Assembly: GCA_037140955.1 (NCBI GenBank)
Contig: JBAXDL010000002.1
Location: forward strand, 28,176 to 92,175
Origin: a bacterium
Lineage (GTDB): Bacteria > Patescibacteriota > Minisyncoccia > Moranbacterales > GWC2-37-73
DNA length: 64,000 bases
Direction: 5' to 3'
Shown here: positions 1 through 64,000 of the stretch, piece after piece
How positions within the stretch are numbered: position 1 is the first letter of the stretch
How the letters are laid out: each line of letters starts with the position of its first letter
Made by a program: the position numbers and the translations under genes
The notes under the pieces: model-generated
Seen by the model: the letters and a program-made list of their open reading frames with translations, nothing else
Told to the model about the DNA's origin: nothing
Database searches by the model: none

Positions 1-2720
1 AGGTTGTTGATCAATTAAAGCTTATCGATGGAACTTCAAAAGTAAGTGTGCTTGGAGACAAATTGAACAATTTGCAAATAGAACTGGATACAGAAAAAAT
101 AGCCACCAATCATTTGTCTGTTTCTGATGTCATTGGAGCTTTGCAAACAGCAAATGGAATCTATAGCACTGAAACACTAAAAAATAGAAGCGACAAAGAA
201 ATAATAAAAATCAATGGAAGCATCTCATCAATTAATGATGCAGAAAACATTGTCATCTTGCCAAACCAAAACAATCCGACACTGCTCAAAGATGTTGCAA
301 CAATCTCCTTTGGTCCTGGAGAAATAACCAGCAATGTCCATTACACCCAGAAAAAATCCACCCCAAAAGAAGTGGCCTATGTCACAATTGCAAAAATAAA
401 AGGTGCCAACATCAGTTCTGTTGCCAGCGTCATCACGGAAAAATTAGACATCATTAAAAAGCAAAAAGAATTTTCAAATATTGATTTTTCAGTTTTGCGA
501 GATGATGGACAAACAGCACATGAAGAAATTTCGACTCTCACCAAGCATTTAATTTTTTCCATTTTAATTGTGGTGATAATCTTGATGGCTTTTCTTGGCA
601 TGAGAAATTCATTGATCGTGGCCATTTCAATCCCACTGACATTGCTCACCTCTTTTGGCATTGGGCTTTTGGCTGGACAAACAGTCAACCGCATCACACT
701 TTTTGCTTTGATTTTGGCACTAGGACTTTTGGTTGATGATGCCATTGTTATTATTGAAAATGTGCATCGCACCATCAAAAACAATCCTGGCAAGGAAAAA
801 TCAGCATTGATAATTCAAGCAGTGGATGAAGTTGGCATGGGCGTGTTCATGTCGACAATCACAATTTTATTGGCTTTTATTCCAATGGCATTTGTGAGTG
901 GCATGATGGGACCATACATGAGTCCAATTCCATTTTTTGTTTCAGTCACCCTGTTGGTCTCCTTGTTTATTGCCTTTACTATAAATCCAGCTCTGACAGG
1001 ATTTTTCAGCACGCATGAAACTGAAGAAAAAGAAAATATTTTTGTGAAAACAATTCACAAAATTGAAAATGCCTATGCAAAATTAATCGGAAAATTAACC
1101 CAAGACAAACGAAAGAAAAACCTTGTACTAATCAGCGCTGCGGTTTTGCTGTTTATTTCTCTTTTGTTGCCACTGTTTAAAATTGTGCAATTTCGCATGC
1201 TACCAAAGGCCAACAAAGAGCAATTCTATATCTATCTTGATATGCCATCCTACATGACATATGACACAACAAACAAAGTTGCCAATGAACTTGAAAAAAG
1301 CGCGCTGGACTATGGCGAAGTTACCAGTGTTGAAAGTTTCGTTGCCACCGCACCAATTTCAGATTTCAATGGTCTTTTCAAAGGAAGCTTCATGCGCTCA
1401 GGCGAAAATCAAGCAACTTTGAAAATAAACCTCACACCAAAAAATCAGCGCAAGCAAACATCAGAACAAATTGCCATGATTCTCAGAGAAAAACTTTCCA
1501 AGGATGTTCTGACAAATGAACCTGATGCAAAAATAACAATAGTTGAAGATCCACCAGGACCACCAGTGCGCAGCACTTTCTTTTTGAAAGTTCAAGGCAA
1601 TGATCAGCAACTGCTAGATGCAACCGCCAAAGATTTGGAACAATTTGCCAAAAACATTCCTGGCATTGTTGATTTGAGAACAACCAGCGCGCAAAGATCA
1701 GTGGAAAAACAATATTCTATCGATTTTGAAAAAGCTGGAAGACTAGGAATTCAGGCGCAAGCAATAATTGAAACATTGCACATCTCCGTTTCAGGCTTTA
1801 ACGTTGCTCGATATTCAGCTGCGATGAACGACGGCGGGCGTCAAACTGAGCAGCAATTTGCCATCGTGCGCATGCGCAAGGATGATCGACAAGACATCAA
1901 CAATCTTGCAAATATTACCATCAAAAGTTCCAATGGAAACACTGTGCCAATTTCCGAGCTTTTGATTGAACAACCACTTTCAAAAGTCAGTGAAATTGCC
2001 ACTGACTCAAGACAGCAAGTCACCTATGTCAGCGGAGAAATGGGAGCGCGCAGCGTGATGTATGCAGTTTTTGATTTGTTTCCAAAACTTTTCAAGTATA
2101 AACTCAGTGACGGAACTGGACATATTGCTTCTTGGTCGCCACTTGGTGTTACCTTGGAAAATTCAGCAGGCCAACAAGTTGAAATCAAAATTGATGGCGA
2201 ATGGAAATTAACCCTAGAAATTTTCAGAGATCTAGGCATTGCCATGGGAATAGCATTATTACTGATCTATTTCGTGCTTGTCATTCAACTAAAGTCAATC
2301 ATAACCCCCCTATTAATCATGGCAACAATTCCACTAGCGATGATTGGAGTGCTGGGTGGATTTGCTATTTTAGCAGCAACCAAGGGGACATATTTCAATG
2401 CCACTTCCATGATTGGAGTTATCGCTCTTTCAGGAATTGTGGTTAAAAATGCCATCATATATCTTGCTTATCTTGATGAGCTCAAGGAGCGCAAAATGGC
2501 ACTTACCGAGGCATTGATGGAAACTGGACGCGTAAGATTGCTCCCAATACTTTTGACCTCTATGACAGCCATTCTTGGCTCAATGACAATCATTGCTGAT
2601 CCTGTTTGGGAAGGACTTGCTTGGGCTATTATTTTCGGACTTTCTGTTTCAACCATTTTAACCCTAATCATTTTCCCATTGCTCTATCAAACATTTGAAA
2701 GCAAAAAGTGGGAGAAATAA
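1..2720 (+). CDS. RND-family efflux transporter permease (AcrB/AcrD/AcrF-like), 5' end lies outside the window
   Basis: The reading frame is open from base 3, so the listed GTG at 48 is not the true start. Translation ...VVDQLKLIDGTSKVSVLGDKLNNLQIELD is a typical RND periplasmic-loop motif. Two blocks of multiple TM helices separated by large soluble domains, about 890 aa visible. Confidence 0.8.
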   Translation, partial: VVDQLKLIDGTSKVSVLGDKLNNLQIELDTEKIATNHLSVSDVIGALQTANGIYSTETLKNRSDKEIIKINGSISSINDAENIVILPNQNNPTLLKDVATISFGPGEITSNVHYTQKKSTPKEVAYVTIAKIKGANISSVASVITEKLDIIKKQKEFSNIDFSVLRDDGQTAHEEISTLTKHLIFSILIVVIILMAFLGMRNSLIVAISIPLTLLTSFGIGLLAGQTVNRITLFALILALGLLVDDAIVIIENVHRTIKNNPGKEKSALIIQAVDEVGMGVFMSTITILLAFIPMAFVSGMMGPYMSPIPFFVSVTLLVSLFIAFTINPALTGFFSTHETEEKENIFVKTIHKIENAYAKLIGKLTQDKRKKNLVLISAAVLLFISLLLPLFKIVQFRMLPKANKEQFYIYLDMPSYMTYDTTNKVANELEKSALDYGEVTSVESFVATAPISDFNGLFKGSFMRSGENQATLKINLTPKNQRKQTSEQIAMILREKLSKDVLTNEPDAKITIVEDPPGPPVRSTFFLKVQGNDQQLLDATAKDLEQFAKNIPGIVDLRTTSAQRSVEKQYSIDFEKAGRLGIQAQAIIETLHISVSGFNVARYSAAMNDGGRQTEQQFAIVRMRKDDRQDINNLANITIKSSNGNTVPISELLIEQPLSKVSEIATDSRQQVTYVSGEMGARSVMYAVFDLFPKLFKYKLSDGTGHIASWSPLGVTLENSAGQQVEIKIDGEWKLTLEIFRDLGIAMGIALLLIYFVLVIQLKSIITPLLIMATIPLAMIGVLGGFAILAATKGTYFNATSMIGVIALSGIVVKNAIIYLAYLDELKERKMALTEALMETGRVRLLPILLTSMTAILGSMTIIADPVWEGLAWAIIFGLSVSTILTLIIFPLLYQTFESKKWEK

Positions 2721-2797
2721 AATTCACGCTCAACAAAAAAACGCCATAAAACTTGTAATCAGTGGCGTTTTTTTTGTTTTTCAGATAAACTAATATT

Positions 2798-3832
2798 ATG
2801 AAATACAAGCTATATACAACTTCCTTCAAAGCTTGGGATGCCATGATTGAGGCAATCGATGGAGCATCAAAATCAATATACCTTGAAATGTATATTTTTG
2901 AACGCGACACCACTTCAAGTCATGACTTCATTGGCAAGCTGAAACAAAAAGCCCGTGATGGTGTGCGAGTCGTGATTGTGGCTGATGCCTATGGCAGCAA
3001 GAACCTGAAAAATGAATTGGCAAAATCAATGCAAGCAGCTGGCATTGAGCTTATTTTTTTTAGTCATTGGCTGCGGCACATTCACAGAAAAATATTAATC
3101 GTCGACAAAAAAATAGCCTTTGTGGGTGGGGTCAATATTGGCAAGGAATTTGCTCACTGGGATGATTTGCAACTTCGCATGAAAGGTGGAATTGTCAAAA
3201 GAATCTTGAAATCATTTGCCTATACCTATGAAATGGCTGGCGGAAAAGATCACAAAATTTTGCACTTGAAAAATGGAAAATTCACAGCAAAATTAAAATT
3301 TTTGATCATGGAGCATTGGCCAACCAAAAACATTCATACCCTGAAAAGTCATTACATCGAAAAAATTTCTAACGCCAAAAAAAGTATTCAAATTGCAACT
3401 CCATATTTCACTCCGCCACGCTGGCTCAGCTCCCTGCTCGACAGTGCCGCCAGCAGAGGCGTCGCAATTGAAATTCTCATTCCAAGCGATGTTGATTTAA
3501 AAATAATGAACAATGTGAACCGCCACTACATGAACAAATTGAATCCCTCGGGAGTAAAGTTTTATTTGTCAAAAAAAATGAATCATGCCAAGCTTCTTAT
3601 TGTTGATCATGAAGAAGGATTGATTGGTTCGCAAAACATTGACCTTGCTTCCTTTCAATTGAACTCTGAAGTAGGGATATTTTTTAAAGAAAAAAAATTG
3701 CTAACAGAACTGGAAACAACCATCAAAAAATGGAAACAGAATTCAGAAATATTCAAACCACAAAAACACAAAATGCGATTTATTGACTATGTCATCCTGG
3801 CCCTGTCAAAAATATTATATCCAATATTATAG
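2798..3832 (+). CDS. PLD-superfamily protein with two HKD motifs (cardiolipin-synthase-like, no N-terminal TM helices)
   Basis: Two HxKxxxxD motifs: HRKILIVDKKIAFVGGVNIG and HAKLLIVDHEEGLIGSQNID. 344 aa. Confidence 0.7.
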   Translation: MKYKLYTTSFKAWDAMIEAIDGASKSIYLEMYIFERDTTSSHDFIGKLKQKARDGVRVVIVADAYGSKNLKNELAKSMQAAGIELIFFSHWLRHIHRKILIVDKKIAFVGGVNIGKEFAHWDDLQLRMKGGIVKRILKSFAYTYEMAGGKDHKILHLKNGKFTAKLKFLIMEHWPTKNIHTLKSHYIEKISNAKKSIQIATPYFTPPRWLSSLLDSAASRGVAIEILIPSDVDLKIMNNVNRHYMNKLNPSGVKFYLSKKMNHAKLLIVDHEEGLIGSQNIDLASFQLNSEVGIFFKEKKLLTELETTIKKWKQNSEIFKPQKHKMRFIDYVILALSKILYPIL

Positions 3833-4014
3833 CCACAAAAAAGAGCACCCTCCAAAGACACACAGATAATTCAGAAATACTATAGAATTTTTTTGTGAAA
3901 CCTATTTCTTATGAAGCAACAGCAAGCGAGAGCGAGCTCTTAGCGAAGCAGTTATAGTTCCCAACTGCAAGCGTGCTGAAAAAGAAATAGCGTGAACAGA
4001 AAAATATCACTACT

Positions 4015-5262
4015 ATGCCAAAAATTCAAATTACCGCCAAGGGTATCAGAGCTGCACTAAAAAAATATACACCATATCAATCACTAACAGAATACATCTG
4101 GAATGGTTTTGACGCTCAAGCATCAACCATTGAAATAAACTATATCGCCAACGAATTGGGAGGAATCGAATCAATTTCAATCAGTGATAATGGCTATGGC
4201 ATTCCACATGAAAAATTGCAAGATAAATTTGAACCAGTTTTTGAATCAAAAAAAGCCCTCGAAAACAAACTCAAAAAAAATCTCTCAGCTATTCATGGAA
4301 AAAACGGAATTGGACGATTGACCTTTTTCACTTTTGCCAGAAATTCATCATGGAAAACAACATATTCCAGCGGCCAAGAAAATTTGACCTATGAAATATA
4401 TGCCAACGCTGAAAACATCAACCTATACACCGGCATCAACGCCACACCAAAAAAGACCACCGAGCAAACCGGCACAACAACAACATTTTCTGGAATTTTT
4501 GGATTGACAGCCTCTCAACTTGAAGAAAAATTTCAAGAATATTTGCTCAAAGAATTTGCCTGGTTTTTGGCACTCAACAAAAAGCGCAATTTTTCAATTC
4601 TAATCAACGGCATTGCTATTGATTTCAAAAATATTGTTGCCGACAGTGAACAATTTGAAATATTGCATCCAGACACACAAACCTTGTTTGAAGTTTCATA
4701 CATCAGATGGGAACAAAGACTCAACAATGAACCATCACGCTATTATTACATGAACGCACAGCATCAGGAGCGCTGGAAAGAGCCAACCGCCATCAAGAAC
4801 AAGGGTGAGCAATTTTATCACAGCCTTTTTGTCGAAAGTTCATATTTTGACTCTTTTGGATTTCAAAGTTCTTCGATTCAAACTCAAGATGCTCTCATTG
4901 TTGGAACCAGGAGCGATTCGCAATTTCGATTCTTGCGAAGAAAATTGGCAAACACTTTGCGCATCAAAAGAAGACCATTTCTCAAGGGTTTTGCTGAGCA
5001 ACTCTTGCTTGAATATGAGCAAAAAAATATTCTTCCAGTTGATGCCAAAGAAAATCTAAAACAAACAATCAGGATTTTATACGAAATGCAACCAAAAATT
5101 TTCAATTCGCTGAATCTTGAACAGAAAAAAATATTAGTCGGCTTGCTTGGAGCGCTCCTTGAAAGCAACAAAAATGAAGCCATTGCAGGACTTCTTGGCG
5201 GAATCATTGAGCTTACCGCTGATGAACAAGCAGAACTTGCCCAACTATTGTTGCCGGTATAG
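4015..5262 (+). CDS. Standalone GHKL (HATPase_c-like, Bergerat fold) ATPase
   Basis: N-box-like EYIWNGFDAQAS, G1 box ISDNGYGI and G2-like HGKNGIGRLTFF near the N-terminus. No kinase dimerisation/His domain and no MutL or topoisomerase C-terminal domains recognised. Confidence 0.55.
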   Translation: MPKIQITAKGIRAALKKYTPYQSLTEYIWNGFDAQASTIEINYIANELGGIESISISDNGYGIPHEKLQDKFEPVFESKKALENKLKKNLSAIHGKNGIGRLTFFTFARNSSWKTTYSSGQENLTYEIYANAENINLYTGINATPKKTTEQTGTTTTFSGIFGLTASQLEEKFQEYLLKEFAWFLALNKKRNFSILINGIAIDFKNIVADSEQFEILHPDTQTLFEVSYIRWEQRLNNEPSRYYYMNAQHQERWKEPTAIKNKGEQFYHSLFVESSYFDSFGFQSSSIQTQDALIVGTRSDSQFRFLRRKLANTLRIKRRPFLKGFAEQLLLEYEQKNILPVDAKENLKQTIRILYEMQPKIFNSLNLEQKKILVGLLGALLESNKNEAIAGLLGGIIELTADEQAELAQLLLPV

Positions 5263-5313
5263 GAAAAATGAATAACAAAAGACCGCACAGTTTTAACTAT
5301 GCGGCCAACTTTT

Positions 5314-6126
5314 TTAAGCCACTCTTGGAGGGCGAGGTCGTATTAATTTGAAGAAATTTTCCCTTGCTTCGTTTTCAAGCAATATAATATTTGCTTTTTC
5401 AAAACCAGCTTTTTTTATTTTACTCTTAAGATTCATGCTTAATCGAAAATTAATGCGAGATTCATCGCGACCAACCCTATTAAGAATAAATTGCCCCATT
5501 TTCATAGCATCAACAATTACTATTGATTCTCCATCAATACAACAGTACTGAGATCCTTTGTCGTTGCGAATGATGCAAATAAAAATTTGCCTCCTATCCC
5601 CCCTACCAAAAATTTTCTTCTTGAAATTAAAGACTGGGTATTGATAGCATAGGATTCCAATAATCAAAAGCACGCCAAGAAGAACCATGATAATCATTTT
5701 ATTTTCCAATTTTCTCTCCTCATTTCCCTGTTTGTGTTGCAATGCATTAACAATGTCAACCTTCTCAATCTTGGTTGCCTCTGTGATTATTTTCTCCTGC
5801 TCCATGGCGGCCAAGACCTCTTCCTTTGAACTTATCCTTGCAGCAACCTTTTTTTTCTCGACAGGTTTTTCAATGACATTCTCAACAATCTTTTTGCCTG
5901 GTGGTATTTCCATTTTTTGACCAGGGAAAATAAGATTTGGATTATTCTTATCTTTCAATCTCTCTTTGTTGAGCTTAATAATAACTTCATGCGAAATGTT
6001 GTAGCGCTTTGCCAATTTCCAGAAGTTATCACCTTTTTTAACAACAATTTCAATGTTTTCAGCAAAAGACATTTCAGCAAAAGACAGACCAAGCATCATC
6101 ACGGCAAACAAGACAAAAATTCTCAT
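5314..6126 (-). CDS. LysM-domain protein with signal peptide and one internal TM helix
   Basis: N-terminal signal-like MRIFVLFAVMMLGLSFA. LysM motif VKKGDNFWKLAKRYNISHEVIIKLN...IFPGQKMEIP. Charged linker, then TM MIIMVLLGVLLIIGILCY. C-terminal about 90 aa not recognised. Confidence 0.5.
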   Translation of the reverse strand: MRIFVLFAVMMLGLSFAEMSFAENIEIVVKKGDNFWKLAKRYNISHEVIIKLNKERLKDKNNPNLIFPGQKMEIPPGKKIVENVIEKPVEKKKVAARISSKEEVLAAMEQEKIITEATKIEKVDIVNALQHKQGNEERKLENKMIIMVLLGVLLIIGILCYQYPVFNFKKKIFGRGDRRQIFICIIRNDKGSQYCCIDGESIVIVDAMKMGQFILNRVGRDESRINFRLSMNLKSKIKKAGFEKANIILLENEARENFFKLIRPRPPRVA

Positions 6127-6253
6127 AACATCCCCCTTTTTATTAGCAAGATCATTGCTTTTTGGTATTAACTTGTCAAAAAACCATAGCCATTAGTACT
6201 TCTTTTGGTACCCATAAGTTAAACACACAAACACCAAGCAGTCAAGCACAAAA

Positions 6254-6276
6254 AAAGACCCCCATTGGAGGTCTTT
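6254..6276 (-). terminator. Rho-independent terminator after rplL
   Basis: aaagacc / ggtcttt stem. On the minus strand it is followed by a T-run (plus-strand A-run 6251-6256). Confidence 0.5.
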
Positions 6277-6303
6277 CGTTGTTTTTTGAAATATTCTAAC
6301 TGA

Positions 6304-6702
6304 CTATTTCAATACTACAGTTGCACCAGCTTCTTCAAGTTTCTTTTTAACTTCTTCAGCTTGAGCCTTAGCAATCTTCTCTTTGATCACTTTTGGAGCT
6401 GCATCAACCAAGTCTTTTGCTTCCTTAAGTCCAAGACCAGTGATTTCGCGAACAGCTTTAATAACGTTGATTTTTTGAGCACCAGCAGATGTCAATTCAA
6501 CATCGAAATCAGATTTTTCTTCAACAGCTTCTGCAGCAGCAGGAGCAGCTCCCATCATCATTGGAGCAGCAGCTGAAACACCAAATTTTTCTTCAAGAAC
6601 CTTCACAAGTTCAGAAAGATCCAAAACACTCATCTTCTCAATTTCTGCAACAAGTTTTTCAAATTTTGCAGGAACCACAACGTCCTTTTTTTCTTCAGTC
6701 AT
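6304..6702 (-). CDS. rplL: 50S ribosomal protein L7/L12
   Basis: Ala-rich hinge [19 protein letters not shown] and C-terminal domain ...[28 protein letters not shown]... Confidence 0.92.
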
Positions 6703-6813
6703 ATTTTTAGTCTTTAGTTTTCAGCTTCACTCTTTTACAGTAAAGACAAAAACTAAAATACACTTATTATTTATAAATTAACCCAAGAGCCAAATAGCAA
6801 AAGCTATCAAACC

Positions 6814-7335
6814 CTACGCTTTTTGCTCTTTTACAGCATTAAGCACCTGTACCAAACCTCTCAAATTGCCAGCCAAAACATTGACGAAACCTGAAATTGG
6901 AGCATTCAATGTTCCAACAAGTTGTCCAAGCAACTGTTCCTTTGAAGGAATCTTTGCAAGGGCTTTAACTTCAGCCGCGCTCATGATTTGTGTTCCAAGA
7001 ACACCGCCAAGCATTTTGATGTTTTCATTGGTCTTAGCAAAAGTATCAATGATTTTGGCCCCAGCAACTTCGTCAACATTTGACAATGAAACAGCAACCT
7101 GACCTTCCATACCTTTGATGCTCACTCCTTCGATTCCTGCATTTTTCAGTGCAATGTCCAAAAGAGTTTTGCGAACAACGAAATATCCAACACCCTCAGC
7201 TCTCAATGATTTTTTAAGTTCAGTTAAGTCCTTAACTTTCAAACCCTTAAAATCAACGAAAACCAAAGATTTTGCTAGCTTGATTTTATCTGTAAGCTCT
7301 TTTACAAGCTCAATTTTTTGATTCTTTGTAAGCAT
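6814..7335 (-). CDS. rplJ: 50S ribosomal protein L10
   Basis: MLTKNQKIELVKELTDKIKLAKSLVFVDFKGLKVKDLTELKKSLRAEG... Immediately upstream of rplL. Confidence 0.9.
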   Translation of the reverse strand: MLTKNQKIELVKELTDKIKLAKSLVFVDFKGLKVKDLTELKKSLRAEGVGYFVVRKTLLDIALKNAGIEGVSIKGMEGQVAVSLSNVDEVAGAKIIDTFAKTNENIKMLGGVLGTQIMSAAEVKALAKIPSKEQLLGQLVGTLNAPISGFVNVLAGNLRGLVQVLNAVKEQKA

Positions 7336-7393
7336 TTGCTTTGCATTCTACTAATTACAAATTTAATTGAAAATTTTGTAACCTCGTAGGAAT

Positions 7394-7418
7394 TAAAAAA
7401 ATCTGCGTTTCCGCAGAT
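7394..7418 (-). terminator. Rho-independent terminator after rpsP
   Basis: atctgcg-tttc-cgcagat hairpin. The plus-strand A-run 7394-7400 is a T-run on the minus strand. Confidence 0.55.
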
Positions 7419-7546
7419 CGACCTTTGAAACCACAGAAACATTCAAAATCAAATGTTCCCATAGCTCCTCGATAGGACTTATTGCTTTTGCAAGCTGCCT
7501 ACTGTCTGCGGACACTATTTCTATTTAAATTTCCCAATACTCTAAT

Positions 7547-7885
7547 TTATTCAGCCTTCTTTTCTGCAGCAGCAGGTGCGGCAACTTCAGCTTTTGCTTC
7601 TTCCACAACTGGAGCAGCTGGTTTTTCCATCTTGACCTGACGCTTCTTTCCTTCAATCACACCTTCTTTAATGAAAAGATTGTATGCACTGTTAGAAACT
7701 TGCGCTCCTTTTGCAATCCATTCTCTAATCTTATCAGCCTTAAGAACAGCAATTTTTTGATGTGGGTCATAGCTTCCAAGAACTGCAACATGTCCACCAG
7801 TAGGGGCTGCTGTGTGCTGTTGAAGCACTACTCGAAATTGAGCTCTGTTTTTTCGTCCAACGCGTGAGAATCTAATAGTCAACAT
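7547..7885 (-). CDS. rpsP: 30S ribosomal protein S16, with Ala/Glu-rich C-terminal extension
   Basis: MLTIRFSRVGRKNRAQFRVVLQQHTAAPTGGHVAVLGSYDP... Confidence 0.85.
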   Translation of the reverse strand: MLTIRFSRVGRKNRAQFRVVLQQHTAAPTGGHVAVLGSYDPHQKIAVLKADKIREWIAKGAQVSNSAYNLFIKEGVIEGKKRQVKMEKPAAPVVEEAKAEVAAPAAAEKKAE

Positions 7886-7971
7886 AATTTCCGTCTTTAT
7901 TACAATTAATTACCAGGTATTCAAAAATCCCTGTTTTTAGCCAAAATTAGGCCTTTTTTTAGTACCTATCT

Positions 7972-7999
7972 AGTATACCCCTCTTGACGAATTTGTCAA
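7972..7999 (-). promoter_or_regulatory. Candidate sigma70-type promoter for rpsP (-35 TTGACA, 16 nt spacer, -10 TATACT on the minus strand)
   Basis: Plus tgtcaa at 7994-7999 and agtata at 7972-7977, about 85 nt upstream of the rpsP start. It sits inside the ttgacgaatttgtcaa palindrome. Confidence 0.35.
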
Positions 8000-8080
8000 T
8001 AGTTTGCTAGTCAACATCCCCCATTTGCTGAAATTTCAATGCTTATAGTAAAATTTCATCATTTGCAAAAAATATAATAA

Positions 8081-8110
8081 AAACAAAAACCCTGCCGAAG
8101 CAGGGTTTTT
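8081..8110 (-). terminator. Rho-independent (bidirectional-looking) terminator after the HU gene
   Basis: ccctgc-cgaa-gcaggg stem flanked by an A-run on one side and a T-run on the other. Confidence 0.55.
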
Positions 8111-8132
8111 GAAAAGTTGAAAACTTCTAAAA

Positions 8133-8429
8133 TTACAATACTGCTTCTTTAGCAGCTTTTGCAAGACGGAATTTAACAACAGTCTTTGCAGCAATTTTGA
8201 TTTTTTCTCCAGTTGCAGGGTTCACTCCCATACGAGCCTTTCTTTTTGCTTTAACCATTTTACCAAATCCAGGAAGAACGAATTCTCCAGTCTTCTTTAC
8301 TTCTTTGTATGCAATTGCAACCAATTCATCAAAGAATCCAGTTACTTCTTTTTTTGCCAAGCCTGTTTTTTCAGACAAGACTGTCACTAGTTGTGACTTT
8401 GTCATTTTTGCCATTGTGTTTTTTTTCAT
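8133..8429 (-). CDS. HU/IHF-family DNA-binding protein
   Basis: MTKSQLVTVLSEKTGLAKKEVTGFFDELV...GKMVKAKRKARMGVNPATGEKIKIAAKTVVKFRLAKAAKEAV. The true start may be an internal Met at 8414 or 8405. Confidence 0.85.
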   Translation of the reverse strand: MKKNTMAKMTKSQLVTVLSEKTGLAKKEVTGFFDELVAIAYKEVKKTGEFVLPGFGKMVKAKRKARMGVNPATGEKIKIAAKTVVKFRLAKAAKEAVL

Positions 8430-8597
8430 TTCTAATCCAGCAATAATGCTAGTTTAAAAACAAATTATTTATTATTTATTTATCATTATGCATGTTGACT
8501 CATGCATGTCATCATTATACACCATTATTAAAAGGTTTGACAATAGGCAATTTGATTTTTGTCAATGGTCATGGTGTGTGCATTTGATTTTTAAAAT

Positions 8598-9515
8598 TTA
8601 CTTGACGTTTATTGGCGCAATATCAACTTTTTTCAGAACTGTGCGAGCAAAACAAAAATTTCCAGCATCATGTTTCCATTCATTTGTGTATTGAAAATAT
8701 TGTGGAGCAACATCATTCAAACTTGAACGCAAAAATGTTGCGCATAATTTGTATGATTTTTCATCTTCTATTTTATATTCAATATCTTTCAAGTTTCCAG
8801 TACCATATGAAAATTTTGTTGTCTGCAAATCATCCAATTTTGCTGGCAATTTTTCAGACTCACCAAAATAGCTTTGGATTGAATTGTCGATTGACTGAAT
8901 GGTGTCGATTGACTGCTGGTCAAGCTTCTTTTGCCTTGCCACATTTGGAGAGTCAATAATGAAAAAAGCCGCAATAAATGTCACACCAAGCACTAGCATG
9001 CAAACAATCATGGCATTTTTATTGATATTTGAAACATCCTCAGTTCTACGCATATCCCAGAAGTAATATCCAAAAATTCCGCCAGCAATCAAAAGAATCA
9101 CCAAAACTTTCAACAAAAAGCTGGAAGTAAAATCACCACCAAGAAAATTGACCACCAAGGTGATGAGATCGCCAATGATTGTTGCTGATGCAAAAAACAA
9201 AACAATATAGGTCAACCATTTTCTAATTTTTGACTCCAATGAAATCCTTCCAGCATTAATTCTTGCAACGATTATCCTTGAAACAAAAAGGAAGATGGGT
9301 CCAGCAATGAAGAGTGCTGCAATACCAAATTTCACAGACTCCTGAGAAAATGACTGATACAAAAGTCCCTCAGTGTCAGTCACAAATTTATCAACAAAAC
9401 CAAACAAAATAGAACCTTCACCAATAGAAACAAATGCCAGCGACAAAAAAGTCACCAAATAAAGAAAGAAATCCTGCGCGCTACTGTCTTGTTTTACTGA
9501 AATTTCATTTTCCAT
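8598..9515 (-). CDS. Hypothetical polytopic membrane protein with soluble C-terminal domain
   Basis: Four or more predicted TM helices in the first 180 aa, then a hydrophilic roughly 120-aa tail. Family not recognised. Confidence 0.4.
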   Translation of the reverse strand: MENEISVKQDSSAQDFFLYLVTFLSLAFVSIGEGSILFGFVDKFVTDTEGLLYQSFSQESVKFGIAALFIAGPIFLFVSRIIVARINAGRISLESKIRKWLTYIVLFFASATIIGDLITLVVNFLGGDFTSSFLLKVLVILLIAGGIFGYYFWDMRRTEDVSNINKNAMIVCMLVLGVTFIAAFFIIDSPNVARQKKLDQQSIDTIQSIDNSIQSYFGESEKLPAKLDDLQTTKFSYGTGNLKDIEYKIEDEKSYKLCATFLRSSLNDVAPQYFQYTNEWKHDAGNFCFARTVLKKVDIAPINVK

Positions 9516-9712
9516 ATCGGATAGTAGAAATTCAAATGGCCTTTGGCCAATATGAATCTCCTTAGTTATGTATTTTTTAATTTTAATTATATCCTACATT
9601 TATCTATACTTTTTCTATTTTTTTGAATTTTCACTATCCGACATAATTTTTAAATTTAAAATTTTATTTGAATTATTAAAGTAATACAAAAAATGAGACA
9701 GAATGTCTCATT

Positions 9713-12013
9713 TTATTTTGCAATTATTTTTCCACCTTGCCCAATCTGATCAAGCTTAACCGAAAGCAGTTTTGAAATTCCATCTTCCCCCATGGTCACA
9801 CCATACAAAAGTGATGCTTGGCGCATGGTTTCACGATTATGCGTGATGGCAATAAATTGAGTTGTGCCAGAAAGTTCTTGCAAAATCTTGCTAAAGCGAG
9901 CTGAATTTGCTTCATCAAGGGCAGCTTCAACTTCATCAAGAATTGCAAATGGTGGTGGATTGTGAGAAATGATAGCAAAAAGAAGTGCCAATGAAGTCAG
10001 TGAGCGTTCTCCACCAGATAGCATGGACAAATTGGCAATTTTTTTGCCTGGCGGACAAGCAAAGATTTCAACCCCCACCTCACCTCTTTCATTTTCGGCA
10101 TCTTGATCTTCTTTTTCAGTTTCATCGCCAGCCTCTGATTCACTATTTTTGAATTTTGACTTTTGAATTTTGACTTTTGTCAGGTTTGCATTCCCTCCAC
10201 CGAAAATAATTTTGAAATATTTGGTAAATTCCTTGTTGATTTGCTCAAAAGCTTGCTCAAACTCAACTTTGATTCTTTGATCCATCTCCTTTATGATCTC
10301 TTCGAGAGAAACAAGTGCATCTGCCAAGTCTTTCAATTCTTGGGTCAAAAAATCAAAACGTGCATTTGTTTCAGTATATTCCTGAACAATCATTGGATCG
10401 ATTCCACCAATTTGCTCCATCTGAGTTTTGAGTCTCATGATGTCACGCTCAAGTTGCTCTCTGTTGATCTCTGTTCCATCATATTTCAATTCTTGCACTT
10501 CACATCTGAGTTCATCCTTGATTTCATTGACCAAATCTTCTTCTCGAACCTCAACTCTGGCCAACTTTATCTTTGCATCATTAAATTGATCCTTGATGAG
10601 ATTGAGCTGCTCCTGACGAGCGCGCGATTCTCTTTCAACTTGAAAAAATCTCTCACGCAAAGCTCGCACTCTTTGATTTTCTGCTGAAATTTCTTTTTCT
10701 ACTTTTTCAAAATCACCTCGAAGCTCAACTTCTTTTGCTTTGAATTTTTTCTTTTTCTCCTCAAGTTCAGCAATTTTGTTGTTGATCTCAGCAACCTCCT
10801 TGGAATTATCTCTTTTTACTGAAACTTCTCCCTTGCCAGATTGTTCATACAAGTCAAAAAGTTGCTGCTGAATGGCCCTGGCTGATTCTTTGATCTCCTG
10901 CAAGTCATCCATGTTTTCAGCCTCTTCAACGCGCAAAATGAGACGCTCCTGAGCCATGCGAATGTTGGAAAGTTTTGCTTGAACATATTTCAAATCAACC
11001 GGAATAATCTCAATCACTTTTTGATTGGCCAATTTTTCTTTTTCAACCACAATCCTTCCTTCTGAGATGATCAATTCCCGCTCAATGTCATTCAATTGAT
11101 AGCGAATTTGAGTTTTTTTCTTGTCCAATTCCACTTCAGCTCCTGCCTCCTGCGCTCTACTTGATTCATTGGTGAGCTCATCATTCATTTTGTCCACCTC
11201 TCTTTGCATGTTCATCATTGATGCTCCCAATGTTTCTTTTTCTTTCGAGAATTTTTCACGTTCATTTTGAAATTGATGCCACAAAAAAGAAAACAATTTT
11301 GTTTGTTTTTCTTTCAATTCATCAGAAACAATTTTTCCTTGTTGTGCTTTTTCAGCCTGACGTTTGAGCATCTTCAAATGCGGTTCAATTTCACGAATAA
11401 GCCCAGCAGTTCTTTCCATGTTTTCCTTGGTAGAATCAAGCTTTTTCAGTGCCCTGTCTTTTTTGATTTGATATTGCTTCACTCCAGCTGCATCTTCCAA
11501 CACGCTTCTGCGTTCAACTGGGGTGGCATTTAGCAAGGAATCAGACATTCCCTGATTGATCACACAATAACTTTCTTTTCCAACTCCAGCCTTGGCAAGA
11601 AGGTCGCTCACATCCAAAAGCCTGGAGCGATTTCCATTGATCAAATATTCTGATTCGCCAGAGCGATACAATTTCCTGGTGATGACAACTTCGCCATATT
11701 CCAAAGGAATTCTTTTGTCGCTATTGTCAAAATGAAGTGAAACCTGAGCACTGGAAAGTCTTGCCTTTGTTCCAGAACCTGCAAAAATGATGTCCTCAGC
11801 CTTTTTCCCACGCAAGGTTTTCATTGATTGCTCGCCCATGGCCCACTTGATTGCATCGGACGTGTTTGATTTTCCAGATCCATTTGGCCCAACAATAGCG
11901 GTTATCCCACAAGCTTCTCCTGCACTATTAAAATTCCCCGCTGGTAAAAATTCCAGCGCGGTTTTGTTTGCAAATGATTTGAAGCCCGATATTTCAACTT
12001 TTTTTAGATACAT
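9713..12013 (-). CDS. smc: SMC-family chromosome-condensation ATPase, unusually short (766 aa), no recognisable hinge domain
   Basis: N-terminus MYLKKVEISGFKSFANKT...GPNGSGKSN (Walker A). C-terminus LSGGERSLTSLALLFAI (signature motif) and ILDEVEAALD (Walker B). The middle roughly 450 aa is continuous coiled-coil-like sequence. Confidence 0.75.
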   Translation of the reverse strand: MYLKKVEISGFKSFANKTALEFLPAGNFNSAGEACGITAIVGPNGSGKSNTSDAIKWAMGEQSMKTLRGKKAEDIIFAGSGTKARLSSAQVSLHFDNSDKRIPLEYGEVVITRKLYRSGESEYLINGNRSRLLDVSDLLAKAGVGKESYCVINQGMSDSLLNATPVERRSVLEDAAGVKQYQIKKDRALKKLDSTKENMERTAGLIREIEPHLKMLKRQAEKAQQGKIVSDELKEKQTKLFSFLWHQFQNEREKFSKEKETLGASMMNMQREVDKMNDELTNESSRAQEAGAEVELDKKKTQIRYQLNDIERELIISEGRIVVEKEKLANQKVIEIIPVDLKYVQAKLSNIRMAQERLILRVEEAENMDDLQEIKESARAIQQQLFDLYEQSGKGEVSVKRDNSKEVAEINNKIAELEEKKKKFKAKEVELRGDFEKVEKEISAENQRVRALRERFFQVERESRARQEQLNLIKDQFNDAKIKLARVEVREEDLVNEIKDELRCEVQELKYDGTEINREQLERDIMRLKTQMEQIGGIDPMIVQEYTETNARFDFLTQELKDLADALVSLEEIIKEMDQRIKVEFEQAFEQINKEFTKYFKIIFGGGNANLTKVKIQKSKFKNSESEAGDETEKEDQDAENERGEVGVEIFACPPGKKIANLSMLSGGERSLTSLALLFAIISHNPPPFAILDEVEAALDEANSARFSKILQELSGTTQFIAITHNRETMRQASLLYGVTMGEDGISKLLSVKLDQIGQGGKIIAK

Positions 12014-12143
12014 AAAAAAGTGTAGAGTTTAAAGTGAAAAACTAAAAACAAAAAACAAACACGAAACATATAGCATCTTACATGCTTTTCGCTTTTAGCT
12101 ATAAGTTTTAAGCTTTTTTATTGTACTATACTTTTTTATTTTA

Positions 12144-12181
12144 GAAAAGAAAAAAGACTTTTATCGATGATAAAAGTCTTT
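12144..12181 (-). terminator. Perfect 13-bp-arm palindrome, followed on the minus strand by a T-run: terminator-like
   Basis: aaagacttttatc gat gataaaagtcttt. Plus-strand A-run 12146-12155. Confidence 0.4.
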
Positions 12182-12306
12182 AGGTTGGTCTGGGTACATC
12201 TAATTTGATGTTTTTTTGCTTCAGGAGTCATCAAAATTAAATGCACCCGGATGTAAGATTTCAAAAATTCTTTTTGAAGAAGGTTTGAAATCAAAAGAGA
12301 TTTTAG

Positions 12307-12374
12307 GTGTCAGAGGTTTGGTGTGTTGTGTTCATAGCGCCATAATACTCAAACACCAACTACCTCTGACACCT
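12307..12374. other. Long imperfect hairpin (about 19-bp stem, about 27-nt loop) in the 460-bp SMC/gap intergenic region; candidate structured RNA element
   Basis: ggtgtcagaggtttggtgt ... acaccaactacctctgacacc. One bulge. Confidence 0.3.
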
Positions 12375-12423
12375 TCATCATATAGCAAAGTGGCCTTTTG
12401 TCAATAATTCAGAATTAATCAAA

Positions 12424-12455
12424 CAAAAAAAATGGCCAATTAAGGCCATTTTTAA
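12424..12455 (-). terminator. Rho-independent terminator after gap
   Basis: aatggcc-aattaa-ggccatt stem with A-run before and T-run after. Confidence 0.55.
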
Positions 12456-12476
12456 AGATAAAATTTGAGCTAGTTT

Positions 12477-13469
12477 TTATTTGCAAATGTAGTGAGCCAT
12501 CTCCACCAAACGATTTGAATATCCCCATTCGTTGTCATACCAGCCAACAATCTTCACCTGATTTCCCATGCTCATGGTCAATGGCAAGTCAACAATAGAA
12601 GAATGTGGATTCATTTTATAGTCCATTGAGACAAGTTCTTTGTGTGTGGCATCAAGAATGTTGAGCATGCTTCCATTGGCAGCTTTTTCAAAAGCAGCAT
12701 TAATTTCTTCAACTGTCTTTGGTTTTGTGACTGTGCAAATGAAATCAACAATTGAAACAACTGGCGTTGGCACGCGCAGAGCAATTCCGTCCAACTTTCC
12801 TTTGAGATGTGGAATCACCTTTCCAACTGTCTTGGCAGCACCAGTGGTGGTTGGAATAATAGAAAGTGCAGCAGCACGTGCTCTTCGCATGTCACGATGA
12901 GGTAAATCCAAAAGATTTTGATCGTTGGTATATGAATGAGTGGTTGTCATGAACCCCTGCTCAACATCACAAAGATCATCCAAAACTTTGATCATCGGAG
13001 CCAAACAATTTGTGGTGCAAGAACCATTGGAAACAATTTTTTCGCCGTTATATTCTTTTTCATTGATGCCAAGCAAGAAAACTGGCACATCATCTTTTGG
13101 TGGAGCAGAAAGCACAACTTTCTTTGCACCAGCTGCAATGTGTTTTCCAGCACCTTCTTGATCCAAGAATATTCCAGTGCAATCAAGCACAACATCAACT
13201 TCCAATTTTCCCCATGGCAATTCCAAAGGATCCTTTTGTGAAAAATATTTTATTGGCTTTCCATCAATAATGATCTCGCTATTTTCCTTGTCTACTTTTA
13301 CATCGCGCCCATACACACCATATGATGAATCATATTTCAAAAGATGTGCACTTGTTTCAATGTCAGTCAAATCATTAATAGCCACAACTTCCATATCATT
13401 CTTTTCGAAAACTATTTTCAATGATGGTCTTCCAATACGACCAAAACCATTAATTGCAACTTTCAACAT
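12477..13469 (-). CDS. gap: Glyceraldehyde-3-phosphate dehydrogenase (type I)
   Basis: MLKVAINGFGRIGR... and the active-site region SNGSCTTNCLAPMIKVL. Confidence 0.92.
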   Translation of the reverse strand: MLKVAINGFGRIGRPSLKIVFEKNDMEVVAINDLTDIETSAHLLKYDSSYGVYGRDVKVDKENSEIIIDGKPIKYFSQKDPLELPWGKLEVDVVLDCTGIFLDQEGAGKHIAAGAKKVVLSAPPKDDVPVFLLGINEKEYNGEKIVSNGSCTTNCLAPMIKVLDDLCDVEQGFMTTTHSYTNDQNLLDLPHRDMRRARAAALSIIPTTTGAAKTVGKVIPHLKGKLDGIALRVPTPVVSIVDFICTVTKPKTVEEINAAFEKAANGSMLNILDATHKELVSMDYKMNPHSSIVDLPLTMSMGNQVKIVGWYDNEWGYSNRLVEMAHYICK

Positions 13470-13630
13470 ATTTTTTTATTTTAATTATAAAAAATAATTT
13501 TTAATTTTTAATTTTCACCCTGCGGGTGCGAGTAATTTTATAAATAAATCATAATGTTTTAATTTTTTAAACATTAGAAATTTAAGAATTATTTAAAAAT
13601 TATAAAATTAAAAATTAAAAATTTTGCAAA

Positions 13631-13906
13631 CTATTGTCCTTCAATTTCAGTCAGATGCCAATGCTCACCTTTCACTTTTTTGATATTAAACTTTGTTCTT
13701 TCAAGAATTGTGCCTTTGGCAATGTTTTTGATTCCAAATTTCAAATTATCAATACTGATGTCTTCTGTGTGTTTTTCATGACCATCGTGCGCCAATGCAA
13801 TTTGCCCAATTTCCAAATTCACATATTCAATCTGTGAAAGTTTCTCACTTTTCACAATTTTCATGATATCATCAACAATTTCCTTGGCCAGCATAAAATC
13901 ATGCAT
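13631..13906 (-). CDS. HypA/HybF-like hydrogenase Ni-insertion protein, non-canonical: lacks the CxxC...CxxC zinc finger
   Basis: N-terminal MHD (HypA has the Ni-binding MHE), then FMLAKEIVDDIMKIVKSEKLSQIEYVNLEIGQIA matching the HypA N-domain. The C-terminal ...GEHWHLTEIEG resembles the HypA end. There is no Cys at all; His-rich instead (HDGHEKH, HWH). Confidence 0.45.
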   Translation of the reverse strand: MHDFMLAKEIVDDIMKIVKSEKLSQIEYVNLEIGQIALAHDGHEKHTEDISIDNLKFGIKNIAKGTILERTKFNIKKVKGEHWHLTEIEGQ

Positions 13907-13946
13907 ACGAGAGTGTAAAATGTAAAGTGTAAAAATAAAAGTACAC

Positions 13947-14288
13947 TCAACTCTTTTTTCTTAATGTAATTATACTTGATCCTAAAATATTTGCTATTTC
14001 TTGCGTTTCCTTTAAAATTTTCTCAGCCTTTTCTTTTTCTGCTTTTTTAGTGTCCCGCAATAATCCTAACCAGAATTTTGTTTCATTTGCAGACTTAAGC
14101 GCATAACTAAAAAAATTTGCAAAATCTTTCCTGGAGGCACCAGCTTGCGCTTCAACAATATTTGCACCAATACTAGTTGCGCTTCTCAATAATTGCTTTG
14201 AAATAACTTCAGTACTGAAATCTCGCTTATTTAATCCATCAACAAACATTATGACATCAATTGCATAGAAATATGCTCTGTGCTTCAA
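13947..14288 (-). CDS. Four-helix-bundle protein (23S rRNA intervening-sequence protein / Avd-like family)
   Basis: LLRSATSIGANIVEAQAGASRKDFANFFSYALKSANETKFWLGLL is the family hallmark. Confidence 0.6.
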   Translation of the reverse strand: MKHRAYFYAIDVIMFVDGLNKRDFSTEVISKQLLRSATSIGANIVEAQAGASRKDFANFFSYALKSANETKFWLGLLRDTKKAEKEKAEKILKETQEIANILGSSIITLRKKS

Positions 14289-14349
14289 TTATGTTTTATT
14301 TTTTTCTTGCATTTTAGTTTTTCGTTTTTAGCTTTGCGTTTTGCACTTT

Positions 14350-15612
14350 CTAGTGGACCGCGCAGCTGATACATGGGTCGTAGGCACGAATGAAAGCGCG
14401 CATTTTTCGTTCCATGGCTTTTTCGTCTTTGTCCAAAATTCCAGGAATAAAGGCGGCTATGTCATCTTCCAGATGTGTCAAAACTTGAGCTGTTGGAGTG
14501 ATGATATTTGCATTTTTGATATACCCTTTTGCATCAATATCAACCCAATAATACAAGGTTCCGCGTGGAGCTTCAATGGCAGCAGCAGCCGACCCCTCAC
14601 GCACAGTATATTCCTTTGTGATTGCATTTTCAAGGTTTTCATGTGTAAGCTCTTTGAGCAAGCGAATTGAATCCTCAATGCAATGCACAACCTCCACCAT
14701 TTGATATATAACATTGTGAAATGGATTATAGTCTGGCAAATTAAATTCCAAACTTTTCAGATATTTTTGAGCAGCAGGACTCAATTGTTCGTGATTATTG
14801 TTAATTCTGGCAATAGCGCCAATCATATAACTTGTTTTTCCATCACGTTCAACTCTCTTGATGACCTCCTTTGGACGTTGAAATTCATGAAAACTTTCTT
14901 CAAATTTTTGAGCACTAACATTCAATCCTTTGTTTGAAATAACATCACCCTCGCAAATTGCATATTCACCTTTTGTGCGAAGACAAACATATTCAGTTGG
15001 ACGAGAAAAATTTGGAACTTTAATTGTTTTGAAAAATGCTGCCAATTCCAAGGCTATTGGCAAAATCTCCTCCCCATTGGCAATAAGCTTTTGCAATTGA
15101 TCAACTGTTGGAACTTTTTTGAAACCACCAACTTCATTTGTGAGAGAATGAACGACTCGGCCACCAAGAGTTTTGACAATAGCCATGCCATATTCACGAA
15201 TTTTCACCGCCTTGATTGTTTCTTCGGGATAGGCTTTGATCAAATCCAAGTCATTTTCAATGTCCAAAAAATCTGCCAATGACAAAAAGAAAAGATGCAG
15301 CGCGTGAGAATGAATAAATTGAGCATGCTCCAAAACTTTTCGCATTTTTATTGTTTCTGGTGTGACCTCAACCTTCATTGCATTTTCAATGGCCTTGATT
15401 GCTGTCAGATTGTGCACAATTGGACAAATACCACAAATTCGCTGGGCGATTGTTGGCATGTCTTTGTAATTTCGGCCAACCAAAATCCCTTCAATCAAGC
15501 GAATTCCCTCTTGCACTTCAAATTTGGCTGATTTCACATCGCCCTTGATAACACTAGCCATAAAGCCAGTATGTCCTTCAATTTTTGCAATGTGATTTAT
15601 TTTTATATTCAT
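14350..15612 (-). CDS. [NiFe]-hydrogenase large subunit, group 3 type; ends exactly at the C-terminal His
   Basis: N-terminal RICGICPIVH (L1 motif). The C-terminal DPCISCAVH is immediately followed by the stop, so there is no cleavable extension. 420 aa. Confidence 0.9.
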   Translation of the reverse strand: MNIKINHIAKIEGHTGFMASVIKGDVKSAKFEVQEGIRLIEGILVGRNYKDMPTIAQRICGICPIVHNLTAIKAIENAMKVEVTPETIKMRKVLEHAQFIHSHALHLFFLSLADFLDIENDLDLIKAYPEETIKAVKIREYGMAIVKTLGGRVVHSLTNEVGGFKKVPTVDQLQKLIANGEEILPIALELAAFFKTIKVPNFSRPTEYVCLRTKGEYAICEGDVISNKGLNVSAQKFEESFHEFQRPKEVIKRVERDGKTSYMIGAIARINNNHEQLSPAAQKYLKSLEFNLPDYNPFHNVIYQMVEVVHCIEDSIRLLKELTHENLENAITKEYTVREGSAAAAIEAPRGTLYYWVDIDAKGYIKNANIITPTAQVLTHLEDDIAAFIPGILDKDEKAMERKMRAFIRAYDPCISCAVH

Positions 15613-15758
15613 AGATTTTTTATGTTTAATATTTTTGTAAATAGTATGTGAAAATATGTTTTTATTTTTGCGCTTAAAACAAGATTCCTTGGTTGTTATT
15701 TCGAAAGTTGCAATTGTTTTTCCGCGCCAAAAATAAAAATATATTTGAACAATCTAAC

Positions 15759-16550
15759 CTATCCCTTGTGCTCCCCTTCCCATTTCTCAACATCATCACG
15801 AAGACCAAAAATCTCAGTAGTGTTTTCAAATTCTTCATCTGTCATCATGTTTTTGAGCGCCATCTTCATTGATTTGACATTAGCAGTTGGACGCAGACCG
15901 CGACAACCTTGGCATCCCATGCGAGAACTAGGGCAAACGGCCTCACATCCACCCAGAATCATTGGACCAAAGCAAGGCTTTTTGTCCAAAAGCAAACAAC
16001 GATTTCCTTGCTCTTTGCACTGCACACAAACTGGACTGTCAGGAATTGTTGGCAAAGCAGTGCCATCCTTCACGTTTGCTAGCAATATCGGAAAATATGC
16101 CAAAAATTCTTCTCCTGTGATTGGACAACCAGGGAAAGTAAAATCAACCTTCACAAAATTATTAACTTCTTTGATTTCTTCATTCTCAATTCCTTGCATG
16201 TATTTGTACACATGCTTGATGGTGTTTTTTCCTTCTTGATAATTTTTAATCTCTGGCACACCACCCATGGCAGCGCAGTTTCCAATCACCACCAACAATT
16301 TGCTGCGTTTTCGAAGCTCCAAGAGAGTTTTGATGTTTGCTTTGGTGGCAGGATTTCCCTCCACAAAGGCAATGTCCAAATCAACACCTGGATCTTCCAA
16401 ATCCTCCAGCAAACGAAAATCAACCATCTCAACTTGCGCCACAGCTTCCAAAAATTTGACACCCAAATCCAAAAGCACAAATTGACACCCTTCGCATGAT
16501 GTCAAAGAAACAATAGCAATTTTTGGTTTTTTCACTTCTTGATTTTCCAT
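15759..16550 (-). CDS. [NiFe]-hydrogenase small subunit, group 3 (delta-type)
   Basis: KIAIVSLTSCEGCQ is the group-3 small-subunit N-terminal motif. Also GNCAAMGG and multiple Cys clusters (CVQCKEQGNRC, CEAVCPSSRMGCQGC) for FeS clusters. Confidence 0.85.
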   Translation of the reverse strand: MENQEVKKPKIAIVSLTSCEGCQFVLLDLGVKFLEAVAQVEMVDFRLLEDLEDPGVDLDIAFVEGNPATKANIKTLLELRKRSKLLVVIGNCAAMGGVPEIKNYQEGKNTIKHVYKYMQGIENEEIKEVNNFVKVDFTFPGCPITGEEFLAYFPILLANVKDGTALPTIPDSPVCVQCKEQGNRCLLLDKKPCFGPMILGGCEAVCPSSRMGCQGCRGLRPTANVKSMKMALKNMMTDEEFENTTEIFGLRDDVEKWEGEHKG

Positions 16551-16655
16551 ATTTATTTTATTTTTATTTGTAATATTTGCACACTAATAAAACCTATTTT
16601 ATTGTATCATATTTTTAAACATAAAAAAATGAGGATTCTTAGAATCCTCATTACA

Positions 16656-17318
16656 CTACATCCTTTTTTTCAAAATTGAAAGATATGGAAAGTCAAAATG
16701 ATTAACATTTCCAGCCAAAAACCTTGCAGCCTCCATAAAATCAGAGTCATTTGCCTGTGAATACAAAAGATTCTTAATCAAAACAACACCTGGCGCATCA
16801 TCAACAACCATGGGATAGTGACAAAGCACAGTTTTTCCCTCAATCATTTCTTTTCTGTCTTTCTCCCAAAAAAGAATACCATTGACTTTGACTGCAACGC
16901 TGCCATTTCGATATTCACCGATCATAATATTGTCTTTTGGTGAAACCTTTTTGATCACAATTGGCATCAGCATGTGATTGAAGATGGTGTAATTGTAAAA
17001 CTTTCCACCTCTGGGGATTTGCTCCTTTACAAGATCACCCAAAACAACATCCGTGTGAAACGATGAGCCAAAATAATTTACAATCACCTCCCTGTCAATA
17101 TCTTTTTTGCCAAGATTTTTTGCAACCAAAACAATAGCTTCTTTGCGTTCATCCCATTGTTGCAGCTTTTTGCAAAATTTTGCAAAATCAATATCAATCT
17201 TCTTTGCTAAATTTTCTTCAATAACCTTGCGATTATTTTCACTACTAGGTTTCCCATCAACATAGCAACTGAAAAACATTTTGTAAAAAAGCTCCATCGC
17301 ATCAGCAGTAATTTTCAT
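16656..17318 (-). CDS. Hypothetical 220-aa soluble protein inside the hydrogenase operon, between hypC and the small subunit
   Basis: No recognisable motifs and only four Cys, so it is not an FeS/diaphorase subunit. Same strand with tight spacing to both neighbours. Confidence 0.4.
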   Translation of the reverse strand: MKITADAMELFYKMFFSCYVDGKPSSENNRKVIEENLAKKIDIDFAKFCKKLQQWDERKEAIVLVAKNLGKKDIDREVIVNYFGSSFHTDVVLGDLVKEQIPRGGKFYNYTIFNHMLMPIVIKKVSPKDNIMIGEYRNGSVAVKVNGILFWEKDRKEMIEGKTVLCHYPMVVDDAPGVVLIKNLLYSQANDSDFMEAARFLAGNVNHFDFPYLSILKKRM

Positions 17319-17321
17319 GGC

Positions 17322-17528
17322 CTATTTCCTTTCATTGATTATGTTAAAGATCTCTTGAGCTTGTCTTTTGTCCATTTTTTCAAGCACAACATTTTGCTGC
17401 GACATGACAAAATCACCGATTGCTAATTCTACAATAGTTTTCATTTCCTGTCTATCGCCCTTGAAATCTTCTACCACCACAAGATCACCCCTGACTTCAA
17501 CGACTTTTTTTGGAATTGTTAGGCACAT
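17322..17528 (-). CDS. hypC: Hydrogenase maturation factor HypC/HupF
   Basis: Starts MCLTIP (the HypC hallmark is MC[LG][AGT]IP), 68 aa. Confidence 0.85.
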   Translation of the reverse strand: MCLTIPKKVVEVRGDLVVVEDFKGDRQEMKTIVELAIGDFVMSQQNVVLEKMDKRQAQEIFNIINERK

Positions 17529-17637
17529 ATGAAAAACTATAAACTAAAAGTGCAAAACTAAAAGCAATCTAGTCTTACCTTTTTATTTTTTTATATTTTA
17601 TACCTTTAACTTTTCGCCTTAAGCTTTACACTTTCAG

Positions 17638-18567
17638 TTATTCTTCTCCAACTTCAACTGATTTTTTGTGATGATTATGTTTGGCCTCATCTTCTTTTGT
17701 GACAACGCATTTTCCATCACTGCAAAAATCAATCATTTTTTTCATTACAGTTTTTTTAACTTCCTCTTGTGCATCGCCAAGAATCTTGCGAATATCAAAA
17801 GAAATTTCATTTTGAGATCTGACAGTTTTGATTATGCTATTTATAAATGAAACACGTGTTGCTGTGTCAACATTGAAGCAATTAACCCCACGCTTAACAA
17901 CCTCTTTGACCCTGCCATTTTCCCAATCAGATGCGCCATGCAAAACAATCGGCACATCAACATTAGCCCTTATTTTCTCAAGTCTTGCATAATCAGGCTC
18001 ACTGCGCTCCTTCACAAATCCATGCGCATTTCCAATAGCAACAGCCAAGGTGTCGATTCCAGTTTTTTCCACAAACTCAGCAGCCTCATCAGGATCAGTC
18101 ATATATTTGTCCCAATCAACATCGCCAGCATCCATTTCTCCAATATATGGAACACTACCAAGCTCTCCTTGAACATCAACACCTTTTTCATGACAATAAT
18201 CGACAACATTTTTTGTGATCAAGATATTGTCATTAAGATGCTTTCTGGATCCATCAATCATCACTGAATTGAAACCAATCTCCACGCATCTCTTGCAAAT
18301 GTCAAAACTCTTGCCATGATCAAGATGAATTCCAATTGGAATTTCTGGTGCATACATTTCCGCCATATTTTTCACAATATTGAAAATCTGCCGACCACCA
18401 GCATAGTCCAAAGTTTTTTCAGTAATTTGAACAATAACAGGACTATGCATTTCTCTGGCAGCCTCAATAATAGCCCTGGTTGTTTCCATGTTGGTGGTGT
18501 TAAATGCTCCAACAGCATATCCACCTTCTTTTGCTTTTGTAAGAATTTCTTTTACACTGGTTATCAT
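17638..18567 (-). CDS. fba: Class II fructose-1,6-bisphosphate aldolase
   Basis: GGYAVGAFNTTNMETTRAIIEAA...GIHLDHG...VMIDGS is the class II aldolase signature. Confidence 0.85.
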   Translation of the reverse strand: MITSVKEILTKAKEGGYAVGAFNTTNMETTRAIIEAAREMHSPVIVQITEKTLDYAGGRQIFNIVKNMAEMYAPEIPIGIHLDHGKSFDICKRCVEIGFNSVMIDGSRKHLNDNILITKNVVDYCHEKGVDVQGELGSVPYIGEMDAGDVDWDKYMTDPDEAAEFVEKTGIDTLAVAIGNAHGFVKERSEPDYARLEKIRANVDVPIVLHGASDWENGRVKEVVKRGVNCFNVDTATRVSFINSIIKTVRSQNEISFDIRKILGDAQEEVKKTVMKKMIDFCSDGKCVVTKEDEAKHNHHKKSVEVGEE

Positions 18568-18634
18568 ATTTTTTAGTCCATAAAGTCAAAAGTCACAAGT
18601 CCTTAACGCTTGATGGACTTTTAGCTTTTAGCTT

Positions 18635-19399
18635 TTAGCTATTTATTATTTCTAAAATCTTCACCAATTCGCTAGGAATCAAACTTTCCCTCCCAACAAG
18701 AACACCATCCATGCCAGGATCAATGCAAACCTGTTTTACGGTGATTGCTTTGACACTTCCACCATACAGCACCTTTATTTTTTCAGCTACAGCAATTCCA
18801 TAGGCTTTTTCAAATATCTTTTTTAGCAAAATTTTAATTTGCAAAATTTCATCACTTTTGGGAATAGCATCACTGCCAACAGCCCAAATTGGTTCATAGG
18901 CAATAACAACAGATGATGCCTTCATTGATGAAACATCAACAAATGCTTCCATGATTTGCTCAGCAATAACCTGCGCTTCATTTCCAGCCTCTCTTTCTTC
19001 CTTTGTTTCGCCAACACAATAAATTGGAGTAATATTATTTTTTAGTGCTGCCTTGATTTTCAAATTTGCATCGGCATTTGTTTCTCCAAAAAATTTTCGG
19101 CGCTCACTGTGACCAATAATCACAAATTCTGACCCAAGATCCTTCAGCATTGGAGCAGAAATCTCACCAGTATATGATCCCCTGTCTTCCCAGAACAAAT
19201 TTTGAGCCCCAATAGCAACGTCCTGTGTTTTCAGATTGTTGATAAAATTTTCGACATGCAAAGATGGCACACAAAGAACCAATTTTGAGTTTACAATTCT
19301 TTTTTCGTATAATTCTTTTTTCAGAGACTCAATATATCGCTCACGTTCAACCGTGGTGAGAAGATTCATTTTCAGGTTGCCAATTATTAATTTCTGCAT
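18635..19399 (-). CDS. tpiA: Triosephosphate isomerase
   Basis: LIIGNLKMN...VIIGHSERR...YCVGE are TIM motifs. Confidence 0.9.
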   Translation of the reverse strand: MQKLIIGNLKMNLLTTVERERYIESLKKELYEKRIVNSKLVLCVPSLHVENFINNLKTQDVAIGAQNLFWEDRGSYTGEISAPMLKDLGSEFVIIGHSERRKFFGETNADANLKIKAALKNNITPIYCVGETKEEREAGNEAQVIAEQIMEAFVDVSSMKASSVVIAYEPIWAVGSDAIPKSDEILQIKILLKKIFEKAYGIAVAEKIKVLYGGSVKAITVKQVCIDPGMDGVLVGRESLIPSELVKILEIINS

Positions 19400-19555
19400 A
19401 TTTTTTATTCTATGATATTACCTCGCGGAGAAGTTTCAGCCAAAGGCTGATCAGCCCATGGCTGACATTTTAAGATTTCCAACAATTACTTTTTCCATAA
19501 ATTTACCATATCAACTTACCCTCCTATACGAAACTCAGTCGATTCAAATATTAAG

Positions 19556-20167
19556 TTATCTCTTGATTAATTTAAAAATAGCAGGCAAAACGGAAATTCC
19601 AATAATGCCCAAAATCACAACTGAGAAATTGTCTCTTATTACTGGAATGTTGCCGAAAAAATATCCAGCAAAAATAAACAATCCAACCCAGCAAAGACCA
19701 CCAAGGAAGCTAAAAAAGGCAAAGTCGCGATATTTCATTTTCCCAATACCAGCAACAAATGGAGCAAAGGTCCTAACAATAGGCATAAACCTAGCCAAGA
19801 TTATAGTTTTTTTGCCATACTTTTCAAAAAAATGCTGTGTCTTGTCGATATGATTCTGATTGATTGGTATTTTTTTATTATTAACCATCTTTTGACCAAG
19901 GTAATATCCAATCCAATAATTTGTGTTGTCACCCAAAAATGATGCTGCCCACAAAGAAAAAAACAAAATTCCCACATTTAAGGAGCCGGTGGCAGAAAAC
20001 ATGCCAGAGGCAAAAAGCAATGAATCACCAGGCAAAAAGGGAGTAAAAACCAACCCTGTTTCAGCAAAAACAATAGTAATCAAGAAGGCGTAGGTTAATT
20101 TTCCGTAGTTCAAAATAATCTCACCCAAATGAACATCGAAATGCAAAACAAAATCAATTATATTCAT
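19556..20167 (-). CDS. DedA/SNARE-associated family membrane protein
   Basis: FLPGDSLLFASGMF is the DedA motif. Five or six TM helices. Confidence 0.75.
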   Translation of the reverse strand: MNIIDFVLHFDVHLGEIILNYGKLTYAFLITIVFAETGLVFTPFLPGDSLLFASGMFSATGSLNVGILFFSLWAASFLGDNTNYWIGYYLGQKMVNNKKIPINQNHIDKTQHFFEKYGKKTIILARFMPIVRTFAPFVAGIGKMKYRDFAFFSFLGGLCWVGLFIFAGYFFGNIPVIRDNFSVVILGIIGISVLPAIFKLIKR

Positions 20168-20205
20168 AAATTTAATTTATCTCTTAAAAATATTTCTTAC
20201 CAGCG

Positions 20206-21291
20206 TTATTGCAGCTTGTTTCTTAAAAATTGCGCAGCCACTTCCGGAGCAAGAGTTGAAATCTCAATCCCTGTGTCCAACTCGAATCCAGCCCAACTTG
20301 CAGTGTGCGGCAAAATTTCAATGTGCCAATGAAAATGAGGATAATCCTTGCCATCACATGGCGCGCTATGGATGTAAAAATTATAAGGAGGATCGCCAAG
20401 TGCATTATAGATAGCATTTAAAGCTTTTCCGAAAACTTCAGCCAATTCAACTTTCTGCTTATTGGTAATGCGTTCAAAATATGGAGAATGCTTCTTTGGC
20501 ATCACATGAACTTCAAAGGCAACACGTGAAGCAAAGGGACAAAAGGCAATAAAATTTTTGTTCTCAAAAACAACACGTTTTTTTTCTTCACTTTCATATT
20601 CCATGATATTACAAAAAACACATTTCCTGTTGCTTTTGTGATATTTTGCAGCGCCATCAAGTTCCAATTTTACATAAGGAGCAACAACAGGAATTGCCAT
20701 CAATTGAGAATGTGGATGAGGGATCGATGCACCAGCTTCTTTGCCATGATTGTGAAAAATTGCGACATAATTGATTCCCTTGTTGTTCATCAAATCCAAA
20801 TATCTGTCTTGATAGGCATCAAAAACTTCTGCAATTTCCATAGTATCCATCAATGCAAGTTGCCTATGATGATCACGAGTCACAATAACTTCATGATATC
20901 CAACTCCAGGCATTGCGAAATATGGACCTTCGGCAATTGGCTTCGAAGTTGTTCCTTGTGAAAAAGCCGGGTATTTGTTTGGAAAAACGCGCAGAGTCCA
21001 ATCCCCATCAGCCTTGTGATACAGTAAAACATCTTTTTCTTGACCAGAAGCAACTGGGTCTTCAAAGACACATCCACCAACACCTTTGTCGTCAGCAATT
21101 CTTTGAAAATTTGCAAAATCATCTGGACGCTTTGACCTGGCCGTTGCAATCACAACCCAATCAGTAGAAATAATGTCCTGTCGCAATTCAGAAACAGGCA
21201 GTGAATTCTCAGGTTCTTGTGGTTGCCGCTCTCCGTTATTTTCAATTGAAATATTCACAATGTCTTGCCCCGTCAAATTCGCCATGGGCAA
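20206..21291 (-). CDS. Galactose-1-phosphate uridylyltransferase family (HIT superfamily) nucleotidyltransferase
   Basis: HPHSQLMAIPVV is the HxHxQ active site. A CxxC...H Zn-like site, VFCNI...H. Two HIT-like halves. Confidence 0.7.
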   Translation of the reverse strand: MPMANLTGQDIVNISIENNGERQPQEPENSLPVSELRQDIISTDWVVIATARSKRPDDFANFQRIADDKGVGGCVFEDPVASGQEKDVLLYHKADGDWTLRVFPNKYPAFSQGTTSKPIAEGPYFAMPGVGYHEVIVTRDHHRQLALMDTMEIAEVFDAYQDRYLDLMNNKGINYVAIFHNHGKEAGASIPHPHSQLMAIPVVAPYVKLELDGAAKYHKSNRKCVFCNIMEYESEEKKRVVFENKNFIAFCPFASRVAFEVHVMPKKHSPYFERITNKQKVELAEVFGKALNAIYNALGDPPYNFYIHSAPCDGKDYPHFHWHIEILPHTASWAGFELDTGIEISTLAPEVAAQFLRNKLQ

Positions 21292-21342
21292 AAATTCAAC
21301 TAGGGTAATTTTAATTTTTTGTTTTTGCTTTTATATCAACAA

Positions 21343-22095
21343 CTATTGCTTCTTTATATTATATTTTCCAAATATTAAACGTAATTTTGTTTTAAACAAG
21401 TCGATTAAAACTTGAATGAAACCATTTGGGCCAGTAAGACTAACGGTAGAACCATCTTCATTCAACCATCTCACCGGCATTTGCTTGATTTTAAAACCAA
21501 GGACTTTTGCCAAAATGATAAGCTCAAAATCAAAACCAAAACGATCCACAACCATTCTCTTGGCAATTTCATGTGCAGCCTTTCCTGTTAGCATTTTGAA
21601 TCCACACTGCGTGTCTGGAAAACTCCAAAGACCAAGCACAATTCTGATGAGCCAATTTCCACCCTCCCCCATGAATTCTCGATATCTTGGTTGATGAACT
21701 TGCACAAATGCTCCCTTTATCTTTCGTGAACCAACAATCAAATCATTACCAGCAATAAGTTCTGGCAAAAATTTCTCCACATGAGAAATAGATGTTGAGC
21801 CATCGGCATCCAGAAAGACAACATACTCACCTTTTGATTCAAGCAATCCTTGCCTAACAACATAGCCCTTTCCGTGATTTTCTTTATTATCAATAACACG
21901 AAGATTTTTGACTTGTTTGGAATAATTGCGAGCAACTTCAGCTGTATTGTCAGGTGAACCATCAACCACAATAATAATTTCGTATTCGAAATCCTTGGCC
22001 GACAAAAAACTTTCAATTTCTAAAAGATTACTTCCGATGCGCTCCTTTTCTTTGTAAGCCGGAATTACAACCGACAAATATGGTTTTTGCTCCAT
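21343..22095 (-). CDS. Family-2 glycosyltransferase (polyprenol-phosphate sugar transferase / Dpm1-like)
   Basis: LSVVIPAYKEKERIG...IIVVDGSPDNT...VVFLDADGS are GT2 motifs. Confidence 0.75.
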   Translation of the reverse strand: MEQKPYLSVVIPAYKEKERIGSNLLEIESFLSAKDFEYEIIIVVDGSPDNTAEVARNYSKQVKNLRVIDNKENHGKGYVVRQGLLESKGEYVVFLDADGSTSISHVEKFLPELIAGNDLIVGSRKIKGAFVQVHQPRYREFMGEGGNWLIRIVLGLWSFPDTQCGFKMLTGKAAHEIAKRMVVDRFGFDFELIILAKVLGFKIKQMPVRWLNEDGSTVSLTGPNGFIQVLIDLFKTKLRLIFGKYNIKKQ

Positions 22096-22217
22096 GAGTT
22101 TTATGTCAAATTTATATTAAAATTTTTTATTAATCTAAAACATCAATATCTCAACATTTTTGAAATATCTTATAAATTCATTATACCACAACATTAATAT
22201 ACGTAAAATATCTATTT

Positions 22218-22643
22218 TTAAGATTCATGCGTAAGAGAACTTGCTTGCCTGTCCAGCCAACTTTGCAGAATGATTCTGGCAGCTTCTTTGTCATCACTCT
22301 CGGCGATATTTTTTCCGCCATGCATTTTGATGTTGTCCTGCGCCATTTTGGTGGTGAACATTTCATCTTGAAACATCACCGCAATGCCAAGCTCTTTTTC
22401 AAGCTTGTTGCCAAATTCAATCTTTTCATCCTCGCCAGCTTGATCATTTTGATGCCAAGTCACACCCAAAACTATCATCTTAACATCTTTTTCCTTGGCA
22501 ATTTGTTTCAATTTGCTAAAAAAATCACCATCGTTTTTGATTGTGTCATAGGCAAAAGCCATACGAGTTTCCTCGTCAGCAATAGCCAGTCCAATCTTTG
22601 ACTTGCCATAATCTACCCCCAAAAATGTGCTAACCTGAGCCAT
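22218..22643 (-). CDS. ruvX: Putative pre-16S rRNA nuclease / Holliday-junction-resolvase-like YqgF (RuvX)
   Basis: LGVDYGKSKIGLAIAD... RNase H-like fold motifs, 141 aa. Confidence 0.8.
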   Translation of the reverse strand: MAQVSTFLGVDYGKSKIGLAIADEETRMAFAYDTIKNDGDFFSKLKQIAKEKDVKMIVLGVTWHQNDQAGEDEKIEFGNKLEKELGIAVMFQDEMFTTKMAQDNIKMHGGKNIAESDDKEAARIILQSWLDRQASSLTHES

Positions 22644-22751
22644 ATATTGATATACTATTGACTTATTAGTGTTATTGTGCTATTATTATACATTGGTATA
22701 ATTTAATTGTACCATATATTCCAAAAAACAACCCAAAAAAGGAGAAAAGAA

Positions 22752-22988
22752 ATGGAAACAAAACAGGAAATAATCGGCGGAAGTTTGGAATTAGTTTGCC
22801 TGATGTCTGTATTATTCTTCGTAGTGTATTGGTTTTCATACACTCATCCAGACTTCAGCAACACAATCATTGGGCAAATTAGCCCTTGGGCTGCATGGGC
22901 AGTAATTGTTCTGGGATTCATCTCTGGATTGACTGGAGAGAGAATCCTAAAAAAGGAAAGTCGGCGCAACAGATTTATTGCGCGATAA
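22752..22988 (+). CDS. Small two-TM membrane protein (hypothetical)
   Basis: AAGGAG Shine-Dalgarno 8 nt before the ATG at 22752. Two hydrophobic helices. One of only two plus-strand genes in the central region. Confidence 0.35.
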   Translation: METKQEIIGGSLELVCLMSVLFFVVYWFSYTHPDFSNTIIGQISPWAAWAVIVLGFISGLTGERILKKESRRNRFIAR

Positions 22989-23055
22989 CATCCATCTGAT
23001 CCCCTTTTCCACATCGTGGAATTGGGGGTCTTTTTTATTTTAAAATTTACAAATA

Positions 23056-23083
23056 TGTCATTCCCGTGAAAACGGGAATCCAG
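23056..23083. repeat. 28-bp inverted-repeat arm (left), itself a hairpin
   Basis: tgtcattcccgtgaaaacgggaatccag. It is the exact reverse complement of 23420-23447. Confidence 0.85.
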
Positions 23084-23085
23084 CC

Positions 23086-23397
23086 CTAATTTATTTCACT
23101 TTTATAATATTCTTTAGCCAAATCTATCCAATCAGGATTTTCTTTTTCAATCAATACTGTCTTCCATTGCCTGTTCCATTTTTTTAATTGCTTTTCCCTT
23201 AGTAATGCAGAGGTTATATCATTTGTGGTTTCGTAATAAACCAATCTACCAACATTATATTTTTCAGTAAAGCCTTTTACTGTTTTATTTTTGTGTTCCC
23301 AAATTCTTTTTATTAAATTACTAGTCATTCCAATATAAAGAGTTCCATTTCTACTACTTGCTAAGATATATACAAAGTAAGTTTTTTGTTGATACAT
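23086..23397 (-). CDS. GIY-YIG nuclease family protein (YhbQ / UPF0213-like, about 100 aa)
   Basis: YFVYILASSRNGTLYIGMTSNLIKRIWEHK has the GIY...YIG motifs plus the conserved R/E. Confidence 0.8.
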   Translation of the reverse strand: MYQQKTYFVYILASSRNGTLYIGMTSNLIKRIWEHKNKTVKGFTEKYNVGRLVYYETTNDITSALLREKQLKKWNRQWKTVLIEKENPDWIDLAKEYYKSEIN

Positions 23398-23419
23398 ATT
23401 AGATTAATTTGTGTCAAAC

Positions 23420-23447
23420 CTGGATTCCCGTTTTCACGGGAATGACA
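23420..23447. repeat. 28-bp inverted-repeat arm (right)
   Basis: ctggattcccgttttcacgggaatgaca. Confidence 0.85.
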
Positions 23448-23571
23448 CATTTTTTAATCACTGAAGCATTGAAAATTGATTGGAAATCGAGATTTGAGAT
23501 TTGAAAATTTAAGCAATATTAAAGCAATAAGCGTAGTAAAAAAAAGACATTGCAATTATTAATTCAGAATA

Positions 23572-24336
23572 TTATGCGGTCAAAATTTCCACTCCTTTTT
23601 CTGTAATCAAAATTGTATTTTCATAGTGTGCAGAAAGTTTCCCATCGGCTGTCACAAAAACCCAACCATCAGAGCCAAGCTCGGTGTGATGAGTTCCGAT
23701 GTTGACCATTGGCTCAATGGCAAGTGTCATGCCAACTTGCAAGAGAAGGTCGCGAAAGCCTTTTTCAAAATAATTTGGAATCTGAGGATTTTCATGCAAG
23801 TTTTTTCCGATGCCATGCCCAACCAAATTTTTGACCACCGAAAATCCAGCATCCTCAACAATTTGCTGCGATGTCTTGGAATATTCACTCAAATTTGCTC
23901 CAGCTTTTAAACTTTTAATACCTTTCCAAAAAGATTTCTCAGTAACTTCGATCAATTTTTTTGCTTCAGCTGAAACTTCCCCCACAGCAAAAGTGCGGGC
24001 CATGTCAGCAAAAAAACCATCCATTTCAAGTCCAATATCAATCTTGAAAACATCCCCATCTCTCAAGAGTGTTTTTTCACTAGGAATTCCATGCACAACT
24101 TCATCATTAATCGAAGCGCAGATGGTTGCTGGAAAAAGATTTTTACCTTCGCCATACCCCTTGAATGCTGGCTTTGCGCCGGCTTGCAAAATCATTTTTT
24201 CAGCCAAAGCGTCAATTTCCATTGTGCTGACACCAACAGCAACTTTTTTTCCAAGTTCGCGCATAACCAAAGCCAAAGCCTTTCCAGCTTTGCGCATGAT
24301 CGCTATTTCATTTTCTGTTTTGATGTGAATACCCAT
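23572..24336 (-). CDS. map: Methionine aminopeptidase type I
   Basis: IKTENEIAIMRKAG... with metal-ligand motifs ...VVHGIP..., ...IDIG..., ...GHGIG... Start taken at the internal Met MGIHIKT. Confidence 0.85.
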   Translation of the reverse strand: MGIHIKTENEIAIMRKAGKALALVMRELGKKVAVGVSTMEIDALAEKMILQAGAKPAFKGYGEGKNLFPATICASINDEVVHGIPSEKTLLRDGDVFKIDIGLEMDGFFADMARTFAVGEVSAEAKKLIEVTEKSFWKGIKSLKAGANLSEYSKTSQQIVEDAGFSVVKNLVGHGIGKNLHENPQIPNYFEKGFRDLLLQVGMTLAIEPMVNIGTHHTELGSDGWVFVTADGKLSAHYENTILITEKGVEILTA

Positions 24337-24489
24337 AGCATACAAAAATCCAAAATCCAAATGTCAAATCTCAAATAAATGACTTAAGTTCAAATATTTA
24401 AAATCTAAAAAATTTTGATTTGGGATTTTATTTGAAATTTGAAATTTTGATTTTGAAATTATAACAAATAATCAAATCACAAATTTATA

Positions 24490-25134
24490 TTATTCCGCAA
24501 GTTTTTCAATTATATCACTAAACACTTTTTCTACTTTTTTGTTTCCATCAATTTCAATCAATAGTCCTTGATTGCGATAATGTTCAATAACAGGAATTGT
24601 TATTTTGTAAAAAGTATCAAGTCTTTTTGTTATTCCCTCTGGAGTGTCATCCCCTCTTTGCATGACAGGTCCTCCACAAGTTGGACAATGCTCATGAACA
24701 TCTTTGATTTGATTTCCAAGTACAAAGTGCCTATAGCAAACGGTGCAAGCATAGCGCTTCGAAATGCGCGCAATTGATTCAGCATAAGGGAGTTTGATAT
24801 AGATAGCTTTATCAATCGGAAATTTCATTTCATCAAGCATTTGCTCAACTCCTAATATCTGACCAAAAGTCCTGGGAGCAGAATCAATAATAACACCCAT
24901 GCCAGCTGGAACTTTTTCAAGACTATGCCTGAGAACATCAATAGTGATGTCATCAGGAATCATTTCTTTTTGCTCATTCAAGGCTTTAACTATTCTCCCC
25001 AACTCTGAATCATCTCTAGCAATTTCCCTGAAGATTAATCCAGTTTCAATGTGCGCTAAGTTGAATTTCTGAGCCAAGAGATCAGCTTGTGTTCCCTTTC
25101 CTGAACCCTGTGGACCAAAGATGATAATGTTCAT
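24490..25134 (-). CDS. adk: Adenylate kinase (with Zn-ribbon lid)
   Basis: MNIIIFGPQGSGKGTQ P-loop. Lid CTVC...CPTCG. Start taken at the internal Met. Confidence 0.9.
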   Translation of the reverse strand: MNIIIFGPQGSGKGTQADLLAQKFNLAHIETGLIFREIARDDSELGRIVKALNEQKEMIPDDITIDVLRHSLEKVPAGMGVIIDSAPRTFGQILGVEQMLDEMKFPIDKAIYIKLPYAESIARISKRYACTVCYRHFVLGNQIKDVHEHCPTCGGPVMQRGDDTPEGITKRLDTFYKITIPVIEHYRNQGLLIEIDGNKKVEKVFSDIIEKLAE

Positions 25135-25264
25135 TGTAAAATTTTGAATTTCGAATTTTGAATTTCGAATCAAGTTCGAATTTTTAATGATTAAAATATT
25201 TAAACATTAAAGGTTTATTCAAAATTAAAAATTTTAAATTAGAAATTCGAGCAAGGCGAGGCAT

Positions 25265-26536
25265 TTAGAATCCTTCATAGTCTCGCATAACAAGCTGTCC
25301 TTCGATTTGCTTGATTGTTTCAATCACAACTGAAACAACAATAAGAATGCTAGTTCCACCAATTTTCAATGATTGAATGTTTGTCATTCCTTGAATAATA
25401 AAAGGCAAAACTGCAATAATACCAAGAAAAACTGAGCCTGTAAGTGTGATTCTATTCATTATTCGATAAAGAAAATCAGCAGTAGTCTTTCCTGGTCTGA
25501 TTCCTGGGATATATCCACCTTGCTTTTGCAAATTCTCAGCAATCTTAACAGGATCAAAAACAACAGCAGTATAAAAATATGTAAACATCACAATCAGGAT
25601 GAAATACATGCTGCTATAAAAAACTTGATTTTGAAAAAGATTATTAACCGCAGTTGCAGCATGCGCTACAGCTGGGTTACTAGCCTTGCTCAAAAAAGTT
25701 GCAATCATGCCAGGAAAAAGCATGATAGACATGGCAAAAATAATGGGAATAACACCGGCCTGATTCACTCGAAGTGGCAAATGCGAAGTTGAGCCACCAA
25801 AAGTTTTGTCTCCCCTGATTCTTTTTGCATATGAAACCGGAATATTTCTTTGTCCCTCTGTCACCAAAACAACACCAGCAATGGTCACAACAGCAACCAC
25901 CAAAAGACCAAGATAGATAAAAATTTGAGCAGGATCAAATGTTAGCAATAATTTTGAAAGGCCAGAAGGAAGACCACTGACAATTCCAGCGAAAATAATC
26001 AAAGAAACACCATTTCCAATGCCTTTTTCTGTTATCAGTTCGCCAAGCCACATCAAGAAAATAGTTCCAGCTGTTGCAATCACTACAATAACAACAGTGT
26101 CATACATGGATGTAGCACTCAAAACTCCTTGCGAACGAAGCAATGTCACCATACTAAACGTTTGCAAAACTGCCAATGGAACAGTAAGCCATCGTGTCCA
26201 CATGTTGAACTTCTGACGTCCTGCCTCACCTTCTTCCTTGTAAAGCTGTTCAACGCGAGGAACAATCATAGTTAAAAGCTGCATGATGATAGATGCGGTA
26301 ATATATGGACCAACTCCCAACATCACAATTGAAATATTGGTCAAACCTCCACCAGAAAAAACATTCAACATTCCAAGCAATTGATTGCCTTCAAAAAGAC
26401 GTCTTAATTGTTCAATGTTAACACCTGGAAGAGGAATGTTGGCAGCAATACGAAAAACAATAAGAATCCCCAAAATAAAGAGGATCTTATTGCGAAGTTC
26501 AACAATTTTAAATATTTGTGTTATTTTTTCAAACAT
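25265..26536 (-). CDS. secY: Preprotein translocase subunit SecY
   Basis: Ten TM helices, ...GVNIEQLRRLFEG... typical SecY N-terminus. Position between rplO and adk. Confidence 0.9.
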   Translation of the reverse strand: MFEKITQIFKIVELRNKILFILGILIVFRIAANIPLPGVNIEQLRRLFEGNQLLGMLNVFSGGGLTNISIVMLGVGPYITASIIMQLLTMIVPRVEQLYKEEGEAGRQKFNMWTRWLTVPLAVLQTFSMVTLLRSQGVLSATSMYDTVVIVVIATAGTIFLMWLGELITEKGIGNGVSLIIFAGIVSGLPSGLSKLLLTFDPAQIFIYLGLLVVAVVTIAGVVLVTEGQRNIPVSYAKRIRGDKTFGGSTSHLPLRVNQAGVIPIIFAMSIMLFPGMIATFLSKASNPAVAHAATAVNNLFQNQVFYSSMYFILIVMFTYFYTAVVFDPVKIAENLQKQGGYIPGIRPGKTTADFLYRIMNRITLTGSVFLGIIAVLPFIIQGMTNIQSLKIGGTSILIVVSVVIETIKQIEGQLVMRDYEGF

Positions 26537-26618
26537 TATTTTAGCTTTTAGATTTTAGCTGCTAGTTTTTAGTCCAAAGTGGCATCCAACCTAGAAGCTA
26601 ATGCCTATTGGCCAAAAA

Positions 26619-27056
26619 CTATTCTAGAATTTTTCCACCTGCTTTTATTATAGCATCTTTAGAGGTTTGTGAAAGAAGCAACTCAGCTGAAATAGTAAGT
26701 TTTTTGCTAATTGTTCCAGTAGCCAAGATCTTGATACCATCTTTAGCATCAGCCTTGTCAACAATTTTAAGTGCAAGCAATGTTTCAACAGAAACAACAT
26801 CACCATCTTTGTAGAATTTTTCAAGTGCTTCAAGTTTTACAACTGATTTCTTGGCAGCAAGAGATTTGAATCCTCGCACTTTTTTCAAACGTTCAACAAG
26901 TGAAGATCGTCCACCTTCAAACAATGGATCAATAGATGCACCAGAGCGAGCTTTTTGACCCTTATTTCCTTTTCCAGAATAAGTTCCACGCTTTCCTCCG
27001 CGACCAACTGTTTTTTTGTCCTTGCGTTTTTTAACTGTAAGTTGATGAATTTGCAT
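26619..27056 (-). CDS. rplO: 50S ribosomal protein L15
   Basis: KKTVGRGGKRGTYSGKGNKGQKARSG. Confidence 0.9.
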   Translation of the reverse strand: MQIHQLTVKKRKDKKTVGRGGKRGTYSGKGNKGQKARSGASIDPLFEGGRSSLVERLKKVRGFKSLAAKKSVVKLEALEKFYKDGDVVSVETLLALKIVDKADAKDGIKILATGTISKKLTISAELLLSQTSKDAIIKAGGKILE

Positions 27057-27057
27057 A

Positions 27058-27588
27058 TTATTTTACCGCTTTAATTTCCTTAACTTCTTTAACCTCAGCT
27101 TCTTTGTTCATTTTAATGCGAGGAGCTTTCAATGCTTTTAGAGCCTCGATTGTTGCTCTTGCCACATTAAGCTTGTTTGCTGTACCAAGTGATTTTGAAA
27201 CAATATCACGAATACCAGCAAGGTCAACTACTGCGCGAACAGCACCACCAGCAATAACACCTCGTCCTTCTGAAGCTGGCTTAAGCAAAACTCTAGCGCT
27301 TCCAAGTTTCATTCTAATGTCATGAGGAATAGTATTATCAGAAAGATTTACTGTTATCATGCACTTCTTGGCATCATTGTATGCTTTACCGATAGCATCG
27401 GAAACATCAGATCCTTTAGAAACACCGACACCAACTCTTCCTTTGCGATCACCAATTACTAATGTTGCTCTGAAACGAAATCTTCGTCCACCTTTTACCA
27501 CACGAGTAACGCGAGCCAAATCCAAAAGTTTTTGTTCGAACTCTGGTTTTTCTCTGCGCACATTCTTTTTTCCTGATCTCTTATTCAT
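27058..27588 (-). CDS. rpsE: 30S ribosomal protein S5
   Basis: VTRVVKGGRRFRFRATLVIGDRKGRVGVGVSKG. It directly abuts rplO, so there is no L30 gene between them. Confidence 0.9.
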   Translation of the reverse strand: MNKRSGKKNVRREKPEFEQKLLDLARVTRVVKGGRRFRFRATLVIGDRKGRVGVGVSKGSDVSDAIGKAYNDAKKCMITVNLSDNTIPHDIRMKLGSARVLLKPASEGRGVIAGGAVRAVVDLAGIRDIVSKSLGTANKLNVARATIEALKALKAPRIKMNKEAEVKEVKEIKAVK

Positions 27589-27618
27589 AAGATAATATAG
27601 TATTTATAATTCAAAACA

Positions 27619-27978
27619 TTAAAATTGAAGCCCACCCTCTCGCGCTCCATCTGCAAGCGCTTTAACTTTTCCATGATATTGATACCCAGCTCTATCAAAA
27701 GTAATCGTTTCAATCTTAAGAGCTTTACATTTCTTAGCAACCAAGATTCCAACTTCTTTTGCTCCTTCAATTGTGTTGGCAGCATTTTTGATTTCTGAGA
27801 GTTTAGCACTTGCTAAAGTTTTTCCTACAGCATCATCAATAACTTGAGCATAAATACCTTTTAAGCTCTTAAACACAGCCAAACGTGGACGTGTTGCTGA
27901 TCCTGAAATCTTTGCACGAACTCTTCGTTTTCGTTGTAATCTACCACTGTTGCTACTTATTTTATTCATACTTATCAT
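27619..27978 (-). CDS. rplR: 50S ribosomal protein L18
   Basis: RKRRVRAKISGSATRPRLAVFKSLKGIYAQVIDD. Confidence 0.88.
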   Translation of the reverse strand: MISMNKISSNSGRLQRKRRVRAKISGSATRPRLAVFKSLKGIYAQVIDDAVGKTLASAKLSEIKNAANTIEGAKEVGILVAKKCKALKIETITFDRAGYQYHGKVKALADGAREGGLQF

Positions 27979-28065
27979 GAATCATGGAGCATGGAGTCTT
28001 TAGCATTTCAATGCTGCAACACTCTACGCTTTATGTTCTATGTTTTATGCGCTATGTTATATTGT

Positions 28066-28602
28066 TTACTTTGATGACTTCTTACCCTCTTTTCTTCTTA
28101 CATGTTCTCCAACATATTTAAATCCTTTTCCCTTGTATGGCTCAACTGGCTTAAGTGCTCTGATGTTAGCAGCAAATTGACCAACACTGTGCTTGTCATT
28201 TCCACTTACACTCATAACATTTCCTTCAATCACAACCTCAAGATCATCTGGAACAGTAACCACGACTGGATGTGAAAATCCGAGTGCAAGAGTAATTGTC
28301 TTTCCTGCGATAGCCATACGGAAACCAACTCCATTCAATTCAAGTTGTTTTTTGAATCCGCTCACCACTCCTTCAATCATATTTTCAATCCTACGAGCTG
28401 TAGTACCCCAAAGAGCTGGAACATTTTTCCCTCTGCCTTCCTTTTCAACTGTGAATTCTTTTTCTCCAAATTTAATCGAAACATCAAGATGATGTTCAAA
28501 TTTAAGTGTGCCTTTTGGGCCAACAACGGTAACAACATTTTTATCTGTAGTCACGCTCACACCTTCAGGGATAGCTACGGGTTTTTTTCCAATTCTACTC
28601 AT
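28066..28602 (-). CDS. rplF: 50S ribosomal protein L6
   Basis: MSRIGKKPVAIPEGVSV... two L6 repeats. Confidence 0.9.
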   Translation of the reverse strand: MSRIGKKPVAIPEGVSVTTDKNVVTVVGPKGTLKFEHHLDVSIKFGEKEFTVEKEGRGKNVPALWGTTARRIENMIEGVVSGFKKQLELNGVGFRMAIAGKTITLALGFSHPVVVTVPDDLEVVIEGNVMSVSGNDKHSVGQFAANIRALKPVEPYKGKGFKYVGEHVRRKEGKKSSK

Positions 28603-28609
28603 ATTATAT

Positions 28610-28693
28610 TAGTCAAAAGTCTTTCAAGTCTTTCAAGTCTTTCAAGCCAAAACATTTGCTTTATGGACTTTTTGACTTTCGACTTTATGGACT
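28610..28693. repeat. Intra-operon repetitive element, copy A (rpsH/rplF spacer)
   Basis: tagtcaaaagtc + 3x tttcaagtc + linker + ctttatggactttttgactttcgactttatggact. About 85% identical to copies B and C. Confidence 0.8.
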
Positions 28694-28706
28694 CGCTTAT
28701 TATTAT

Positions 28707-29111
28707 TTACCAAAGCTCACAAATTACCTCTCCACCTAGACCTAGTTTTCTTGCCTTATCTCCAGTCATCATACCTTGAGATGTTGAGATAATTGAGATA
28801 CCATATCCATTTTTGACACGCTTAATGTCAGTCTTTTTCACATAAATGCGCTGTCCTTGACGACTAACACGCTTAATTTCTCGAATTGCAGGATTTTTCT
28901 CAGTGTTTGAAACAACTTCATATTTCAAAACAATCTTAAGCACTGGAAAAGTTTCACCCATTTCTTTTTTCACAGATTCAATGAAATTTCTTTGCTCTAA
29001 AATTTTAGCAATAGACAGTTTCAATTTCGAAAAAGGCACTGACACTTCTTTGTGCTTTACCATCTGCGCATTTCGAATTCTTGTAAGCATGTCTGCTATT
29101 GGATCTAACAT
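28707..29111 (-). CDS. rpsH: 30S ribosomal protein S8
   Basis: MLDPIADMLTRIRNAQMVKH. Confidence 0.9.
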   Translation of the reverse strand: MLDPIADMLTRIRNAQMVKHKEVSVPFSKLKLSIAKILEQRNFIESVKKEMGETFPVLKIVLKYEVVSNTEKNPAIREIKRVSRQGQRIYVKKTDIKRVKNGYGISIISTSQGMMTGDKARKLGLGGEVICELW

Positions 29112-29157
29112 ATTCTAATTCTTTATCCTAATTATAATTATAAACACTTAAACATTT

Positions 29158-29343
29158 TTACCAACTGCTCTTTGTTACTCCTGGCAATTCACCTCTGCTT
29201 GCCAATTCTCGAAAACAAATTCTGCAGATATCGTAGGCACGAAGATAGCCATGCTTACGACCACATCGCCAACAACGGCGCACAATCCTGGTTGAAAACT
29301 TAGGTGTCTTCTCTGCTCGAGCTTCTGTAGATGTTTTAGCCAT
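29158..29343 (-). CDS. rpsZ: 30S ribosomal protein S14 type Z (Zn-binding, 61 aa)
   Basis: [21 protein letters not shown]4 zinc form. Confidence 0.9.
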
Positions 29344-29364
29344 ATAAATTCTTATATCAATTAT

Positions 29365-29922
29365 TTATTCGCTTTTTAGCGGAAATCCTAGTAATTTAAA
29401 CAATTCCAAACCTTCTTTTTGACTGTGTGCATTTGTTGAAACGGTAATTTGCATTCCGAATGGGTATCTAACTTTTTCTGGAGATATTTCTGGGAAAATA
29501 ACATGTTCTTTAAGTCCAATGTTCAAATTTCCACCAGTATCCACAGCTTTCCTATTTATTCCTTGGAAATCTCTAGTTCGTGGAAGAGTAGCGCTAACAA
29601 CTCTATCAATAAATTGCCACATTCTAGCTCCTCGCAAAGTAACTTTCACTCCAATTTCCATTCCTTCACGAATCTTAAATCCAGAAATAGCTTTCTTTGC
29701 TTTTGTTTTTACTGGTTTTTGACCAGTAATTGCAGTAAGCGCAGCAACAACTTCCTCGATCTTATCATTTTCCTTAACAATTTTTCCTATTCCGACATTA
29801 ACAACAACCTTCTGAATCCGAGGAACAGCCATGACGCTTTTATAGCTAAACTTTTGTTTCATTTCAGCTACAGCTATTTTGATGTATTTCTCTTTTGCTG
29901 GAGTTATATTCATACGATTCAC
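29365..29922 (-). CDS. rplE: 50S ribosomal protein L5
   Basis: Position plus ...NLNIGLKEHVIFPEI... typical L5. Confidence 0.88.
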   Translation of the reverse strand: MNRMNITPAKEKYIKIAVAEMKQKFSYKSVMAVPRIQKVVVNVGIGKIVKENDKIEEVVAALTAITGQKPVKTKAKKAISGFKIREGMEIGVKVTLRGARMWQFIDRVVSATLPRTRDFQGINRKAVDTGGNLNIGLKEHVIFPEISPEKVRYPFGMQITVSTNAHSQKEGLELFKLLGFPLKSE

Positions 29923-29951
29923 TTAAGACAAATAAATTAGAAAACAAATTA

Positions 29952-30257
29952 TTACATTTCCTTACCACATTTTTTACAAACTCTCACTTTTTTCTCATTA
30001 ACAGTGGCATATGAAACTCTGGTTGCTTTGCCACATGCTGGGCAAATAATCATAGCATTTGAAGCATCAAATGGTGCTGCAATCTCAACTCGTTGCCCTT
30101 GCTGTCCTTCTCTACGAGCTTTTTGGTGCTTGGTCACGATATTGATTTTTTCAACCACAATTTTTCCCTCGCTTGGCACAGTTCTAACAACTTTTCCTTG
30201 TTTTCCCTTGTCCTTGCCAGCTATTTTTTTTACGAGGTCTCCTTTTTTAATTCGCAT
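29952..30257 (-). CDS. rplX: 50S ribosomal protein L24 (Cys4 zinc-ribbon C-terminal form)
   Basis: MRIKKGDLVKKIAGKDKGKQGKV... and a C-terminal CPACGK...CKKCGK. Confidence 0.88.
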   Translation of the reverse strand: MRIKKGDLVKKIAGKDKGKQGKVVRTVPSEGKIVVEKINIVTKHQKARREGQQGQRVEIAAPFDASNAMIICPACGKATRVSYATVNEKKVRVCKKCGKEM

Positions 30258-30294
30258 ATATTTTAGTCAAAAGTCTTTTTACAGACCACAATTA

Positions 30295-30660
30295 TTATAA
30301 TACTTCAGGTGCCAATGAAACAATCTTAGAAAATCCTTTTTCACGCAATTCTCTTGCAATTGGTCCAAAGATACGAGTTCCCTTTGGCTCCTTGTCATTC
30401 AAAATAACAGCTGCGTTCTCATCAAATCGGATATATGAACCATCTTTTCTGCGAATAGCCTTTTTTGTTCTCACTACTACAGCTCTAACCTTGTCTCCTT
30501 TTTTAACCAAACCTCTAGGTTCAGATGACTTTACAGAGCAAACAATAATATCACCAACAGAAGCATATCGTCTGCGAGATCCACCAAGCACTTTAAAGCA
30601 CTCAATGATTTTTGCGCCTGAATTATCAGCTGCCTTCAATTTTGTTTCTGCTTGAATCAT
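30295..30660 (-). CDS. rplN: 50S ribosomal protein L14
   Basis: [17 protein letters not shown]... Confidence 0.92.
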
Positions 30661-30666
30661 ATATTT

Positions 30667-30753
30667 TAGTCAAAAGTCTATCAAGTCTATCAAGTCTATC
30701 AAGCAAATGCATTTCTGCTTTATGAACTTTATGGACTTTCGACTTTATGAACT
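30667..30753. repeat. Intra-operon repetitive element, copy B (rpsQ/rplN spacer)
   Basis: tagtcaaaagtc + 3x tatcaagtc + ...ctttatgaactttatggactttcgactttatgaact. Confidence 0.8.
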
Positions 30754-30761
30754 GATATTAT

Positions 30762-31016
30762 TTATGCTATTACTTTGTGACTCTTGTCCTTGCTAATTGG
30801 TTTACACTGTGAAAATTCAACCTTATCTCCTTTTTTGAACTTATTATCCTCATCATGAACTTTGTATTTCACAGTTGAGCGATATTTTTTAAGATATTTA
30901 GGATGAGTTTTAAGAGACTCAACAGCAACAACAATTGTTTTGTCCATTTTGTCACTAACAACTATTCCTTTTTTCTTAGCTACTTTTTTCATAGTATTTG
31001 TCATATATCTTTTCAA
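30762..31016 (-). CDS. rpsQ: 30S ribosomal protein S17
   Basis: KKGIVVSDKMDKTIVVAVE...KYKVHDE. Confidence 0.88.
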   Translation of the reverse strand: MKRYMTNTMKKVAKKKGIVVSDKMDKTIVVAVESLKTHPKYLKKYRSTVKYKVHDEDNKFKKGDKVEFSQCKPISKDKSHKVIA

Positions 31017-31032
31017 TGCCTTCTAAAAATAA

Positions 31033-31227
31033 TTACTTTTGAACGCTACGCTCAGTTAAGATAGTAAGCGCGCGAGCAATGTCAGTCTTAATTGCGCGAT
31101 ACTGCCTATGATTCTTCATCTGACGAGCAGCAATGTCGAATCTAAGCTTAACAGCTTGAGTTCTTTTTTCAGCGAGCATTTTTTTCAATTGCTCAATGTT
31201 CATATCTCTAATTTCCTGAATTTTCAT
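31033..31227 (-). CDS. rpmC: 50S ribosomal protein L29
   Basis: MKIQEIRDMNIEQLKKMLAEKR... Confidence 0.85.
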   Translation of the reverse strand: MKIQEIRDMNIEQLKKMLAEKRTQAVKLRFDIAARQMKNHRQYRAIKTDIARALTILTERSVQK

Positions 31228-31233
31228 ATGCTT

Positions 31234-31319
31234 TAGTCAAAAGTCTTTCAAGTCTTTCAAGTCTTTCAAGCCGATGCATTTCTGCTTTATGGACTTTATG
31301 ACTTTCAACTTTATGGACT
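31234..31319. repeat. Intra-operon repetitive element, copy C (rplP/rpmC spacer)
   Basis: tagtcaaaagtc + 3x tttcaagtc + ...ctttatggactttatgactttcaactttatggact. Confidence 0.8.
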
Positions 31320-31329
31320 GCAATTATTC

Positions 31330-31743
31330 TTATTTTTCCTTAACTACAAACTTTGTCTTGATGTTTAGCTTATGTGAAGCTAGTCTCATTGCCTCCTTGG
31401 CAATTGCCTCAGTGATGCCATCCATTTCAAACAAAACTCTTCCTTGCTTAGTTTTTGCCACAAAGTGATCAACACTTCCCTTTCCTTTACCCATGGGAGT
31501 CTCATCACCTTTTTTGGTCATCGGCTTATCTGGAAAAATTCTGATCCAAATTTTACCACCGCGCTTAACGTATCTTGTCATTGCTCTACGAGCAGCTTCG
31601 ATTTGTCTTGCTGAGATTAATCCTGAAGTCATGGCCTTAAGACCAAAGCTACCAAAACTAACTGTGTTGCCAGTCTGAGCAACTCCACGGATTTCTCCGC
31701 CTCGGTGAATCTTCCTATGTTTAACTTTTTTCGGCATCAACAT
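31330..31743 (-). CDS. rplP: 50S ribosomal protein L16
   Basis: [16 protein letters not shown]... Confidence 0.9.
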
Positions 31744-31813
31744 ATGCGTATCTTTTAATTCAAAATGTAAACTTTGATTTATTTGTTATTACTAGGCAGG
31801 CGATGACAGCAAT

Positions 31814-32461
31814 TTATTCTTTATTGAAAACTTCTCCCTTATAAAGCCAAGTCTTAACTCCAATTGCTCCATAGGTTGTAAAAGCTGTTGCTTTTGAGAA
31901 ATCAATATCAGCTCTAAGTGTGTGAAGTGGAACTGTTCCTCTTGAAAGCCATTCTCTTCTTGACATCTCAGCTCCTCCAAGTCTTCCAGAAACTTCAATT
32001 TTCACACCTTTGATATTCTTGTTCTTCTCAACTTGGTCCAACATTGATTTGAGAATTCTTCGAAATGGCACACGCTTTTCAAGTTGTTCAGCAACATTTT
32101 GAGCAACCAATGAGGCATTCTCTTCAAATTGTCGAACTTCTTGCGCCTCAATCTTAAGATCAACTTTCTTGCCAGCAAAGAATTTCTTCTTAATAACAGT
32201 ACTCATGTCACCAATACCAGTTCCACCCCTTCCAATCAATACTCCAGGACGAGATGTTTTGATAATCAATTTCAAGGTATTAGCATTTCTTTCAATTTCA
32301 ACATCAGCAATTGCTGCAGATTTCCACTTTTTCATTACAAACTCTCGAACTTGAACATCTTCCTTGAGTTTCTTCGTATAATCTTTGCCAGCAAACCACC
32401 TTGATTTCCATGTTGAGGTTATTCCTAGGCGCAGCCCTGTTGGATTGACTTTATGTCCCAT
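31814..32461 (-). CDS. rpsC: 30S ribosomal protein S3
   Basis: MGHKVNPTGLRLGIT... KH domain. Confidence 0.9.
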   Translation of the reverse strand: MGHKVNPTGLRLGITSTWKSRWFAGKDYTKKLKEDVQVREFVMKKWKSAAIADVEIERNANTLKLIIKTSRPGVLIGRGGTGIGDMSTVIKKKFFAGKKVDLKIEAQEVRQFEENASLVAQNVAEQLEKRVPFRRILKSMLDQVEKNKNIKGVKIEVSGRLGGAEMSRREWLSRGTVPLHTLRADIDFSKATAFTTYGAIGVKTWLYKGEVFNKE

Positions 32462-32530
32462 AATTTTATAAATCTCTAATTAACTGTATTTTTTATCACT
32501 TATTATTTTTAAACTTCTCTTTTGTCGAAT

Positions 32531-33100
32531 TTATGCTCCTGATTTTCTTTGAAAAACTTTTTTCAAAAATCCATTGTCTTGTCCTTTCTTAACAGTTTCT
32601 TTCTTGGCTGTAGTTTTTTTGACTGTAGCCTTTTCAACAACTGCATCTTGAATTTTTTCTTCCTTTTCAATCTCTTCCATTTCTTGCTTGATCATCTTTG
32701 CTCGAGCTGCCTCTCTTTCTGCGCGTTGTTTTTCCAATTCTTGTTTGGTTTTCTTGTTTTTTCCTTCAACTCTTTCTTCCAATTCCAGTTTGATATGAGA
32801 TGTTCGCTTCAAAAGCAATGTCGCTCTTCCTTGAGCTCTTGGTAGCCATCTTTTAAGCTTAGCACCTTCACCAACAAGAATACTACTTACAAACATGTTG
32901 TCTTTATCTAAACCAAAATTATTTTCAGCATTAGAAAGTGCGCTGTTTAATAATTTTTCCATTGGCTCGCTGGTCTTTTTAACAAGATGTTGCAGTTGAA
33001 CAAGCGCTGAACTTGCATTCATACCGACAATACTGTTTGTTACCAAGCGAACTTTTCTTGGAGATGTTCTTAAATTGTTGAGTGATGCTATTACTTTCAT
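32531..33100 (-). CDS. rplV: 50S ribosomal protein L22 with a roughly 75-aa Lys/Glu-rich C-terminal extension
   Basis: L22 core ...SPRKVRLV..., then the KQELEKQRAEREAARAKMIKQEMEEIEKEEK tail. Confidence 0.85.
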   Translation of the reverse strand: MKVIASLNNLRTSPRKVRLVTNSIVGMNASSALVQLQHLVKKTSEPMEKLLNSALSNAENNFGLDKDNMFVSSILVGEGAKLKRWLPRAQGRATLLLKRTSHIKLELEERVEGKNKKTKQELEKQRAEREAARAKMIKQEMEEIEKEEKIQDAVVEKATVKKTTAKKETVKKGQDNGFLKKVFQRKSGA

Positions 33101-33130
33101 ATATTATTCAAATTTACAGACTTGCAATTA

Positions 33131-33475
33131 TTATTTTTTCTTCTTTCCTGCTGGTTCAGCTTTTGCTGCCTTCAAAGCGTCTTGTTGTTTCTGCTTTGCA
33201 GCCTGCTCCATTTCTTTTTGCATCTTACCACCATGTCTTGTGAATTTACGTGTTGGTGAGAATTCTCCAAGTCTATGTCCAACCATTTCTTCAGTAACAT
33301 AAACTGCAGTGTGCTCTCTTCCATTGTGAACTCCGAAAGTAAATCCGATCATTTCAGGTGCAATTGTGCAAGCCCTGGACCAAGTCTTTATTGTTCCTTC
33401 GCCTGGTTTTGCATTAACAACCTTTTTCATTACTCGCGGATCAACATATGGCCCTTTTTTTAAACTTCTTGACAT
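33131..33475 (-). CDS. rpsS: 30S ribosomal protein S19 with Lys/Ala-rich C-terminal tail
   Basis: [12 protein letters not shown]...[13 protein letters not shown]. Confidence 0.9.
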
Positions 33476-33535
33476 AATTTTCTTTAATTAGTTTATTAAT
33501 TCCTTAGTCTTTTCGGAGCTAAGAAACCATTTTAA

Positions 33536-34366
33536 CTATTTCTTAATTCTTCGTTTTACAATAAATTTGTCGCTATATCGGTTCTTCTTTCTTGTCTTCT
33601 TTCCAAGAGCAGGTTTACCCCAAGGAGTTTTTGGATACTTAAGTCCAATTCCTTGTTTTCCTTCTCCTCCTCCGTGTGGATGATCAACAGGATTCATCGC
33701 AGATCCACGAACTTCTGGTCTCTTTCCTTTCCATCTGTTTCTTCCAGCCTTACCAAGAGTTTCACTACTATGTTCGAAGTTACTTACTCTTCCAATTGTA
33801 GCATAACATTCCTTACTTACAATTCTAATTTCACCAGATGACATTTTTAGTTGTGCCATTTTTTCATCAATAGCCATCAAAGTTGCTCCACTTCCAGCAC
33901 TTCTAGTGATCTGACCACCTTTTCCAGCAATCAACTCAATGTTTGAAATAATAGTTCCTGATGGAATATTTCTAAGCACTGTTCTGTTCCCTTTTTTGAT
34001 TGGAGCATCAACTCCTGTCATAATTTCCATTCCAGCCTTCATTCCCTCAGTAGCCAAAACATATTTCTTGTCTCCATCAATATATGAAACAAGAGCAATC
34101 AAAGCGCTTCTGTTTGGATCTTTTTCAATTGAAACAATACGTCCCAAAATTCCAAATTTTTGCTGCTTAAAATCAACCAAGCGATATCGTCTCTTGTGTC
34201 CACCTCCTTGATGACGAGTAGAAATCTTTCCATGTGATCGCCCAGCTTTCTGAGTCATCGGTGCAAGCAAAGACTTCTCAGGTTTTCGGTCTGTCAAGTT
34301 ATCAGGTTTTACAATTGACATATTTCGTCTGCCAGCTGTATTTTTTTTGTATACTTTAATTGCCAT
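33536..34366 (-). CDS. rplB: 50S ribosomal protein L2
   Basis: ...GGGHKRRYR..., ...HPHGGGEGK... Confidence 0.92.
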   Translation of the reverse strand: MAIKVYKKNTAGRRNMSIVKPDNLTDRKPEKSLLAPMTQKAGRSHGKISTRHQGGGHKRRYRLVDFKQQKFGILGRIVSIEKDPNRSALIALVSYIDGDKKYVLATEGMKAGMEIMTGVDAPIKKGNRTVLRNIPSGTIISNIELIAGKGGQITRSAGSGATLMAIDEKMAQLKMSSGEIRIVSKECYATIGRVSNFEHSSETLGKAGRNRWKGKRPEVRGSAMNPVDHPHGGGEGKQGIGLKYPKTPWGKPALGKKTRKKNRYSDKFIVKRRIKK

Positions 34367-34404
34367 AATATTCTCTTACCTAAAATTTCAAATTATTGTA
34401 TTTA

Positions 34405-34806
34405 CTATACTGCTTGGAATAATTCAATCTTGCTTCCTTCTTTCAATGTCACTGTGGCTTTTTTGAAACCAGACTTAACGCCCATGTGTCTTCCATAAGC
34501 CTTTTTCTTTGGCTTAATGTTAACAACTGTTATCTTTGAAACTGCCACACCATATGTTCCTTCAATTGCTAGTTTTACTTGTTTTTTGGTTGAGCTCTTT
34601 ACTACCTTGAAAGTATATTTGTTGTCAGCAATTGCCTTGTGAGTTTTTTCAGTAATCCATGGTTCAATCAGTACGCGATATGCAACCTCAGCATTTTTTG
34701 CCACTGCAATAACCTCTTTCTTTGGAGCAGAAACCTTTTTAGTTGCTTTTGCAACAACTGATTTTGCTTTAGAAACTAATTCTTTTTTCTCTTCAATTAC
34801 TGCCAT
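34405..34806 (-). CDS. rplW: 50S ribosomal protein L23 (N-terminally extended)
   Basis: ...YRVLIEPWITEKT...YTFKVVKSSTKKQVK... Confidence 0.85.
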   Translation of the reverse strand: MAVIEEKKELVSKAKSVVAKATKKVSAPKKEVIAVAKNAEVAYRVLIEPWITEKTHKAIADNKYTFKVVKSSTKKQVKLAIEGTYGVAVSKITVVNIKPKKKAYGRHMGVKSGFKKATVTLKEGSKIELFQAV

Positions 34807-34856
34807 ATACTTTTTTTTATCCTAATTATTTCGTAATATTTATCCTAATATCAAAT

Positions 34857-35501
34857 TTATTCAACAACTTTCTTGTCTCCAAATTTTTCCTCCAAAAATT
34901 CGATTGAAGACTTGCTCAAAAGTAAGAACTTGTTATTAAGCAAATCCATTACATTCAAATCCTTTGTCATAATGTTCAAAGTATTTTTGAGGTTTCGACT
35001 GATCAATGATGTTTCCTTTTCATTTTCAGAAAGAGAAACCAAAATTTTTCCAGAAATTTTCAAATTCTTCAAAATTTGTTCAAATTCTTTAGTTTTAGCC
35101 TTAGCTACAACCAAAGAGTCAATCGCGATCAATGTTCCAGAGCGAAGTTTTTCAGAAATTGCAATCACTACAGCCTTTTGCTTCATTTTTTTGTTCAAGT
35201 CTCTTTTGAAATTTCTTTCATTTGTTGGACCAAAAGCAACACCTCCACCTCGCATCACAGGATTTCTTTTTTGTCCTTGTCGAGCTGATCCAGTTCCTTT
35301 TTGCTTGAATGGCTTCTTTCCTGATCCTGCAACTTCACTTTTATCCTTAGTGTGAGCAATTGGATTTCTTTGATTTCCAGCCATCACCATAAAAACCTGA
35401 TGCAGCAATTCATTGTTTGCCTTTGCACCAAAAACAGCATCTGAGATCTTCAGGTCCTCGATTTTTTTTCCTTCTTGATTGTGAATAGCAATTGTAGCCA
35501 T
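34857..35501 (-). CDS. rplD: 50S ribosomal protein L4
   Basis: Position plus ...GSGKKPFKQKGTGSARQG... Confidence 0.88.
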   Translation of the reverse strand: MATIAIHNQEGKKIEDLKISDAVFGAKANNELLHQVFMVMAGNQRNPIAHTKDKSEVAGSGKKPFKQKGTGSARQGQKRNPVMRGGGVAFGPTNERNFKRDLNKKMKQKAVVIAISEKLRSGTLIAIDSLVVAKAKTKEFEQILKNLKISGKILVSLSENEKETSLISRNLKNTLNIMTKDLNVMDLLNNKFLLLSKSSIEFLEEKFGDKKVVE

Positions 35502-35560
35502 AGTATTTCTAATATCTAATATCTAATTTTTTACTTCAATTCTGACTCTTGGGGATGAAA

Positions 35561-36127
35561 TTATCCTCTTAGTTCAACAATTCTACCAACTACACCAGGA
35601 ACAGCTCCCAAAACTCCCATAATATTTCTTTGTGCGTCGATGTATACAACCTTAATTCCCTTTGTTGTTGATCTTTTTCCACCCATGCGTCCAGCCATTC
35701 TTTTTCCTTTAATAACATGTTGTGGTTGCTGAGCTCCAATTGAACCTGGCGCTCTGTGATCATGCTTATGTCCATGAGTTGCAGGAGAACCAGCAAATCC
35801 GTGTCTTTTTACAACACCTTGAAATCCTTTTCCTTTGGCTATTCCACTAATTTGAACTTCATCACCTATTACAAAGCTTTCGATGCTAACTTTGTCACCA
35901 ACAGCTACTGTTGGATCAGTGTCCAAACGAAATTCTTTACGATGAGTAACCTTCTTGGTCTTGGCAAGTTCCAATTGAACAGCGCAGTATCCATTCTTTT
36001 CTTGAGTTCTTACAACTGAGACAACGTTTTCAGGGCATTCAATCAAAGTCACGTTCAAAGCACCAGCTGCTTGATCATACAGCGTTGTCATTCCCAATTT
36101 TTTCCCTAGAATATATTTTATATACAT
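35561..36127 (-). CDS. rplC: 50S ribosomal protein L3
   Basis: ...LGKKLGMTTLYD...KGKGFQGVVKRHGF... Confidence 0.9.
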   Translation of the reverse strand: MYIKYILGKKLGMTTLYDQAAGALNVTLIECPENVVSVVRTQEKNGYCAVQLELAKTKKVTHRKEFRLDTDPTVAVGDKVSIESFVIGDEVQISGIAKGKGFQGVVKRHGFAGSPATHGHKHDHRAPGSIGAQQPQHVIKGKRMAGRMGGKRSTTKGIKVVYIDAQRNIMGVLGAVPGVVGRIVELRG

Positions 36128-36309
36128 ATTGTTCTTAAATAAAGCGTTTCTTGATAAAAAAAATCTGGCCTCTCAGCCAGCACAACCCAAGATTTCTCTT
36201 GTATTGGCTAGTTGAGTATCCCAATTTACTGAGACTTTAACTAGTATTTTTCTGTTTTTCTAACTTATCTATATTAAACTATTTCTCAAAATAATGCAAG
36301 TCCTCCAAT

Positions 36310-36642
36310 CTACATCTTTATTTCCACATCAACACCTGCTGGCAAATCAAGACTTGTTAGGTTTTCAATCGTTTTTGGAGTTGGATCCCAAATATCAATC
36401 AAACGTTTGTGAATTCGCATTTCATATTGATCACGAGCATCCTTGTATACAAATGTTGATTTGTTTACTGTTACTTTGTGAATCTCAGTTGGAAGTGGAA
36501 CTGGACCAGTAAATTTTGAGCCACTACGTTCGACAGTTTCAGCAATCTTGCGTGCTGATTGATCAATGACCTTGCTGTCATACGCCTTAATTTTGATCCT
36601 GATTCTTGTAGCTTGTTCGTCTTGATTTTTTTTCGCAGCCAT
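36310..36642 (-). CDS. rpsJ: 30S ribosomal protein S10
   Basis: [22 protein letters not shown]...[17 protein letters not shown]. Start taken at the internal Met; the listed ORF is over-extended upstream. About 180 bp separates rpsJ from rplC. Confidence 0.85.
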
Positions 36643-36746
36643 CTGATTCTTGTATAATAAACGATTTAAATTACAATCTAAAGTTTTGTTCAGGTGAACA
36701 CTGGCAGACACAAGGATTAACTCGTGTCTGCTAAGTAAATCTGAAA

Positions 36747-37940
36747 CTATTTGATAATCTTTGTTGCAACTCCAGCACCAACAGTCTTTCCACCTTCGCG
36801 AATAGCAAAGCGCATTCCTTCTTGCATAGCTACTGGGGCAATCAACTTAATAACCAAGTTAATTGTATCTCCAGGCATAACCATTTCAGTTCCTTCTGGA
36901 AGCACAACTTCACCAGTAACATCAGTTGTTCGGATGTAAAATTGTGGTTTGTATCCTTTGAAGAATGGAGTGTGACGTCCGCCTTCTTCTTTGGTCAAAA
37001 TATAAATTTCACCTTCAAATTCTGTATGAGGAGTGATTGAACCAATCTTAGCCAAAACTTGTCCGCGTTCAACATCTTCCTTTTTGATTCCACGAATCAA
37101 AAGTCCAGCATTGTCTCCAGCTTGTCCTGAATCAAGTGATTTGTTGAACATTTCGATTCCAGTAACTGTAGTTTTTGCTGTTGGACGAAGACCAACAATT
37201 TCAACTTCTTCATTGATTTTGATTGTTCCTGATTCAATTCTTCCTGTTACCACTGTTCCACGACCTTCAATTGAGAAGATATCTTCAATAGGCATAAGGA
37301 ATGGTTTTTCTGTTTCACGAACAGGTTCAGGGATTTGAGCATCAAGTGCAGCCATAAGGTCATAGATTGGCTTCACAGCAGCATCATCAATTGAAGTAGC
37401 AGCCAAAGCTTGCGTTGCTGATCCTTTGATCACAGCAGCATTGTCTCCATCGAATTCATATTTTGAAAGAAGTTCACGAACTTCAGCCTCAACCAATTCA
37501 ATAAGCTCTTCATCATCAACCATATCAACCTTGTTAATAAAAACAACGATTGCAGGCACACCGATTTGTTTTGCAAGCAAGATGTGTTCACGTGTCTGAG
37601 GCATAGGGCCATCAGTTGCAGAAACAACCAAGATTGCTCCATCCATTTGAGCTGCACCAGTAATCATGTTTTTGATGTAGTCAGCATGACCTGGACAATC
37701 AACATGAGCGTAGTGACGAATGTCTGATTCATATTCACAATGTGAAGTAGCAATTGTAATTCCACGCTCTCTTTCTTCTGGAGCATTGTCAATTTCACCA
37801 ACTCCTCTTTCCTTTGCCATTCCTTTCAAAGACTGACCATGCAAAATAGCCGCGGTAAGAGTTGTCTTGCCGTGGTCAACGTGTCCGATTGTTCCAACGT
37901 TTACATGTGGTTTTGTTCTTTCAAACTTTGCTACTGCCAT
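36747..37940 (-). CDS. tuf: Elongation factor Tu
   Basis: [14 protein letters not shown]..., DCPGHADY..., NKVD... 397 aa with no in-frame stops under code 11. Confidence 0.95.
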
Positions 37941-38184
37941 AGTTTTTTTCTCGCTACTCTCTTTGAGCTGTTTTTTTGCTCAAAAGCGCGATTGTTTAAA
38001 GCTGATTTATTATTTATCTTATCACAAATTTACTCCAAAAAGTAAATTCAAAAATTCCTTTATTGGAAAATTAGATACTTAATTATTTTACACGAATTAA
38101 AAATACTGTCAAGAGCTTGAATAAGCTTTTTAGGCATTAGCTTCTTAACTTTTAGTTCTCTACTATTTTTGGCTTAAATAATGG

Positions 38185-38697
38185 TTATTTCTGAGTATGG
38201 CACAGGTCATTAACAACACATAATTGATAGCAAAAATCAGGATCAATCATTGGCTCTGGTCCAGGCATTCCACCACAATGACCCAAAAGTTTTCTATTTT
38301 CATCATAAACTGTCCATGGCATATCAGTAACATTCCGCGGAGGCATCACCTTGAAATACTTTCCACATTGAAATACTCCACCATTTTCCTTTTTTTCACA
38401 CAGCTCCTCAGTGATATTTTTTTTCTCATTTGGACATGGTGCAAATTCACAATTTTCACCACTTCTACCAACATAAGTTTTTCCATCCTCACAGAGCTTG
38501 GCCTCCTGTGTGCACATGGTGACTTTTTTTTCAGCAGGCACTTGAGCCACTGGCTTTTGAATTTCCAAATTATTGTTTGTTGTATTTTGAATTTTGGATA
38601 TTGATTTGCTTTGCAACCAAAAAATTCCACCAACAACAACTGCGATGAGCAAAATAATTCCAACTGCAATTTCACTGGCAATTTTTTTGTTTGTCAT
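38185..38697 (-). CDS. Hypothetical N-terminally anchored, Cys-rich secreted protein (12 Cys)
   Basis: TM anchor IAVGIILLIAVVVGGIFWL, then an extracytoplasmic domain with CTQEAKLCEDG...CEFAPCP...CEKKENGGVFQCG... Confidence 0.4.
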   Translation of the reverse strand: MTNKKIASEIAVGIILLIAVVVGGIFWLQSKSISKIQNTTNNNLEIQKPVAQVPAEKKVTMCTQEAKLCEDGKTYVGRSGENCEFAPCPNEKKNITEELCEKKENGGVFQCGKYFKVMPPRNVTDMPWTVYDENRKLLGHCGGMPGPEPMIDPDFCYQLCVVNDLCHTQK

Positions 38698-38769
38698 TTT
38701 ATTTTTTTATATATTTATATATAAAAATTATACCACAAAAAAATGATATTCTAAAAAAATGTGTAGAAC

Positions 38770-38797
38770 CTGGATTCCCGCCTTAGTGGGAATGACA
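38770..38797. repeat. Third (solo) copy of the GIY-YIG-associated hairpin repeat
   Basis: ctggattcccgccttagtgggaatgaca. It shares ctggattcccg...gggaatgaca with the 23420-23447 arm; only the loop differs. Confidence 0.75.
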
Positions 38798-38842
38798 AAA
38801 ATAAAAAAACAGCCCCTTGCGAGACTGTTTTTGAAAAGTGTT

Positions 38843-39313
38843 TTATGCTTGATGCGATAATGATAAGTTTTCCAGCTTCACAACACGTTTTTCAAGTCTT
38901 TCAAATTCCTGGGCATCCACCTTGCGTTTGAGCTCAAATTTCACTTCGACCATATCATCCTGCAGCCTGTCTATCTTGGTTTCAACCAGTTCAAGTTTAT
39001 CATCAATTCCATCTAGCCTATTGTCTATGCCATCAAGCCTATTGTCGATTCCATCAAACCTACGGTCAATACCATCGAATCGCTTATCGATTGCCTCGAA
39101 TTTTTGATCAACATTTTCAAATTTAATCTCCATGCTTTCTGCAAGCGTTGAAAGATTTTCATCAAATCTCTCCATTAAGACACCCAATTGCTCGAATTTC
39201 CTATTAGTATTTTCAGATATAGCATTTAAGGACACATCAAATCTTTCAATCATCAAGCCAACCTCATTTGCAGTAAATGTTTTTTCTTCAGTTTTGTTTG
39301 ATTGTTTTTTCAT
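38843..39313 (-). CDS. Coiled-coil protein with tandem heptad repeats (RFDGID x5)
   Basis: KRFDGIDRRFDGIDNRLDGIDNRLDGIDDKLE, encoded by 21-bp tandem DNA repeats at about 39009-39092. Confidence 0.5.
   Translation of the reverse strand: MKKQSNKTEEKTFTANEVGLMIERFDVSLNAISENTNRKFEQLGVLMERFDENLSTLAESMEIKFENVDQKFEAIDKRFDGIDRRFDGIDNRLDGIDNRLDGIDDKLELVETKIDRLQDDMVEVKFELKRKVDAQEFERLEKRVVKLENLSLSHQA
39009..39092. repeat. 4 x 21-bp in-frame tandem repeat within the coiled-coil gene
   Basis: ccatctagcctattgtctatg / ccatcaagcctattgtcgatt / ccatcaaacctacggtcaata / ccatcgaatcgcttatcgatt. Confidence 0.8.
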
Positions 39314-39422
39314 ATGTTTATTGTTTAGTGAAGTGAGAGAAATGAAATAGCAATTTCATTTCCGAGCGAACGACAACAACAAGATTCCTCTTATTTTATA
39401 ATTATAAATCGACTGCGTCAAA

Positions 39423-39716
39423 TCAAGATAGATAAGTTTTTGCTTCTTCAAAAGTTGAAATGAAACTTGAAACATGGTCACCAAAGATCATCATGCGATT
39501 GGTCACTTTTTCACCTTTTTTGTTCTTATATAAATCAGTTATCGACAAACAATTGTTGCCATTACTGGTGAGTTTTACATCAAAGAAATAATTTTTGCCG
39601 CCAGCGCGCAGCAATTTTGAAAAAACTCTGTTTTGAACTTTGTCCTGAATTGGCATTTGCAATTGAGCTTGATTTTTGCTCTTTGCTTGATTTTTGATTT
39701 GATTTTGTTTTTGCAT
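39423..39716 (-). CDS. Bacterial PUR-alpha-like (DUF3276-type) nucleic-acid-binding protein
   Basis: VFSKLLRAGGKNYFFDVKLTSNGNNCLSITDLYKNKKGEK resembles the GRRTYFFDV...LTITE PUR repeat. Gln/Lys-rich N-terminus. Confidence 0.45.
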   Translation of the reverse strand: MQKQNQIKNQAKSKNQAQLQMPIQDKVQNRVFSKLLRAGGKNYFFDVKLTSNGNNCLSITDLYKNKKGEKVTNRMMIFGDHVSSFISTFEEAKTYLS

Positions 39717-39906
39717 ATTTTTTTCAATCCCATCAAATCAACTTGTTGGTAATTTGCTTGAGATTCTCTATTTATTATTTATTTTCTCTTTGAGCATTGG
39801 CCACTGCTCATGATGTTATTATATCACTGATATGTGACCACTGCAATAGTCTGCAATGTGGATAACTTGAGATGGGATGCCAATGTTGACATTTTTGCTT
39901 TCAATA

Positions 39907-39941
39907 AAACAAAAAAACAGCTTCTTGCGAAGCTGTTTTTT
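39907..39941 (-). terminator. Rho-independent terminator after fusA
   Basis: cagcttc-ttgc-gaagctg stem with A-run and T-run flanks. A similar hairpin aacagccccttgcgagactgtt lies at about 38803-38826. Confidence 0.5.
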
Positions 39942-39972
39942 GAAAGTGTCTTATTTTTCCTAAAACTAAAGA

Positions 39973-42060
39973 TTATTTTTTTGCAATAATTTCATCAGCA
40001 ACATTCTTTGGAACTTCATTGTAATTTGCAAATTCCATTGAATAACTAGCACGTCCCTGTGTCATTGAGCGCATTTGTGTGGCATAACCAAACATGTTTG
40101 CAAGAGGAACTTCAGATTCAATCTCTTTCACGCGCGCATTTCCCTCTCCACGATCATTAATTTCCTTGATCATTCCACGACGTGAGTTGATGTCACCCAC
40201 GATGTCACCCATGAATTGTTCTGGGCAAGTTACCACCACTTTCATGATCGGCTCAAGAATGATTGGGTTGGCACGTTTTACTGCTTCTTGAACTGCCATT
40301 GAACCAGCAATTTTGAAAGCTGCTTCATTGGAGTCAACTTCATGGAAAGATCCATCATACAAAGTCACCACAACATCAACCATTGGATATCCAGCAAGTA
40401 CACCATTTTCCAAAGCTTCTTTTGCTCCCACAGAAACTGGCTTGATGTATTCTTGTGGAATAACACCACCTTTAATTTCATCAAAGAATTCAAAGCCTTT
40501 GCCTTTTTCTTCTTGTGGGCGAACTTTGAGCCAGCAATGACCGTATTGTCCACGACCTCCGGATTGTTTGACATATTTTCCTTCAGCCTGAGCTTCTCCT
40601 TTGATTGTTTCGCGGTACGCAACTTGTGGTTGACCAATATTTGCTTCAACACCAAATTCTCTTTTCATACGATCAACAATAATATCAAGATGAAGTTCAC
40701 CCATTCCAGAGATAATTGTCTGTCCTGATTCTTCATCAGTTCGTAGACGCAGTGTTGGATCCTCACCAGCAAGCTTGCGAAGAGCAACTCCCATTTTTTC
40801 TTGATCAGCTTTGGTCTTTGGCTCAACAGCGATGTCGATAACCGGCTCTGGAAAAACAATATTTTCCAATTGAATTTGATTTGCTTCATCACAAAGAGTG
40901 TCACCAGTGGTTGTGTTTTTTAGTCCAACCAAGGCTCCGATTCCACCAGCGCGAATTTCATCAATTTCTTCACGATGATTTGCATGCATTTGCAGAATTC
41001 GTCCAATTCGTTCTCGCTCACCATTTGTTGAATTGATCACATATGAACCAGCTTTCAATGTTCCAGAATAAACACGGAAAAATGTTAGCTGTCCAACAAA
41101 AGGATCAGTTGCAACTTTGAAAGCCAAAGCAGAAAATGGTTCGTTGTCATCAGCGTGTCTTTCGATTTCCAATTCAGTCTTTGGGTCAGTTCCTTTGATT
41201 GAAGTCACATCCAATGGAGATGGAAGATAGTCAACTACTGCATCCAAAACCAATTGCACACCTTTGTTGCGAAGAGCTGTTCCAGTGAAAACTGGCACAA
41301 TCTTTGCATCAATAACGCCTTGGCGAAGTGCTGCTTTCAATTCATCAATTGAGATTTCTTCTCCGTTTAAATATTTTTCAGTAAGTTCATCATTTGTTTC
41401 AGAAACTTTTTCAACCATCTTTTCTCTCCAAGCTTGTGCTTTTTCCAAAAGCTCAGCAGGGATTTCACCTTCAACCACAATTTCACCCATAGGACCATCA
41501 AAAGAATATGCCTTCATTTTGATCAAATCAACCACACCAGAAAATTCATTTCGCTCTCCGATTGGCATTTGAAGCGCAATTGCATTTGGAGTCAAACGAT
41601 TCCAAATTGAACCAATCACAAAATCAAAATCAGCTCCTTCTTTGTCAATCTTGTTGATGAAACAAATTCGAGGAACCTTGTATTTGTCAGCCTGACGCCA
41701 AACTGTTTCTGATTGTGGCTCAACACCTTCTTTTCCATCGAAAATTACCACAGCACCATCAAGCACACGGAGTGATCGCTCAACCTCAACAGTGAAGTCA
41801 ACGTGTCCCGGAGTGTCAATGATGTTGATTGGATGACCTTTCCAGAAACATTTTGTGGCAGCAGATGTGATGGTGATTCCACGCTCTTGCTCTTGAGCCA
41901 TCCAGTCCATTGTTGCTGACCCATCATGAACCTCACCAATTTTGTGAGTAATTCCAGTGTAAAACAAAATACGCTCAGTGGTAGTGGTTTTTCCACCATC
42001 AATGTGAGCAATAATACCAATATTTCTTAATTTTGCGATTTCGCTAGTTTGGTCAGACAT
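39973..42060 (-). CDS. fusA: Elongation factor G
   Basis: [20 protein letters not shown]..., DTPGHVDF... 695 aa. Confidence 0.95.
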
Positions 42061-42248
42061 AGTTCATTAAATTTCTAATTTCTAATTTACAATTTCTAAT
42101 CAAATCCCAATTCATTAATTGATACATTAAAGAATTCAAAATTCATTCAAAATTCAAAATTCAAAATTCAAAATTTTTATTATTAATTTTTGTTGATTAT
42201 ATAAACAAAGATAGAAACTCCCCATGAAAGAAGTTTCTATCATAAATA

Positions 42249-42716
42249 CTAAGCGAAGTGGGCAAATGCCTTGTTTGCTTCAGCCATTCGGTGAGTGTCA
42301 TCGCGCTTCTTCATTGCTGATCCAACCTTGTTTGATCCATCAATAAGCTCATCCGCAAGTTTCTCAGCCATTCTCTTGCCCTTTTTTGCTCGGCATGCTG
42401 TCAAAATCCAACGAACTGCAAGTGTTTGACGTCGTTCACCAGAAACTTGAATTGGAACTTGGTAGTTTGCACCACCAACTCTTTTTGATTTAAGTTCAAG
42501 CAGTGGAGAAATATTCTTGATTGCTTGTTCGAAAACATTCAATCCACCTTTTTTGGTTCGCTCATGAATAACATCAAAGCAATCATAGATAACTCTTTCT
42601 GCAACACTTCTTTTTCCGTCTTGCATAACGTTACCAATAAAGCGTCCAACCAAGATATTTCCATATCGTGAGTCAGGTTTCCATTGTTTTACAAATGTTC
42701 TTTTTCTTCGTGCCAT
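42249..42716 (-). CDS. rpsG: 30S ribosomal protein S7
   Basis: MARRKRTFVKQWKPDSRYGN... Confidence 0.9.
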   Translation of the reverse strand: MARRKRTFVKQWKPDSRYGNILVGRFIGNVMQDGKRSVAERVIYDCFDVIHERTKKGGLNVFEQAIKNISPLLELKSKRVGGANYQVPIQVSGERRQTLAVRWILTACRAKKGKRMAEKLADELIDGSNKVGSAMKKRDDTHRMAEANKAFAHFA

Positions 42717-42868
42717 AAATTCAATTAATTTCTAATTTTGTAATTTTGTAATTTTTAAATAATTTTTTAATTTCTTAATGCTTTAAGCATTGAAGAATTT
42801 GAATTTATTTAAAAATTAAAAATTGTAAAAATTAAAAATTGTAAGTCCTAATCTTTAATTATATATAA

Positions 42869-43291
42869 TTATTCAGTCTTTGCTTTTGGACGTTTTGCGC
42901 CATATTTTGAGCGTGAACGATTTCTCTTTTCCACACCAGCACTATCCAAAACTCCACGCACGATGTGATATCGAACACCTGGAAGATCCTTCACTCTTCC
43001 TCCACGGATCATCACGATTGAATGTTCTTGCAAATTGTGACCAATTCCAGGAATGTAAGCTGTAACTTCCATACCATTGGTAAGTCGAACTCTAGCAATC
43101 TTTCGAAGAGCTGAGTTAGGTTTCTTTGGTGTGGTTGTACTAACTTTAATACAAACACCACGCTTAAATGGGTTTACAGTTTTCTTGGGCTTGTTTTGCA
43201 AAGTATTAAAAGTCATCGTCATTGCTGGCGATTTTGTTTTCTTTACTGCAGATTTTCGGCTTTTTTTCACTAACTGATTGATTGTTGGCAT
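42869..43291 (-). CDS. rpsL: 30S ribosomal protein S12 (with short internal insertion)
   Basis: [13 protein letters not shown]...[10 protein letters not shown]... Confidence 0.9.
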
Positions 43292-43623
43292 AACGCGCTT
43301 CGCTTTAATTTCTAATTTCTAATTTCTAATTTCTAATCAAATCTTAATGACCAAATTTCAAAAAATAAAATTGAAAAATTATAAGTTCAATTTTTAATTA
43401 CTTGTAAATACACAAAAATTCTCCTAAAAAACCCTTATTGCAAAAGCAATAAGCAAAAATATGATGCTATTTTGAAATCCCAACCAGAACGAAGTGAGCC
43501 TCAAATAACATCTTTTTATACAAAAAACAGCTAGTAAACTAGCAAAACTATTCTACACAATTATCAAATTTATGTCAACCATGAGCAGCTTTTTAGGCAT
43601 CAAAATTCGAAAAATCCAAAAAA

Positions 43624-44316
43624 TTAGACTGCGAGCTTAAAAAAGATGTTTAGCATGGTGTTTATAAAAATTCCAAGTGGTCCGGAAAAAATGAAAATAA
43701 ACAACAATAAAAGCATAAATCCATATTGCTCAAACATCATCATAACCTCATTTCGCATAGGAAAAATTGCAAACAAGAGTTTTGAACCATCCAATGGTGG
43801 AAATGGTATCAAATTAAAAAACGCCAAAATAACGTTCCAAAAGACCACTATCATGGAAAGTTCAAAGAAAATAGAGCCAACTGAGCCTGATATTAGCGTG
43901 GAAACATTACTCCATTTGTCAAAACTACGAATTATCTCGATCTTAACAGCAGCTGGAATTGCAATTGAATGCGCAATCATCGCAAAAACAAAGGCAATGA
44001 TAATGTTTGAGAGTGGTCCTCCAAGTGCCACCAAGGATGGTCCCCACTTTTGATCCTTGAGATTATAGGGATTGTATGGCACTGGCTTGGCCCAACCAAA
44101 AGCAAGACCAGTGCTAATAAACATGAGCAATGGCACAATAACAGATCCCCATGGATCAATGTGCTTTATTGGGTTAAAATTAAGCCTGTCAGCATATTTT
44201 GCCGTTGAATCACCAAGCCAAAGAGCCACAAAGCCGTGAGCAACTTCATGAATGATGATCGTATAAACCAAGATCAAAATGTAAAATCCAATAAGAACAA
44301 TTGAATTTAAATCCAT
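43624..44316 (-). CDS. Site-2 protease family (M50) intramembrane zinc metalloprotease
   Basis: HEVAHG (HExxH) within the first TM helix region, six TM helices, a downstream LDG motif (PFPPLDGSK). Confidence 0.7.
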   Translation of the reverse strand: MDLNSIVLIGFYILILVYTIIIHEVAHGFVALWLGDSTAKYADRLNFNPIKHIDPWGSVIVPLLMFISTGLAFGWAKPVPYNPYNLKDQKWGPSLVALGGPLSNIIIAFVFAMIAHSIAIPAAVKIEIIRSFDKWSNVSTLISGSVGSIFFELSMIVVFWNVILAFFNLIPFPPLDGSKLLFAIFPMRNEVMMMFEQYGFMLLLLFIFIFSGPLGIFINTMLNIFFKLAV

Positions 44317-44421
44317 AAATTTAATTTAAGATGTTTTTAGATGTTTGGCTCTTGTCAAAACTCAATATATATGATACACTGAGTTCTGTAATAAATCAAC
44401 CGCTTATAACGACTAATAACT

Positions 44422-44595
44422 ATGAGTAAAACATGCAGCGTGTGTGGCCGCGGAACAATTGCTGGAAATTCCCGAAGTCATTCAAATATCGCATCTAAAA
44501 GGAAATTCTCTATCAATATTCAAACAAAAAAGATTGATGGAAAGAAAGCTAAGGTTTGCACCAAGTGCATCAAAACTGAAAACAAAGAAGCTTAG
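44422..44595 (+). CDS. rpmB: 50S ribosomal protein L28 (57 aa; below the ORF-track cutoff, found by hand translation)
   Basis: atgagtaaaacatgcagcgtgtgtggccgc... translates to MSKTCSVCGRGTIAGNSRSHSNIASKRKFSINIQTKKIDGKKAKVCTKCIKTENKEA. L28 motifs C.VCG and NxxSHS..[KR][KR]F. Confidence 0.8.
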   Translation: MSKTCSVCGRGTIAGNSRSHSNIASKRKFSINIQTKKIDGKKAKVCTKCIKTENKEA

Positions 44596-44612
44596 TTTTC
44601 TACTTCATATAA

Positions 44613-44646
44613 AAATCCCCTTTCGCAAGATTGGGGATTTTTTAAT
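44613..44646 (+). terminator. Rho-independent terminator after rpmB
   Basis: aaatcccc-tttcgcaagatt-ggggattt followed by ttttt. Confidence 0.6.
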
Positions 44647-44699
44647 TGGCCTTCAAAATTTCTAATTTTGTCCGGACAATATATACCCGGAGGGTGTGT

Positions 44700-45026
44700 T
44701 TATTTCTTTTTTTCTATTTCTTTTCCAGATTCAACATCTTTCTTTTTTTTCTCAACTTTTAATATTCTCGACAAATAAAGTGAAACTGACACAACAACGA
44801 TGGTTAAAATAAAGGCGTATAAAAATTTGGCTCGCAAGCCATTTCCAGAGTCAGCAAAGAATCTGTCAATGAACGCCTTAATAGCATCATTCCAAGCCAA
44901 ACCTGCCACAAGTCCAAAACTTGTGATGATGTACCCTAGTGTTTTTTCACGAACTTCCTTTTCAAGTTCAGCGCCTCGGCTTTTAATTGTGACTATTTTT
45001 TCGGTGATTTTTGCCATTTTACTCAT
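44700..45026 (-). CDS. Small hypothetical membrane protein (two TM helices, Lys/Glu-rich tail)
   Basis: GYIITSFGLVAGLAWNDAI... Family not recognised. Confidence 0.35.
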   Translation of the reverse strand: MSKMAKITEKIVTIKSRGAELEKEVREKTLGYIITSFGLVAGLAWNDAIKAFIDRFFADSGNGLRAKFLYAFILTIVVVSVSLYLSRILKVEKKKKDVESGKEIEKKK

Positions 45027-45063
45027 GGTTAATGATTACGAAAAATTTAAAAACTTCTTTCAA

Positions 45064-45726
45064 TCAGAAAAGTCTTGCGGCTGGTTTTTCAAAAACCATT
45101 TTGCGATATACTGCGCGAGTCGTTTCCACATCGCGTTTGCAATATTCCAAAATGTCATTCACTTTTCCATCTGCAAAAAATTGCGCTACTTGCGAACCAT
45201 CAATGCCATCCTTTGGTGAAGGAATGTCCAAGGCTAATGCAAGATATTCTAAACCAACACTTGAATTTGACCATTTTACCCATTCTTTCATGGTGTCAAA
45301 AATTGGATAGTTTCGATAACGCACAAAATTCAAATCAGCAGTTGGCTTAACATTCAAAATTATTGAACGTTGATAAATGAAACGCAAATCAAAGTCCATC
45401 ACATTGTGACCGACAAACAAAATTCCATAGTCAGTGCCTTGATATCCTTGTTTGGGAGAACTCAATGCATCAACCAAGTGCCAAAATTGTTGCAAGGTTT
45501 CTTTTTCATTATTTTCATTGTAAAAATTTTGTGGCGCATCATCATCAACGGCATACCCAATACATAAAATTCTACCAAAAGCTCCATCAAAATTTGTTTT
45601 GGTCACAAACTCATCAAATTTTTCCTGATCAAACTCGGGATTTTTTTTGTCAAAGAGTGTTCGCAGTGTCTCCATTTTCGATTCATCCGCCGGCAACGTT
45701 TCAATGTCTAAAAATAATTTACGCAT
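45064..45726 (-). CDS. Predicted 3'-5' exonuclease (DnaQ-like / RNase H-fold; PolB-exonuclease-related)
   Basis: LFLDIETLP (Exo I, DxE), HNVMDFDLRF (Exo II), YCKRDVETT (Exo III, YxxxD). Start at the internal Met MRKLF. Confidence 0.6.
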   Translation of the reverse strand: MRKLFLDIETLPADESKMETLRTLFDKKNPEFDQEKFDEFVTKTNFDGAFGRILCIGYAVDDDAPQNFYNENNEKETLQQFWHLVDALSSPKQGYQGTDYGILFVGHNVMDFDLRFIYQRSIILNVKPTADLNFVRYRNYPIFDTMKEWVKWSNSSVGLEYLALALDIPSPKDGIDGSQVAQFFADGKVNDILEYCKRDVETTRAVYRKMVFEKPAARLF

Positions 45727-45802
45727 AGATTTTGTATTGATTGAAAATTTTATTGTTGATTTTTTTATTATAACACGAAAAAGCAAGTTTAAATGAAAAA
45801 AA

Positions 45803-46513
45803 TTAGAGCAGCTTCAATTGTGAGACTATTTTTTCATAATCAGGAAAAGTCTGTGCCACTAGACTCCAAAACCTTTTGCTATGATTAAATTCTTTCAAAT
45901 GGCAAAGCTCATGCACGATAATATAGTCAGCATGACGTTGTGGCAAAAGTAATATCTTGTAGTTGAAATTCAAATTACCTTTCGATGAACATGATCCCCA
46001 GCGAGTTTTTTGATTTCGAATTGCCACGCTTCCATATTTAAAACCATAAAATTCGGCATATTTCTCCAGTCTTCTGGTCACCATTTCTCTAGCATGTTCC
46101 TTGAGCTTGGTGTATTCAACTTGGTCGTGCCTAGCAAAAAGACTATTTTTGCCAATTTTTTTCATGGCTTTCATTTTTTCCAGCACCCAAGCGGCATTTT
46201 TTCGAATAAACTCATCAGCGCTAACAAAACCCATGCGCCATGGCAAAGTCACGGTGCAATTTCCATCACAAGAAATGACCAATTTAAGCCTTTTTGCGGT
46301 CCGGTGCTTTCGTACAGTATATTCAATTTTTTCGCTAAAAAGCGTCATTTTTTTCTGAACAGTCATCTTGTTTTTCGTTTGGACATTATTAACTTTTTCA
46401 TCCCTATCAAGCCATTGCTGCAATGAAATGCCATCATTTAGGGAAAAACTATTTCCACCAAGAGATGACATTGACAAACAAACATTAAAATGTTTTAATA
46501 TGTTTTTTCTCAT
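45803..46513 (-). CDS. YgjP/DUF45-family (M48-like, WLM-like) metallohydrolase
   Basis: C-terminal IIVHELCHLKEFNHSKRFWSLV (HExxH...H). The true start may be an internal Met. Confidence 0.6.
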   Translation of the reverse strand: MRKNILKHFNVCLSMSSLGGNSFSLNDGISLQQWLDRDEKVNNVQTKNKMTVQKKMTLFSEKIEYTVRKHRTAKRLKLVISCDGNCTVTLPWRMGFVSADEFIRKNAAWVLEKMKAMKKIGKNSLFARHDQVEYTKLKEHAREMVTRRLEKYAEFYGFKYGSVAIRNQKTRWGSCSSKGNLNFNYKILLLPQRHADYIIVHELCHLKEFNHSKRFWSLVAQTFPDYEKIVSQLKLL

Positions 46514-47724
46514 TATTGCTTGATCAATACGTTATACCTTGCGGTTGATTTATTGTAAAGGGAAACACTATTATTGTATTTTTTTACATCTTTCTTGTAA
46601 TTTTCAAGAAAATCATTAAAATGACCAACCATTTTGTTGTATTTTTCAACATCAGCACTACTGTTTGAATTTTCTAGGGTTTTTTTCATGTCTGACAATT
46701 TTTTTTCTTCATTTGAAATTGATTTTTTTTGAGCTTGCAAATCAATCAATGAATTGGCAATATTTTTTTTGAGAATATCAATTTCTTTGCTGATTTTTTT
46801 CGTTTCAATAATCCCGGCATATTCCTTGCCAGTTGTTTTTTGATATATAGTTACCTGTCCAAGTTGTTGCAGTTTCAGCTGTTGCCCTTGACTTGCATCA
46901 AATATTGCCAAATCACCTGCGTCAACTGTTTTATTACTGTTAGAATCAAAGGATGGAATAATTCCAATCTTGTTGCCAACACTTGTTGTTTCACTATAAC
47001 AGTAACCAGAGCCATAGGTTGAATATTCTTTTAGACATTGCACGCCGATCGCCATATGATTGTCCTGCTCATAAGCAAAAATTGCAGTGCCATAACCAAG
47101 CTCCCTTAAAATTGCAATTGCAAGCAAACTCTTGTCAGAGCAAACACCAGACTGTTGATACAAAAGCTCATAGGGATATAGCACAGTTTCACTTCCAATT
47201 GAGGCTAAAATGTTTTTTGCTTTCGCGTCGTCATATTTGATTGCCTGAACAAAAGCCAACACCAAATCAACAATTTGGTCGTCGCTAAGTTTGTGAGCTT
47301 TTCCAAGCGCTTGAATTTCCAGGGCAAGTTTTGCAATGGAATCATCATTTGCATTTGCCTTCAAGAACATGGCGTAATAATCATCTTGCCAATTTGCTTT
47401 GATTTCACCTTCATAAAAATATGCCTTTGGCTGCAGATTGTAATACTTATATACCGATTCAAAAAGTTTTTCCTTTAAGGAATATTTCACTCCCCTATAT
47501 TCCCAATTGAAATCGCGAGAAACCTGATTCTCCATGACAGGAAAAACAGCTTCTTGCGGCTTTACAGTCAAAGACGCTTCTGACCCCGTTGCTAATTGTT
47601 CAATTGCAGTCACCATTTGGCCTATATTTTCAAAATTCTTTTTTTGGTACACATACAAAAGAAGACCGCCAATCAAAGCCAGCTCAATCAAAACTATTCC
47701 TATTTTCCGTAGCAAATTAACCAT
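46513..47724 (-). CDS. N-terminally anchored protein with transglutaminase-like Cys-protease core, coiled-coil C-terminus
   Basis: GVCSDKSLLAIAILRELGY...HMAIGV (a Cys...His arrangement), TM anchor IGIVLIELALIGGLLLYV. Confidence 0.4.
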   Translation of the reverse strand: MVNLLRKIGIVLIELALIGGLLLYVYQKKNFENIGQMVTAIEQLATGSEASLTVKPQEAVFPVMENQVSRDFNWEYRGVKYSLKEKLFESVYKYYNLQPKAYFYEGEIKANWQDDYYAMFLKANANDDSIAKLALEIQALGKAHKLSDDQIVDLVLAFVQAIKYDDAKAKNILASIGSETVLYPYELLYQQSGVCSDKSLLAIAILRELGYGTAIFAYEQDNHMAIGVQCLKEYSTYGSGYCYSETTSVGNKIGIIPSFDSNSNKTVDAGDLAIFDASQGQQLKLQQLGQVTIYQKTTGKEYAGIIETKKISKEIDILKKNIANSLIDLQAQKKSISNEEKKLSDMKKTLENSNSSADVEKYNKMVGHFNDFLENYKKDVKKYNNSVSLYNKSTARYNVLIKQ

Positions 47725-47936
47725 TAGTATGCTATTTTTTATTTGATATTGTGTAATACGCCAAATTCACGTTGTTTCATTTTGATATTGCCAAAATTTA
47801 CAATTAGCATGGGAATTCGTGTGAGATTATTTTTATCGAAACATTGAATTCTAATTACAAGCATAGCAATATTTTGAAAAAGAAAAAAGGGATATTCTAT
47901 AATAAGAATATCCCTTTTATTTACTGCTGGAGAAAA

Positions 47937-48206
47937 CTAGGCAACTTCTGCCTCTGATATGAATAATTCATTTAACAATCTCTTTGACGGATTTGCGTTA
48001 AGCAGCATGCGCTTTAATGCTCCATCAATTTTGACGTTATGGACATAGTACAAATGAAGAATTCGCTCCTCTATTTGACTTTTTCCACTGTAATGATTTT
48101 CCGGAATATTAGCTAACTTCCGGATCGTATTATGCATATTTACTGAGTGCTTTGAACTCTGGCGAACTTCAACCTCTCTCTTCAAACTTCTTAAGCATCC
48201 TTGCAT
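47937..48206 (-). CDS. Hypothetical 89-aa protein with a strong Shine-Dalgarno
   Basis: AAAAGGGGG is 6 nt upstream of the ATG, which is rare in this genome. No family recognised. Confidence 0.35.
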   Translation of the reverse strand: MQGCLRSLKREVEVRQSSKHSVNMHNTIRKLANIPENHYSGKSQIEERILHLYYVHNVKIDGALKRMLLNANPSKRLLNELFISEAEVA

Positions 48207-48224
48207 GACTTGCCCCCTTTTAAT

Positions 48225-48479
48225 TTAACCTCTGAAGTTAACAGCATCCTGAACACAAAGCCCAAGACTTTTCCTCAAAAAAATTGCATCCACCATTAGC
48301 TTATGGATCGTTTCCATAGTGTTGCCATTGCCGTATTGGAAAACAGCAATTTCTTTTTCAACAAATTCAAGCTGCTTTCTTGCATTCTCCCTTTGAAAAT
48401 TTCTTTCTTTTTCAATGGTCATTTTGATTTTTAGCTCCTCTTTTTTTCTTCTTAGTCGCATGTTTTTCTCCTTTTTCAT
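48225..48479 (-). CDS. Hypothetical 84-aa basic protein. Same frame as the next gene downstream, separated from it by TAA + 18 nt
   Basis: Lys/Arg/Glu-rich N-terminus. No family recognised. Confidence 0.3.
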   Translation of the reverse strand: MKKEKNMRLRRKKEELKIKMTIEKERNFQRENARKQLEFVEKEIAVFQYGNGNTMETIHKLMVDAIFLRKSLGLCVQDAVNFRG

Positions 48480-48610
48480 TTTTTAAACAACAGAATATAT
48501 TTGCCAATGGCAAATATTTGATACCAAATCATTATACATTTTTTTGACTTTTTGTCAAGACAAACAAAAAACCGGCCACATTAGCCGGTTTTTCAATATC
48601 TCAATTGATA

Positions 48611-49225
48611 TTATTCCAAGATTCCATCAAGATTAACGTCATATAGCATAGCTTCATTAATTGATCGATAGTTGATGATTTCATTTTCCTTAAACCAAAT
48701 CTTGATTTCTCTTTGAGCTTCTTCTGGCTTGTCGGAGCAATGGATCAAATTTCGCACTGCACGCTCATCGATTCCAGACAATTCATATGAATCCAAAGTG
48801 TAGTCGCCGCGAATTGTTCCAATGTCAGAAGTTAGTGGCTCAGTTCCACCAACAAGCTTGGTCACAATATCAACAGCTTGATTTCCCTCGATAACCATCG
48901 CAAGAACTGGACCAGCAGTCATGAAAGTCACCAACTGACCAATAATATCACGACCATATTCAATAGCTGGTTTGTCGATAGACATTTTGTTTTCTTCTCG
49001 ATTTTTCACGATTCTATCGCCCTTCAATTGAAACCAAGCCTCGTCTTTGTTGTAATGATCCCAACATTGCTGCGCTTCAGGAACCAAAAGCTTCATAGCT
49101 GTAATTTTCAAGCCAACTTTCTCAAAACGTGAAATAATTTCACCAATCAAAGAACGCTGAACACCATCTGGTTTAATAATAACAAAAGTTTGCTGCTTTT
49201 TTGGATGTGTCATTTTATTTATCAA
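48611..49225 (-). CDS. ndk: Nucleoside diphosphate kinase (long form with insertions)
   Basis: TFVIIKPDGVQRSLIGEIISRFEKVGLKITAMKL...NLIHCSD (active-site His). Confidence 0.8.
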   Translation of the reverse strand: MINKMTHPKKQQTFVIIKPDGVQRSLIGEIISRFEKVGLKITAMKLLVPEAQQCWDHYNKDEAWFQLKGDRIVKNREENKMSIDKPAIEYGRDIIGQLVTFMTAGPVLAMVIEGNQAVDIVTKLVGGTEPLTSDIGTIRGDYTLDSYELSGIDERAVRNLIHCSDKPEEAQREIKIWFKENEIINYRSINEAMLYDVNLDGILE

Positions 49226-49271
49226 CTTAAATTAATTACTCTAAACAGCATAGCCCAATATTTAAAAACAG

Positions 49272-50150
49272 TCAAAAGGAGGTTAGCCTTTGACACATGT
49301 CCTTAGCCCTTTGACAGCGATAAACAATATCCCCAAGCTCATCAGTTCTGAAAATATTAATCTTGTGATTTTTGAGTCTTTGCAAAACTTCTTGATTTGG
49401 ATGACCATATGAATTGTTTTTTCCAACTGAAATAATGGCATCCAATGGTTTTGCTGCAGCAAGAAATTCATTTCCGCTGGCATATTTTGAACCATGATGT
49501 GCTATTTTCAAAAATTGTGCCTCGATATCAATATTTTTTGCCAACAACTCATTTTCCTGCTCAGTTGGCAAATCACCAGTAAAAAGAAATTTATTAGACC
49601 CAAAAGTAAGTTTCACCACCACACTATATTTATTAGTATCTTTATTGTTAACATCATCAACACTTTGAAATGGGTAGATAACTTCAGCCACTGCTCCACT
49701 ATCAAATCTTATTATCAAAGATTGCTTGGCTTCAATTTTATTTATTCTATTTTCAACAATAAGGCTTTCTAATTTTTTGAAAGTTTGTGAATCATTTTGC
49801 ATTTTTGTTTCTATCACAGAATCCACGTTATACGCGCCAAGCACATCAATCAATCCACCAATATGATCAGCATCCGGATGTGTCTCAATAATGGTCTCAA
49901 TTTTTCTATCCCAAAATGGAACATATTTTCCCAATTTTTCCAATAATATTTTTCCATCCTTTCCACCATCAATCAAGATTTGCTGATCGCCCTCAGAAAT
50001 CAAAATACTATCACCTTGACCAACATCTAGAAAAACAACCGTGAGTTCATTCTTTTGTGGGTATAAAATAATCACACTCAAAATTATTCCAAGCAAAAAG
50101 AATGCGAGCAAAACAAAGTATATTAATTTGCGGTTATTTTTTTGATTCAT
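49272..50150 (-). CDS. comEC: ComEC/Rec2 C-terminal portion: TM anchor + metallo-beta-lactamase domain
   Basis: LTVVFLDVGQGDSILI, HPDADHIGG, ...IAHHGSKYAS... MBL motifs. Confidence 0.75.
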   Translation of the reverse strand: MNQKNNRKLIYFVLLAFFLLGIILSVIILYPQKNELTVVFLDVGQGDSILISEGDQQILIDGGKDGKILLEKLGKYVPFWDRKIETIIETHPDADHIGGLIDVLGAYNVDSVIETKMQNDSQTFKKLESLIVENRINKIEAKQSLIIRFDSGAVAEVIYPFQSVDDVNNKDTNKYSVVVKLTFGSNKFLFTGDLPTEQENELLAKNIDIEAQFLKIAHHGSKYASGNEFLAAAKPLDAIISVGKNNSYGHPNQEVLQRLKNHKINIFRTDELGDIVYRCQRAKDMCQRLTSF

Positions 50151-51605
50151 TTATTCTTTTTCTTGATTTTGATTGGCAGACTTATTTATGTGCATTATTA
50201 GCATTGCTAGTATTATATAATAAAAAACAATCCACCACACCTCTATTTTTGCAATTGAAACACTGCTCCATGAGAATGATGCCAGAAGTTGAATTGTTTT
50301 TATTTCATAAAACAACAAGCAAAATGAGAGCCAGCCAAAAACAATTGCAAGTGGCGTGAAAATAAAACCAAAAATTACCACCAAGAAAACAATCAGCATT
50401 GAAAGTGGAATAATCGGCAAGATCAAAACATTAGCCAAAAGTGAAATCAGGGAAACAATTTTGAAATTATAGACAATTATTGGAAGTACAAAAAATTGAG
50501 CACTGAGCGAAAGTGCTATTATTTCAGAAATACCAAAGACTTTATTTTTTTTGATAAAATTTTTTTCCCAAAAAGATGAAGTGGCAACAATTCCCAATGT
50601 TGCCAAAAAAGACAATTGAAAACCAACATCCCAGCGCAAAAGCAAAGGATTAAGCAATAGCATGGCAGATCCAGTAAAGATGATGGCGTTTTGTGATGAA
50701 GCCAATCTTCCATTTTTCATCGCCCAAAGCAAAACCGTGCTCATCACTCCAGCGCGCACAGCAGAGGCAGGAAGGCCTGCCATCACAACAAATAGCACAA
50801 TGCCACCAATAGCAAACCAAATCGCCTGAGGCCGCCATAGTCCCAAGAAAATTCCAAGTAAAATCAAGTATTCAGCCACGATCGTAACGTTATACCCGGA
50901 AACTGCCACAATATGAGTCATTCCCGTGATTGAAAAATCTTTTTGAATTTCTTTGGAAAGACCGGCATTTCCACCAAACAAAAGTCCAATTGCCAGTGCC
51001 CCTTCTGGCATGGGAATAACTTTGACAATTTTGTCTTCAAAACTTTTTTTGGCCGAGATTATTTTGGCATAAATCCAGCTTCCAGCATTTTTTTCAACTT
51101 TTTCAATCTTACCTTTTTCGCATTGATACAGCACACCCTCCTTGGCCATATACATCCTATAATCAAAACTAGCGTCCTTGTTTTCAATGGCGTTTAATGT
51201 GCAATTTAGCTGCAAAATGTCACCATAGGTATATTGCGGATACTGCGGTGCTTGCAACAATAAATAAATATTTTCTTCTTGCAAGCCAACAACTACATTT
51301 TGACCAAAAAATGATTGCGTAGATTTTTGAACAATAACTTTTCCGTCAAAATTCATTCCAAGATAAACAAGATTATTTGCATTATCAATTTTCTTATTAG
51401 TGACAAAATATCCAACAAAAAAGGCGAGCAAAATAAAAGCGACCAAGGTCGCTAGTTTATTTTTATAAAAAAGAAAAAACAAAACTAAAGAAAAAATCAA
51501 TAAAACAAAATAATAATTTCCACTTATTTCAAAAAATGAACGGGCAAATACTCCGCCAATAAAACTTAAAAGCAAAAATAATAATATTTTCGATTTAGTA
51601 ATCAT
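50151..51605 (-). CDS. comEC: ComEC/Rec2 N-terminal portion: DUF4131 + competence membrane-channel domain
   Basis: Polytopic membrane protein with the ComEC competence-domain pattern (...GYNVTIVA...VMAGLPASAVRAGVM...). Stop TAA at 50151-50153 is immediately followed, in frame, by the ATG of the MBL part. Confidence 0.7.
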   Translation of the reverse strand: MITKSKILLFLLLSFIGGVFARSFFEISGNYYFVLLIFSLVLFFLFYKNKLATLVAFILLAFFVGYFVTNKKIDNANNLVYLGMNFDGKVIVQKSTQSFFGQNVVVGLQEENIYLLLQAPQYPQYTYGDILQLNCTLNAIENKDASFDYRMYMAKEGVLYQCEKGKIEKVEKNAGSWIYAKIISAKKSFEDKIVKVIPMPEGALAIGLLFGGNAGLSKEIQKDFSITGMTHIVAVSGYNVTIVAEYLILLGIFLGLWRPQAIWFAIGGIVLFVVMAGLPASAVRAGVMSTVLLWAMKNGRLASSQNAIIFTGSAMLLLNPLLLRWDVGFQLSFLATLGIVATSSFWEKNFIKKNKVFGISEIIALSLSAQFFVLPIIVYNFKIVSLISLLANVLILPIIPLSMLIVFLVVIFGFIFTPLAIVFGWLSFCLLFYEIKTIQLLASFSWSSVSIAKIEVWWIVFYYIILAMLIMHINKSANQNQEKE

Positions 51606-51820
51606 CCAATATCAACCATTTTTATTTTAGTAGATTTCCCACCAACAATCTTGATCAAACTTTTGGCAACTTTGAAGTGTTTTGACAAAATATCTATCAA
51701 TGCGTCATTAGCTTGACCATCAACAGGCGGAGCAGTTAATTTTATTCTGTATTCACCTTCTGAAGTTTTCACAACTTCATTTTTTGATGATCGAGGTGAA
51801 ACTTTAATATAAATTCTCAT
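51602..51820 (-). CDS. DUF167 (YggU/UPF0235) family protein
   Basis: VSPRSSKNEV...LKIKLTAPPVDGQANDALIDILSKHFKVAKSLIKIVGGKSTKIK. Confidence 0.7.
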   Translation of the reverse strand: MRIYIKVSPRSSKNEVVKTSEGEYRIKLTAPPVDGQANDALIDILSKHFKVAKSLIKIVGGKSTKIKMVDIG

Positions 51821-52740
51821 TAGACTTGATTTTGTGCACTAGCATTTGCAGCATTCTTCCTATCGATATTAGTTTTAATGCGAACAAACATGTTTATTAG
51901 CATCAGCAGTATCAAGAAAATATTAGCAACCACGAAGATATTTCTCACAATAATATTTTGCATATCAGTCCCAAGAAGGTATGCGTGCGAAATTACAGCA
52001 CCATACAAAAAGATGTTCAAAAAATGCAAAGCTCTCCACAATTTTGCAGAAATATATTTTCGAACATAAGATGATGCAGTCAGAATAACCATCAAATAAA
52101 ATCCAATAATTCCAAGCGCCACCAAGGTTGATTTGTATTGCGTAGCAAATGGAACAAAAACATCAATCAAACTGAAATGAATAAATTTATCAAACATCAA
52201 AAACACACCATGAATAAGTGCAAACAAAGTCGCTTGAAAAGCAATCCAGCAATGGCCTTGCATGGCATAAAGTGGAGCAAAAAATTTACGAAGAAATCCT
52301 ACGCGAATTGTTAGGCCAAGAAAAATAGAGAGGTATAGCAAGGTAAATCCAACCAAGCCACTAGCTCTTGAAGCATACCAAGCCCAGGGGGTTTCATTTG
52401 AAGATGAGGCTTGATTTTCTCCTACTGGAGGAAGACCAGGAATTGAAGCTGAATCAAGCGGATCAGTTTCTGCCAAAACTTCACTACCATCATAATATCC
52501 ATCGCCATCAGTATCATGATTCTTAGGATCAGTCCCATATATTTGCACCTCAGCTTGATCAGTCAAACCATCCAAGTCTGAATCTAATGCTGGGCCTCCT
52601 TCATAGCTAACTTTTGATTGTGTGCCAATAGGTGCATCCTGCGCCTTGGTGTAAGCAAAAAACATCAAGCCAGAAACAGCAATAAAGCATGATGCTAGCA
52701 CGATTTTACCCTTATTGCTGATCTTATTTGTCGTGTTCAT
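51820..52740 (-). CDS. Ferric-reductase-like transmembrane heme-binding domain protein (MsrQ/YedZ-like) with N-terminal secreted Ca-binding repeats
   Basis: Signal/TM anchor. DSDLDGLTDQ and DTDGDGYYDGSEV thrombospondin-type-3-like Asp motifs. Membrane domain with paired His, IHGVFLM and ALHFLNIFLYGAVISHAY (H-x13-H), as in YedZ. Confidence 0.5.
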   Translation of the reverse strand: MNTTNKISNKGKIVLASCFIAVSGLMFFAYTKAQDAPIGTQSKVSYEGGPALDSDLDGLTDQAEVQIYGTDPKNHDTDGDGYYDGSEVLAETDPLDSASIPGLPPVGENQASSSNETPWAWYASRASGLVGFTLLYLSIFLGLTIRVGFLRKFFAPLYAMQGHCWIAFQATLFALIHGVFLMFDKFIHFSLIDVFVPFATQYKSTLVALGIIGFYLMVILTASSYVRKYISAKLWRALHFLNIFLYGAVISHAYLLGTDMQNIIVRNIFVVANIFLILLMLINMFVRIKTNIDRKNAANASAQNQV

Positions 52741-52756
52741 TTTTTTAAAATTAAGA

Positions 52757-53749
52757 TTAATATAAATGTTCCTTAGCTTTAGGTGAGATCCAGGCGGCTC
52801 CTCGATAATTCAAAATCACTACTGCCAGGTCATGCTCCCTTGCGTATAGCATACCACCTTTTGCACCCATTAGAAAGATTGTTTTTGCCCAAACATCAGC
52901 CGAGGTTGTATCATCCGCAATAACAGAAACTGATTTTAAGTCAAAAGAAAAATTTTCAGGATTTTTTGGATCAACAATATGATGCACTCTTTTTCCATCA
53001 ATTTCCCAGCGTCTTCTGCCAATTCCAGAAGTTGCTATCCCCTTCTTATCAAGAGCAAAAATCATTTTTTTTTCATCAATACCTTCAACTGCAATTGTCC
53101 AGCGCCGCTGCTCCTCATCTAATCCTTGCATAAACATGTCACCACCAGAATCAACCAAAAAATTATTCCAACCTTTTGAAATCAAAAATTCAGCAACTCT
53201 ATCAGTGATATATCCTTTTGCTATTCCAGAAAAATCCATCTTAACACCAAAAAAAACTTTTCCATCTTCAATTCTCAAATCATCTACCAAGGGACCCTGC
53301 AATAGTGTTGATTTTTCATCAATATCTGACCTGAACAATCTGCTTCCATCACTAAAATCATCAAAATAACCAACCTTTTCCAAAACATCGAGTATTCTTG
53401 GATCAAAAATCCCATCAGTATCACTATTGTATTTCAGTGACATTTTAACAATTTCGAGCAAATGGCTAGATGCAAGATTAAAAACACCTAATTTCAAATT
53501 TAATTTTGACAGCTCGCTTTCTAAATCAAAACGACTAAAGATCTTAGTAAAATCATCATACACTTTTTCTACCAAAGAAAAATCTTCTCTCATCAACTTT
53601 TCTTCCTCAGCGGTGGTAACCACAACTTGAATATCAATATCAGTTCCCAACTTTCTAAATTGAAAACGTGCTATTTTGGGAAATTTTTCAGAATTTTCAG
53701 CGTTAGCTTGCATATTCAAAGGTGTCAACAATTCCATTTCCATTTTCAT
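52757..53749 (-). CDS. apbE: FAD:protein FMN transferase (ApbE family)
   Basis: FSGIAKGYITDRVAEFL (the GIAKGY motif), ...FDPRIL..., ...SGIGRRRWE... Confidence 0.75.
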   Translation of the reverse strand: MKMEMELLTPLNMQANAENSEKFPKIARFQFRKLGTDIDIQVVVTTAEEEKLMREDFSLVEKVYDDFTKIFSRFDLESELSKLNLKLGVFNLASSHLLEIVKMSLKYNSDTDGIFDPRILDVLEKVGYFDDFSDGSRLFRSDIDEKSTLLQGPLVDDLRIEDGKVFFGVKMDFSGIAKGYITDRVAEFLISKGWNNFLVDSGGDMFMQGLDEEQRRWTIAVEGIDEKKMIFALDKKGIATSGIGRRRWEIDGKRVHHIVDPKNPENFSFDLKSVSVIADDTTSADVWAKTIFLMGAKGGMLYAREHDLAVVILNYRGAAWISPKAKEHLY

Positions 53750-54107
53750 CTTTTACGATATAAATATCAGCGACATCAGGATATTGATCATCCACATCAG
53801 CAATCCCATCAAGATCGCGATCAGACAATGAGATAGTTTCTGTTTGATATTCCGTCACTATTTGCGCAGGAGTCACCACAACTGTCTGTTTGTATGTTGC
53901 TGGTTTTGGAGTGCTTGTTGTGGCCTCTTGAACTGTTGCCGCTGGAGTACTAACGGTTGCTGGCTTATAGTCATCATCCTCACCTTCACCATCGCGTTCA
54001 TATTTACCATCTTCTTTTTCAGCATGCACAAAATAAGAACCAACAAACAAGCCACCAAAAATCAAAGAGATTACTGCAAGAAATAAGAATAAATTTTTTT
54101 TGAACAT
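53703..54107 (-). CDS. Hypothetical anchored/secreted protein with Thr/Pro/Ala linker and acidic Ca-binding-like C-terminus
   Basis: TM anchor LFLFLAVISLIFGGLFVG, linker PATVSTPAATVQEATTSTPKPAT, then DRDLDGIADVDDQYPDVAD. Its last 47 bp overlap the apbE start. Confidence 0.35.
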   Translation of the reverse strand: MFKKNLFLFLAVISLIFGGLFVGSYFVHAEKEDGKYERDGEGEDDDYKPATVSTPAATVQEATTSTPKPATYKQTVVVTPAQIVTEYQTETISLSDRDLDGIADVDDQYPDVADIYIVKDENGNGIVDTFEYAS

Positions 54108-54131
54108 ATTTTTATATTAATAATAAAATTC

Positions 54132-54548
54132 TTAAGATTTCTTTGTAGTGGCCTTGGCTGGAGCTGCTGCCTTTGGAGCAGTATAGGAAGCTGTTGTGCT
54201 TGATGTTGGCGCTGTTGTTGTTACCGTTTTTGTTACAGCTGGAATTGTTTTTGTCACAGGAACAGATTGTTGTTTTGAAACAGTCCCAGTATTATTTGCA
54301 ATACTGTTTAATTTTGCTTCCTTGTCAGCCTTAACTCTTTGCTGTGCATCATAGGCATAGTCAGCAGCTGATTTGTAGCTCTGAGATGTTGGAGCAATCT
54401 CAGCTTCCGCCGCAGCCGTTGTTACTTTTTCAAGCTCTTTTTCGGTACTTTTTTGCTTGATAAGCATCACTCCAGTTGCAACAACTGAAATATTCATAAT
54501 CAAAAACATTATTTTAACACCATGTTCTTTTAATTTTTCTAAAATCAT
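54132..54548 (-). CDS. Hypothetical N-terminally anchored low-complexity (Thr/Ala-rich) protein
   Basis: TM anchor, then TVTKTIPAVTKTVTTTAPTSSTTASYTAPKAAAPAKATTKKS. Confidence 0.3.
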   Translation of the reverse strand: MILEKLKEHGVKIMFLIMNISVVATGVMLIKQKSTEKELEKVTTAAAEAEIAPTSQSYKSAADYAYDAQQRVKADKEAKLNSIANNTGTVSKQQSVPVTKTIPAVTKTVTTTAPTSSTTASYTAPKAAAPAKATTKKS

Positions 54549-54577
54549 TTTTTTGTAAATTAAATAAATTATTAATA

Positions 54578-54799
54578 TTATGAAACTTTTGTGGTTGACG
54601 ATGTGTATGGTTGCTTGCTTTGGGTAGTCGCTGAGGTCGCCTTTGTGGGGGGTGCATTTTTATTATTAACTTCTGCGGTACTTTGAGCTGTCTTATTTTT
54701 CTGCGAAATATTTTTAATCAAAAATACACCACCAACTATAATTAAAATATTCACCAAGAAAAATAAGATTTTTTTATAATGCTTTTGAAACAATTGCAT
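54578..54799 (-). CDS. Hypothetical small N-terminally anchored low-complexity protein
   Basis: TM anchor ILFFLVNILIIVGGVFLI, then a Thr/Ser/Ala-rich tail. Confidence 0.3.
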   Translation of the reverse strand: MQLFQKHYKKILFFLVNILIIVGGVFLIKNISQKNKTAQSTAEVNNKNAPPTKATSATTQSKQPYTSSTTKVS

Positions 54800-54901
54800 G
54801 CTTAATTATTTTTGAATAAATTACTTTATCGCCCAGGCACATTCAAATGCCGAATAATAACTACTACGCAGTAATTTATATTTTTCTTTACAGCAAGATT
54901 A

Positions 54902-56401
54902 TTATGATTTTTTAGTGGTACCCTTAGATGAACTCTTATATCCAGCCTGTTTTCTTGTTATATCAGCCGTTATTTCATATCTCATCAGTTTACTTCTGCG
55001 ACCAGTTTTCAAGTCAACAGCATACCATTTATACTTTCCGTAGTTCTTTTTTGCGATATAATAAACACTAAATGCTCCTTTTTTATCAGTCTTAACTGAG
55101 ATTGGTGGATAATAGCTCAAATTAGAACGAGAAAAATACAAATTAACCATTGAATTTTTGGAAAATCGCTTGCCTGTTTGGGTTATTTCACCACCTCTTT
55201 TAACTTTACTATAACTTTGATTTATCTGACGCTTTGGCTCTTCAACCTCATCTTCATCATCTTTTTTTTCAACAGATGCTGAAACCGGCGTTGAAATTGG
55301 AATTGCAGCTGCAGGAGCCTGAATTGAAAAGGCAGCAGAAAGTGCAGATTCATTGGCAAAATCATCATAAGCTGAAACACGATATTGATATGCGGTTGAA
55401 GGATTTATTGTTAAATCAGAATAACTAAGACTTGTCGTGGTTGCAATCTCAATATCGTTTCTATAGATCTTATATCCAGCAACTGCTACAATGTCTGATG
55501 ATGCTGCCCATGAAAGATCGGCTTGATTTGCGGAAACAACATTAACACTCAAACTTCCGGGCACTGTTGGTGCAATCAAGTCTCCGCCAGTATTTAGAAT
55601 TGAAAAAGATATAATATAATCATCAAGATTCACATTCAATGAATCATCTTGGCAACGCACATAATATGAATATGTTGACCCATTAGAAAGCCCAGTAACT
55701 GTCGTTGAATGAATAGTTCTTGCGCCAGTGTTTGCAAATTGTGTCATTGAAGCATAAGGAGTATCTACAGATGTTGAATAGGCACAAGTGGCATTTTCAT
55801 TAGTCATGAGTGAGATATTAGAACTAGTTGTGCCTGCTGAACGCGCCGAAGTTGGAGCTTTGTTCAAGCGAATTGGAGGATTTTCAACTGTTACGGAAAT
55901 TGCAGCAGACGCCTTTGCGCCATAATCGACAGTACTCGCATCACATGACAATGAATGAACACCATCAGCAACACCTGTAGTGTCCCATGTTATGCCATAT
56001 GGAAAAACAGTGTCCTGCTCGCCAAGATTAAAGCCATCTAATTTAAACTGAACCCCAGAAATTGGGACATCAATCGGAAGCGGGCTAGTTGCATCAGCAG
56101 TAACAGAAACAGACGCACCAGAAACTGTTGAGCCATCCACCGGAGCAGTAATACTACGCGATACAGTCATAGCACTAACGCTGTGCACGAAAATGTCATT
56201 TCTTTGATATTGATCTTCTTTAATTGCTAATAGTCCCTTAAGTTTAGAATCACGAAAAGAATCACCTTGCCTGACAAGTGCGAAGAATTTTTTGGAAAAT
56301 TTTACAATAGAAATAAATGAGTCAATATAAAACTGCACACAATAAACCAGAAGGATTGAAAAAGTGATGCTTATTATTTTTCTTTTTTTTATTTTTATCA
56401 T
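54902..56401 (-). CDS. Cell-surface protein with bacterial Ig-like and fibronectin type III domains (paralog 1)
   Basis: N-terminal anchor identical to paralog 2. Ig-like domain ...SGVQFKLDGFNLGEQDTVFPYGITWDTTGVADGVHSL.... FN3 ...APTVPGSLSVNVVSANQADLSWAAS...GYKIYRN...YQYRVSAYD... Confidence 0.55.
   Translation of the reverse strand: MIKIKKRKIISITFSILLVYCVQFYIDSFISIVKFSKKFFALVRQGDSFRDSKLKGLLAIKEDQYQRNDIFVHSVSAMTVSRSITAPVDGSTVSGASVSVTADATSPLPIDVPISGVQFKLDGFNLGEQDTVFPYGITWDTTGVADGVHSLSCDASTVDYGAKASAAISVTVENPPIRLNKAPTSARSAGTTSSNISLMTNENATCAYSTSVDTPYASMTQFANTGARTIHSTTVTGLSNGSTYSYYVRCQDDSLNVNLDDYIISFSILNTGGDLIAPTVPGSLSVNVVSANQADLSWAASSDIVAVAGYKIYRNDIEIATTTSLSYSDLTINPSTAYQYRVSAYDDFANESALSAAFSIQAPAAAIPISTPVSASVEKKDDEDEVEEPKRQINQSYSKVKRGGEITQTGKRFSKNSMVNLYFSRSNLSYYPPISVKTDKKGAFSVYYIAKKNYGKYKWYAVDLKTGRRSKLMRYEITADITRKQAGYKSSSKGTTKKS
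56261..56398. repeat. 138-bp direct repeat (copy 1) covering the 5' end of paralog 1
   Basis: Identical to 57191-57328 apart from 1-2 mismatches. Encodes ...KIKKRKIISITFSILLVYCVQFYIDSFISIVKFSKKFFALVRQGDSF. Confidence 0.85.
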
Positions 56402-56431
56402 GTGAAATAAAAACTCAAATATTTTAAATAT

Positions 56432-57334
56432 TTATAAAACCATTAGGCTGCTTGGTGCACTTGGTGCTGTCACATCAGTCAAAACAGAAAAATTTATAGC
56501 GGTATAATCACTAGCATTTTGATTTCCAACCAAATCCTGGCAACGCACATAATATGGATAAGAATTTCCTCCAATAAGTCCAGTGATCGTAGCAGAATGA
56601 GCTGTGCCACCAATTGCTGCAAATGCGTTTGTCATTGAGGCATATGGAACGCCAGCAGAAGTTGAATATTTGCAAGTTGCACTTTCATTGGTTGTAAGTG
56701 TTATATTTGTTTGTGTTGTTCCTATGGCAAGGGCCGTGGATGGACCTCCAAGCAAACGAACCGGGGCTGTATTATCAACCGTTACTGAAGTTACAGGAGA
56801 TACCTGTCCAGTGCCATATCTTGTGCTGCTATTGTATGTAATAATTGTCAATGAGTGAACCCCGTCTGTAGTGGTGGTTGTATCCCAAGGAAAAATAGCC
56901 GTGGCATCATTTCCCACAAGTGTCAACATAGAATTTGCCACGGTGGCTTTTGCGCCAAGATTAGCTCCATCTAATCGGAATTGAATACCATTAACAATAG
57001 CTGGTTCAGCTGGCTGACTTATAGCTGTAGCTGTCAAATTGAATGTCCCATGAATTACAATACCAGCAGTTGGTGCTATTATGGAATCAGAAATTGTTGC
57101 AGCCGAAACAGCATGCACAAAAATATTCTCTTTTTGGTATTGATCATTTTTAAATTCTAATAATCCTTTTTTCTTAGCAACATCAAAAGAATCACCTTGC
57201 CTGACAAGTGCAAAGAATTTTTTGGAAAATTTTACAATAGAAATAAATGAGTCAATATAAAACTGCACACAATAAACCAGAAGGATTGAAAAAGTGATGC
57301 TTATTATTTTTCTTTTTTTTATTTTTAAGTGCAT
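56432..57334 (-). CDS. Cell-surface Ig-like-domain protein (paralog 2, shorter)
   Basis: Same N-terminal 45 aa. Ig-like domain ...NGIQFRLDGANLGAKATVANSML...FPWDTTTTTDGVHSL... Confidence 0.5.
   Translation of the reverse strand: MHLKIKKRKIISITFSILLVYCVQFYIDSFISIVKFSKKFFALVRQGDSFDVAKKKGLLEFKNDQYQKENIFVHAVSAATISDSIIAPTAGIVIHGTFNLTATAISQPAEPAIVNGIQFRLDGANLGAKATVANSMLTLVGNDATAIFPWDTTTTTDGVHSLTIITYNSSTRYGTGQVSPVTSVTVDNTAPVRLLGGPSTALAIGTTQTNITLTTNESATCKYSTSAGVPYASMTNAFAAIGGTAHSATITGLIGGNSYPYYVRCQDLVGNQNASDYTAINFSVLTDVTAPSAPSSLMVL
57191..57328. repeat. 138-bp direct repeat (copy 2) covering the 5' end of paralog 2
   Basis: See copy 1. Confidence 0.85.
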
Positions 57335-57407
57335 GAAAAAAATTTACTTTTTAACCTACTTTTAAATATATTATATCACAAAATCAACAATATCACACAC
57401 GACATAT

Positions 57408-58109
57408 TTAGTTATTTTCCCTAATTCCACATATTTTAAAGTTTTTTTCTATTTTTTCCTTTATCTTGGCTAAATCTATTTTTTTGTTTAGTGACACTGT
57501 GCGCAAATTTTGATCAAGAATTACTCCGTCTCTATATTCTTGCAAATAATATGCATCAGCACCATTGATCCATTTGGCAATTTTTTTAAAATCTTCTTCA
57601 TTGTGAATCCCAGGAACAACAGTGGTGCGAAACTCGTAGGCCAAGTCACTTTCCATGATCAATTTCACACTTAACTTTATTTTTTCAATATCAACATTAA
57701 GTCCAACAGTCTTACTGTAATTTTCTGGAGAATTTTTAATATCCATGGCAATAAAATCCACCAATTTTTCATCAATAACCTTTTTCAAAACTTCTGGCCG
57801 GCTGCCATTAGAATCAAGCTTAACTTTAAAACCAAGATCTTTGATTTTTTTGATAAATGGAATAATATCACTTTGAATAGTTGGCTCTCCCCCAGTAATA
57901 CAAACTCCTTCCAATTTTCCAATACGTTTTTTCAAATGCTCAAAAAATTCTTTTTCCAATTCATTTGGATACGGAAATTGAGACTGAAGGACAAGTTCTG
58001 GATTATGACAAAAGCCACAACGAAAACTGCAACCAACAGTGAAAACCGTGGTTGCAATTGTTCCTGGAAAGTCTATTAGGGTTAGTTTTTGATAACCACC
58101 AATGCGCAT
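57408..58109 (-). CDS. nrdG: Anaerobic ribonucleoside-triphosphate reductase activating protein (radical SAM)
   Basis: CSFRCGFCHN (CxxxCxxC), ...GVCITGGEP... Confidence 0.85.
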   Translation of the reverse strand: MRIGGYQKLTLIDFPGTIATTVFTVGCSFRCGFCHNPELVLQSQFPYPNELEKEFFEHLKKRIGKLEGVCITGGEPTIQSDIIPFIKKIKDLGFKVKLDSNGSRPEVLKKVIDEKLVDFIAMDIKNSPENYSKTVGLNVDIEKIKLSVKLIMESDLAYEFRTTVVPGIHNEEDFKKIAKWINGADAYYLQEYRDGVILDQNLRTVSLNKKIDLAKIKEKIEKNFKICGIRENN

Positions 58110-58279
58110 ACGCGTAATTTTAAAACTTACATATATTCCAGCAATGTGAGGCTATTTTTGTTTTTGGCCAATAGCCGGCGACAGCGGCTTCTTGAGCTTT
58201 TGGATATTGTGCATTTATCCAAAAGCGTGCCAAAAATAAAAATAGTCGAGCAATTGCGGGCACATCATAATTTAGAAAA

Positions 58280-58546
58280 TTAGCAAGAAACACAGGCGCC
58301 TTGCTCAACCATATATTCTGCGCGGTCTCCAAACTCTGCCTGCTTGCCCTTGTTCCATTGAGAAATTGGGCGAATATACCCAACCACACGAGAATAAACT
58401 TCTGTTGCTTGAAAATTTCGAAGCACTGAATCTTTTTGATGACAAGACTTGCATTTAGCAAAGGTTTCTTTGCCGACAGAATATGGCATATATTCTTCAT
58501 TGTGCTCTAGGCTTTTTTGACAATCATGACATGTGTGTTTTTTCAT
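58280..58546 (-). CDS. Standalone NrdD-C-terminal-like mini-protein: Zn-ribbon + glycyl-radical motif (candidate spare-part for NrdD)
   Basis: CHDC...CKSC, then TEVYSRVVGYIRPISQWNKGKQAEFGDRAEY. 29 of 31 residues match the NrdD C-terminus TEVYSRVVGYIRPVEQWNKGKQAEFGDRKEY. The DNA is also similar (58330-58420 versus 58835-58925). Confidence 0.7.
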   Translation of the reverse strand: MKKHTCHDCQKSLEHNEEYMPYSVGKETFAKCKSCHQKDSVLRNFQATEVYSRVVGYIRPISQWNKGKQAEFGDRAEYMVEQGACVSC

Positions 58547-58624
58547 GTTTTTGTTTTTAATTATTTTTTATTTATACTGTTTAATGAAATCTAAATACTT
58601 TTTTACTTAAAGTGCAAGCTTAGA

Positions 58625-58770
58625 TATATTTTATTTTCATCATTGAAAAACAATTACAACTTTCCAAATAACACCAAGAAGGCTTGTTTTTAATTATCTT
58701 TCAAAATCTATGATTTTGTTCAGATAATATATGCCCTTGGGTGAGGTGAAAAAATAAAAAATATCTCAAC
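58625..58770 (-). promoter_or_regulatory. Conserved upstream element, copy 1 (ahead of the mini glycyl-radical gene): a duplicate of the nrdD upstream region
   Basis: atatattttattttcatcattgaaaaacaattacaactttccaaataacaccaagaaggcttgttttt ... aggtgaaaaaataaaaaatatctcaactttct versus 61048-61160. Confidence 0.55.
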
Positions 58771-58779
58771 TTTCTTGTT

Positions 58780-60975
58780 TTATTTTTTCTCCGCACAAGC
58801 AACTTCGCATTTTCCATTTTCATATTCCTTGCGATCTCCAAATTCAGCCTGCTTTCCTTTGTTCCATTGTTCAACGGGGCGAATATACCCAACCACGCGA
58901 GAATAAACTTCGGTTTTTTGTTCAATAACACACTTTGGACAAACTGGTTGTTCGCCGTTGATATATCCATGCACCGGACAAATACTGAAAGTTGGAGAAA
59001 GCGTGAAATATGGCAAAGAATAATTTTCCGCAATCTTTCTGACCAGATTTTTCACCATTTCAATGTCCCAAATTCTTTCCCCCAAGAATCCATGAAGCAC
59101 CGTTCCTCCTGTATATTTTGTTTGCATTTTTTCCTGCAAATCTAAAGCCTCAAAAATATCTTCTGTGAAGTGAACTGGCAATTGTGAAGAATTGGTATAA
59201 TATGGCTCTGCACCTTTTGTTCGAACCGCCACATTGTTTGCAAAAATAATTTCTGGATATTTTTCACGATCCTTTCTGGCCAAGCGATATGATGTTCCTT
59301 CAGCTGGAGTTGCTTCAAGATTGTACATGCTGCCAGTTTCCTCTTGAAATTTGAGCATTTTCTCTCGCATATGCACCAAAATTTCCTCTCCCAAATCCTG
59401 TCCTTCTTTGGTGGTAATATCCTTTCCAATTAAATTTACCAAAGCCTCATTTAATCCAACCAAGCCAATGGTTGAAAAATGATTTGACCAATAAGACCCC
59501 TGACGCATTTTGATCGCATCTAAATAAAATTTGGTGTATGGATATAATCCTTTTTCTGTTAGACTTTCTACTAATTTTCTTTTTGTATCAAGACTTTCCT
59601 TGGCCACATCCATCAATGAATCAAGTTGCACAAAAAATTCTTTTTTGTTTTTTGCGGCATAACCAATACGTGGCATGTTTATTGTTACCACCCCAATTGA
59701 GCCAGTTAGTGGATTTGCGCCAAAGAGTCCTCCACCTCGTTTGCGCAATTCTCGATTGTCCAAACGAAGACGACAGCACATAGAACGAGCATCATCAGGA
59801 TCCATGTCTGAGTTAACAAAGTTTGCAAAATATGGAATGCCATACTTTGCTGTCATTTCCCAAACAGCATCAAAGCGCTTGTCACTCCAATCAAAATCTT
59901 TGGCAATGTTGTATGTCGGAATTGGGAAAGTGAAGATTCGCCCGCTAGCATCACCTTCAGTCATCACCTCAGCAAAGGCGCGATTGATCATGTTCATTTC
60001 ATCTTGAAATTCACCATAAGTTTCTTTTTGTGGAACCCCACCAATGATGACAGCTTCTTTTGCAAGCATTCCTGGTGCGGTCATGTCCATAGTGATGTTT
60101 GAAAATGGTGTTTGAAATCCCACGCGCGTTGAAACATTCATATTGAAAACAAAAGATTGAATTTCTTGTTTAACTTGCTCATAGGTCAATTTGTCATAGC
60201 GCACAAATGGAGCAAGAAGTGTGTCAAAATTTGAAAAAGCTTGCGCTCCAGCAACCTCACCCTGCAAAGTATAAATGAAATTTACCATTTGCCCAAGAAT
60301 TGAACCAAGATGTTTTGCTGGCTTGCAGGCAACCTTTCCAGGCACACCAGTAAATCCCCTGCGAAGCAAATCTTGCAAATCCCAACCACAACAATAGGCA
60401 GCAACCAGCTGCAAATCATGAATGTGAATATCACCACTCTCATTGGCAGATCGAATTTCCTTAGAATAAACACGATTCATCCAATATTTAGAACTAACGA
60501 TTGAAGCGATGTAATTGTTAAGGCCTTGCAAAGAGTATGCCATGTTTGCGTTCTCTTTTACTTGCCAATCTAATTCTTGAATATATTTATCCACTAAACT
60601 TACAGCCTCATCCAGAGAGTGTTCTGTTTCGCGAATTTTTCGATGCTGTTCTCGATACAAAATATATGCCTTGGCAGTTTCCTCATAATCCAAAACCATC
60701 AGCACACGCTCAACCAAATCTTGCAATTGTTCAATTGCTGGAATTTCACCCTTTTTAAAATTTTTGTTCAGCAATTGCACAACTTTGTCAGCAACTTTTT
60801 TGGCATCATCCTTTGTTCCTTCTTTTGTTATTAAAAATGCTCGCTCAACCGCAACTGCAATCTTTTTCTGGTCAAAAGGCACAACCACTCCACTTCTCTT
60901 TACAATCTTTTTCACCAAATTCACAACTTTTTTCTTTTCAATCTTTTTTTCTTCCACCTTCTTTTGATTTTTCAT
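58780..60975 (-). CDS. nrdD: Anaerobic ribonucleoside-triphosphate reductase (class III) with N-terminal ATP-cone
   Basis: ATP-cone VVKRSGVVVPFDQKKIAVAVERAF. C-terminal glycyl-radical motif SRVVGYIRP preceded by a Cys cluster CPVHG...CPKC. 731 aa. Confidence 0.9.
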   Translation of the reverse strand: MKNQKKVEEKKIEKKKVVNLVKKIVKRSGVVVPFDQKKIAVAVERAFLITKEGTKDDAKKVADKVVQLLNKNFKKGEIPAIEQLQDLVERVLMVLDYEETAKAYILYREQHRKIRETEHSLDEAVSLVDKYIQELDWQVKENANMAYSLQGLNNYIASIVSSKYWMNRVYSKEIRSANESGDIHIHDLQLVAAYCCGWDLQDLLRRGFTGVPGKVACKPAKHLGSILGQMVNFIYTLQGEVAGAQAFSNFDTLLAPFVRYDKLTYEQVKQEIQSFVFNMNVSTRVGFQTPFSNITMDMTAPGMLAKEAVIIGGVPQKETYGEFQDEMNMINRAFAEVMTEGDASGRIFTFPIPTYNIAKDFDWSDKRFDAVWEMTAKYGIPYFANFVNSDMDPDDARSMCCRLRLDNRELRKRGGGLFGANPLTGSIGVVTINMPRIGYAAKNKKEFFVQLDSLMDVAKESLDTKRKLVESLTEKGLYPYTKFYLDAIKMRQGSYWSNHFSTIGLVGLNEALVNLIGKDITTKEGQDLGEEILVHMREKMLKFQEETGSMYNLEATPAEGTSYRLARKDREKYPEIIFANNVAVRTKGAEPYYTNSSQLPVHFTEDIFEALDLQEKMQTKYTGGTVLHGFLGERIWDIEMVKNLVRKIAENYSLPYFTLSPTFSICPVHGYINGEQPVCPKCVIEQKTEVYSRVVGYIRPVEQWNKGKQAEFGDRKEYENGKCEVACAEKK

Positions 60976-61047
60976 ATTGTTTTCTCCCCTAAGAGTTATA
61001 TTTTTTAAAAAAATTTTAATTCAAACCAACCCACGTAAACAGTTTGA

Positions 61048-61160
61048 ATATATTTTATTTTTATCACTGAAAAACAATTGCAACCTTTTCAATATAACAC
61101 CAATGATACTTGTTTTAGGTGAAAAAATAAAACATATTCAAACTTTCTCAAAAATACAAT
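61048..61160 (-). promoter_or_regulatory. Conserved upstream element, copy 2 (between nrdR and nrdD): candidate NrdR operator and promoter region
   Basis: atatattttatttttatcactgaaaaacaattgcaaccttttcaatataacaccaatgatacttgtttt aggtgaaaaaataaaacatattcaaactttct. Confidence 0.5.
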
Positions 61161-61176
61161 TTTGCTAAAATATAAA

Positions 61177-61632
61177 TCAATCTTCGACTGACATCTTCTC
61201 AACTTCTCTGCGAAAACTTTCAGCTGTCTTGAATGATTTGTACACACTGGCAAAGCGCAGATATGCCACATCATCCAACTCTTTTAATTTGTCTAAAATC
61301 ATTTTCCCAATTTCCTTGCTTGTGATCTCATTTGATTCTCTGGCCTGAATTTCATATTCAATATCGCCAATTGCTTTTGAAATTTTTTCTTCACTCACTG
61401 GTCTTTTCTCCAGGGCCTTGTGCAAACCAACCTCAATCTTTTTGCGATCATACTCTTGTTTTGAGCCATCACGCTTGATAACACTTAATTTCATTATTTC
61501 CATTTCTTCATAGGTACTGAAACGCGATTGGCATTTTTCGCATTCCCTGCGTCTACGAATGGCCCTTCCCTCATTGGTGTCGCGCGAGTCCACCACCTTT
61601 GTTTCGCTGTGCGCGCAAAAAGGACAAATCAT
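61177..61632 (-). CDS. nrdR: Transcriptional repressor NrdR (Zn-ribbon + ATP-cone)
   Basis: MICPFCAHSETKVVDSRDTNEGRAIRRRRECEKCQSRFSTYE. Confidence 0.9.
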   Translation of the reverse strand: MICPFCAHSETKVVDSRDTNEGRAIRRRRECEKCQSRFSTYEEMEIMKLSVIKRDGSKQEYDRKKIEVGLHKALEKRPVSEEKISKAIGDIEYEIQARESNEITSKEIGKMILDKLKELDDVAYLRFASVYKSFKTAESFRREVEKMSVED

Positions 61633-61984
61633 GTGTTTATTAAATTTCCAATTTCCAACTTTAAATTTTCAATGAAATTCAAAATTATAAATTCAAATTT
61701 CCAATTTAATTTTTAATTTTTTTGTTTTTGATTTTTTATCGCAAATGCAACAAAAAAAGACATTACAATAAAACTTGACAACTTTTATTTTTCACTTTTT
61801 TTGAAACTTGACTTTTTTGATTTTTGTGTACTTTTATACTACATGTTGTGTATTACTAGTTCATTATACCACAAGCCAATAATATGCCAAGCATCCCATT
61901 TTAAGCTATTTTTCAAAGTTATGCACAGAAAAAACTCAAAAAAAACAACCCATTTCCATGAATTGTTTTTTTGATTTTAATTTT

Positions 61985-63706
61985 TTACAAGGCTGTTTCT
62001 TGCCATTTTTGAATTGAAATTGGAAGTGGACAATACAATGTTTCACTCGTAGAAGAGCAAGGCACACCACAGTCTGCATTTGCTGGATACGTTGTTCCAC
62101 CACCGCATGTAGTATCCGTTTTAGCACACATTGGTTTAGCAGTTGTAATTGTTTTTCCTGCTTTATCAGTAGTATTGCAAACAGCGCCAGTTGAAGTCAT
62201 AGGACAAATATATGAATATACTGGAATGCAAGTCTTTTTTGCCGTGCAACTTGCTGGAGAACCACCGCTTTTTCCGTTGCATGTCCAAGACCAAGGTCCA
62301 GATCCTGATACTGCTGGAGTTGAACCATCACCACAGAGACCAACAGGATCAGCTGAAGAAGGAGGGGAAAAAAGATAATCATTGCCTGGATTTGAATATG
62401 AACCACAAACTCCATCTACCGGCGAATTTATCCCAACTGTGACACTTTGATTAACAATGGAAATATTCGATGAATTCAAACACTCCATATTGTAAGTTGT
62501 TGGTACTGTTATGCCACTAAAAATACTTGAACCAGCTGCTGGATCAGGAGCCCAGCCGAGTATTGAACCATAACTATCTATAAACCTACAAGAGGCAGTA
62601 TTGGTTGATAACCATGAAATTGTCGAAGACCCTCCCTGATCAACACTAGTCGGAGACGCTGTCAATGAAAGTGTTGGAGTAGTGCAAGATGAATAATCAA
62701 GAGTTGCAAGTGAACCAGTACCACTATGACAAGTGCAGTCAACAACATAACCAATACCTGGTGGATCTAGAAAGGTTGCGCAGCTAGCATCTGCAGATTC
62801 ATATGGTGCAGCAACCTTAGTATTGTTGTACAAACTAGAACATCCTACCCCACAAGTATACTTTTTGTTGGCAGAGCAAGAGGTTCCACTGCAGGTCCAG
62901 GACCAAGGTCCAGATCCTGATACCGCTGAAGCTGTGCCAGATGAACAAAAGTTGGCAGTTGGAGCAGAGAGGAAATATTGACCATTTGATGAGCCGCATC
63001 CTGATTGAGTTGCAGAGCAACTTGCAGCTGCTCCCCCATATTGTCCAAGGCAACTCCAAGACCAAGCACCAGAAGCTGAAGCTGTGCCAGCTTGGCAAAG
63101 ATTAGAGGTTGGAGCTGACGGGAATGATTGACCATTAGCAGAACCACAGACACCAGGAATTGGGTCATGACACTCACCACCGCCAGAACTAATAGTGCCA
63201 TTATCGCATGACATATAAGTAAAGCCAACATTTGAATTTATAGCATTATCAAATTTTCCAGAAAAATTATAGGCCACTTCCATATTTAAGATAACACCAC
63301 ATTGTTTTGGGTTATCAGATGTTCCCCAATAAGAAGAATAGAAAAAACAATTCCTATTTGCATAGCAAGATGCATCTGAACCACCATTTTTTCCAGCACA
63401 TGTCCAATTCCATGTTCCAGCAAAAGAAACTGGTACCCATGAACCATCTCCACAAAGATTTGAACCTGGTGAATTTAAAAATGATCCACCATGTGATGAG
63501 CCACAAGAACCATTGATTTTTTCATAAGCAATACATGCAGTTTCATTGCTTGGACTAGCTACTGTTTTACATCCCCATTTCCATGCGCCAGCAGGAGAAC
63601 CTGCGACATATGAAACAGCAGTACTTATCTTACTTCCAACAGCACAAAATTCTTGACCCATGATTGGAATTGAAGTTCTCATTGTCCCATCAGCTGAACC
63701 ACACAC
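61985..63706 (-). CDS. Large secreted Cys/Gly/Ser-rich protein built from a roughly 48-aa repeated module (C-terminal part)
   Basis: Repeated module CGS.NGQ.F.SAPT.NLC..GTASA.SG.GPWSW.C.G..GG.AASC.A, at least five copies. Confidence 0.5.
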   Translation of the reverse strand: MCGSADGTMRTSIPIMGQEFCAVGSKISTAVSYVAGSPAGAWKWGCKTVASPSNETACIAYEKINGSCGSSHGGSFLNSPGSNLCGDGSWVPVSFAGTWNWTCAGKNGGSDASCYANRNCFFYSSYWGTSDNPKQCGVILNMEVAYNFSGKFDNAINSNVGFTYMSCDNGTISSGGGECHDPIPGVCGSANGQSFPSAPTSNLCQAGTASASGAWSWSCLGQYGGAAASCSATQSGCGSSNGQYFLSAPTANFCSSGTASAVSGSGPWSWTCSGTSCSANKKYTCGVGCSSLYNNTKVAAPYESADASCATFLDPPGIGYVVDCTCHSGTGSLATLDYSSCTTPTLSLTASPTSVDQGGSSTISWLSTNTASCRFIDSYGSILGWAPDPAAGSSIFSGITVPTTYNMECLNSSNISIVNQSVTVGINSPVDGVCGSYSNPGNDYLFSPPSSADPVGLCGDGSTPAVSGSGPWSWTCNGKSGGSPASCTAKKTCIPVYSYICPMTSTGAVCNTTDKAGKTITTAKPMCAKTDTTCGGGTTYPANADCGVPCSSTSETLYCPLPISIQKWQETAL

Positions 63707-64000
63707 TCCCGATGGAACAAGACATATTGAACCAGAAAGGGTTCCACCAGAAGGACATGAAAATCAATTGGAAGTTTTGCTTGTGGGTTATAGCAATCAG
63801 CTCCACCACTCATGGGATAACTTATTGCTAGCTCTGGTATTGTACACATAAATTGCCTGTGACATATTGTGAAGCAGTTATTTCCCTGTATTGTCATTCC
63901 CCTATAATTTCCAAGACCACATGATCCAATATTAACAGAACAAGATGGAGTTGCATCATAAGCCTTAACACTTCTAGAGTCAAAAATCCCAAACAATATT
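63679..64000 (-). CDS. Upstream continuation of the same Cys-rich gene in another frame (frameshift or fragment); runs off the window end
   Basis: Cys-rich composition up to about 63780. It overlaps the downstream ORF by 28 nt in a different frame. Confidence 0.3.
   Translation of the reverse strand, partial: ILFGIFDSRSVKAYDATPSCSVNIGSCGLGNYRGMTIQGNNCFTICHRQFMCTIPELAISYPMSGGADCYNPQAKLPIDFHVLLVEPFLVQYVLFHRECVVQLMGQ

Follow-up and report, generated by a model that had tools for sequence, protein, structure and literature searches.

The region 23056-23447 of a bacterial DNA stretch of 64,000 nucleotides (the whole analysed stretch, hereafter the window) raises the question of what kind of element is formed by one small GIY-YIG nuclease gene and the two inverted repeats that enclose it. 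The initial annotation described perfect 28-bp inverted repeats bracketing the gene, and this is what is found: the plus strand carries the 28-nt sequence TGTCATTCCCGTGAAAACGGGAATCCAG at 23056-23083 and, with 0 mismatches, its reverse complement at 23420-23447, and a repeat-pair match of this kind was counted 0 times in 100 dinucleotide-preserving shuffles. The single ORF enclosed by the two copies encodes a 103-aa GIY-YIG protein (23086-23397, minus strand). The answer proposed here, to which a probability of about 0.85 is given, is that the region is an SRM-ssn-SRM module of the Ssn family, a known system published in 2025.

Protein and repeats of the Ssn type

Ssn is a family of site-specific single-stranded DNA (ssDNA) endonucleases with flanking hairpins designated NTS or SRM (Chenal et al., Nat Commun 2025, PMC11893778). 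In the Chenal et al. study the Neisseria dRS3 palindrome ATTCCC-N8-GGGAAT was recognized as the central part of a longer repeat with a defined orientation, the NTS, CGTCATTCCCGCGMAVGCGGGAATCYRG, and SsnA was characterized as a 94-aa single-domain GIY-YIG protein (CDD cd10448, GIY-YIG_unchar_3), the cutting activity of which is abolished by Y6A, Y17A and E64A in N. meningitidis numbering (PMC11893778). The experimental enzymes are those of Neisseria and Wolbachia; binding of the hairpin is restricted to ssDNA and to the NTS strand, reading (C/T)GTCATTCCC...GGGAATC, and the cut is placed in the non-conserved flank, 5' of the hairpin by a few nucleotides (PMC11893778). The GTC 5' of the palindrome is the most important element for cleavage and the C just 3' of it for binding, the Neisseria enzyme is inactive on an altered palindrome despite the retained hairpin, and specificity varies between Ssn homologues (PMC11893778). 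Among ssnA homologues across phyla, with E<1e-10 as the criterion of homology and HGTCWYN(0-2)YYVSBRHN(0-5)WNVSBRGN(0-2)RNCYNB as the SRM search pattern, at least one SRM was present in 71% and SRMs on both sides in 42% (PMC11893778).

The product of the window gene is predicted from PF01541 and BLASTP to be an endonuclease of this kind. PF01541 matches residues 7-79 with E=4.6e-15 and no other domain was found in the 103-aa protein, which corresponds to the single-domain architecture of the family, about 94-105 aa long and lacking an additional DNA-binding domain. The reference for SsnA was a 94-aa ORF from NZ_CP119140.1, found by tblastn against PLSDB in two N. gonorrhoeae chromosomes; its length, residues and NTS context point to it being the SsnA orthologue, while the assayed protein is that of N. 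meningitidis. With this gonococcal ORF the window protein shares 59% identity over 85 aa in BLASTP at E=4e-36, well inside the published limit, and its Y10, Y21 and E68, which align with Y6, Y17 and E64 of the Neisseria protein, are invariant in 20 homologues. In NZ_CP119140.1 (locus L105, 1880787-1884041) the ssnA orthologue stands amid nine strict NTS copies within 3.2 kb, mostly of alternating orientation and about 75-155 nt apart. The N. gonorrhoeae chromosomes of 2.17 Mb are filed as plasmids in PLSDB.

The label "YhbQ-type", which the gene carried in the initial annotation, has to be given up. The solved UPF0213 members 1YWL and 1ZG2 match the window protein only marginally (E=0.09-0.15, vs E<1e-35 for Ssn homologues), and from E=4e-36 to the SsnA orthologue together with E of about 0.1 to UPF0213 it follows that the Ssn label is right and the YhbQ-type label wrong. 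The UPF0213/YhbQ proteins (E. coli YhbQ, EF2693 1YWL, BH0048 1ZG2) resemble the window protein in being small stand-alone GIY-YIG proteins of about 100 aa; we know of no report of their association with hairpin repeats. The assignment to GIY-YIG homing endonucleases of group I introns was also rejected, TIGR01453 reaching 20.6 bits vs the cut-off of 56.05 and covering residues 8-42 only; the C-terminal DNA-binding region typical of homing endonucleases is absent from the window protein, which ends at 103 aa. The GIY-YIG catalytic domain and insertion polymorphism are shared with I-TevI-type homing endonucleases, but unlike these the window protein has no DNA-binding domain and is found in neither an intron nor a phage, and the Ssn family acts on ssDNA hairpins and not on a homing site in dsDNA.

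The published SRM pattern, coded as a regular expression and run on the 64-kb window, gave 3 matches vs 0.07 expected per shuffled window, namely both flanking repeats and a non-hairpin match at 62231; SRMs thus stand 22 nt upstream and 2 nt downstream of the ORF. At 25 of 28 positions the window repeat has the consensus nucleotide of the Neisseria NTS; of the three deviations, two (C12 to T and G17 to A) are compensatory, replacing a C-G by a T-A stem pair; since they are the two sides of one pair, the 8-bp stem is kept. In the ssDNA fold of each flanking copy (-7.8 kcal/mol, z=-3.4 to -5.1), ATTCCCGT pairs with ACGGGAAT over 8 bp around a GAAA loop, by which the 7-bp stem given initially is corrected. 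The core palindrome is identical to that of the Neisseria dRS3 and NIMEs, and tGTC-ATTCCCGTGAAAACGGGAAT-Ccag, including the GTC and the 3' C, is present in all three copies in the window. The window hairpin differs from the Neisseria NTS by its T-A closing pair and its GAAA loop, and the activity of the enzyme on it is a prediction.

The upstream copy (23420..23447, minus strand), assigned from exact match, SRM pattern and ssDNA fold, has the sequence TGTCATTCCCGTGAAAACGGGAATCCAG on the coding strand, where 22 nt separate its end from the ATG. In the spacer between them (23398..23419, minus strand) a Shine-Dalgarno-like sequence is not evident; in close homologues the length of this spacer is kept (22-24 nt), its sequence beyond GGTT is not. 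The downstream copy (23056..23083, plus strand), assigned by the same three kinds of evidence, has the NTS orientation on the plus strand, opposite to that of the upstream copy, and follows the TAG at a distance of 2 nt, as in all close homologues. A promoter-like site TTGACC-17-AATAAT at 23555..23583 on the minus strand, identified by consensus match in a window where the number of such sites is not above that in shuffles, overlaps the 3' end of map and might tentatively be considered to drive transcription of the SRM and ssn.

Judged from sequence, the window protein and its repeats are members of the Ssn family: they have in common with the published system (PMC11893778) a single-domain GIY-YIG protein of about 100 aa, the aligned Y/Y/E residues and 28-nt SRM-matching hairpins on both sides. 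The early suggestion of a nuclease with its own recognition hairpins is in agreement with this, being supported by experiment on the family (PMC11893778) and by the homology, domain architecture and flanking SRMs of this locus. One difference from published Ssn systems is the host, an uncultured Patescibacteria-like bacterium, from a group absent from the main text of PMC11893778. A literature search for follow-up work on the Ssn paper found none, and a search combining GIY-YIG with "repetitive extragenic palindromic" returned no papers.

The third copy of the repeat, reported initially between tuf and fusA, is real and lies in that interval; it is, however, degenerate and situated between two small non-ribosomal ORFs. 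This solo copy (38770..38797, minus strand, TGTCATTCCCACTAAGGCGGGAATCCAG on that strand) retains the outer TGTCATTCCC...GGGAATCCAG (10+10 nt) intact, all 5 mismatches being within the inner stem and loop; its hairpin is weak (-3.6 kcal/mol, z=-1.25) and the strict SRM pattern does not match it. It sits between ORFs of 170 and 156 aa, which together with a DUF3276 ORF lie in the tuf-fusA interval. The three non-ribosomal ORFs inserted between tuf and fusA (38185-39716) are the 170-aa one without significant Pfam match, the 156-aa one with weak coiled-coil matches and the 97-aa DUF3276 one. Besides the flanking pair and 38770-38797 the window holds no further copies of the 28-mer with up to 8 mismatches; ssn remnants were searched for near the solo copy, and a second ssn-like gene throughout the 64 kb, and none were found.

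Layout of the module among homologues

At E<=1e-3 the window protein has 3014 homologues, and the top ones, 70-83% identical, come mostly from Moranbacteria, Parcubacteria and other candidate-phyla genomes, because of which the host is called Patescibacteria-like. A scan of one genome per species gave at least 586 confirmed ssn loci, the best 80 of which were analysed with 5 kb on either side. These best 80 loci, with 54-72% identity, belong to Patescibacteria, Planctomycetota, Chloroflexota, Cyanobacteria, Legionella, Rickettsia, Desulfobacterota and others.

The initial annotation had proposed to check whether other GIY-YIG copies are flanked in the same way, and many of them are: an SRM lies within 200 nt of the gene in 51 of the best 80 loci and on both sides in 26, at a median distance of about 25 nt, and homologues at 57-72% identity carry SRMs. 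The nearest upstream SRM has the orientation of the coding strand in 31/38 loci and the nearest downstream one is inverted in 33/39, so that the inward-facing layout of the window is the usual one. SRM density in the best 80 loci is 2.94/kb near the gene vs 0.078/kb in the rest of the 5-kb flanks, and this 38-fold enrichment speaks against a ubiquitous repeat unlinked to GIY-YIG genes and without insertion polymorphism, the possibility that the annotation itself had named as fatal to its view. The perfect identity of the two window repeats is incidental and not canonical, since only 4 of 19 inward-facing SRM pairs have identical copies, and in L092, L102 and L103 the loops differ between the two ends. 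The strict Neisseria NTS consensus was found in 5 of the best 80 loci.

Several homologues (P0063, P0080, P0113 and P0114) are annotated with the C-terminal tails GFPLSRE, DWMPDQVGHD and ...HSCEGRNP. GFPLSRE is the in-frame reading of the flanking hairpin repeat; the other tails, DWMPDQVGHD and ...HSCEGRNP, we take, judging from the peptides themselves, to be likewise repeat-encoded. Such tails look like ORF calls that run into the repeat and expose other hairpin variants.

The module as an inserted unit and the question of mobility

A metagenome scan with the adjacent Map protein yielded eight relatives, and in five of them (L084, L085, L086, L087 and L089) the order (secY)-adk-map-ruvX(-GT2-galT) is kept. 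The search for empty sites, also proposed initially, thus had a positive outcome, for in these five syntenic map-ruvX loci neither ssn nor an SRM was found; the map-ruvX gap is about 75 nt in L085 and about 20 nt in L089. L084 retains a small opposite-strand membrane ORF with its hairpin, the counterpart of window 23003-23040, and its alignability with the window resumes about 4 nt beyond the distal SRM. In the window the small predicted membrane ORF occupies 22752-22988 on the plus strand, opposite to ssn, and is followed by a hairpin with a T-run at 23003-23040; being conserved in L084, this ORF and hairpin are part of the ancestral map-ruvX spacer and do not belong to the module. As ruvX directly follows map in relatives too, the break of the ribosomal operon predates the module, and the infA-rpmJ-rpsM continuation that the initial annotation had missed after map is neither expected there nor displaced.

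Elsewhere the closest homologues (77-83% aa identity), each co-directional with the gene upstream of it, have different neighbours: a 103-aa ORF and an AA_kinase-domain gene stand on either side of P0001 and P0008, a pilin-like gene and nusA on either side of P0010, and P0003 follows pth and lies upstream of dprA-topA. All of them are built as SRM, 22-24 nt, ORF, 2 nt and inverted SRM. In a multiple alignment of the four contexts pairwise identity is 100% in the upstream SRM, which is the same in the cassettes of all four, 76% in the interior and 83% in the downstream SRM, and outside the unit it is 25% in the 40 nt before and 37% in the 40 nt after. Homology starts at TGTCA and ends at TGACA, the outer ends of the repeats, and terminal inverted repeats are therefore placed, as in an insertion sequence, at the exact limits of the unit. 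Because homology stops at TGTCA...TGACA and syntenic relatives are without the module, it behaves, as the comparison shows, like a discrete unit that was inserted in the map-ruvX spacer of this Patescibacteria-like lineage; related modules stand at other intergenic sites.

Gene-less pairs were also observed. In L086, a relative without ssn, a gene-less 100-nt element TGTCAT...ATGACA with two inward-facing SRM-like hairpins (4770-4869) begins 4 nt past the stop codon of map, in the very intergenic site that the module occupies in the window, and could be a non-autonomous derivative or a remnant. In L102 a gene-less inward-facing pair of another variant (TGTCATCCTGAAC.../TGTCATGCTGAAT...) lies at 5396-5481, 2 kb downstream of its ssn module.

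The initial view of a landed mobile cassette stands as far as insertion is concerned, with five empty relatives and three other contexts, while active mobility by the nuclease is unproven. It is possible, though in our estimate rather doubtful, that the module moves autonomously as an IS-like or homing-type element, in which Ssn serves as the mobility nuclease, the SRMs as terminal inverted repeats and the gene-less SRM pairs as non-autonomous derivatives like those of RAYT/REP-BIME; this explanation overlaps the preferred one. It is favoured by the homology limits at TGTCA...TGACA over four contexts, the empty sites in syntenic relatives, the gene-less inward pairs of L086 and L102, the occurrence of 57-72% identical proteins across very distant phyla and the IS-like architecture on which the authors of PMC11893778 themselves remarked, an IS-like nature of NTS-ssnA-NTS being their hypothesis.

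Several facts weigh against autonomous mobility. No target-site duplication was seen, a search at the cassette ends giving no consistent direct repeat in the flanks. Each variant occurs at one place and a near-identical second copy was not seen: the window has a single ssn, the exact window protein is in 3 contigs, all of which show one place, and of the 16 contigs with P0010 all 6 places shown are pilin-ssn-nusA. Cassettes of different contexts are only about 76% identical, which places any moves far in the past. Phages and plasmids seldom carry members of the family, with no ssn in GenBank phages, 18 of 2.9 million contigs in IMG/VR and 33 records in PLSDB, several of these being chromosome-sized (at least 2 of N. 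gonorrhoeae, about 2.17 Mb) or very large replicons. As for chemistry, we know of no strand-transfer or ligation activity of a 103-aa GIY-YIG domain, which counts against this explanation, nor, to our knowledge, is any covalent intermediate or strand-transfer reaction known for Ssn. Moreover, the Neisseria enzyme cuts only one strand orientation, so that inverted sites would be cut on opposite strands, unlike in IS200/IS605 excision. In some loci the flanks of the cassette are weakly inverted-repeat-like (8/11 nt in the window), which may be chance in AT-rich sequence.

Two established classes of element were considered for the module. A classical insertion sequence was rejected, as inverted termini are present and target-site duplication and near-identical copies were not found. 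The resemblance to REP/BIME-RAYT systems (IS200/IS605) consists in a single-copy nuclease gene between inverted hairpin repeats recognized as ssDNA and in solo and paired gene-less repeats elsewhere; unlike RAYT, the nuclease is a GIY-YIG and not an HUH/Y1 enzyme, and its sites are on opposite strands instead of hairpins recognized on the same strand. Membership in IS200/IS605 or RAYT-REP was rejected on these two grounds, the GIY-YIG protein and the inverted SRMs that put the cleavable orientation on opposite strands.

That the hairpins are ordinary transcription signals (a terminator, an mRNA stabiliser or an attenuator) of a housekeeping gene, made identical by local duplication and having nothing to do with the specificity of the nuclease, is very improbable. 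The downstream copy does occupy a terminator-like place 2 nt past the stop, and the upstream copy would be in the 5' UTR if transcription began at the promoter-like site at 23583. However, a T-run follows neither hairpin, the coding-strand sequence after the downstream one being GACATATTTGTAAA, a terminator scan of 22650-23650 reports neither SRM, and no Rfam match was found at the SRMs. The non-palindromic TGTC and CCAG flanks, needless for a generic hairpin, are conserved across phyla, and family members bind and cut the same motif as ssDNA, not RNA (PMC11893778). An invertible segment or an assembly artefact is scarcely credible: the Logan contig L002 (1-1749, window 25168-23420, 100% identical) does end exactly at the inner edge of the map-side SRM, perhaps owing to a heterogeneous population or to a branch of the assembly graph at the repeat, but the same arrangement was independently assembled in ENA contigs, in L003 and in many homologous loci, and the two repeats of relatives are often non-identical.

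Putative function and significance of the module

In the preferred reading the Ssn nuclease and the two inward-facing copies of its cognate hairpin would constitute one module. Since the sites are inverted, the predicted cuts fall on opposite strands immediately beyond the two ends of the module, the minus-strand one probably near 23448-23455 and the plus-strand one near 23048-23055. Whichever strand becomes single-stranded, in transforming DNA or in replication and repair intermediates, would thus be severed right 5' of the module; opposite-strand cuts of this kind are a misfit with IS200/IS605-style single-strand excision.

In N. meningitidis transformation by NTS-bearing DNA is reduced through Ssn (PMC11893778). 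By analogy with Neisseria, the present role of the window module may be resident ssDNA restriction and modulation of recombination, and the module is probably carried on, or descended from, a selfish IS-like element. A Neisseria-like genome-wide or transformation-restricting role in this host is doubtful and only weakly suggested, because just 3 SRM copies are present in 64 kb, unlike the hundreds of repeats in pathogenic Neisseria. Gene-less units bounded by inverted copies, as in NIMEs, are found in L086, in L102 and around the N. gonorrhoeae ssnA; in contrast to dRS3/NIMEs, the window has no arrays and belongs to an entirely different phylum.

A comparison of strains touches on the possible effect of the module on recombination. 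L003, one short contig from another sample, was compared over 38-1251 with window 23004-24336: map is 90.3% identical, while the module and 52 nt beyond it are 98% identical. Third-codon-position differences amount to 59/255 in map (23%) vs 3/104 in ssn (3%; Fisher p=4e-7), and selection at the protein level is no explanation for this gap. It is exactly at the map-side SRM that divergence drops. L003 lacks the 124 nt by which map and the SRM are separated in the window; its map-side SRM begins 5 nt after the map stop and carries two stem-breaking substitutions. Tentatively, this step fits a recent recombinational exchange of a tract starting at the SRM; a start of this kind is expected from the published model, in which the cut in incoming ssDNA lies immediately 5' of the hairpin.

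The main value of the analysis is correct annotation, by which a GIY-YIG/YhbQ-like gene with inverted repeats becomes an Ssn nuclease with its cognate hairpin sites. To the knowledge of the family is added that Ssn, in exactly this module layout, is abundant in candidate-phyla (Patescibacteria) genomes, and that empty sites, homology limits and gene-less pairs at the same site give comparative support to the IS-like NTS-ssnA-NTS idea. Each ssn/SRM pair is also a candidate enzyme and site for ssDNA tools, here with the GT-GAAA-AC hairpin variant. A further-reaching proposal, which we regard as unlikely at present, is that SRM-ssn-SRM, with its ends exactly at TGTCA...TGACA, is genuinely mobile in Patescibacteria, inserting just downstream of housekeeping genes and leaving gene-less pairs, and that Ssn cleavage may set the ends of recombination tracts. 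If true, this would provide the first footprint of Ssn activity in a natural population, and evidence for a GIY-YIG-driven REP/RAYT-like system.

Follow-up and report, generated by a model that had tools for sequence, protein, structure and literature searches.

The window, as we term the whole 64,000-nucleotide stretch of DNA analysed here, is part of a contig from an uncultured member of Candidatus Moranbacteria (CPR/Patescibacteria) and contains genes of the S10/spc ribosomal-protein operon on its minus strand. Three spacers of this operon, S8|L6, S17|L14 and L16|L29, each hold a repetitive element of ~88 nt in which four AAGUC-containing units are followed by a loop and four GACUU-containing units (Table 1, family A copies 1–3). 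These three copies had been reported from a sequence-only reading; the sequence is as it stated, and Pfam confirmed the identities of the flanking genes, all of which are on the minus strand. On the RNA strand, copy 1 consists of four AAGUC-type units, the loop, and three units of CUUGAAAGA followed by CUUUUGACU, with the rplF ATG (28602) 7 nt beyond. In copy 3, the RNA 3′ arm occupies ~31234–31272 in plus-strand coordinates, the loop ~31273–31284 and the RNA 5′ arm ~31285–31319. Copies 2 and 3 were grouped at 90% identity in a repeat search of the window, the lower score of copy 1 being due only to an indel. TRF identified perfect 9-nt arrays of 3.3 units in copies 1, 2 and 3 (AAGTCTTTC, AAGTCTATC and AAGTCTTTC, respectively), and degenerate 8–9-nt arrays in the opposite arm of copies 2 and 3. 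The sequence TAGTCAAAAGTC, with at most one mismatch, occurs five times, on a single strand, as compared to 0.42 expected occurrences, and none of 100 shuffles reached five. All three 3′-arm units of copy 2 carry a GAUAGA variant, a concerted change throughout the units of one arm.

The two halves of the element, described earlier as partly complementary, form arms that are 77–91% complementary in family A. Folding of both strands, a check proposed in the sequence-only reading, yielded a single hairpin per copy on either strand. On the transcribed strand, the MFE values of copies 1, 2 and 3 are −23.4, −23.7 and −24.6 kcal/mol (z = −3.9, −3.4 and −3.2); none of 200 shuffles reached this stability, and the fold is an imperfect, irregular hairpin of ~80 nt with ~26–32 bp. 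Substitutions in the stems are mostly C-to-U or A-to-G and keep wobble pairs; we observed no double-sided compensatory changes in family A stems. The inverted outer ends, AGTC(C/A)(A/T)AAAG and CTTTTGACT, represent no more than the outermost pair of units.

Hexamers resembling TTGACT had been noted on the transcribed strand. Both TTGACT and TTGAAA do occur there, and they could in principle belong to internal sigma-70-type promoters that restart transcription within the long operon. We consider this extremely improbable. Copy 2 does match at 10 of 12 positions (TTGATA-17-TATGAT), but it is the only one of the three copies to score, and it does so only through its GAUAGA variant; moreover, its −10 element overlaps the rplN ATG, so that a transcript would begin inside the gene. 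Other families lack such hexamers, and we read the regional count of promoter-like sites (46, versus 32.7 ± 5.7 in shuffled sequence) as AT-rich background. The suggestion of attenuation or termination is likewise not supported, since none of the three copies has a U-tract after the hairpin or a terminator-like site; the 3′ tail of family A is ACUAAAAUAUAUG. Hence, roles for the cassettes as promoters or terminators are not supported.

The three copies are one family (family A, with AAGUC/GACUU units) of a much larger class that was overlooked in the sequence-only reading. At least 12 other spacers in the window hold elements of the same architecture as family A, corresponding to ~15 class elements in these 64 kb (Table 1; beyond the ribosomal-protein operon, genes were called only as crude ORFs). 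With respect to three degenerate fragments reported previously, that in the L14|L24 spacer is a family A deletion remnant, at a junction that holds a full family A copy in the relative L020 and only its 5′ end in L004, and a short related element accounts for that between the genes for TIM and FBP-aldolase. By contrast, the L15|SecY fragment is part of an element from a different family, at a junction that is filled in nearly all Moranbacteria examined.

Table 1. Hairpin elements located in the window (RNA motifs are written with U).
Feature	Coordinates	Strand	Location	Details
Family A copy 1	28610..28697	−	S8|L6 (rpsH|rplF) spacer	
Family A copy 2	30665..30753	−	S17|L14 (rpsQ|rplN) spacer	
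Family A copy 3	31233..31319	−	L16|L29 (rplP|rpmC) spacer	
Family A deletion remnant	30258..30294	−	L14|L24 spacer	both outer ends retained: UAAUAAUUGUGGUC...AAAGACUUUUGACUAAAAUAU
Short related element	18568..18634	−	between TIM and FBP-aldolase genes	AAAGCU units mixed with AAAGUC units, GACUUUUGACU
Other-family element	26537..26618	−	L15|SecY spacer	AGCUAAAA units
Family G element	27979..28065	−	L6|L18 spacer	CAUAGAAC/CAUGCUCC units
Other-family tandem-unit hairpin	24337..24489	−	between Met-aminopeptidase and adenylate-kinase genes	7-nt units
Tandem-unit hairpin	25135..25264	−	between adk and secY	AAUUUCG/AAUUUUG 7-nt units
Tandem-unit hairpin plus terminator-like hairpin	42061..42248	−	S7/EF-G gene spacer	UUUUGAA x6 ... 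UUAGAAA x4
Tandem-unit hairpin	42717..42868	−	between S12 and S7 genes	8-nt units
Tandem array with partner arm	43292..43400	−	upstream of S12 gene	UUAGAAA x4
Tandem-unit hairpin	61633..61740	−	upstream of nrdR-like gene	AAUUUGA ... UUGGAAA units
Long A/U-rich tandem-unit hairpin	13470..13630	−	in spacer	UUUUUAA/AAAAAUU units
Spacer hairpin	17529..17637	−	in spacer	transcribed strand −26.0 vs −5.1 kcal/mol, i.e. G.U-dependent
Native short hairpin	33476..33535	−	L2|S19 spacer	compensatory covariation across relatives

Build, distribution and turnover of the cassettes

Our leading, still tentative, reading is that these elements are dispersed hairpin cassettes of intercistronic spacers, forming a class that spans the lineage Candidatus Moranbacteria. 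Members of this class are found in other CPR bacteria of the Parcubacteria type as well, but at lower density. Cassettes are ~80–100 nt long, with a 5′ arm of three to four tandem 7–11-nt units, a short loop and a partly complementary 3′ arm of three to four units, and they take up the entire space between the upstream stop codon and the ATG that follows. In a comparison of 22 relatives, ribosomal-protein spacers were bimodal in Moranbacteria (~1–60 nt or ~85–120 nt); outside Moranbacteria, spacers at the family A junctions are mostly <30 nt, in line with the earlier remark that they normally span a few bp. Co-directional gaps of 70–139 nt make up 44% in Moranbacteria versus ~10% in other taxa, based on crude ORF calls. 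For 156 of 185 long ribosomal-protein spacers, the predicted fold is one dominant hairpin with a median span of 80 nt, starting a median of 5 nt past the stop codon and ending a median of 9 nt ahead of the ATG. All copies of the class are intergenic, and all copies confidently assigned to families A–I, K and M to date have a single orientation, as do almost all genes of the contig and loci.

Occupancy differs between relatives, with up to 17 of 19 operon junctions occupied: L008, L011 and L015 are filled at nearly every junction, L013 at only one (L15|SecY), and L040 at almost none. There are at least 10 families, unrelated in sequence but with one common architecture, and one or two families are dominant in each genome; family counts are from BLAST to representatives, since k-mer clustering chained families together. 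A metagenome scan for family A returned 53 matches, mostly to unrelated coding sequences or simple repeats. Only L089 and L130 contain true copies, and the matches in L087/L092, L102 and L112 are look-alikes. A viral scan for family A returned only unrelated repeats. In the window, Rfam gave no matches at gathering score; at E ≤ 1, the only match in 27900–31500 was bxd_5, which we judged to be due to chance. Our literature search, of incomplete coverage and hence liable to have passed over an earlier description, found no account of such elements in CPR/Patescibacteria, and the class has apparently not yet been described.

We compared spacers between close pairs of genomes (L004/L005 and L015/L016), for which 4-fold sites are ~89–90% identical. 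Despite this similarity, 18 of 34 spacers differ: an unrelated element has been swapped in, one spacer is filled and the other short, or identity is <85%. The coding flanks of these changed spacers are 97–98% identical right to the stop and start codons. By contrast, copies of the same family are 91–100% identical between genomes with saturated synonymous sites. Thus, the S17|L14 copies of the window and L020 are 96% identical where 4-fold sites are 57% identical; elements of L011 and L018 are 91–97% identical (95–97% at three of four junctions) where 4-fold sites are 47% identical; and an element of L014 and L017 is identical at 92 of 92 positions where 4-fold sites are 58% identical. For near-identical spacers in such distant pairs, flank mismatches are back within 4–29 nt of the element. 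Given the near-identity of the flanks in close pairs and their rapid divergence in distant pairs, we rejected import of spacers by homologous recombination with flanking gene sequence. Near-identical copies were also found at different junctions in different species, and distant genomes have locus-specific variants in common.

Overall, the cassettes behave as REP- or MITE-type repeats, with unrelated families of one architecture, fast turnover and conservation far beyond neutral. One part of the sequence-only interpretation, that repeats colonised a normally compact operon, therefore stood, because close relatives vary in occupancy and family, and copies are scattered both inside single genomes and among genomes; its promoter and attenuation/termination parts were not supported.

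Explanations for the cassettes

We favour, with some reserve, the explanation that the cassettes are REP/STRR-like dispersed hairpins, co-transcribed and either tolerated or used through stop/start adjacency. The families would have originated in short native intercistronic hairpins or leaders whose arms expanded by slippage, and the expanded cassettes would then have been copied to further gene junctions. The native L2|S19 hairpin is the probable seed of one element family; five of its eight pairs are changed on both sides, and it is seemingly expanded in L008. Similarly, family E shares 19 of 20 positions at its 3′ end with the native S3 leader, and family D units match the S8 leader. If cassettes are transcribed within the operon mRNA, the long imperfect hairpin would bring the stop codon (median of 5 nt from its foot) close to the start codon (median of 9 nt), and an insertion of ~90 nt would therefore be compatible with translationally coupled ribosomal-protein cistrons. 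The hairpin would hide the initiation region until a terminating upstream ribosome opens its foot, and the cassette may double as a REP-like stability or processing element. Coupling declines with stop–start distance, and coupling through RNA unfolding is established (PMC12548453). Cyanobacterial STRR hairpins are proposed to confer transcript stability or coupling (PMC2670836). The coupling reading is weakened by a published screen, in which structure just 3′ of the stop codon reduced coupling (PMC12548453).

Further observations count against this explanation: identity of 91–100% across saturated divergence exceeds what simple hairpin selection predicts, and Pfam annotation of ~84 kb of the contig revealed no mobilising gene. 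G.U and A.C oppositions numbered 402 and 497 in 171 elements, indicating no class-wide sense-strand RNA signature. On average, the sense strand exceeds the antisense strand in stability by only 1.0 kcal/mol, the antisense fold is the better one in families B, C and G, and cassette arms are only ~68% Watson-Crick complementary. The invariant features of family E are periodic CGAAU and AUUAG cores; RNAalifold did not recover an arm-to-arm helix for this family, and there were no double-sided changes.

Alternatively, the arms may be inverted arrays of short protein-binding sites for a transposase or nuclease that is encoded elsewhere and acts in trans, with the RNA hairpin a by-product. Multi-site ends are a feature of Tn7, Mu and hAT-type transposons, and REPIN/PATE-type elements are hairpins. 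Consistent with a DNA-level element, unit cores are invariant and linkers variable, with direct arrays inverted between the arms (CGAAT x4 / ATTAG x4 with a period of 10–11 bp in family E; AAGTC / GACTT in family A), and a sense-strand wobble bias is absent. Family sequence is kept across species while copies lie at non-orthologous sites, and rapid gain, loss and replacement are limited to the spacer. In the plain palindrome family J, one site is filled and its counterpart empty, with a possible duplication of (A)ATAA. The uniform orientation of families A–I, K and M would be expected from strand-specific ssDNA transposition, but nearly all genes run one way too. However, we consider a DNA-level element unlikely. 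No transposase or RAYT was seen in ~84 kb of the contig, and tandem-unit families have no convincing TIR-plus-TSD signature, with no consistent direct repeat beside family A or E copies. The 7–9-bp unit periods of most families do not fit the helical repeat, and cores differ systematically between arm 1 and arm 2 (CGAAT versus CTAAT), a pattern that would be surprising if there were only one binding specificity. In addition, at least 10 families would demand many specificities in roughly 1-Mb genomes, and the locus-specific variants common to distant genomes are not readily accommodated. Neutral simple-sequence expansion in situ, whereby each spacer slipped its own repeats without dispersal or function, was the outcome that the sequence-only reading had set against its own interpretation. 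Such expansion would explain why the arms are true tandem arrays, why unit variants are homogenised within an arm, and why one family resembles an expanded native hairpin. Nonetheless, it is very improbable, being contradicted by copies that are far more conserved than synonymous sites (91–100% identity despite saturated 4-fold sites), by near-identical copies at different junctions, both in the same genome and in separate genomes, by a length tightly held at ~100 nt, and by the joint expansion of both arms in every case.

A role as cis-regulatory RNA could account for conservation that is far above that of synonymous sites and extends to the loops. The tandem units would bind an oligomeric RNA-binding protein (TRAP- or HutP-like) or a trans RNA, co-regulating or processing the cistrons of highly expressed operons, for example by RNase III-type cleavage as in phage T7 early mRNA. 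The fixed distance to the start codon and the uniform orientation relative to transcription are consistent with such a role, although nearly all genes of the contig and loci point in a single direction. Compensatory covariation and sense-strand G.U pairs are seen in the native L2|S19 hairpin, and some spacer hairpins are strongly sense-specific (17529–17637; Table 1). Moreover, 3′ arms are slightly more complementary than 5′ arms to a generic 16S 3′ tail that is not from this genome (p = 0.003), but the energies are weak and 4 of 11 families show the opposite. We regard a cis-regulatory role as rather unlikely, since the same junctions in close relatives are empty or hold unrelated families, indicating that no single specificity is required. 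L013 and L040 are almost without elements, a class-wide G.U excess is absent, and no Rfam family matches. We also rejected the 3′ arm as an array of Shine-Dalgarno-like sites, its complementarity to the generic, non-host 16S tail being weak and family-dependent.

A bolder form of the cassette explanation, which we hold to be quite improbable, is that Moranbacteria, and perhaps other Parcubacteria as well, have an active, dedicated system that writes exchangeable cassettes exactly between stop and start. These tandem-unit hairpins would be seeded by native leaders and copied from junction to junction, and from genome to genome, through a mechanism specific to a site or a structure. They would be indispensable modules for coupling or processing, recognised by an oligomeric factor. 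If so, they would be a new sort of operon punctuation, rather than a passive repeat.

Few bacterial gene arrays are as compact and conserved as ribosomal-protein operons, and CPR genomes are among the smallest; hence, cassettes of ~100 nt at nearly every junction in some species are unexpected. The cassettes are swapped among close relatives yet nearly identical among distant ones. If the hairpin renders insertions harmless, these genomes constitute a natural experiment on the sequence distance over which stop and start can remain coupled in space; if cassettes are actively copied, CPR bacteria hide a still unknown mobilisation mechanism. In both cases, cassettes can serve to mark strains, and they cause misassembly and annotation trouble in CPR MAGs.

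Relation to known repeat systems

TIGR arrays (TIGR-Tas) are common in CPR. These arrays of short 8–12 nt repeats, found in Patescibacteria, have two repeats alternating with variable 9-nt spacers in 5–15 units and a terminator at their end, and they neighbour a Tas gene with a Nop domain (PMC12045711). The cassettes are not TIGR arrays: their units are identical and spacer-free, form two inverted arms, and lie between housekeeping genes. No Nop-domain family appears in the Pfam tables of called genes for ~84 kb of the contig, where several genes have no Pfam match. Correia elements (Neisseria), ERIC, RUP and BOX are ~100–150 bp, non-coding, intergenic and co-transcribed, with inverted symmetry; Correia hairpins are RNase III substrates, and BOX has a tandemly repeated internal module. 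The cassettes differ from such MITEs in having arms of short tandem units and many families with one architecture, and no clear TIR-plus-TSD or related IS in the loci examined.

REP, BIME and REPIN sequences of Proteobacteria are short extragenic palindromes, often in operons and co-transcribed, that form genome-specific families and are proposed mRNA stabilisers. A REP unit is a single imperfect palindrome of 20–40 nt, a REPIN is a pair of REPs, and their consensus is kept between species while the occupied loci differ. The cassettes resemble them in being intergenic, in forming significant hairpins, in being present many times per genome, and in a consensus that is kept while loci differ. 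However, the arms in Moranbacteria are tandem arrays of 7–11-nt units rather than a single palindrome or an inverted pair, many unrelated families coexist, spacers are filled exactly from stop to start, and the host is a CPR bacterium. Pfam annotation of ~84 kb of the contig shows no RAYT (PF01797-type) or other transposase.

STRR are tandem ~7-bp intergenic repeats that can fold into a hairpin, as between hupS and hupL, and their function is described as unknown (PMC2670836). The cassettes are likewise short tandem intergenic repeats that form a hairpin. By contrast, STRR belong to filamentous cyanobacteria and have characteristic heptamers, whereas the units in Moranbacteria are unrelated 7–11-mers. 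As far as the available text goes, STRR are hairpin-capable arrays rather than discrete two-arm, stop-to-start cassettes, and it does not describe saturation of ribosomal-protein operons or family turnover (PMC2670836). MIRU are apparently mobile intercistronic repeats, oriented with transcription, that preserve downstream expression by translational coupling via an internal ORF overlapping the start codon (PMC12548453). The cassettes, too, lie at intercistronic junctions in the orientation of transcription. We rejected a MIRU-like coupling ORF in family A, where the 5′ arm contains multiple stops, the loop ATG is missing in several copies, and the frame is not conserved. Unlike in MIRU, the coupling-compatible feature here would be a hairpin and not an ORF.

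Family A hairpins in the ribosomal-protein operon

The window lies in a 147-kb metagenome contig (ERZ27300110 k141_511937, GC 36%) and has the S10/spc ribosomal-protein operon on its minus strand, where Pfam places L6, S8, S14, L5, L24, L14, S17, L29, L16 and S3 in canonical order. Sequence inspection and a repeat search of the window identified one sequence common to the S8-L6 (rpsH-rplF), S17-L14 (rpsQ-rplN) and L16-L29 (rplP-rpmC) spacers, and each copy contains a perfect 9-nt x 3.3 array according to TRF, bearing out the sequence-only reading that a composite repeat occupies these spacers. On the transcribed strand, each of these copies, designated family A, runs from the stop codon through 8–13 nt, AGUCCAUAAAGUCGAAAGUCCAUAAAGUCCAUAAAGC, a loop of ~12 nt, GCUUGAAAGACUUGAAAGACUUGAAAGACUUUUGACU and 7–8 nt to the AUG. 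The 12-mer TAGTCAAAAGTC occurs five times with at most one mismatch, on a single strand, versus 0.42 expected occurrences. The two halves had been described as partially complementary; consistent with this, each copy folds as one long irregular hairpin, in which internal loops divide four 4–6-bp AAGUC:GACUU helices from one another (MFE -23.4 to -24.6 kcal/mol; z -3.2 to -3.9; no dinucleotide shuffle equally stable). The opposite strand forms a hairpin of about the same stability. In the window, the 37-nt L14-L24 spacer represents a deletion remnant of family A, with a full copy at the same junction in the related locus L020; only the other end of the copy is kept in the related locus L004.

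Internal promoters and attenuation structures, both proposed from the sequence alone, found no support. Only the S17-L14 copy scores as a promoter (TTGATA-17-TATGAT), through variant units and with a -10 hexamer that overlaps the rplN ATG, and promoter-type hexamers are absent from the other element families. None of the family A copies has a U-tract or a terminator-like site, arguing against a terminator or attenuator. There was no match to a known RNA family, and a TIGR array was rejected for its wrong architecture; the Pfam tables list no Nop-domain (Tas) family.

Locations of elements, leaders and neighboring features (window coordinates unless a locus is named)
Feature	Location	Strand or orientation	Description
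S8-L6 spacer	28603-28706	minus-strand operon	104 nt, one ~88-nt copy
S17-L14 spacer	30661-30761	minus-strand operon	101 nt, one ~88-nt copy
L16-L29 spacer	31228-31329	minus-strand operon	101-102 nt, one ~88-nt copy
S8 leader (S14-S8)	29112-29157		AAUUAGGAUAAAGAAUUAGAAU-AUG; conserved across clade; resembles 3'-arm units
S3 leader (L22-S3)	32462-32530		AAUUAGAGAUUUAUAAAAUU-AUG; conserved across clade; resembles 3'-arm units
L2-S19 native spacer	33476-33535		short hairpin
L15-SecY spacer	26537-26618		
Sense-specific fold	17529-17637	sense	-26.0 versus -5.1 kcal/mol
Family J	39314-39422; L004 6550-6645; also L006, L009, L020, L007, L014	both	UCGUCGCUCGCUCGGAAAUGAAA...UUUCAUUUC...
GIY-YIG nuclease gene	ORF 23086-23397, within 23056-23440	minus	103 aa
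Solo copy of GIY-YIG-flanking hairpin	38746-38797		15 kb off
Terminator-like hairpin pair	38798-38846; 39906-39954		conserved flanks (AAAACAGCnnCTTGCGAnnGCTGTTTTT), 84% identical (repeat search)
23S_rRNA_IVP-family protein gene	13947-14249		Avd-like four-helix; among NiFe-hydrogenase maturation genes
Family A look-alikes	L087 10230-10340; L092 7400-7500		61–62% GC contigs
Family A look-alikes	L102 8360-8488; L112 2600-2690		

Distribution, families and turnover

Folding of all spacers revealed the same build with other unit sequences, namely a tandem array, a loop and a partly complementary tandem array, in at least 12 further gaps of the window, including adk-secY, L15-SecY, L6-L18, S12-S7 and S7-EF-G; gene calls outside the ribosomal-protein operon are crude. 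We compared this one operon across 22 related loci, all from MAGs and carrying part or all of it, returned by an L5 search that also placed the source organism in Candidatus Moranbacteria (Parcubacteria, CPR/Patescibacteria). Elements of the same architecture are present with varying occupancy; the 19 operon spacers are bimodal in length (1–60 nt or about 85–120 nt) in a genome-specific pattern. The L16-L29 spacer, for example, measures 2 nt in L003, 10 nt in L004 and L005, 96 nt in L006 and 104 nt in L008. Spacers of ~100 nt occupy nearly all junctions in L008, L011 and L015, and L013 has a single long spacer, L15-SecY. Most of these spacers are <30 nt outside the clade, in agreement with the earlier claim that they are normally short, and gaps of 70–139 nt account for 44% of co-directional gaps in Moranbacteria loci versus about 10% in other loci. 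Among ribosomal-protein spacers of 75–135 nt, 156 of 185 fold as one dominant hairpin of at least 16 bp (median span 80 nt, median start 5 nt past the stop codon, median end 9 nt before the ATG), with same-family copies not independent of each other. Elements like these turn up sporadically in other CPR groups (L025, L029, L032 (Yanofskybacteria), L033, L075 (Magasanikbacteria)). The L15-SecY spacer, about 60–110 nt long, is occupied in most Moranbacteria examined, including L013, which has no other element; it reaches 194 nt in L012, and not even L004 and L005 share its unit sequences.

At least ten unrelated sequence families share one architecture in the long spacers. The units are AAGUC/GACUU in family A, AACUAAC/GUUGUAAG in B, UAGUUAA/AACUAAUC in C, CGAAU/AUUAGGAU in D, CGCGAAUCG/AUUAGAGAU in E, GUUCUAAAUGUUGUAA/ACAAUUAGAAC in F, CAUAGAAC/CAUGCUCC in G, UACGAAU/AUUCGUA in H and AAUUUUC/AGAAAUU in K; no simple unit pair describes family M. 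Copies of family A were also identified in L020, L007, L018 and two metagenome contigs (L089 and L130), always in the same orientation. Look-alikes with two-arm AAGTC/GACTT hairpins occur in unrelated metagenome contigs, some of high GC, one lying between divergent genes beside a terminator and another following a TraG-like gene. Family J is set apart as an ordinary palindrome; comparison of the filled L5-S14 spacer of L004 with the empty one of L005 suggests that it was inserted right after the stop codon, with duplication of (A)ATAA. The tandem-unit families showed no target-site duplication.

Two close pairs of loci, L004/L005 and L015/L016, are about 89–90% identical at 4-fold degenerate sites, and 18 of their 34 comparable spacers differ, being swapped for an unrelated element, filled versus short, or <85% identical. 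The coding sequence beside those spacers is 97–98% identical up to the stop and start codons, making import of foreign DNA by ordinary homologous recombination unlikely. By contrast, elements in more distant pairs are far more similar than their 4-fold sites: 96% versus 57% for the S17-L14 copy (101 nt) of the window and L020, 91–97% at four junctions (95–97% at three of these) versus 47% for L011 and L018, and 92/92 and 98% versus 58% for L014 and L017, with the flanking codons diverging within 4–29 nt of the element. Copies at least 90% identical were found at different junctions in different species, and locus-specific variants are common to separate genomes. The S17-L14 copy has GAUAGA for GAAAGA in all three 3'-arm units in the window, L020 and partly L130, indicating concerted change of units within an arm. 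Fast turnover and element identity far above 4-fold identity rule out neutral in-situ simple-sequence expansion, the scenario that the sequence-only reading had named as its refutation. These comparisons point to families that are either constrained and spreading, as REP/MITE consensus sequences are, or under strong sequence selection. The L5-S14 spacer of L012, L015 and L016 (166–171 nt; ATAAATTGTGATGGCTGTCCCGC...GCGGGACGCTC...) looks structured, lacks tandem units and is 92–94% identical between genomes with saturated synonymous sites.

Origin and proposed mechanism

Across 11 Moranbacteria, the native L2-S19 hairpin is conserved in structure, not in sequence, with compensatory double changes at five of eight pairs and G.U pairs on the sense strand; family C in L008 is an expanded tandem-unit version of it. 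The native S3 leader matches the family E 3' end (AAUUAGAGAUUUAUAACAUU-AUG) at 19 of 20 positions, and the conserved S8 leader matches family D units. Where a native leader is retained (S14-S8), the element lies between the stop codon and the leader. Our inference is that slippage in native hairpins and leaders between cistrons gave rise to the families, which subsequently spread by copying to further junctions. The S8 and S3 leaders resemble 3'-arm units of families D and E; no canonical Shine-Dalgarno sequences precede the ribosomal-protein genes. Complementarity of the 3' arms to a 16S tail, a generic one rather than that of this genome, is weak and varies with the family. Pfam tables covering about 84 kb of the contig contain no transposase. 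The sole nuclease-type gene near repeats in the window encodes a GIY-YIG protein and lies between two inverted copies of a GC-rich hairpin (TGTCATTCCCG-N6-CGGGAATCCAG), of which a third copy stands alone; the gene and its inverted hairpins look like a minimal mobile unit.

Several observations favor a role at the RNA level. The elements have a fixed position relative to stop and start codons, and their orientation is uniform, with the proviso that the genes of the contig and loci are almost all codirectional, so transcription and replication orientation are inseparable. Family A paired-site substitutions are mostly C-to-U or A-to-G, keeping wobble pairs (about 12 cells preserve a pair versus 4 that break one), in some spacers, such as 17529-17637 of the window, the fold is strongly sense-specific, and the native L2-S19 hairpin covaries. 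The most likely mechanism, which we advance tentatively, is that these are co-transcribed hairpin elements with translational coupling by unfolding. The elements would be transcribed as part of the operon mRNA, pairing of the arms would bring stop and start codons close together, and the last 3'-arm unit and the A/U-rich tail would form the initiation region, which would become accessible when a ribosome that terminates at the stop codon unwinds the outer helices. Coupling by RNA unfolding is established, and coupling otherwise drops fast with stop-start distance (PMC12548453). Coupling of this kind would account for the finding that all inserts at these junctions form hairpins, for their exact fit to the spacer, and for their tolerance even within ribosomal-protein operons. 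A REP-like mRNA stability effect or RNase III-type processing may contribute additionally.

Other observations argue against an RNA role. In a set of 171 elements, Watson-Crick complementarity between the arms reaches only about 68%, and G.U oppositions (402) are not above A.C oppositions (497). The mean sense-strand advantage is only 1.0 kcal/mol, with families B, C and G folding better as antisense; in family E the invariant parts are periodic CGAAU and AUUAG cores, and RNAalifold gave no arm-to-arm helix. We consider a purely DNA-level mobile element with multi-site arms unlikely, and a specific RNA-protein regulatory array slightly less likely still.

Comparison with known repeats

The literature searched, with incomplete coverage, yielded no description of such elements in CPR bacteria. 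Tandem-unit arms, many unrelated families sharing one architecture, stop-to-start occupancy and saturation of a ribosomal-protein operon are not united in any one of REP/BIME/REPIN, STRR, MIRU or MITE elements. REP/BIME/REPIN sequences are alike in population behavior but differ in unit structure, and no RAYT was seen in the roughly 84 kb of contig covered by Pfam tables. MITEs, for instance Correia and BOX, also rank with the closest known kinds, as do cyanobacterial STRR hairpins, tandem heptamers of unknown function with a proposed role in coupling or stability (PMC2670836). MIRUs are likewise intercistronic, oriented and coupling-preserving, but they preserve coupling via an ORF (PMC12548453); a MIRU-type ORF is absent here.

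Follow-up and report, generated by a model that had tools for sequence, protein, structure and literature searches.

The Mycoplasma vsp, vsa and vlp genes are clustered surface genes in which a near-identical 5′ region for the membrane-targeting N-terminus is followed by divergent bodies. These families have many members and documented population heterogeneity, and they possess either inversions with a site-specific recombinase or promoters with a hypermutable tract. Both in Mycoplasma vsp/vsa and in Neisseria pilE/pilS, switching takes place behind one expression site. In tufA/tufB, recurrent conversion keeps duplicated bacterial genes alike within a genome, the tracts ending abruptly where homology ceases. 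Duplicated prokaryotic genes that evolve concertedly have been catalogued (PMC6053082), and segment-limited concerted evolution by intragenomic recombination is established for babA/babB, sabA/sabB and homA/homB of H. pylori (PMC3960876, citing Pride & Blaser, 2002).

Here we analyse two adjacent genes, A and B, that lie on the same strand in the genome of a Candidatus Moranbacteria MAG, within a 64-kb stretch of DNA (the window). A life attached to other cells is assumed for Moranbacteria and other Patescibacteria (CPR); the likely points of contact are then the surface proteins, about whose evolution, to our knowledge, almost nothing is known. Like the vsp, vsa and vlp genes, A and B share a near-identical 5′ membrane-targeting end ahead of divergent bodies; unlike them, they are only two, stand in direct orientation, have no recombinase within 10 kb on either side, and contain an A8 run that codes for Lys-Lys. 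The closer likeness is to the H. pylori adhesin genes (babA/babB, sabA/sabB/hopQ, homA/homB), in which, on the account given in PMC3960876, one terminal segment shows greater likeness within a strain than from strain to strain while the middle follows orthology, through non-reciprocal homologous recombination. In that account, however, the concerted segment is the 3′ end encoding the beta-barrel and the loci are dispersed, whereas A and B share a 5′ membrane anchor as adjacent direct repeats; moreover, H. pylori has chimeras that alter receptor binding, and its expression switching has been shown experimentally (PMC3960876), whereas A and B belong to a CPR MAG. As in tufA/tufB and the cases that PMC6053082 describes, the anchor appears to have been homogenised recurrently within genomes and over long periods, although whole genes of the core machinery are involved there, and here only some 50 codons in a surface-protein pair that is accessory and patchy in distribution.

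Gene A (56432..57334, minus strand; NCBI MEI7890649.1) is an open reading frame for the short paralogue of 300 aa, and gene B (54902..56401, minus strand; orthologues P0002-P0004) encodes the full-length paralogue of 499 aa. The product of gene A consists of a Lys-rich N-terminus, a transmembrane anchor, a juxtamembrane helix, a Big_7 domain and an FN3-like domain termed ‘X’, and its stop codon falls 8 residues into the equivalent of gene B's FN3 domain (...APSAPSSLMVL-stop). In gene B the same anchor is followed by Big_7, X, FN3, an acidic/Lys linker, a conserved C-terminal beta domain and a Lys/Ser tail. With Pfam gathering thresholds applied, Big_7 (PF17957) scores 43.9 bits in gene B (cut-off 24.1) and 24.1 bits, exactly at the cut-off, in gene A; gene B also matches fn3 (PF00041; 26.0 bits, cut-off 25) and, weakly, Pur_ac_phosph_N. 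The AF2 model of gene B has helices at residues 6-44 and 49-64 followed by four beta domains, and Foldseek matches it to Ig/FN3 arrays of the beads-on-a-string type. The original prediction of tandem paralogues encoding anchored Ig/FN3-type surface proteins thus agrees with Pfam, AF2 and Foldseek. Both proteins are predicted to be anchored at the N-terminus with type-II topology (N-in, C-out) and to be located at the surface. In domain content and predicted fold they correspond to Big_7/fn3 beads-on-a-string bacterial surface proteins, unlike which they carry an N-terminal anchor module (about 85 aa) and, in gene B, a C-terminal beta domain that match no Pfam family. It had also been proposed that the two genes diverge into different Ig-like domains. 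They do not: protein A aligns with B at 54% amino acid identity over 295 residues in identical domain order, and the bodies are homologous, old and diverged.

Related metagenomic loci, chiefly those designated L004 and L007, were compared with the window genes. Three other features considered for these proteins were set aside. The Cys of an ‘LVYC’ string that could mark a lipoprotein signal is not conserved in L004; a pilin-like signal of the G-F-T-L-I-E type is absent; and the SGAS string in Big_7 that might allow flavinylation of the gene B product by a nearby ApbE is not conserved across orthologues.

The shared 5′ end measures 143 nt with one mismatch (gene A copy, 57185..57327; gene B copy, 56255..56397; both minus strand), so that the 138 bp with one or two mismatches first reported was essentially right. 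The sole difference (T at 57212, C at 56282) is synonymous, in a Phe codon. The block spans codon 3 to about codon 49-50 and encodes a cytoplasmic KIKKRK, the transmembrane helix and the start of the membrane-proximal helix; it includes the A8 run at codons 4-7 of both genes, which is A5-A7 in homologues (5-8 nt across genomes). The edges of the block are abrupt: aligned in register, A and B agree at 29% of positions over the preceding 73 nt, and identity falls at once to 55% over the 150 nt downstream. The window contains exactly two copies of an 81-nt core, where none would be expected. The identity is far beyond chance, since the longer of the two exact runs within the block (115 and 27 nt) compares with a maximum of 32 nt in 20,000 shuffles of the aligned sites, and the 39 identical third-codon positions in a row compare with a maximum of 25 (0/20,000 shuffles reached the observed value). 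Between A and B, dS is 0.034 in block codons 3-50 and 1.49 in the remainder, and third-position identity is 98% in the block and 44-51% elsewhere. Constraint at the protein level is by itself insufficient to account for such identity at synonymous sites.

Outside the anchor, relationships follow orthology. Over Big_7 and X, window A is 73% identical in amino acids to L004 A, and window B is 66-67% identical to L004 B, compared with 40-53% for A versus B within a genome. As A and B have separate orthologues in L004, the two were duplicated before these genomes parted. The anchor behaves otherwise, with amino acid identities within a genome of 98% (window), 77% (L004) and 79% (L007) and between genomes of 56-73%. 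Within L004 and L007 the anchor dS is 0.77 and 0.87, respectively, against 1.7-1.8 in the rest of those genes; between genomes it ranges from 0.93 to saturated. No other part of the family's proteins is as well conserved as the anchor, in which 21 of 88 columns are invariant. With a dN/dS of 0.17 relative to the orthologue in L004, gene A is under purifying selection and is not decaying, and gene-wide values of 0.17-0.33 do not point to diversifying selection. A common end point, P-x-x-L-x-V-x-stop, is shared by four A-type genes (window, L004, L007 and L008). The L007 gene A is only 35% identical to window A in Big_7 and its orthology is not clear-cut, so a single ancestral truncation is not proven. 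One may speculate that the A-type tail, which is the first FN3 beta-strand with the same end residue in four lineages, docks on the FN3 or Ig domain of another protein by strand addition.

These patterns of identity, orthology and selection, and the distribution considered below, are established directly: the anchors show greater likeness within genomes than between them, the remainder follows orthology and synonymous sites in the block are identical. We consider it likely that the 5′ identity of A and B reflects segment-limited gene conversion between old tandem paralogues. A link between the identical 5′ end and gene conversion had been suggested at the outset, and it is upheld by the drop in dS (0.03 in the block, 1.5 elsewhere) and by anchors homogenised in two other genomes. 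The ancestor would have been a gene for a type-II anchored, Ig-domain surface protein, which an old, partial tandem duplication turned into A and B. The upstream copy, A, would have lost everything from the first FN3 strand onwards and persisted as a shorter anchored protein, while the downstream copy, B, would have retained FN3 and the conserved distal C-terminal domain, and the ectodomains would have diverged until synonymous sites were saturated. Lately, the first 143 nt of one gene would have been overwritten by the other through non-reciprocal homologous recombination, presumably of the RecA type; with one genome of the species available and no unconverted strain on record, either gene may have been the donor. 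The same segment would have been homogenised independently, and earlier, in related genomes. Such repeated homogenisation would mean that the anchor segment evolves in concert and the rest divergently, and the anchor, being best conserved, stays similar enough to serve as a recombination substrate. Selection for identity may come in addition if both anchors have a common partner or if A and B pair in the membrane. Because the block starts near the start codon and has no clear homology upstream (29%), either selection or the original duplication boundary is needed to explain where it begins. Conversion between A and B is an ordinary evolutionary route for paralogous surface genes and opens no new mechanism; the locus is of interest as a quantified case in which anchors are concerted within genomes, ectodomains diverge and the whole pair is gained or lost between sister genomes.

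Whether selection drives the conversion is a separate matter. The anchors might have to match because A and B pair via their transmembrane and juxtamembrane helices or dock on one membrane partner, and the conservation of the anchor, together with homogenisation in three to four genomes, speaks for such selection; concertedly evolving prokaryotic paralogues often belong to one complex, according to the cases described in PMC6053082. However, neither a partner gene nor an A-B interaction is on record, the L004 and L007 anchors have drifted to 77-79% identity with both genes kept, and higher conservation by itself makes the anchor a preferred recombination substrate. We regard selected conversion as possible and hold it only tentatively.

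The family as a whole is modular. A-type genes carry one, two or three Ig domains depending on the genome, the L004 gene A contains an internal domain repeat of 243 nt at 88% identity, and in a further locus, L012, two genes share a perfect 629-bp 5′ end, the upstream gene being fused to a different Ig-dockerin tail. Modules are therefore shuffled between genomes, as the original prediction had proposed checking. Homology is absent on both sides of the L012 repeat, which resembles a recent duplication or fusion of modules more than conversion of old paralogues, suggesting that more than one process is at work in this gene family. A syntenic sister genome is without the A-B pair, which is an accessory locus of patchy distribution. 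When 1.84 billion protein representatives were searched exhaustively by HMM, only 6 clusters contained the N-terminal module, and an alignment of gene B against GTDB species representatives returned no related locus. A 43-nt cassette core in genome contigs and a 31-nt core in metagenome contigs gave no match; as the source contig lies outside both collections, these searches are uninformative on population variation. The 143-bp block, the L012 629-bp block with its Ig-dockerin tail, the one to three Ig domains and the loss of the pair in the sister genome could together be read as signs that the anchor 5′ module is a family-wide recombination handle, repeatedly joining one anchor, alone or together with the first Ig domain, to varied ectodomains, with gain and loss of whole genes. 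This would amount to a selected, RecA-based system of surface diversification in episymbiotic CPR bacteria, as opposed to incidental conversion, but we think it unlikely.

Programmed or high-frequency switching, in which the 5′ cassette would be a recombination handle for swapping or deleting ectodomains behind one expression site, is the reading that tandem surface-protein genes with an identical 5′ end bring to mind, and it was advanced originally as the hallmark of variable antigens or adhesins. It would accommodate the modular variation between genomes (one to three Ig domains, and the dockerin tail behind the perfect 5′ end in L012), the presence or absence of the pair in sister genomes, the A8 run within the cassette and the large serine recombinase 1.2 kb upstream in L012. 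Cassette systems, however, comprise three or more cassettes with a dedicated recombinase and/or inverted sites, whereas the 64-kb window holds two copies as direct repeats, and no recombinase or reverse transcriptase is among the genes called within 10 kb on either side of the locus. A crossover between direct repeats would merely delete or duplicate the A body, yielding a product equal to B and nothing new. Moreover, each gene has a start codon of its own, purifying selection acts on both, with the gene-wide dN/dS values given above, and contigs on record that carry A or B show one arrangement with the same neighbours. The A8 run might act as a hypermutable tract controlling expression, but it is shorter than typical slippage tracts, measures 5-8 nt across genomes and encodes Lys-Lys. 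The original prediction itself took a lack of other cassette copies as evidence against switching; the N-terminal HMM found no third carrier from the same genome among the 1.84 billion representatives, so that, as far as the data allow, the proposal fails on its own terms. We judge switching decidedly improbable, and the locus serves as a caution that antigenic switching should not be read from the identity of 5′ ends in tandem surface genes alone. A TR/VR pair of a diversity-generating retroelement, in which the repeats differ mainly at adenines, lie at the 3′ end of the target gene and have a reverse transcriptase close by, was likewise considered and rejected: the copies differ by a single C/T, the repeat lies at the 5′ ends and no RT was called within 10 kb on either side.

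The remaining explanations fare worse. It is very improbable that the block is kept at the nucleotide level as a cis-acting element (an RNA leader, translational control or a protein-binding site), as its near-perfect identity at synonymous sites and its beginning near the start codon might suggest, since third positions of this segment vary freely between genomes (33-60% identity), the block has no Rfam match and its predicted RNA fold is no better than that of shuffles (z = -0.98). A recent duplication followed by fast, positively selected divergence of the ectodomain, with the block as the part still undiverged, would fit high 5′ identity that is low afterwards in surface proteins, which are often fast-evolving, but it is scarcely credible given that dS outside the block is saturated (1.49), dN/dS there is 0.32 and not above 1, and A and B have separate orthologues in L004. 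A chimeric or collapsed repeat is conceivable in a metagenome-assembled contig from a short-read MAG (MEGAHIT k141 contig name), yet the chance of an assembly artefact is minimal: with k = 141 the assembler reads through the exact runs, neither of which reaches that length; NCBI, JGI and ENA all list these proteins, on 147-kb and 180-kb contigs; and matching tandem architecture with a similar 5′ end recurs in independent samples (L004/L005/L006, L007 and L012).

Expression of the pair can be considered from candidate promoter strings. An extended -10 box (TGATATAAT; 57370..57378, minus strand) precedes the start codon of gene A by 36 nt and is probably the promoter of the A-B pair. The motif TGNTATAAT occurs 11 times in the window against 2.65 expected (0/100 shuffles reach 11), and in L004, L007 and L002 it likewise precedes A-type or single genes. 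In a sigma-70 scan, which missed the extended -10 boxes, sites were no more frequent than in shuffles. The spacer between A and B is 30 bp (56402..56431, minus strand); its counterpart in L004 measures 27 bp and that in L007 about 51 bp, counted to the MKIKIKK start. Around the gene A stop codon (56432-56434) the sequence reads TATAAAT (56430-56436), which may be a degenerate -10 box and would place a putative promoter for gene B in the end of A; the A stop is similarly embedded in TATAGAT in L004 and in TGTGATATAAT in L007. TATAAT-like strings, set in sequence with 29% in-register identity, hint weakly at a homologous promoter ahead of both genes. Nearby, and unrelated to the pair, is an 88-aa stand-alone NrdD glycyl-radical ORF that may merit more attention.

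Genes A (56432-57334, minus strand; 300 aa) and B (54902-56401, minus strand; 499 aa), which encode tandem anchored Ig-domain proteins, are separated by 30 bp and begin almost identically. DNA alignment delimits a 143-nt block spanning codons 3 to 49 (57185-57327 in A and 56255-56397 in B, both minus strand), with a single mismatch, T at 57212 in A against C at 56282 in B, that is synonymous in a Phe codon. This bears out the original prediction of a shared 138-bp start with one or two mismatches. In the flanks, identity in register is 29% over 73 nt upstream, and identity is 55% over the 150 nt after the block. An 81-nt core of the block occurs exactly twice in the 64-kb window (0 expected), and a tblastn search with the N-terminal 81 aa matched genes A and B alone, with no third copy in the window. 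The longest identical run between the genes is 115 nt, against at most 32 nt in 20,000 shuffles of the aligned sites, and the longest run of identical third codon positions is 39, against at most 25 in 20,000 shuffles. The identical 5' block is real and highly significant.

Beyond the block, the gene bodies were originally described as diverging into different Ig-like domains, whereas protein A is in fact homologous to B over its whole length (54% aa identity over 295 residues). Pfam places Big_7 in both proteins and fn3 additionally in B, where the middle, FN3-like domain (X) gives a weak Pur_ac_phosph_N match. No Pfam family covers the first 81 residues or the C-terminal domain, with the lone exception of a sub-threshold MG2 match on the C-terminal domain of a homologue, P0124. 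The end of A (...APSAPSSLMVL*) aligns with B (APTVPGSLSVNVV) where the fn3 match begins, indicating that A is the same protein cut within the first FN3 strand. B was modelled with AlphaFold2 at modest confidence (mean pLDDT 63), and the model has a long helix at 6-44, a second at 49-64, four beta-sandwich domains (about 81-172, 185-268, 282-361 and 398-478) and a disordered acidic/Lys linker (367-396); Foldseek comparison with the PDB returned multi-domain Ig/FN3 ectodomains only (contactins, RPTPs, titin, fibronectin). The N-terminus consists of KIKKRK followed by ~25 hydrophobic residues, and no cleavage or lipobox motif is kept across homologues. We infer that it is probably an uncleaved N-in/C-out signal anchor, and that the ectodomain is a surface-exposed stalk of Ig-like domains.

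Segment-wise comparison in an alignment of seven genes gives opposite patterns for ectodomain and anchor. In the ectodomain, window A is 73% identical at the protein level to its counterpart at the related metagenomic locus L004, in both Big_7 and X, and window B is 66-67% identical to the L004 B protein, whereas A and B inside one genome share only 40-53%. Because ectodomain pairing follows orthology, the A/B duplication predates the split of the window and L004 organisms. In the anchor the pattern is reversed, with identities of 98% (window), 77% (L004) and 79% (a further related locus, L007) within genomes and 56-73% between them. Nei-Gojobori estimates of dS between A and B are 0.034 in the anchor and 1.49 in the rest for the window, 0.77 and 1.80 for L004, and 0.87 and 1.71 for L007, while anchor dS between genomes ranges from 0.93 to saturated. 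The low within-genome values indicate that the 5' segment has been homogenised inside each genome, latest in that of the window. This is the signature of recurrent, segment-limited gene conversion, in which the anchor-encoding 5' end was recently converted between two old tandem paralogues. Ordinary gene conversion is the probable cause of the identical 5' end, and of the two outcomes first proposed for it, recombinational switching or conversion, the contrast in dS upholds the second. By the same method, dN/dS is 0.17 between window and L004 A and 0.18 between window and L004 B outside the anchor, and 0.32 between A and B; these estimates point to purifying selection on both genes, truncated A being a maintained gene, and no gene-wide diversifying selection was seen in either (0.17-0.32).

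Programmed switching through the 5' cassette, and with it the idea of a variable surface antigen, is not supported. The cassette has only two copies in the window, and these are direct, so that crossover would merely delete or duplicate a 930-bp unit, and what remained after a deletion would be no different from B. The genes called within 10 kb include neither a recombinase nor a reverse transcriptase, the contigs on record with A or B all share one arrangement, and the A8 run in the cassette codes for Lys-Lys and is A5-A7 in homologues. We consider it improbable that the anchor serves as the handle of a selected system for surface diversification. Programmed cassette systems are defined by many cassettes, a recombinase or inverted sites, which A and B do not have; as a candidate DGR target, too, the pair lacks the defining features. 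That the block is instead conserved as a functional element at the nucleotide level is unlikely, given that its third positions vary freely between genomes (33-60% identity), that the window has no Rfam matches and that the block folds as RNA no better than shuffled sequence (z = -0.98). An assembly artefact is hard to reconcile with exact identical runs shorter than the assembler k-mer, with records of the genes in NCBI, JGI and ENA, and with the same architecture in independent samples. Recent duplication followed by rapid ectodomain divergence is excluded by saturated dS outside the block and by the separate orthologues of A and B.

For gene conversion, the closest analogues are adhesin paralogues of H. 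pylori (bab, sab and hom), where one terminal segment is strongly similar within a strain while others follow allelic lineages, homogenisation occurring by intragenomic, probably RecA-dependent, recombination (PMC3960876). A published catalogue includes long-lasting concerted evolution of prokaryotic paralogues (PMC6053082). The concerted segment in H. pylori is the 3' barrel, whereas in A and B it is the 5' membrane anchor; A and B are also adjacent, their host is a CPR bacterium, and expression switching is documented for the H. pylori genes. We found no paper joining Patescibacteria surface proteins with gene conversion.

EF-G from the window has 97-98% identity to proteins assigned to Candidatus Moranbacteria, which places the source MAG in Moranbacteria (Patescibacteria/CPR). 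A (NCBI MEI7890649.1) and B (MEI7890648.1) are each singletons at 90% identity. B has very few full-length relatives (P0002, 59%; P0003, 52%; P0004, 49%), its remaining matches having only Ig/FN3 domains in common, and no relatives were found in GTDB species-representative genomes. Further paralogs with the cassette, which the original prediction proposed to count, were not found beyond A and B in the window, and an exhaustive search of 1.84 billion cluster representatives with an N-terminal 88-residue profile returned six proteins only: A, B (for its cluster), the L007 and L004 A-type proteins, P0123 (A-type, 206 aa, from a GC-rich organism) and P0124 (B-type, 581 aa). Loci L004, L005 and L006, from a separate organism and in part the same sample, carry nrdG followed by A' and B' (396 and 495 aa), with 27 bp between the last two. 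In L007, A'' (196 aa) comes after a RimK-like gene and B'' before rubrerythrin; the spacer between A'' and B'' is short, measuring 30 bp if B'' begins at the called TTG and about 51 bp if it begins at MKIKIKK. A lone B-type gene lies in surroundings like those of L007 in L002 and L003, an A-type gene precedes an unrelated LamG-like anchored protein in L008, and B-type genes have ApbE directly next in L009 and L012. Four A-type proteins have a common end point (APSSLMVL*, APSSLSVL*, SPNSLNVM*, GPVNLSVQ*), and A-type domain content runs from Big_7 only (L007, L008) through Big_7-X (window) to Big_7-X-X in L004, whose A' became a three-domain protein by internal tandem duplication of X (1237-1479 and 1534-1776; 243 nt, 88% identical, 297-nt period). 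The family is rare and accessory, with domains shuffled between genomes.

Its extreme case is L012 (JGI Ga0194043_1001076), where two tandem members share a perfect 629-bp direct repeat (2874-3502 and 3976-4604). The repeat starts 1 nt ahead of the ATG and stops exactly where Big_7 ends, and beyond it the two genes show no similarity in either direction. After the anchor and Big_7, the upstream gene encodes another Ig-like domain and a dockerin, and the downstream gene X, two FN3 domains and a C-terminal domain. Recent module fusion, repeated conversion and an assembly issue are all candidate origins. A large serine recombinase gene lies at 14-1624, 1.2 kb upstream of the repeat pair.

Upstream of gene A lies an extended -10 box, TGATATAAT (57370-57378, minus strand). 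The extended -10 motif TGNTATAAT occurs 11 times in the window, mainly on the coding (minus) strand, against 2.65 expected (~four-fold; 0/100 shuffles reach 11), and the A-type or single genes of L004, L007 and L002 have it upstream too; a standard sigma-70 scan of the window missed these boxes. The enrichment suggests that -35-independent promoters are common in the organism. The A stop codon sits within a TATAAT-like string (TATAAAT in the window, TATAGAT in L004, TGTGATATAAT in L007), a few tens of bases ahead of the B start in all three. The original duplication unit may on this basis have begun at the -10 box and ended at the first FN3 strand, and B may have kept a promoter, although upstream similarity is weak. 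The window has a single copy of a G/C-rich leader motif, CTGCGTA(G/A)TA(G/C) (54862-54870, minus strand; 0.28 expected), which lies shortly after the end of gene B and ahead of a 73-aa gene. In L007 (3464-3473) it directly follows a -10-like box upstream of B'' (21/27 nt alike), and in L091, a sister Moranbacteria genome, it is intergenic between nrdG and a 70-aa gene (8569-8578). The motif may represent a common 5' UTR element or a remnant of the insertion of the pair.

NrdG of L091 is 83% identical to that of the window, and NrdG of L004 78%. Synteny between L091 and the window extends gene by gene from FtsZ to NDK, by way of NrdR, NrdD, a small NrdD-like ORF, NrdG, three small membrane proteins, ApbE, a ferric-reductase-like protein and ComEC. 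A and B are missing from L091, where 155 bp containing a terminator-like hairpin and a GATATAAT box separate nrdG from the next gene (L091 8484-8637; window 54800-57407). Since the pair occupies the same site in the more distant L004, the simplest account is that the L091 lineage lost it; whichever history holds, the pair is an accessory locus, present or absent by genome. The indel has a promoter box on one side and, on the other, the leader of the downstream genes for small membrane proteins. These genes encode three single-pass proteins of 73, 138 and 134 aa (54132-54799 and 53703-54107, minus strand) with low-complexity, Thr/Ser/Ala/Lys-rich tails; all are kept in L091, and the 138-aa protein also in L004. 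ApbE, an FMN transferase, adjoins or lies near B-type genes in three divergent contexts (window 51820-53749, minus strand; L009 2154-3092; L012 5872-6819), and is followed in the window by the ferric-reductase-like membrane protein, which has bacterial TSP3 repeats. Neither A nor B showed a conserved flavinylation motif, ApbE is kept in L091 despite the absence of the pair, and the link is probably only positional.

Of possibly greater interest than the A/B pair is the 88-aa NrdD-like ORF (58280-58546, minus strand) between nrdD (58780-60975) and nrdG (57408-58109). It reproduces the NrdD C-terminus as a stand-alone protein, with a zinc ribbon (two CxxC pairs) and the glycyl-radical motif RVVGYIRP, and matches the C-terminal end of the intact NrdD next to it at 34 of 44 residues (77%). 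According to a 2026 review, formate lyases are so far the only enzymes with known spare-part proteins, the existence of others being open (PMC13450708); judged by its sequence, the ORF resembles a spare part of the GrcA/YfiD type, here for the anaerobic ribonucleotide reductase. Conservation extends to at least two further assemblies (96 and 102 aa, 81-82% identity), with the same position in L091 (7463-7753); against the L091 copy dN is 0.14 and dS saturated, indicating purifying selection.

Follow-up and report, generated by a model that had tools for sequence, protein, structure and literature searches.

[quoted passage not shown] In many strict anaerobes class III RNR is the sole route to DNA building blocks, and activated NrdD is cut irreversibly by oxygen at the radical glycine, the radical being reportedly placed at G681 of E. 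coli NrdD by Sun and co-workers in 1996. [quoted passage not shown] The 2021 YfiD study likewise stated the existence of spare parts beyond PFL as an open question. An earlier note on this DNA had proposed that the 88-aa protein is a spare part of this kind for oxygen-damaged NrdD, by analogy with GrcA/YfiD. Within the window, i.e., the whole 64-kb stretch of DNA that was analysed, our assessment draws on the following features:

57408..58109, minus strand: nrdG, radical-SAM activase, 233 aa (TIGR02495 (NrdG2) 8.4e-64; Pfam Radical_SAM and Fer4_12)
58280..58546, minus strand: gene of the mini-protein, a putative free-standing NrdD-type glycyl-radical domain (ORF of 88 aa, ATG start)
58310..58402, minus strand: predicted glycyl-radical loop core of the mini-protein, E49-M79 (NrdD comparison, family alignment, AF2)
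58442..58531, minus strand: putative zinc ribbon of the mini-protein (C6, C9 ... C32, C35) with an insert of ~22 residues (40-sequence alignment)
58617..58775, minus strand: spacer upstream of the mini-protein gene, holding a second copy of the nrdD 5′ non-coding region (direct repeats)
58780..58980, minus strand: NrdD’s own C-terminal glycyl-radical domain, intact (sequence and BLASTP alignment)
58780..60975, minus strand: nrdD, class III ribonucleotide reductase, 731 aa (NRDD E 3.9e-201 plus ATP-cone; NF006126 1072 bits)
61041..61148, minus strand: original copy of the non-coding element, upstream of nrdD (direct repeats)
61177..61632, minus strand: nrdR, repressor of nrd genes, first gene of nrdR-nrdD-mini-nrdG (ORF)

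The 88-aa ORF between nrdD and nrdG is present as the earlier note had it, on the minus strand, and its product (MKKHTCHDCQKSLEHNEEYMPYSVGKETFAKCKSCHQKDSVLRNFQATEVYSRVVGYIRPISQWNKGKQAEFGDRAEYMVEQGACVSC) agrees with the description given there of a zinc-ribbon and glycyl-radical mini-protein derived from the NrdD C-terminus. In a Pfam scan, NRDD (PF13597) matched residues 4-78 above the gathering score (E 4e-13), and both the CxxC pairs and the motif SRVVGYIRP are in place. The match covers profile positions 509-562 of 562, that is, the last 54 positions only, and 75 residues of the mini-protein fall on these 54 positions because the stretch between the two zinc-ligand pairs is enlarged by an insert of ~22 residues. 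This insert (E18-Y19-M20-P-Y22) is family-specific and conserved. Across 40 family members the ligand pairs C6-x-x-C9 and C32-x-x-C35 are invariant, as are H7, Y22 and K31 in the N-terminal half (E18, Y19 and M20 nearly so), and in the loop Y51-S-R, V55-G-Y-I-R-P, Q63-W-N, G67-K, E71 and R75. The predicted radical glycine is G56 (codon 58379-58381, motif SRVVGYIRP), and the fingerprint RVxG[FWY] is thus represented by S52-R-V-V-G56-Y-I-R-P, with R53, V55, G56 and Y57 invariant in the same 40 members. AF2 predicted beta strands at residues 4-6, 18-24 and 27-32 and a hairpin formed by residues 45-52 and 57-64, with G56 at its tip.

The mini-protein is itself not an NrdD, since it lacks the barrel and scores far below the TIGR02487 cutoff (37.7 vs 326 bits in the NCBIfam scan): the NRDD match stops at the profile C-terminus, and the ten-stranded alpha/beta barrel with its finger-loop cysteine is missing. 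Neither is it a member of the GrcA/YfiD family, because homology to PF01228 (the PFL-type Gly_radical domain; InterPro IPR011140) is lacking; the Pfam scan (E <= 0.1) gave no such match and, besides NRDD, only three weak unrelated ones, and no GrcA or PFL-type model was matched in NCBIfam, where the matches were NrdD models and one weak zinc-finger family. No PDB sequence was matched by profile or single sequence even at E 10. PHROGs holds no dedicated family, the match being to the C-terminus of the NrdD family phrog_487 only, and a dedicated model is absent from both NCBIfam and Pfam.

The neighbouring enzyme carries the SMCCRL finger-loop motif, a zinc site at C666/H669/C679/C682 and the radical glycine G696 (codon 58888-58890), and since this NrdD keeps its own GRD, the mini-protein would be a back-up in this genome. 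The activase is of the NrdG2 type (TIGR02495, 214 bits with the cutoff at 131) and is presumed to serve both NrdD and the mini-protein. Relatives share the order nrdR-nrdD-mini-nrdG, and their nrdR combines Zn_ribbon_NrdR with an ATP-cone.

The similarity between the mini-protein and the NrdD tail is close at the protein level. BLASTP aligned residues 46-88 with NrdD 686-727 (34/44 identical, E 5e-20), and over the 31-residue stretch TEVYSRVVGYIRP...EY we counted 28 identical residues rather than the 29 claimed. In DNA, the claimed likeness to the nrdD 3′ end is real (83%) but restricted to 99 nt at the Gly loop (58313-58411 vs 58822-58920), and no similarity to nrdD DNA was found in the N-terminal half of the gene. 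The loop core E49-M79 is identical to the NrdD core at 27 of 31 residues, with a dN of 0.115 and a dS of 0.75 over these 31 codons, and 7 of the 27 codons for identical residues differ synonymously between the two copies in the window. On account of this divergence, the N-terminal half without DNA similarity, the family-specific insert and the age of the family within Patescibacteria, we rejected the recent partial duplication that the earlier note had put forward.

The spacer between nrdD and the mini-protein gene (233 nt) carries a second copy of the nrdD upstream region, in which 58617-58690 matches 61041-61116 and 58736-58775 matches 61109-61148; the corresponding direct repeats D3, D9 and D13 are 80-83% identical, and a 32-nt core of the element has exactly two occurrences in the 64 kb, where 0 would be expected. 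This arrangement suggests that the mini-protein gene may have an nrdD-like promoter or operator of its own. The element before the mini-protein gene was not found in the relatives examined, including those with long spacers, and is therefore a local feature of the window. Consensus scans for promoters and terminators (57300-61400) gave nothing above shuffled expectation, a search of the duplicated element by eye for NrdR-box-like palindromes gave nothing convincing, and Rfam gave no match in 57300-62000 (E <= 1). The mini-protein gene is preceded by an A-rich leader instead of a Shine-Dalgarno sequence; since the same holds for 75 of 82 family members, state B (defined below) included, this is a family trait and does not point to decay.

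A search of 5.8 billion proteins retrieved at least 340 homologous clusters, the best 120 of which are all 80-113 aa long and 61-82% identical to the mini-protein. The named organisms among the clusters are mostly Candidatus Moranbacteria or other Patescibacteria, and those proteins that bear a name are entered as “anaerobic ribonucleoside-triphosphate reductase”, “ribonucleoside-triphosphate reductase” or “hypothetical protein”. In a library of 1.84 billion representatives the top 150 matches were all short (42-236 aa), and nearly all begin with Met and stop just after the Gly loop. Identity to the mini-protein falls to 41% across Patescibacteria, and in the closest relatives, at 81-82% identity, the cluster nrdR-nrdD-mini-nrdG is intact; the absence or disruption of the ORF in close relatives, which the earlier note had named as evidence against its proposal, was thus not what we saw.

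To compare loci, one genome per GTDB species was scanned, which yielded 579 confirmed stretches, and the best 80 loci were analysed. Together with L001 (P0082) and the window these make up 82 distinct loci (L002 and L003 are duplicate places of L001). ORFs were called, NrdD and NrdG were then identified by phmmer, and the loci were chosen for having a mini-protein. Short ORFs with RVxGY and a zinc ribbon beside nrdDG, for which the earlier note had recommended a search of other genomes, were found, with the order nrdD-mini-nrdG in ~70 of the 80 species-representative genomes. Three states were distinguished. The 38 loci in state A, including the window and its closest relatives, have an NrdD with its own intact loop plus the mini-protein, and the radical glycine of these 38 NrdDs always lies 14 residues past the last zinc cysteine. 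State B comprises 37 of the 75 nrdD-bearing loci, at which NrdD keeps its zinc ribbon (CPxHGY...CPxC) and has lost everything from the RVVGY motif onward; example C-terminal ends, each directly before the stop, are ...CPKCIAEQSEKGYLKAVPAKVEK, ...CPQCVADAGVKDYAIAE and ...CPKCVIEQKTEVFLKVGEEELREKQEKIIKK. At the level of the locus, the mini-protein provides the sole glycyl-radical motif seen in state B. The remaining 7 loci (state C) have no nrdD beside the mini-protein gene; one of them, L044, starts at the contig edge and has nrdG just downstream, and so carries no information on this point. In the only complete genome sampled (L057), nrdD is frameshifted and the mini-protein extended, possibly owing to sequencing errors, so that this genome is uninformative as well.

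Counted from the last zinc cysteine, the tails of state-B NrdDs most often measure 13 residues (10/37), and 20/37 fall within 12-16 residues, so that the last residue of these proteins usually corresponds to the one preceding the radical glycine or to a neighbour of it; in this respect their ends would usually resemble those of oxygen-cleaved NrdD. The state-B enzymes are strongly constrained, with a dN/dS of 0.054 vs 0.051 in state A, a finger-loop xMCCRL retained in 34/34 aligned sequences, and 195 of the 244 columns that are invariant in state-A NrdD invariant in state B as well. On these three grounds we rejected the possibility that state-B NrdDs are pseudogenes. A constrained NrdD without its glycine, always with a mini-protein beside it, is strong evolutionary evidence for a radical supplied in trans. 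On a neighbour-joining tree of 70 NrdDs, drawn without support values, states A and B are intermingled, and Fitch parsimony requires a minimum of 8 changes; L024 (B), for instance, is nested in A, and two other state-B members, L042 and L052, have the state-A members L036 and L016, respectively, as sisters. The cis radical glycine thus appears to have been lost at least 8 times. Since state-B NrdDs keep their own zinc ribbon, a complex with the mini-protein would hold two ribbons.

Orthologues of the mini-protein have a dN/dS of 0.17 among state-A genomes and 0.14 among state-B genomes (about 0.14-0.19), and by these comparisons its gene is an old one under purifying selection. In state-A genomes, the loop of the mini-protein also follows that of the NrdD encoded beside it, with an identity of 0.89 to the cognate loop vs 0.79 to non-cognate loops, a value reached in 0 of 10000 permutations in a test that ignores phylogeny. 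Lineage-specific substitutions are common to both loops (V to I at position 6, I to L at position 10), each occurring in equal numbers of genomes in the two copies. The dS between the two loops ranges over the loci from 0.06 (L071, where recent gene conversion between the loops is likely) to saturation, and in L072 all 31 of 31 residues are identical despite 12 synonymous differences. Taken together, L072 and the dS range indicate that occasional gene conversion and selection both keep the two loops matched, and such matching is what one would expect of loops that have to suit one barrel and one activase alike.

The more distant homologues (41-52% identity) that are not adjacent to nrdD, in MAGs labelled Staskawiczbacteria, Parcubacteria and, in one case, “Saccharibacteria”, have a different setting. 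In 4/6 of these state-C loci the mini-protein gene follows directly on a Fur-family gene, often with an overlap; further neighbours are an Fe/Mn superoxide dismutase (SOD), a ferritin/rubrerythrin-like gene or a desulfoferrodoxin, and a class I RNR gene is found nearby in 2/6. A metagenome scan gave similar contexts for its 16 closest loci, with a Fur-family gene directly upstream in 11, SOD in 5, a ferritin-like gene in 3 and desulfoferrodoxin in 1. The Fur-family neighbours score best against PerR models, at 90-97 bits, which is ~2x their Fur-model scores and below the curated cutoffs. Related stand-alone proteins are also encoded on ~43 of 80 IMG/VR viral contigs, where neither nrdD nor nrdG occurs up to 5 kb away. 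This viral class measures roughly 90-155 aa (most 100-135) and has the same CxxC...CxxC and Gly loop, and the ANMV-1 archaeal virus (38 kb) carries a 144-aa CDS of the class, annotated “anaerobic ribonucleoside triphosphate reductase”. We think it reasonably probable that the mini-protein belongs to a large and so far unrecognised superfamily, which would include operon back-ups in Patescibacteria, sole radical subunits in about half of these lineages (as part of a two-polypeptide class III RNR not described before), PerR-regulated genes of oxidative stress and virus-encoded versions.

It is very likely, judging from these comparisons, that the mini-protein is a functional GRD acting in trans. 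In the mechanism that we propose, NrdG would recognise its zinc ribbon and Gly loop and abstract a hydrogen from G56, and the radical-bearing hairpin would dock in the NrdD barrel in place of the enzyme’s own C-terminal loop, a docking that state B makes hard to avoid. The docked mini-protein would then convert the finger-loop cysteine (SMCCRL) into its thiyl radical, with catalysis proceeding as in any class III RNR. In this genome it would most plausibly restore NrdD molecules that oxygen has cut at the radical glycine, much as GrcA/YfiD does for PFL, while in about half of the related species, where the cis loop has been lost, it would be the obligate radical subunit. The spare-part role proposed in the earlier note, or a role in trans, is the function with the best support, which comes from state B, the PerR-like operons and the viral contigs; that spare-part repair is the specific role in this genome is a reading towards which we lean slightly, and the explanation as a whole, of an autonomous class III RNR GRD that is a back-up or spare here and an obligate subunit in relatives, we consider likely.

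[quoted passage not shown] Both it and GrcA/YfiD are presumed to be activated by the activase of the parent enzyme, span a longer part of the domain than is lost on cleavage by oxygen, and have phage-borne counterparts, the viral stand-alone versions paralleling T4 Y06I, a viral GrcA homologue. The mini-protein differs from GrcA in being a homologue of the NrdD GRD (PF13597) and not of the PFL GRD (PF01228), in having a zinc ribbon, in being encoded within the nrdD-nrdG operon, and in being the sole radical-bearing part in many species, where it is a proposed obligate subunit, a situation not known for GrcA. With the C-terminal GRD of NrdD, as seen in the structures from T4, T. maritima and P. 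copri, it shares a zinc site followed by the Gly hairpin, which is buried in NrdD; its four zinc ligands, which precede the Gly loop, align to the NrdD site with the ~22-residue insert. It departs from that domain in being a separate polypeptide, in the insert itself, in having CxxC rather than CxxH as the first pair, and in usually ending in a short cysteine-containing tail. Work on P. copri NrdD has described the GRD as a mobile unit that can become disordered.

Small or separate subunits are found in other systems. NrdJa/NrdJb, the split class II RNR of P. aeruginosa, resembles the present case in that a C-terminal zinc-finger module is separate from the barrel; unlike here, the enzyme uses adenosylcobalamin, without glycyl radical or activase, and NrdJb has reducing cysteines, not the radical. 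A barrel lacking its essential C-terminal module, by which a split RNR may be recognised, is found at the 37 state-B loci and not in the NrdD of the window. HpdC and BssB/BssC, likewise small, associate with the catalytic subunit of a GRE, but they are not known to carry a glycyl radical or to derive from a GRD. In agreement with the earlier note, which knew of no such protein for NrdD, the literature searched (which covered few subscription-journal papers) yielded neither an NrdD spare part nor a split class III RNR, and published analyses that deal with RNR insertions and extensions, or with the RNRs of phages, report neither a split class III GRD nor a spare one. A spare-part or trans-acting GRD of the NrdD type thus appears to be new.

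Several other explanations have to be weighed against this one. The mini-protein might be a constitutive second radical subunit in routine or equal use, state A then being a redundant intermediate and oxygen damage having no part in this genome. Such a subunit would fit the retention of the mini-protein through at least 8 losses of the cis Gly loop, the similar constraint on it in states A and B, and the many loci at which nrdD and its gene are only 1-40 nt apart. Yet purifying selection maintains both copies at 38 loci (dN 0-0.19, dS up to saturation), which pure redundancy does not predict, the PerR-like and SOD operon contexts point to oxidative stress, and the stand-alone copies in viruses suit a supplementing or rescuing function, and we regard this reading as possible but unlikely. 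Very unlikely, in our judgement, is a regulator or decoy that would compete for NrdG or store the radical and never form an active complex with NrdD. It would be compatible with the full NrdG recognition elements of the mini-protein (zinc ribbon and Gly loop) and with the adjoining nrdG, but it leaves unexplained both state B, in which NrdD is strongly selected yet without its own glycine, and the residue-by-residue tracking of the cognate NrdD loop.

Two further explanations would deprive the ORF of any function or existence of its own. As a decaying, functionless remnant left when part of the nrdD 3′ end was recently duplicated, it would account for the 99-nt DNA similarity and the missing Shine-Dalgarno sequence. 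It is, however, intact in >80 species-level genomes and 340 protein clusters, its dN/dS is about 0.15, the window copies have reached the dS and dN given above (0.75 and 0.115), and the N-terminal insert is conserved and family-specific; on these conservation and selection data we rejected the remnant as extremely improbable, and the earlier statement that the ORF has been kept intact holds in the window and in its relatives. An assembly artefact, i.e., a collapsed or chimeric repeat, has nothing in its favour beyond the existence of the repeat, and its probability we put close to nil. The copies are just 83% identical and the same gene order is found in independent assemblies from JGI, ENA, NCBI and Logan; artefact, which the earlier note had listed among the outcomes that would speak against it, was rejected since the copies have diverged and the arrangement recurs in dozens of independent assemblies.

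The autonomous GRD that we favour can be approached in ready-made test systems, namely the glycine-less NrdDs paired with a 10-kDa partner, the PerR-linked versions and the viral versions. If the explanation is true, it would correct hundreds of database entries of 80-130 aa that are named “anaerobic ribonucleoside-triphosphate reductase”, and it would define a two-subunit class III RNR. The viral versions would be a new kind of viral auxiliary gene, which could sustain dNTP synthesis in the host. Spare-part repair of GREs would extend past PFL to the synthesis of DNA precursors, and this would explain how an oxygen-sensitive RNR is kept up in Patescibacteria, with their tiny genomes and exposure to oxygen.

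Stand-alone NrdD-type glycyl-radical proteins were also encountered in viruses, where IMG/VR contigs (loci L085-L127) encode a distinct class of roughly 90-155 aa with the pattern CxxC..GGAvY..KCxxC..EVYSRVVGYLRP. The ANMV-1 virus (L084; KP703175.1, record positions 25525-25959) carries such a protein as a 144-aa CDS, to which the record gives the name of the complete enzyme, "anaerobic ribonucleoside triphosphate reductase". Neither nrdD nor nrdG was found within 5 kb of the genes on the IMG/VR contigs (L085-L127). The Gly loop alone (EVYSRVVGY.RP..QWN.GK..EF), without a zinc ribbon, occurs in very short ORFs of 42-75 aa (proteins P0190, P0204, P0213-P0220 and P0250-P0266; viral loci L129, L132, L140, L142-L144 and L148-L153). 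Judging from their sequences, part of these may be gene fragments; others begin with Met and are complete in appearance. Distant homologues of the 88-aa mini-protein lie in PerR-like (Fur-family) operons (L073, L077, L078, L080, L082, L083 and L165-L180), neighboured by genes for Fe/Mn-SOD, a ferritin/rubrerythrin-like protein or desulfoferrodoxin, and at three of these loci (L082, L083 and L165) a class I RNR gene is also nearby.

Variant nrdD loci were observed among the relatives. At L057, from a complete Moraniibacteriota genome (CP064994.1, 1584-4327), nrdD is split over three overlapping ORFs and the mini-protein has a C-terminal extension of 25 residues; the locus is either genuinely pseudogenised or the product of assembly indel errors. 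In a subset of loci that encode the mini-protein alongside an NrdD with a zinc ribbon but without the glycine motif (e.g., L052, L033, L045, L056, L042 and L039), the NrdD tail keeps a glycine 13 residues after the last zinc cysteine, followed by acidic residues (..FLKVGEEE.., ..FLVAGEDED..), which resembles a degenerate remnant of the loop's first strand.

Around the mini-protein gene, and at the corresponding locus of the closest relative (L247), the following features were recorded:

54902-56401 and 56432-57334, minus strand: two adjoining genes downstream of nrdG (499 and 300 aa)
58150-58250, spacer between the mini-protein gene and nrdG: 37-nt element carrying a 10-bp inverted repeat (GGCACGCTTTTGGATAAATGCACAATATCCAAAAGCT)
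L247 3859-3895, between nrdD and the mini-protein gene: the same 37-nt element
58617-58775, minus strand: second copy of the nrdD upstream non-coding region, before the mini-protein gene, matching 61041-61148
61985-63706, minus strand: cysteine- and glycine-rich ORF (573 aa) with repeated 'G(S)GPWSWTC.G' modules

The 499- and 300-aa proteins have a nearly identical N-terminal stretch of ~50 residues (..KIKKRKIISITFSILLVYCVQFYIDSFISIVKFSKKFFALVRQGDSF) in common, beyond which they carry diverged domains that look like those of surface proteins. The pair may have arisen by recent tandem duplication or may belong to a cassette system. The 573-aa ORF has the appearance of a secreted or surface repeat protein. 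The inverted-repeat element, which had no match in an Rfam search, occupies different spacers in the window and in L247. The duplicated nrdD upstream region was looked for in relatives with long spacers and not found there. Its two copies align on the minus strand in two matching blocks (~80-83% identity), with a 32-nt core that occurs exactly twice in the window versus zero occurrences expected, and may constitute a shared promoter or operator.
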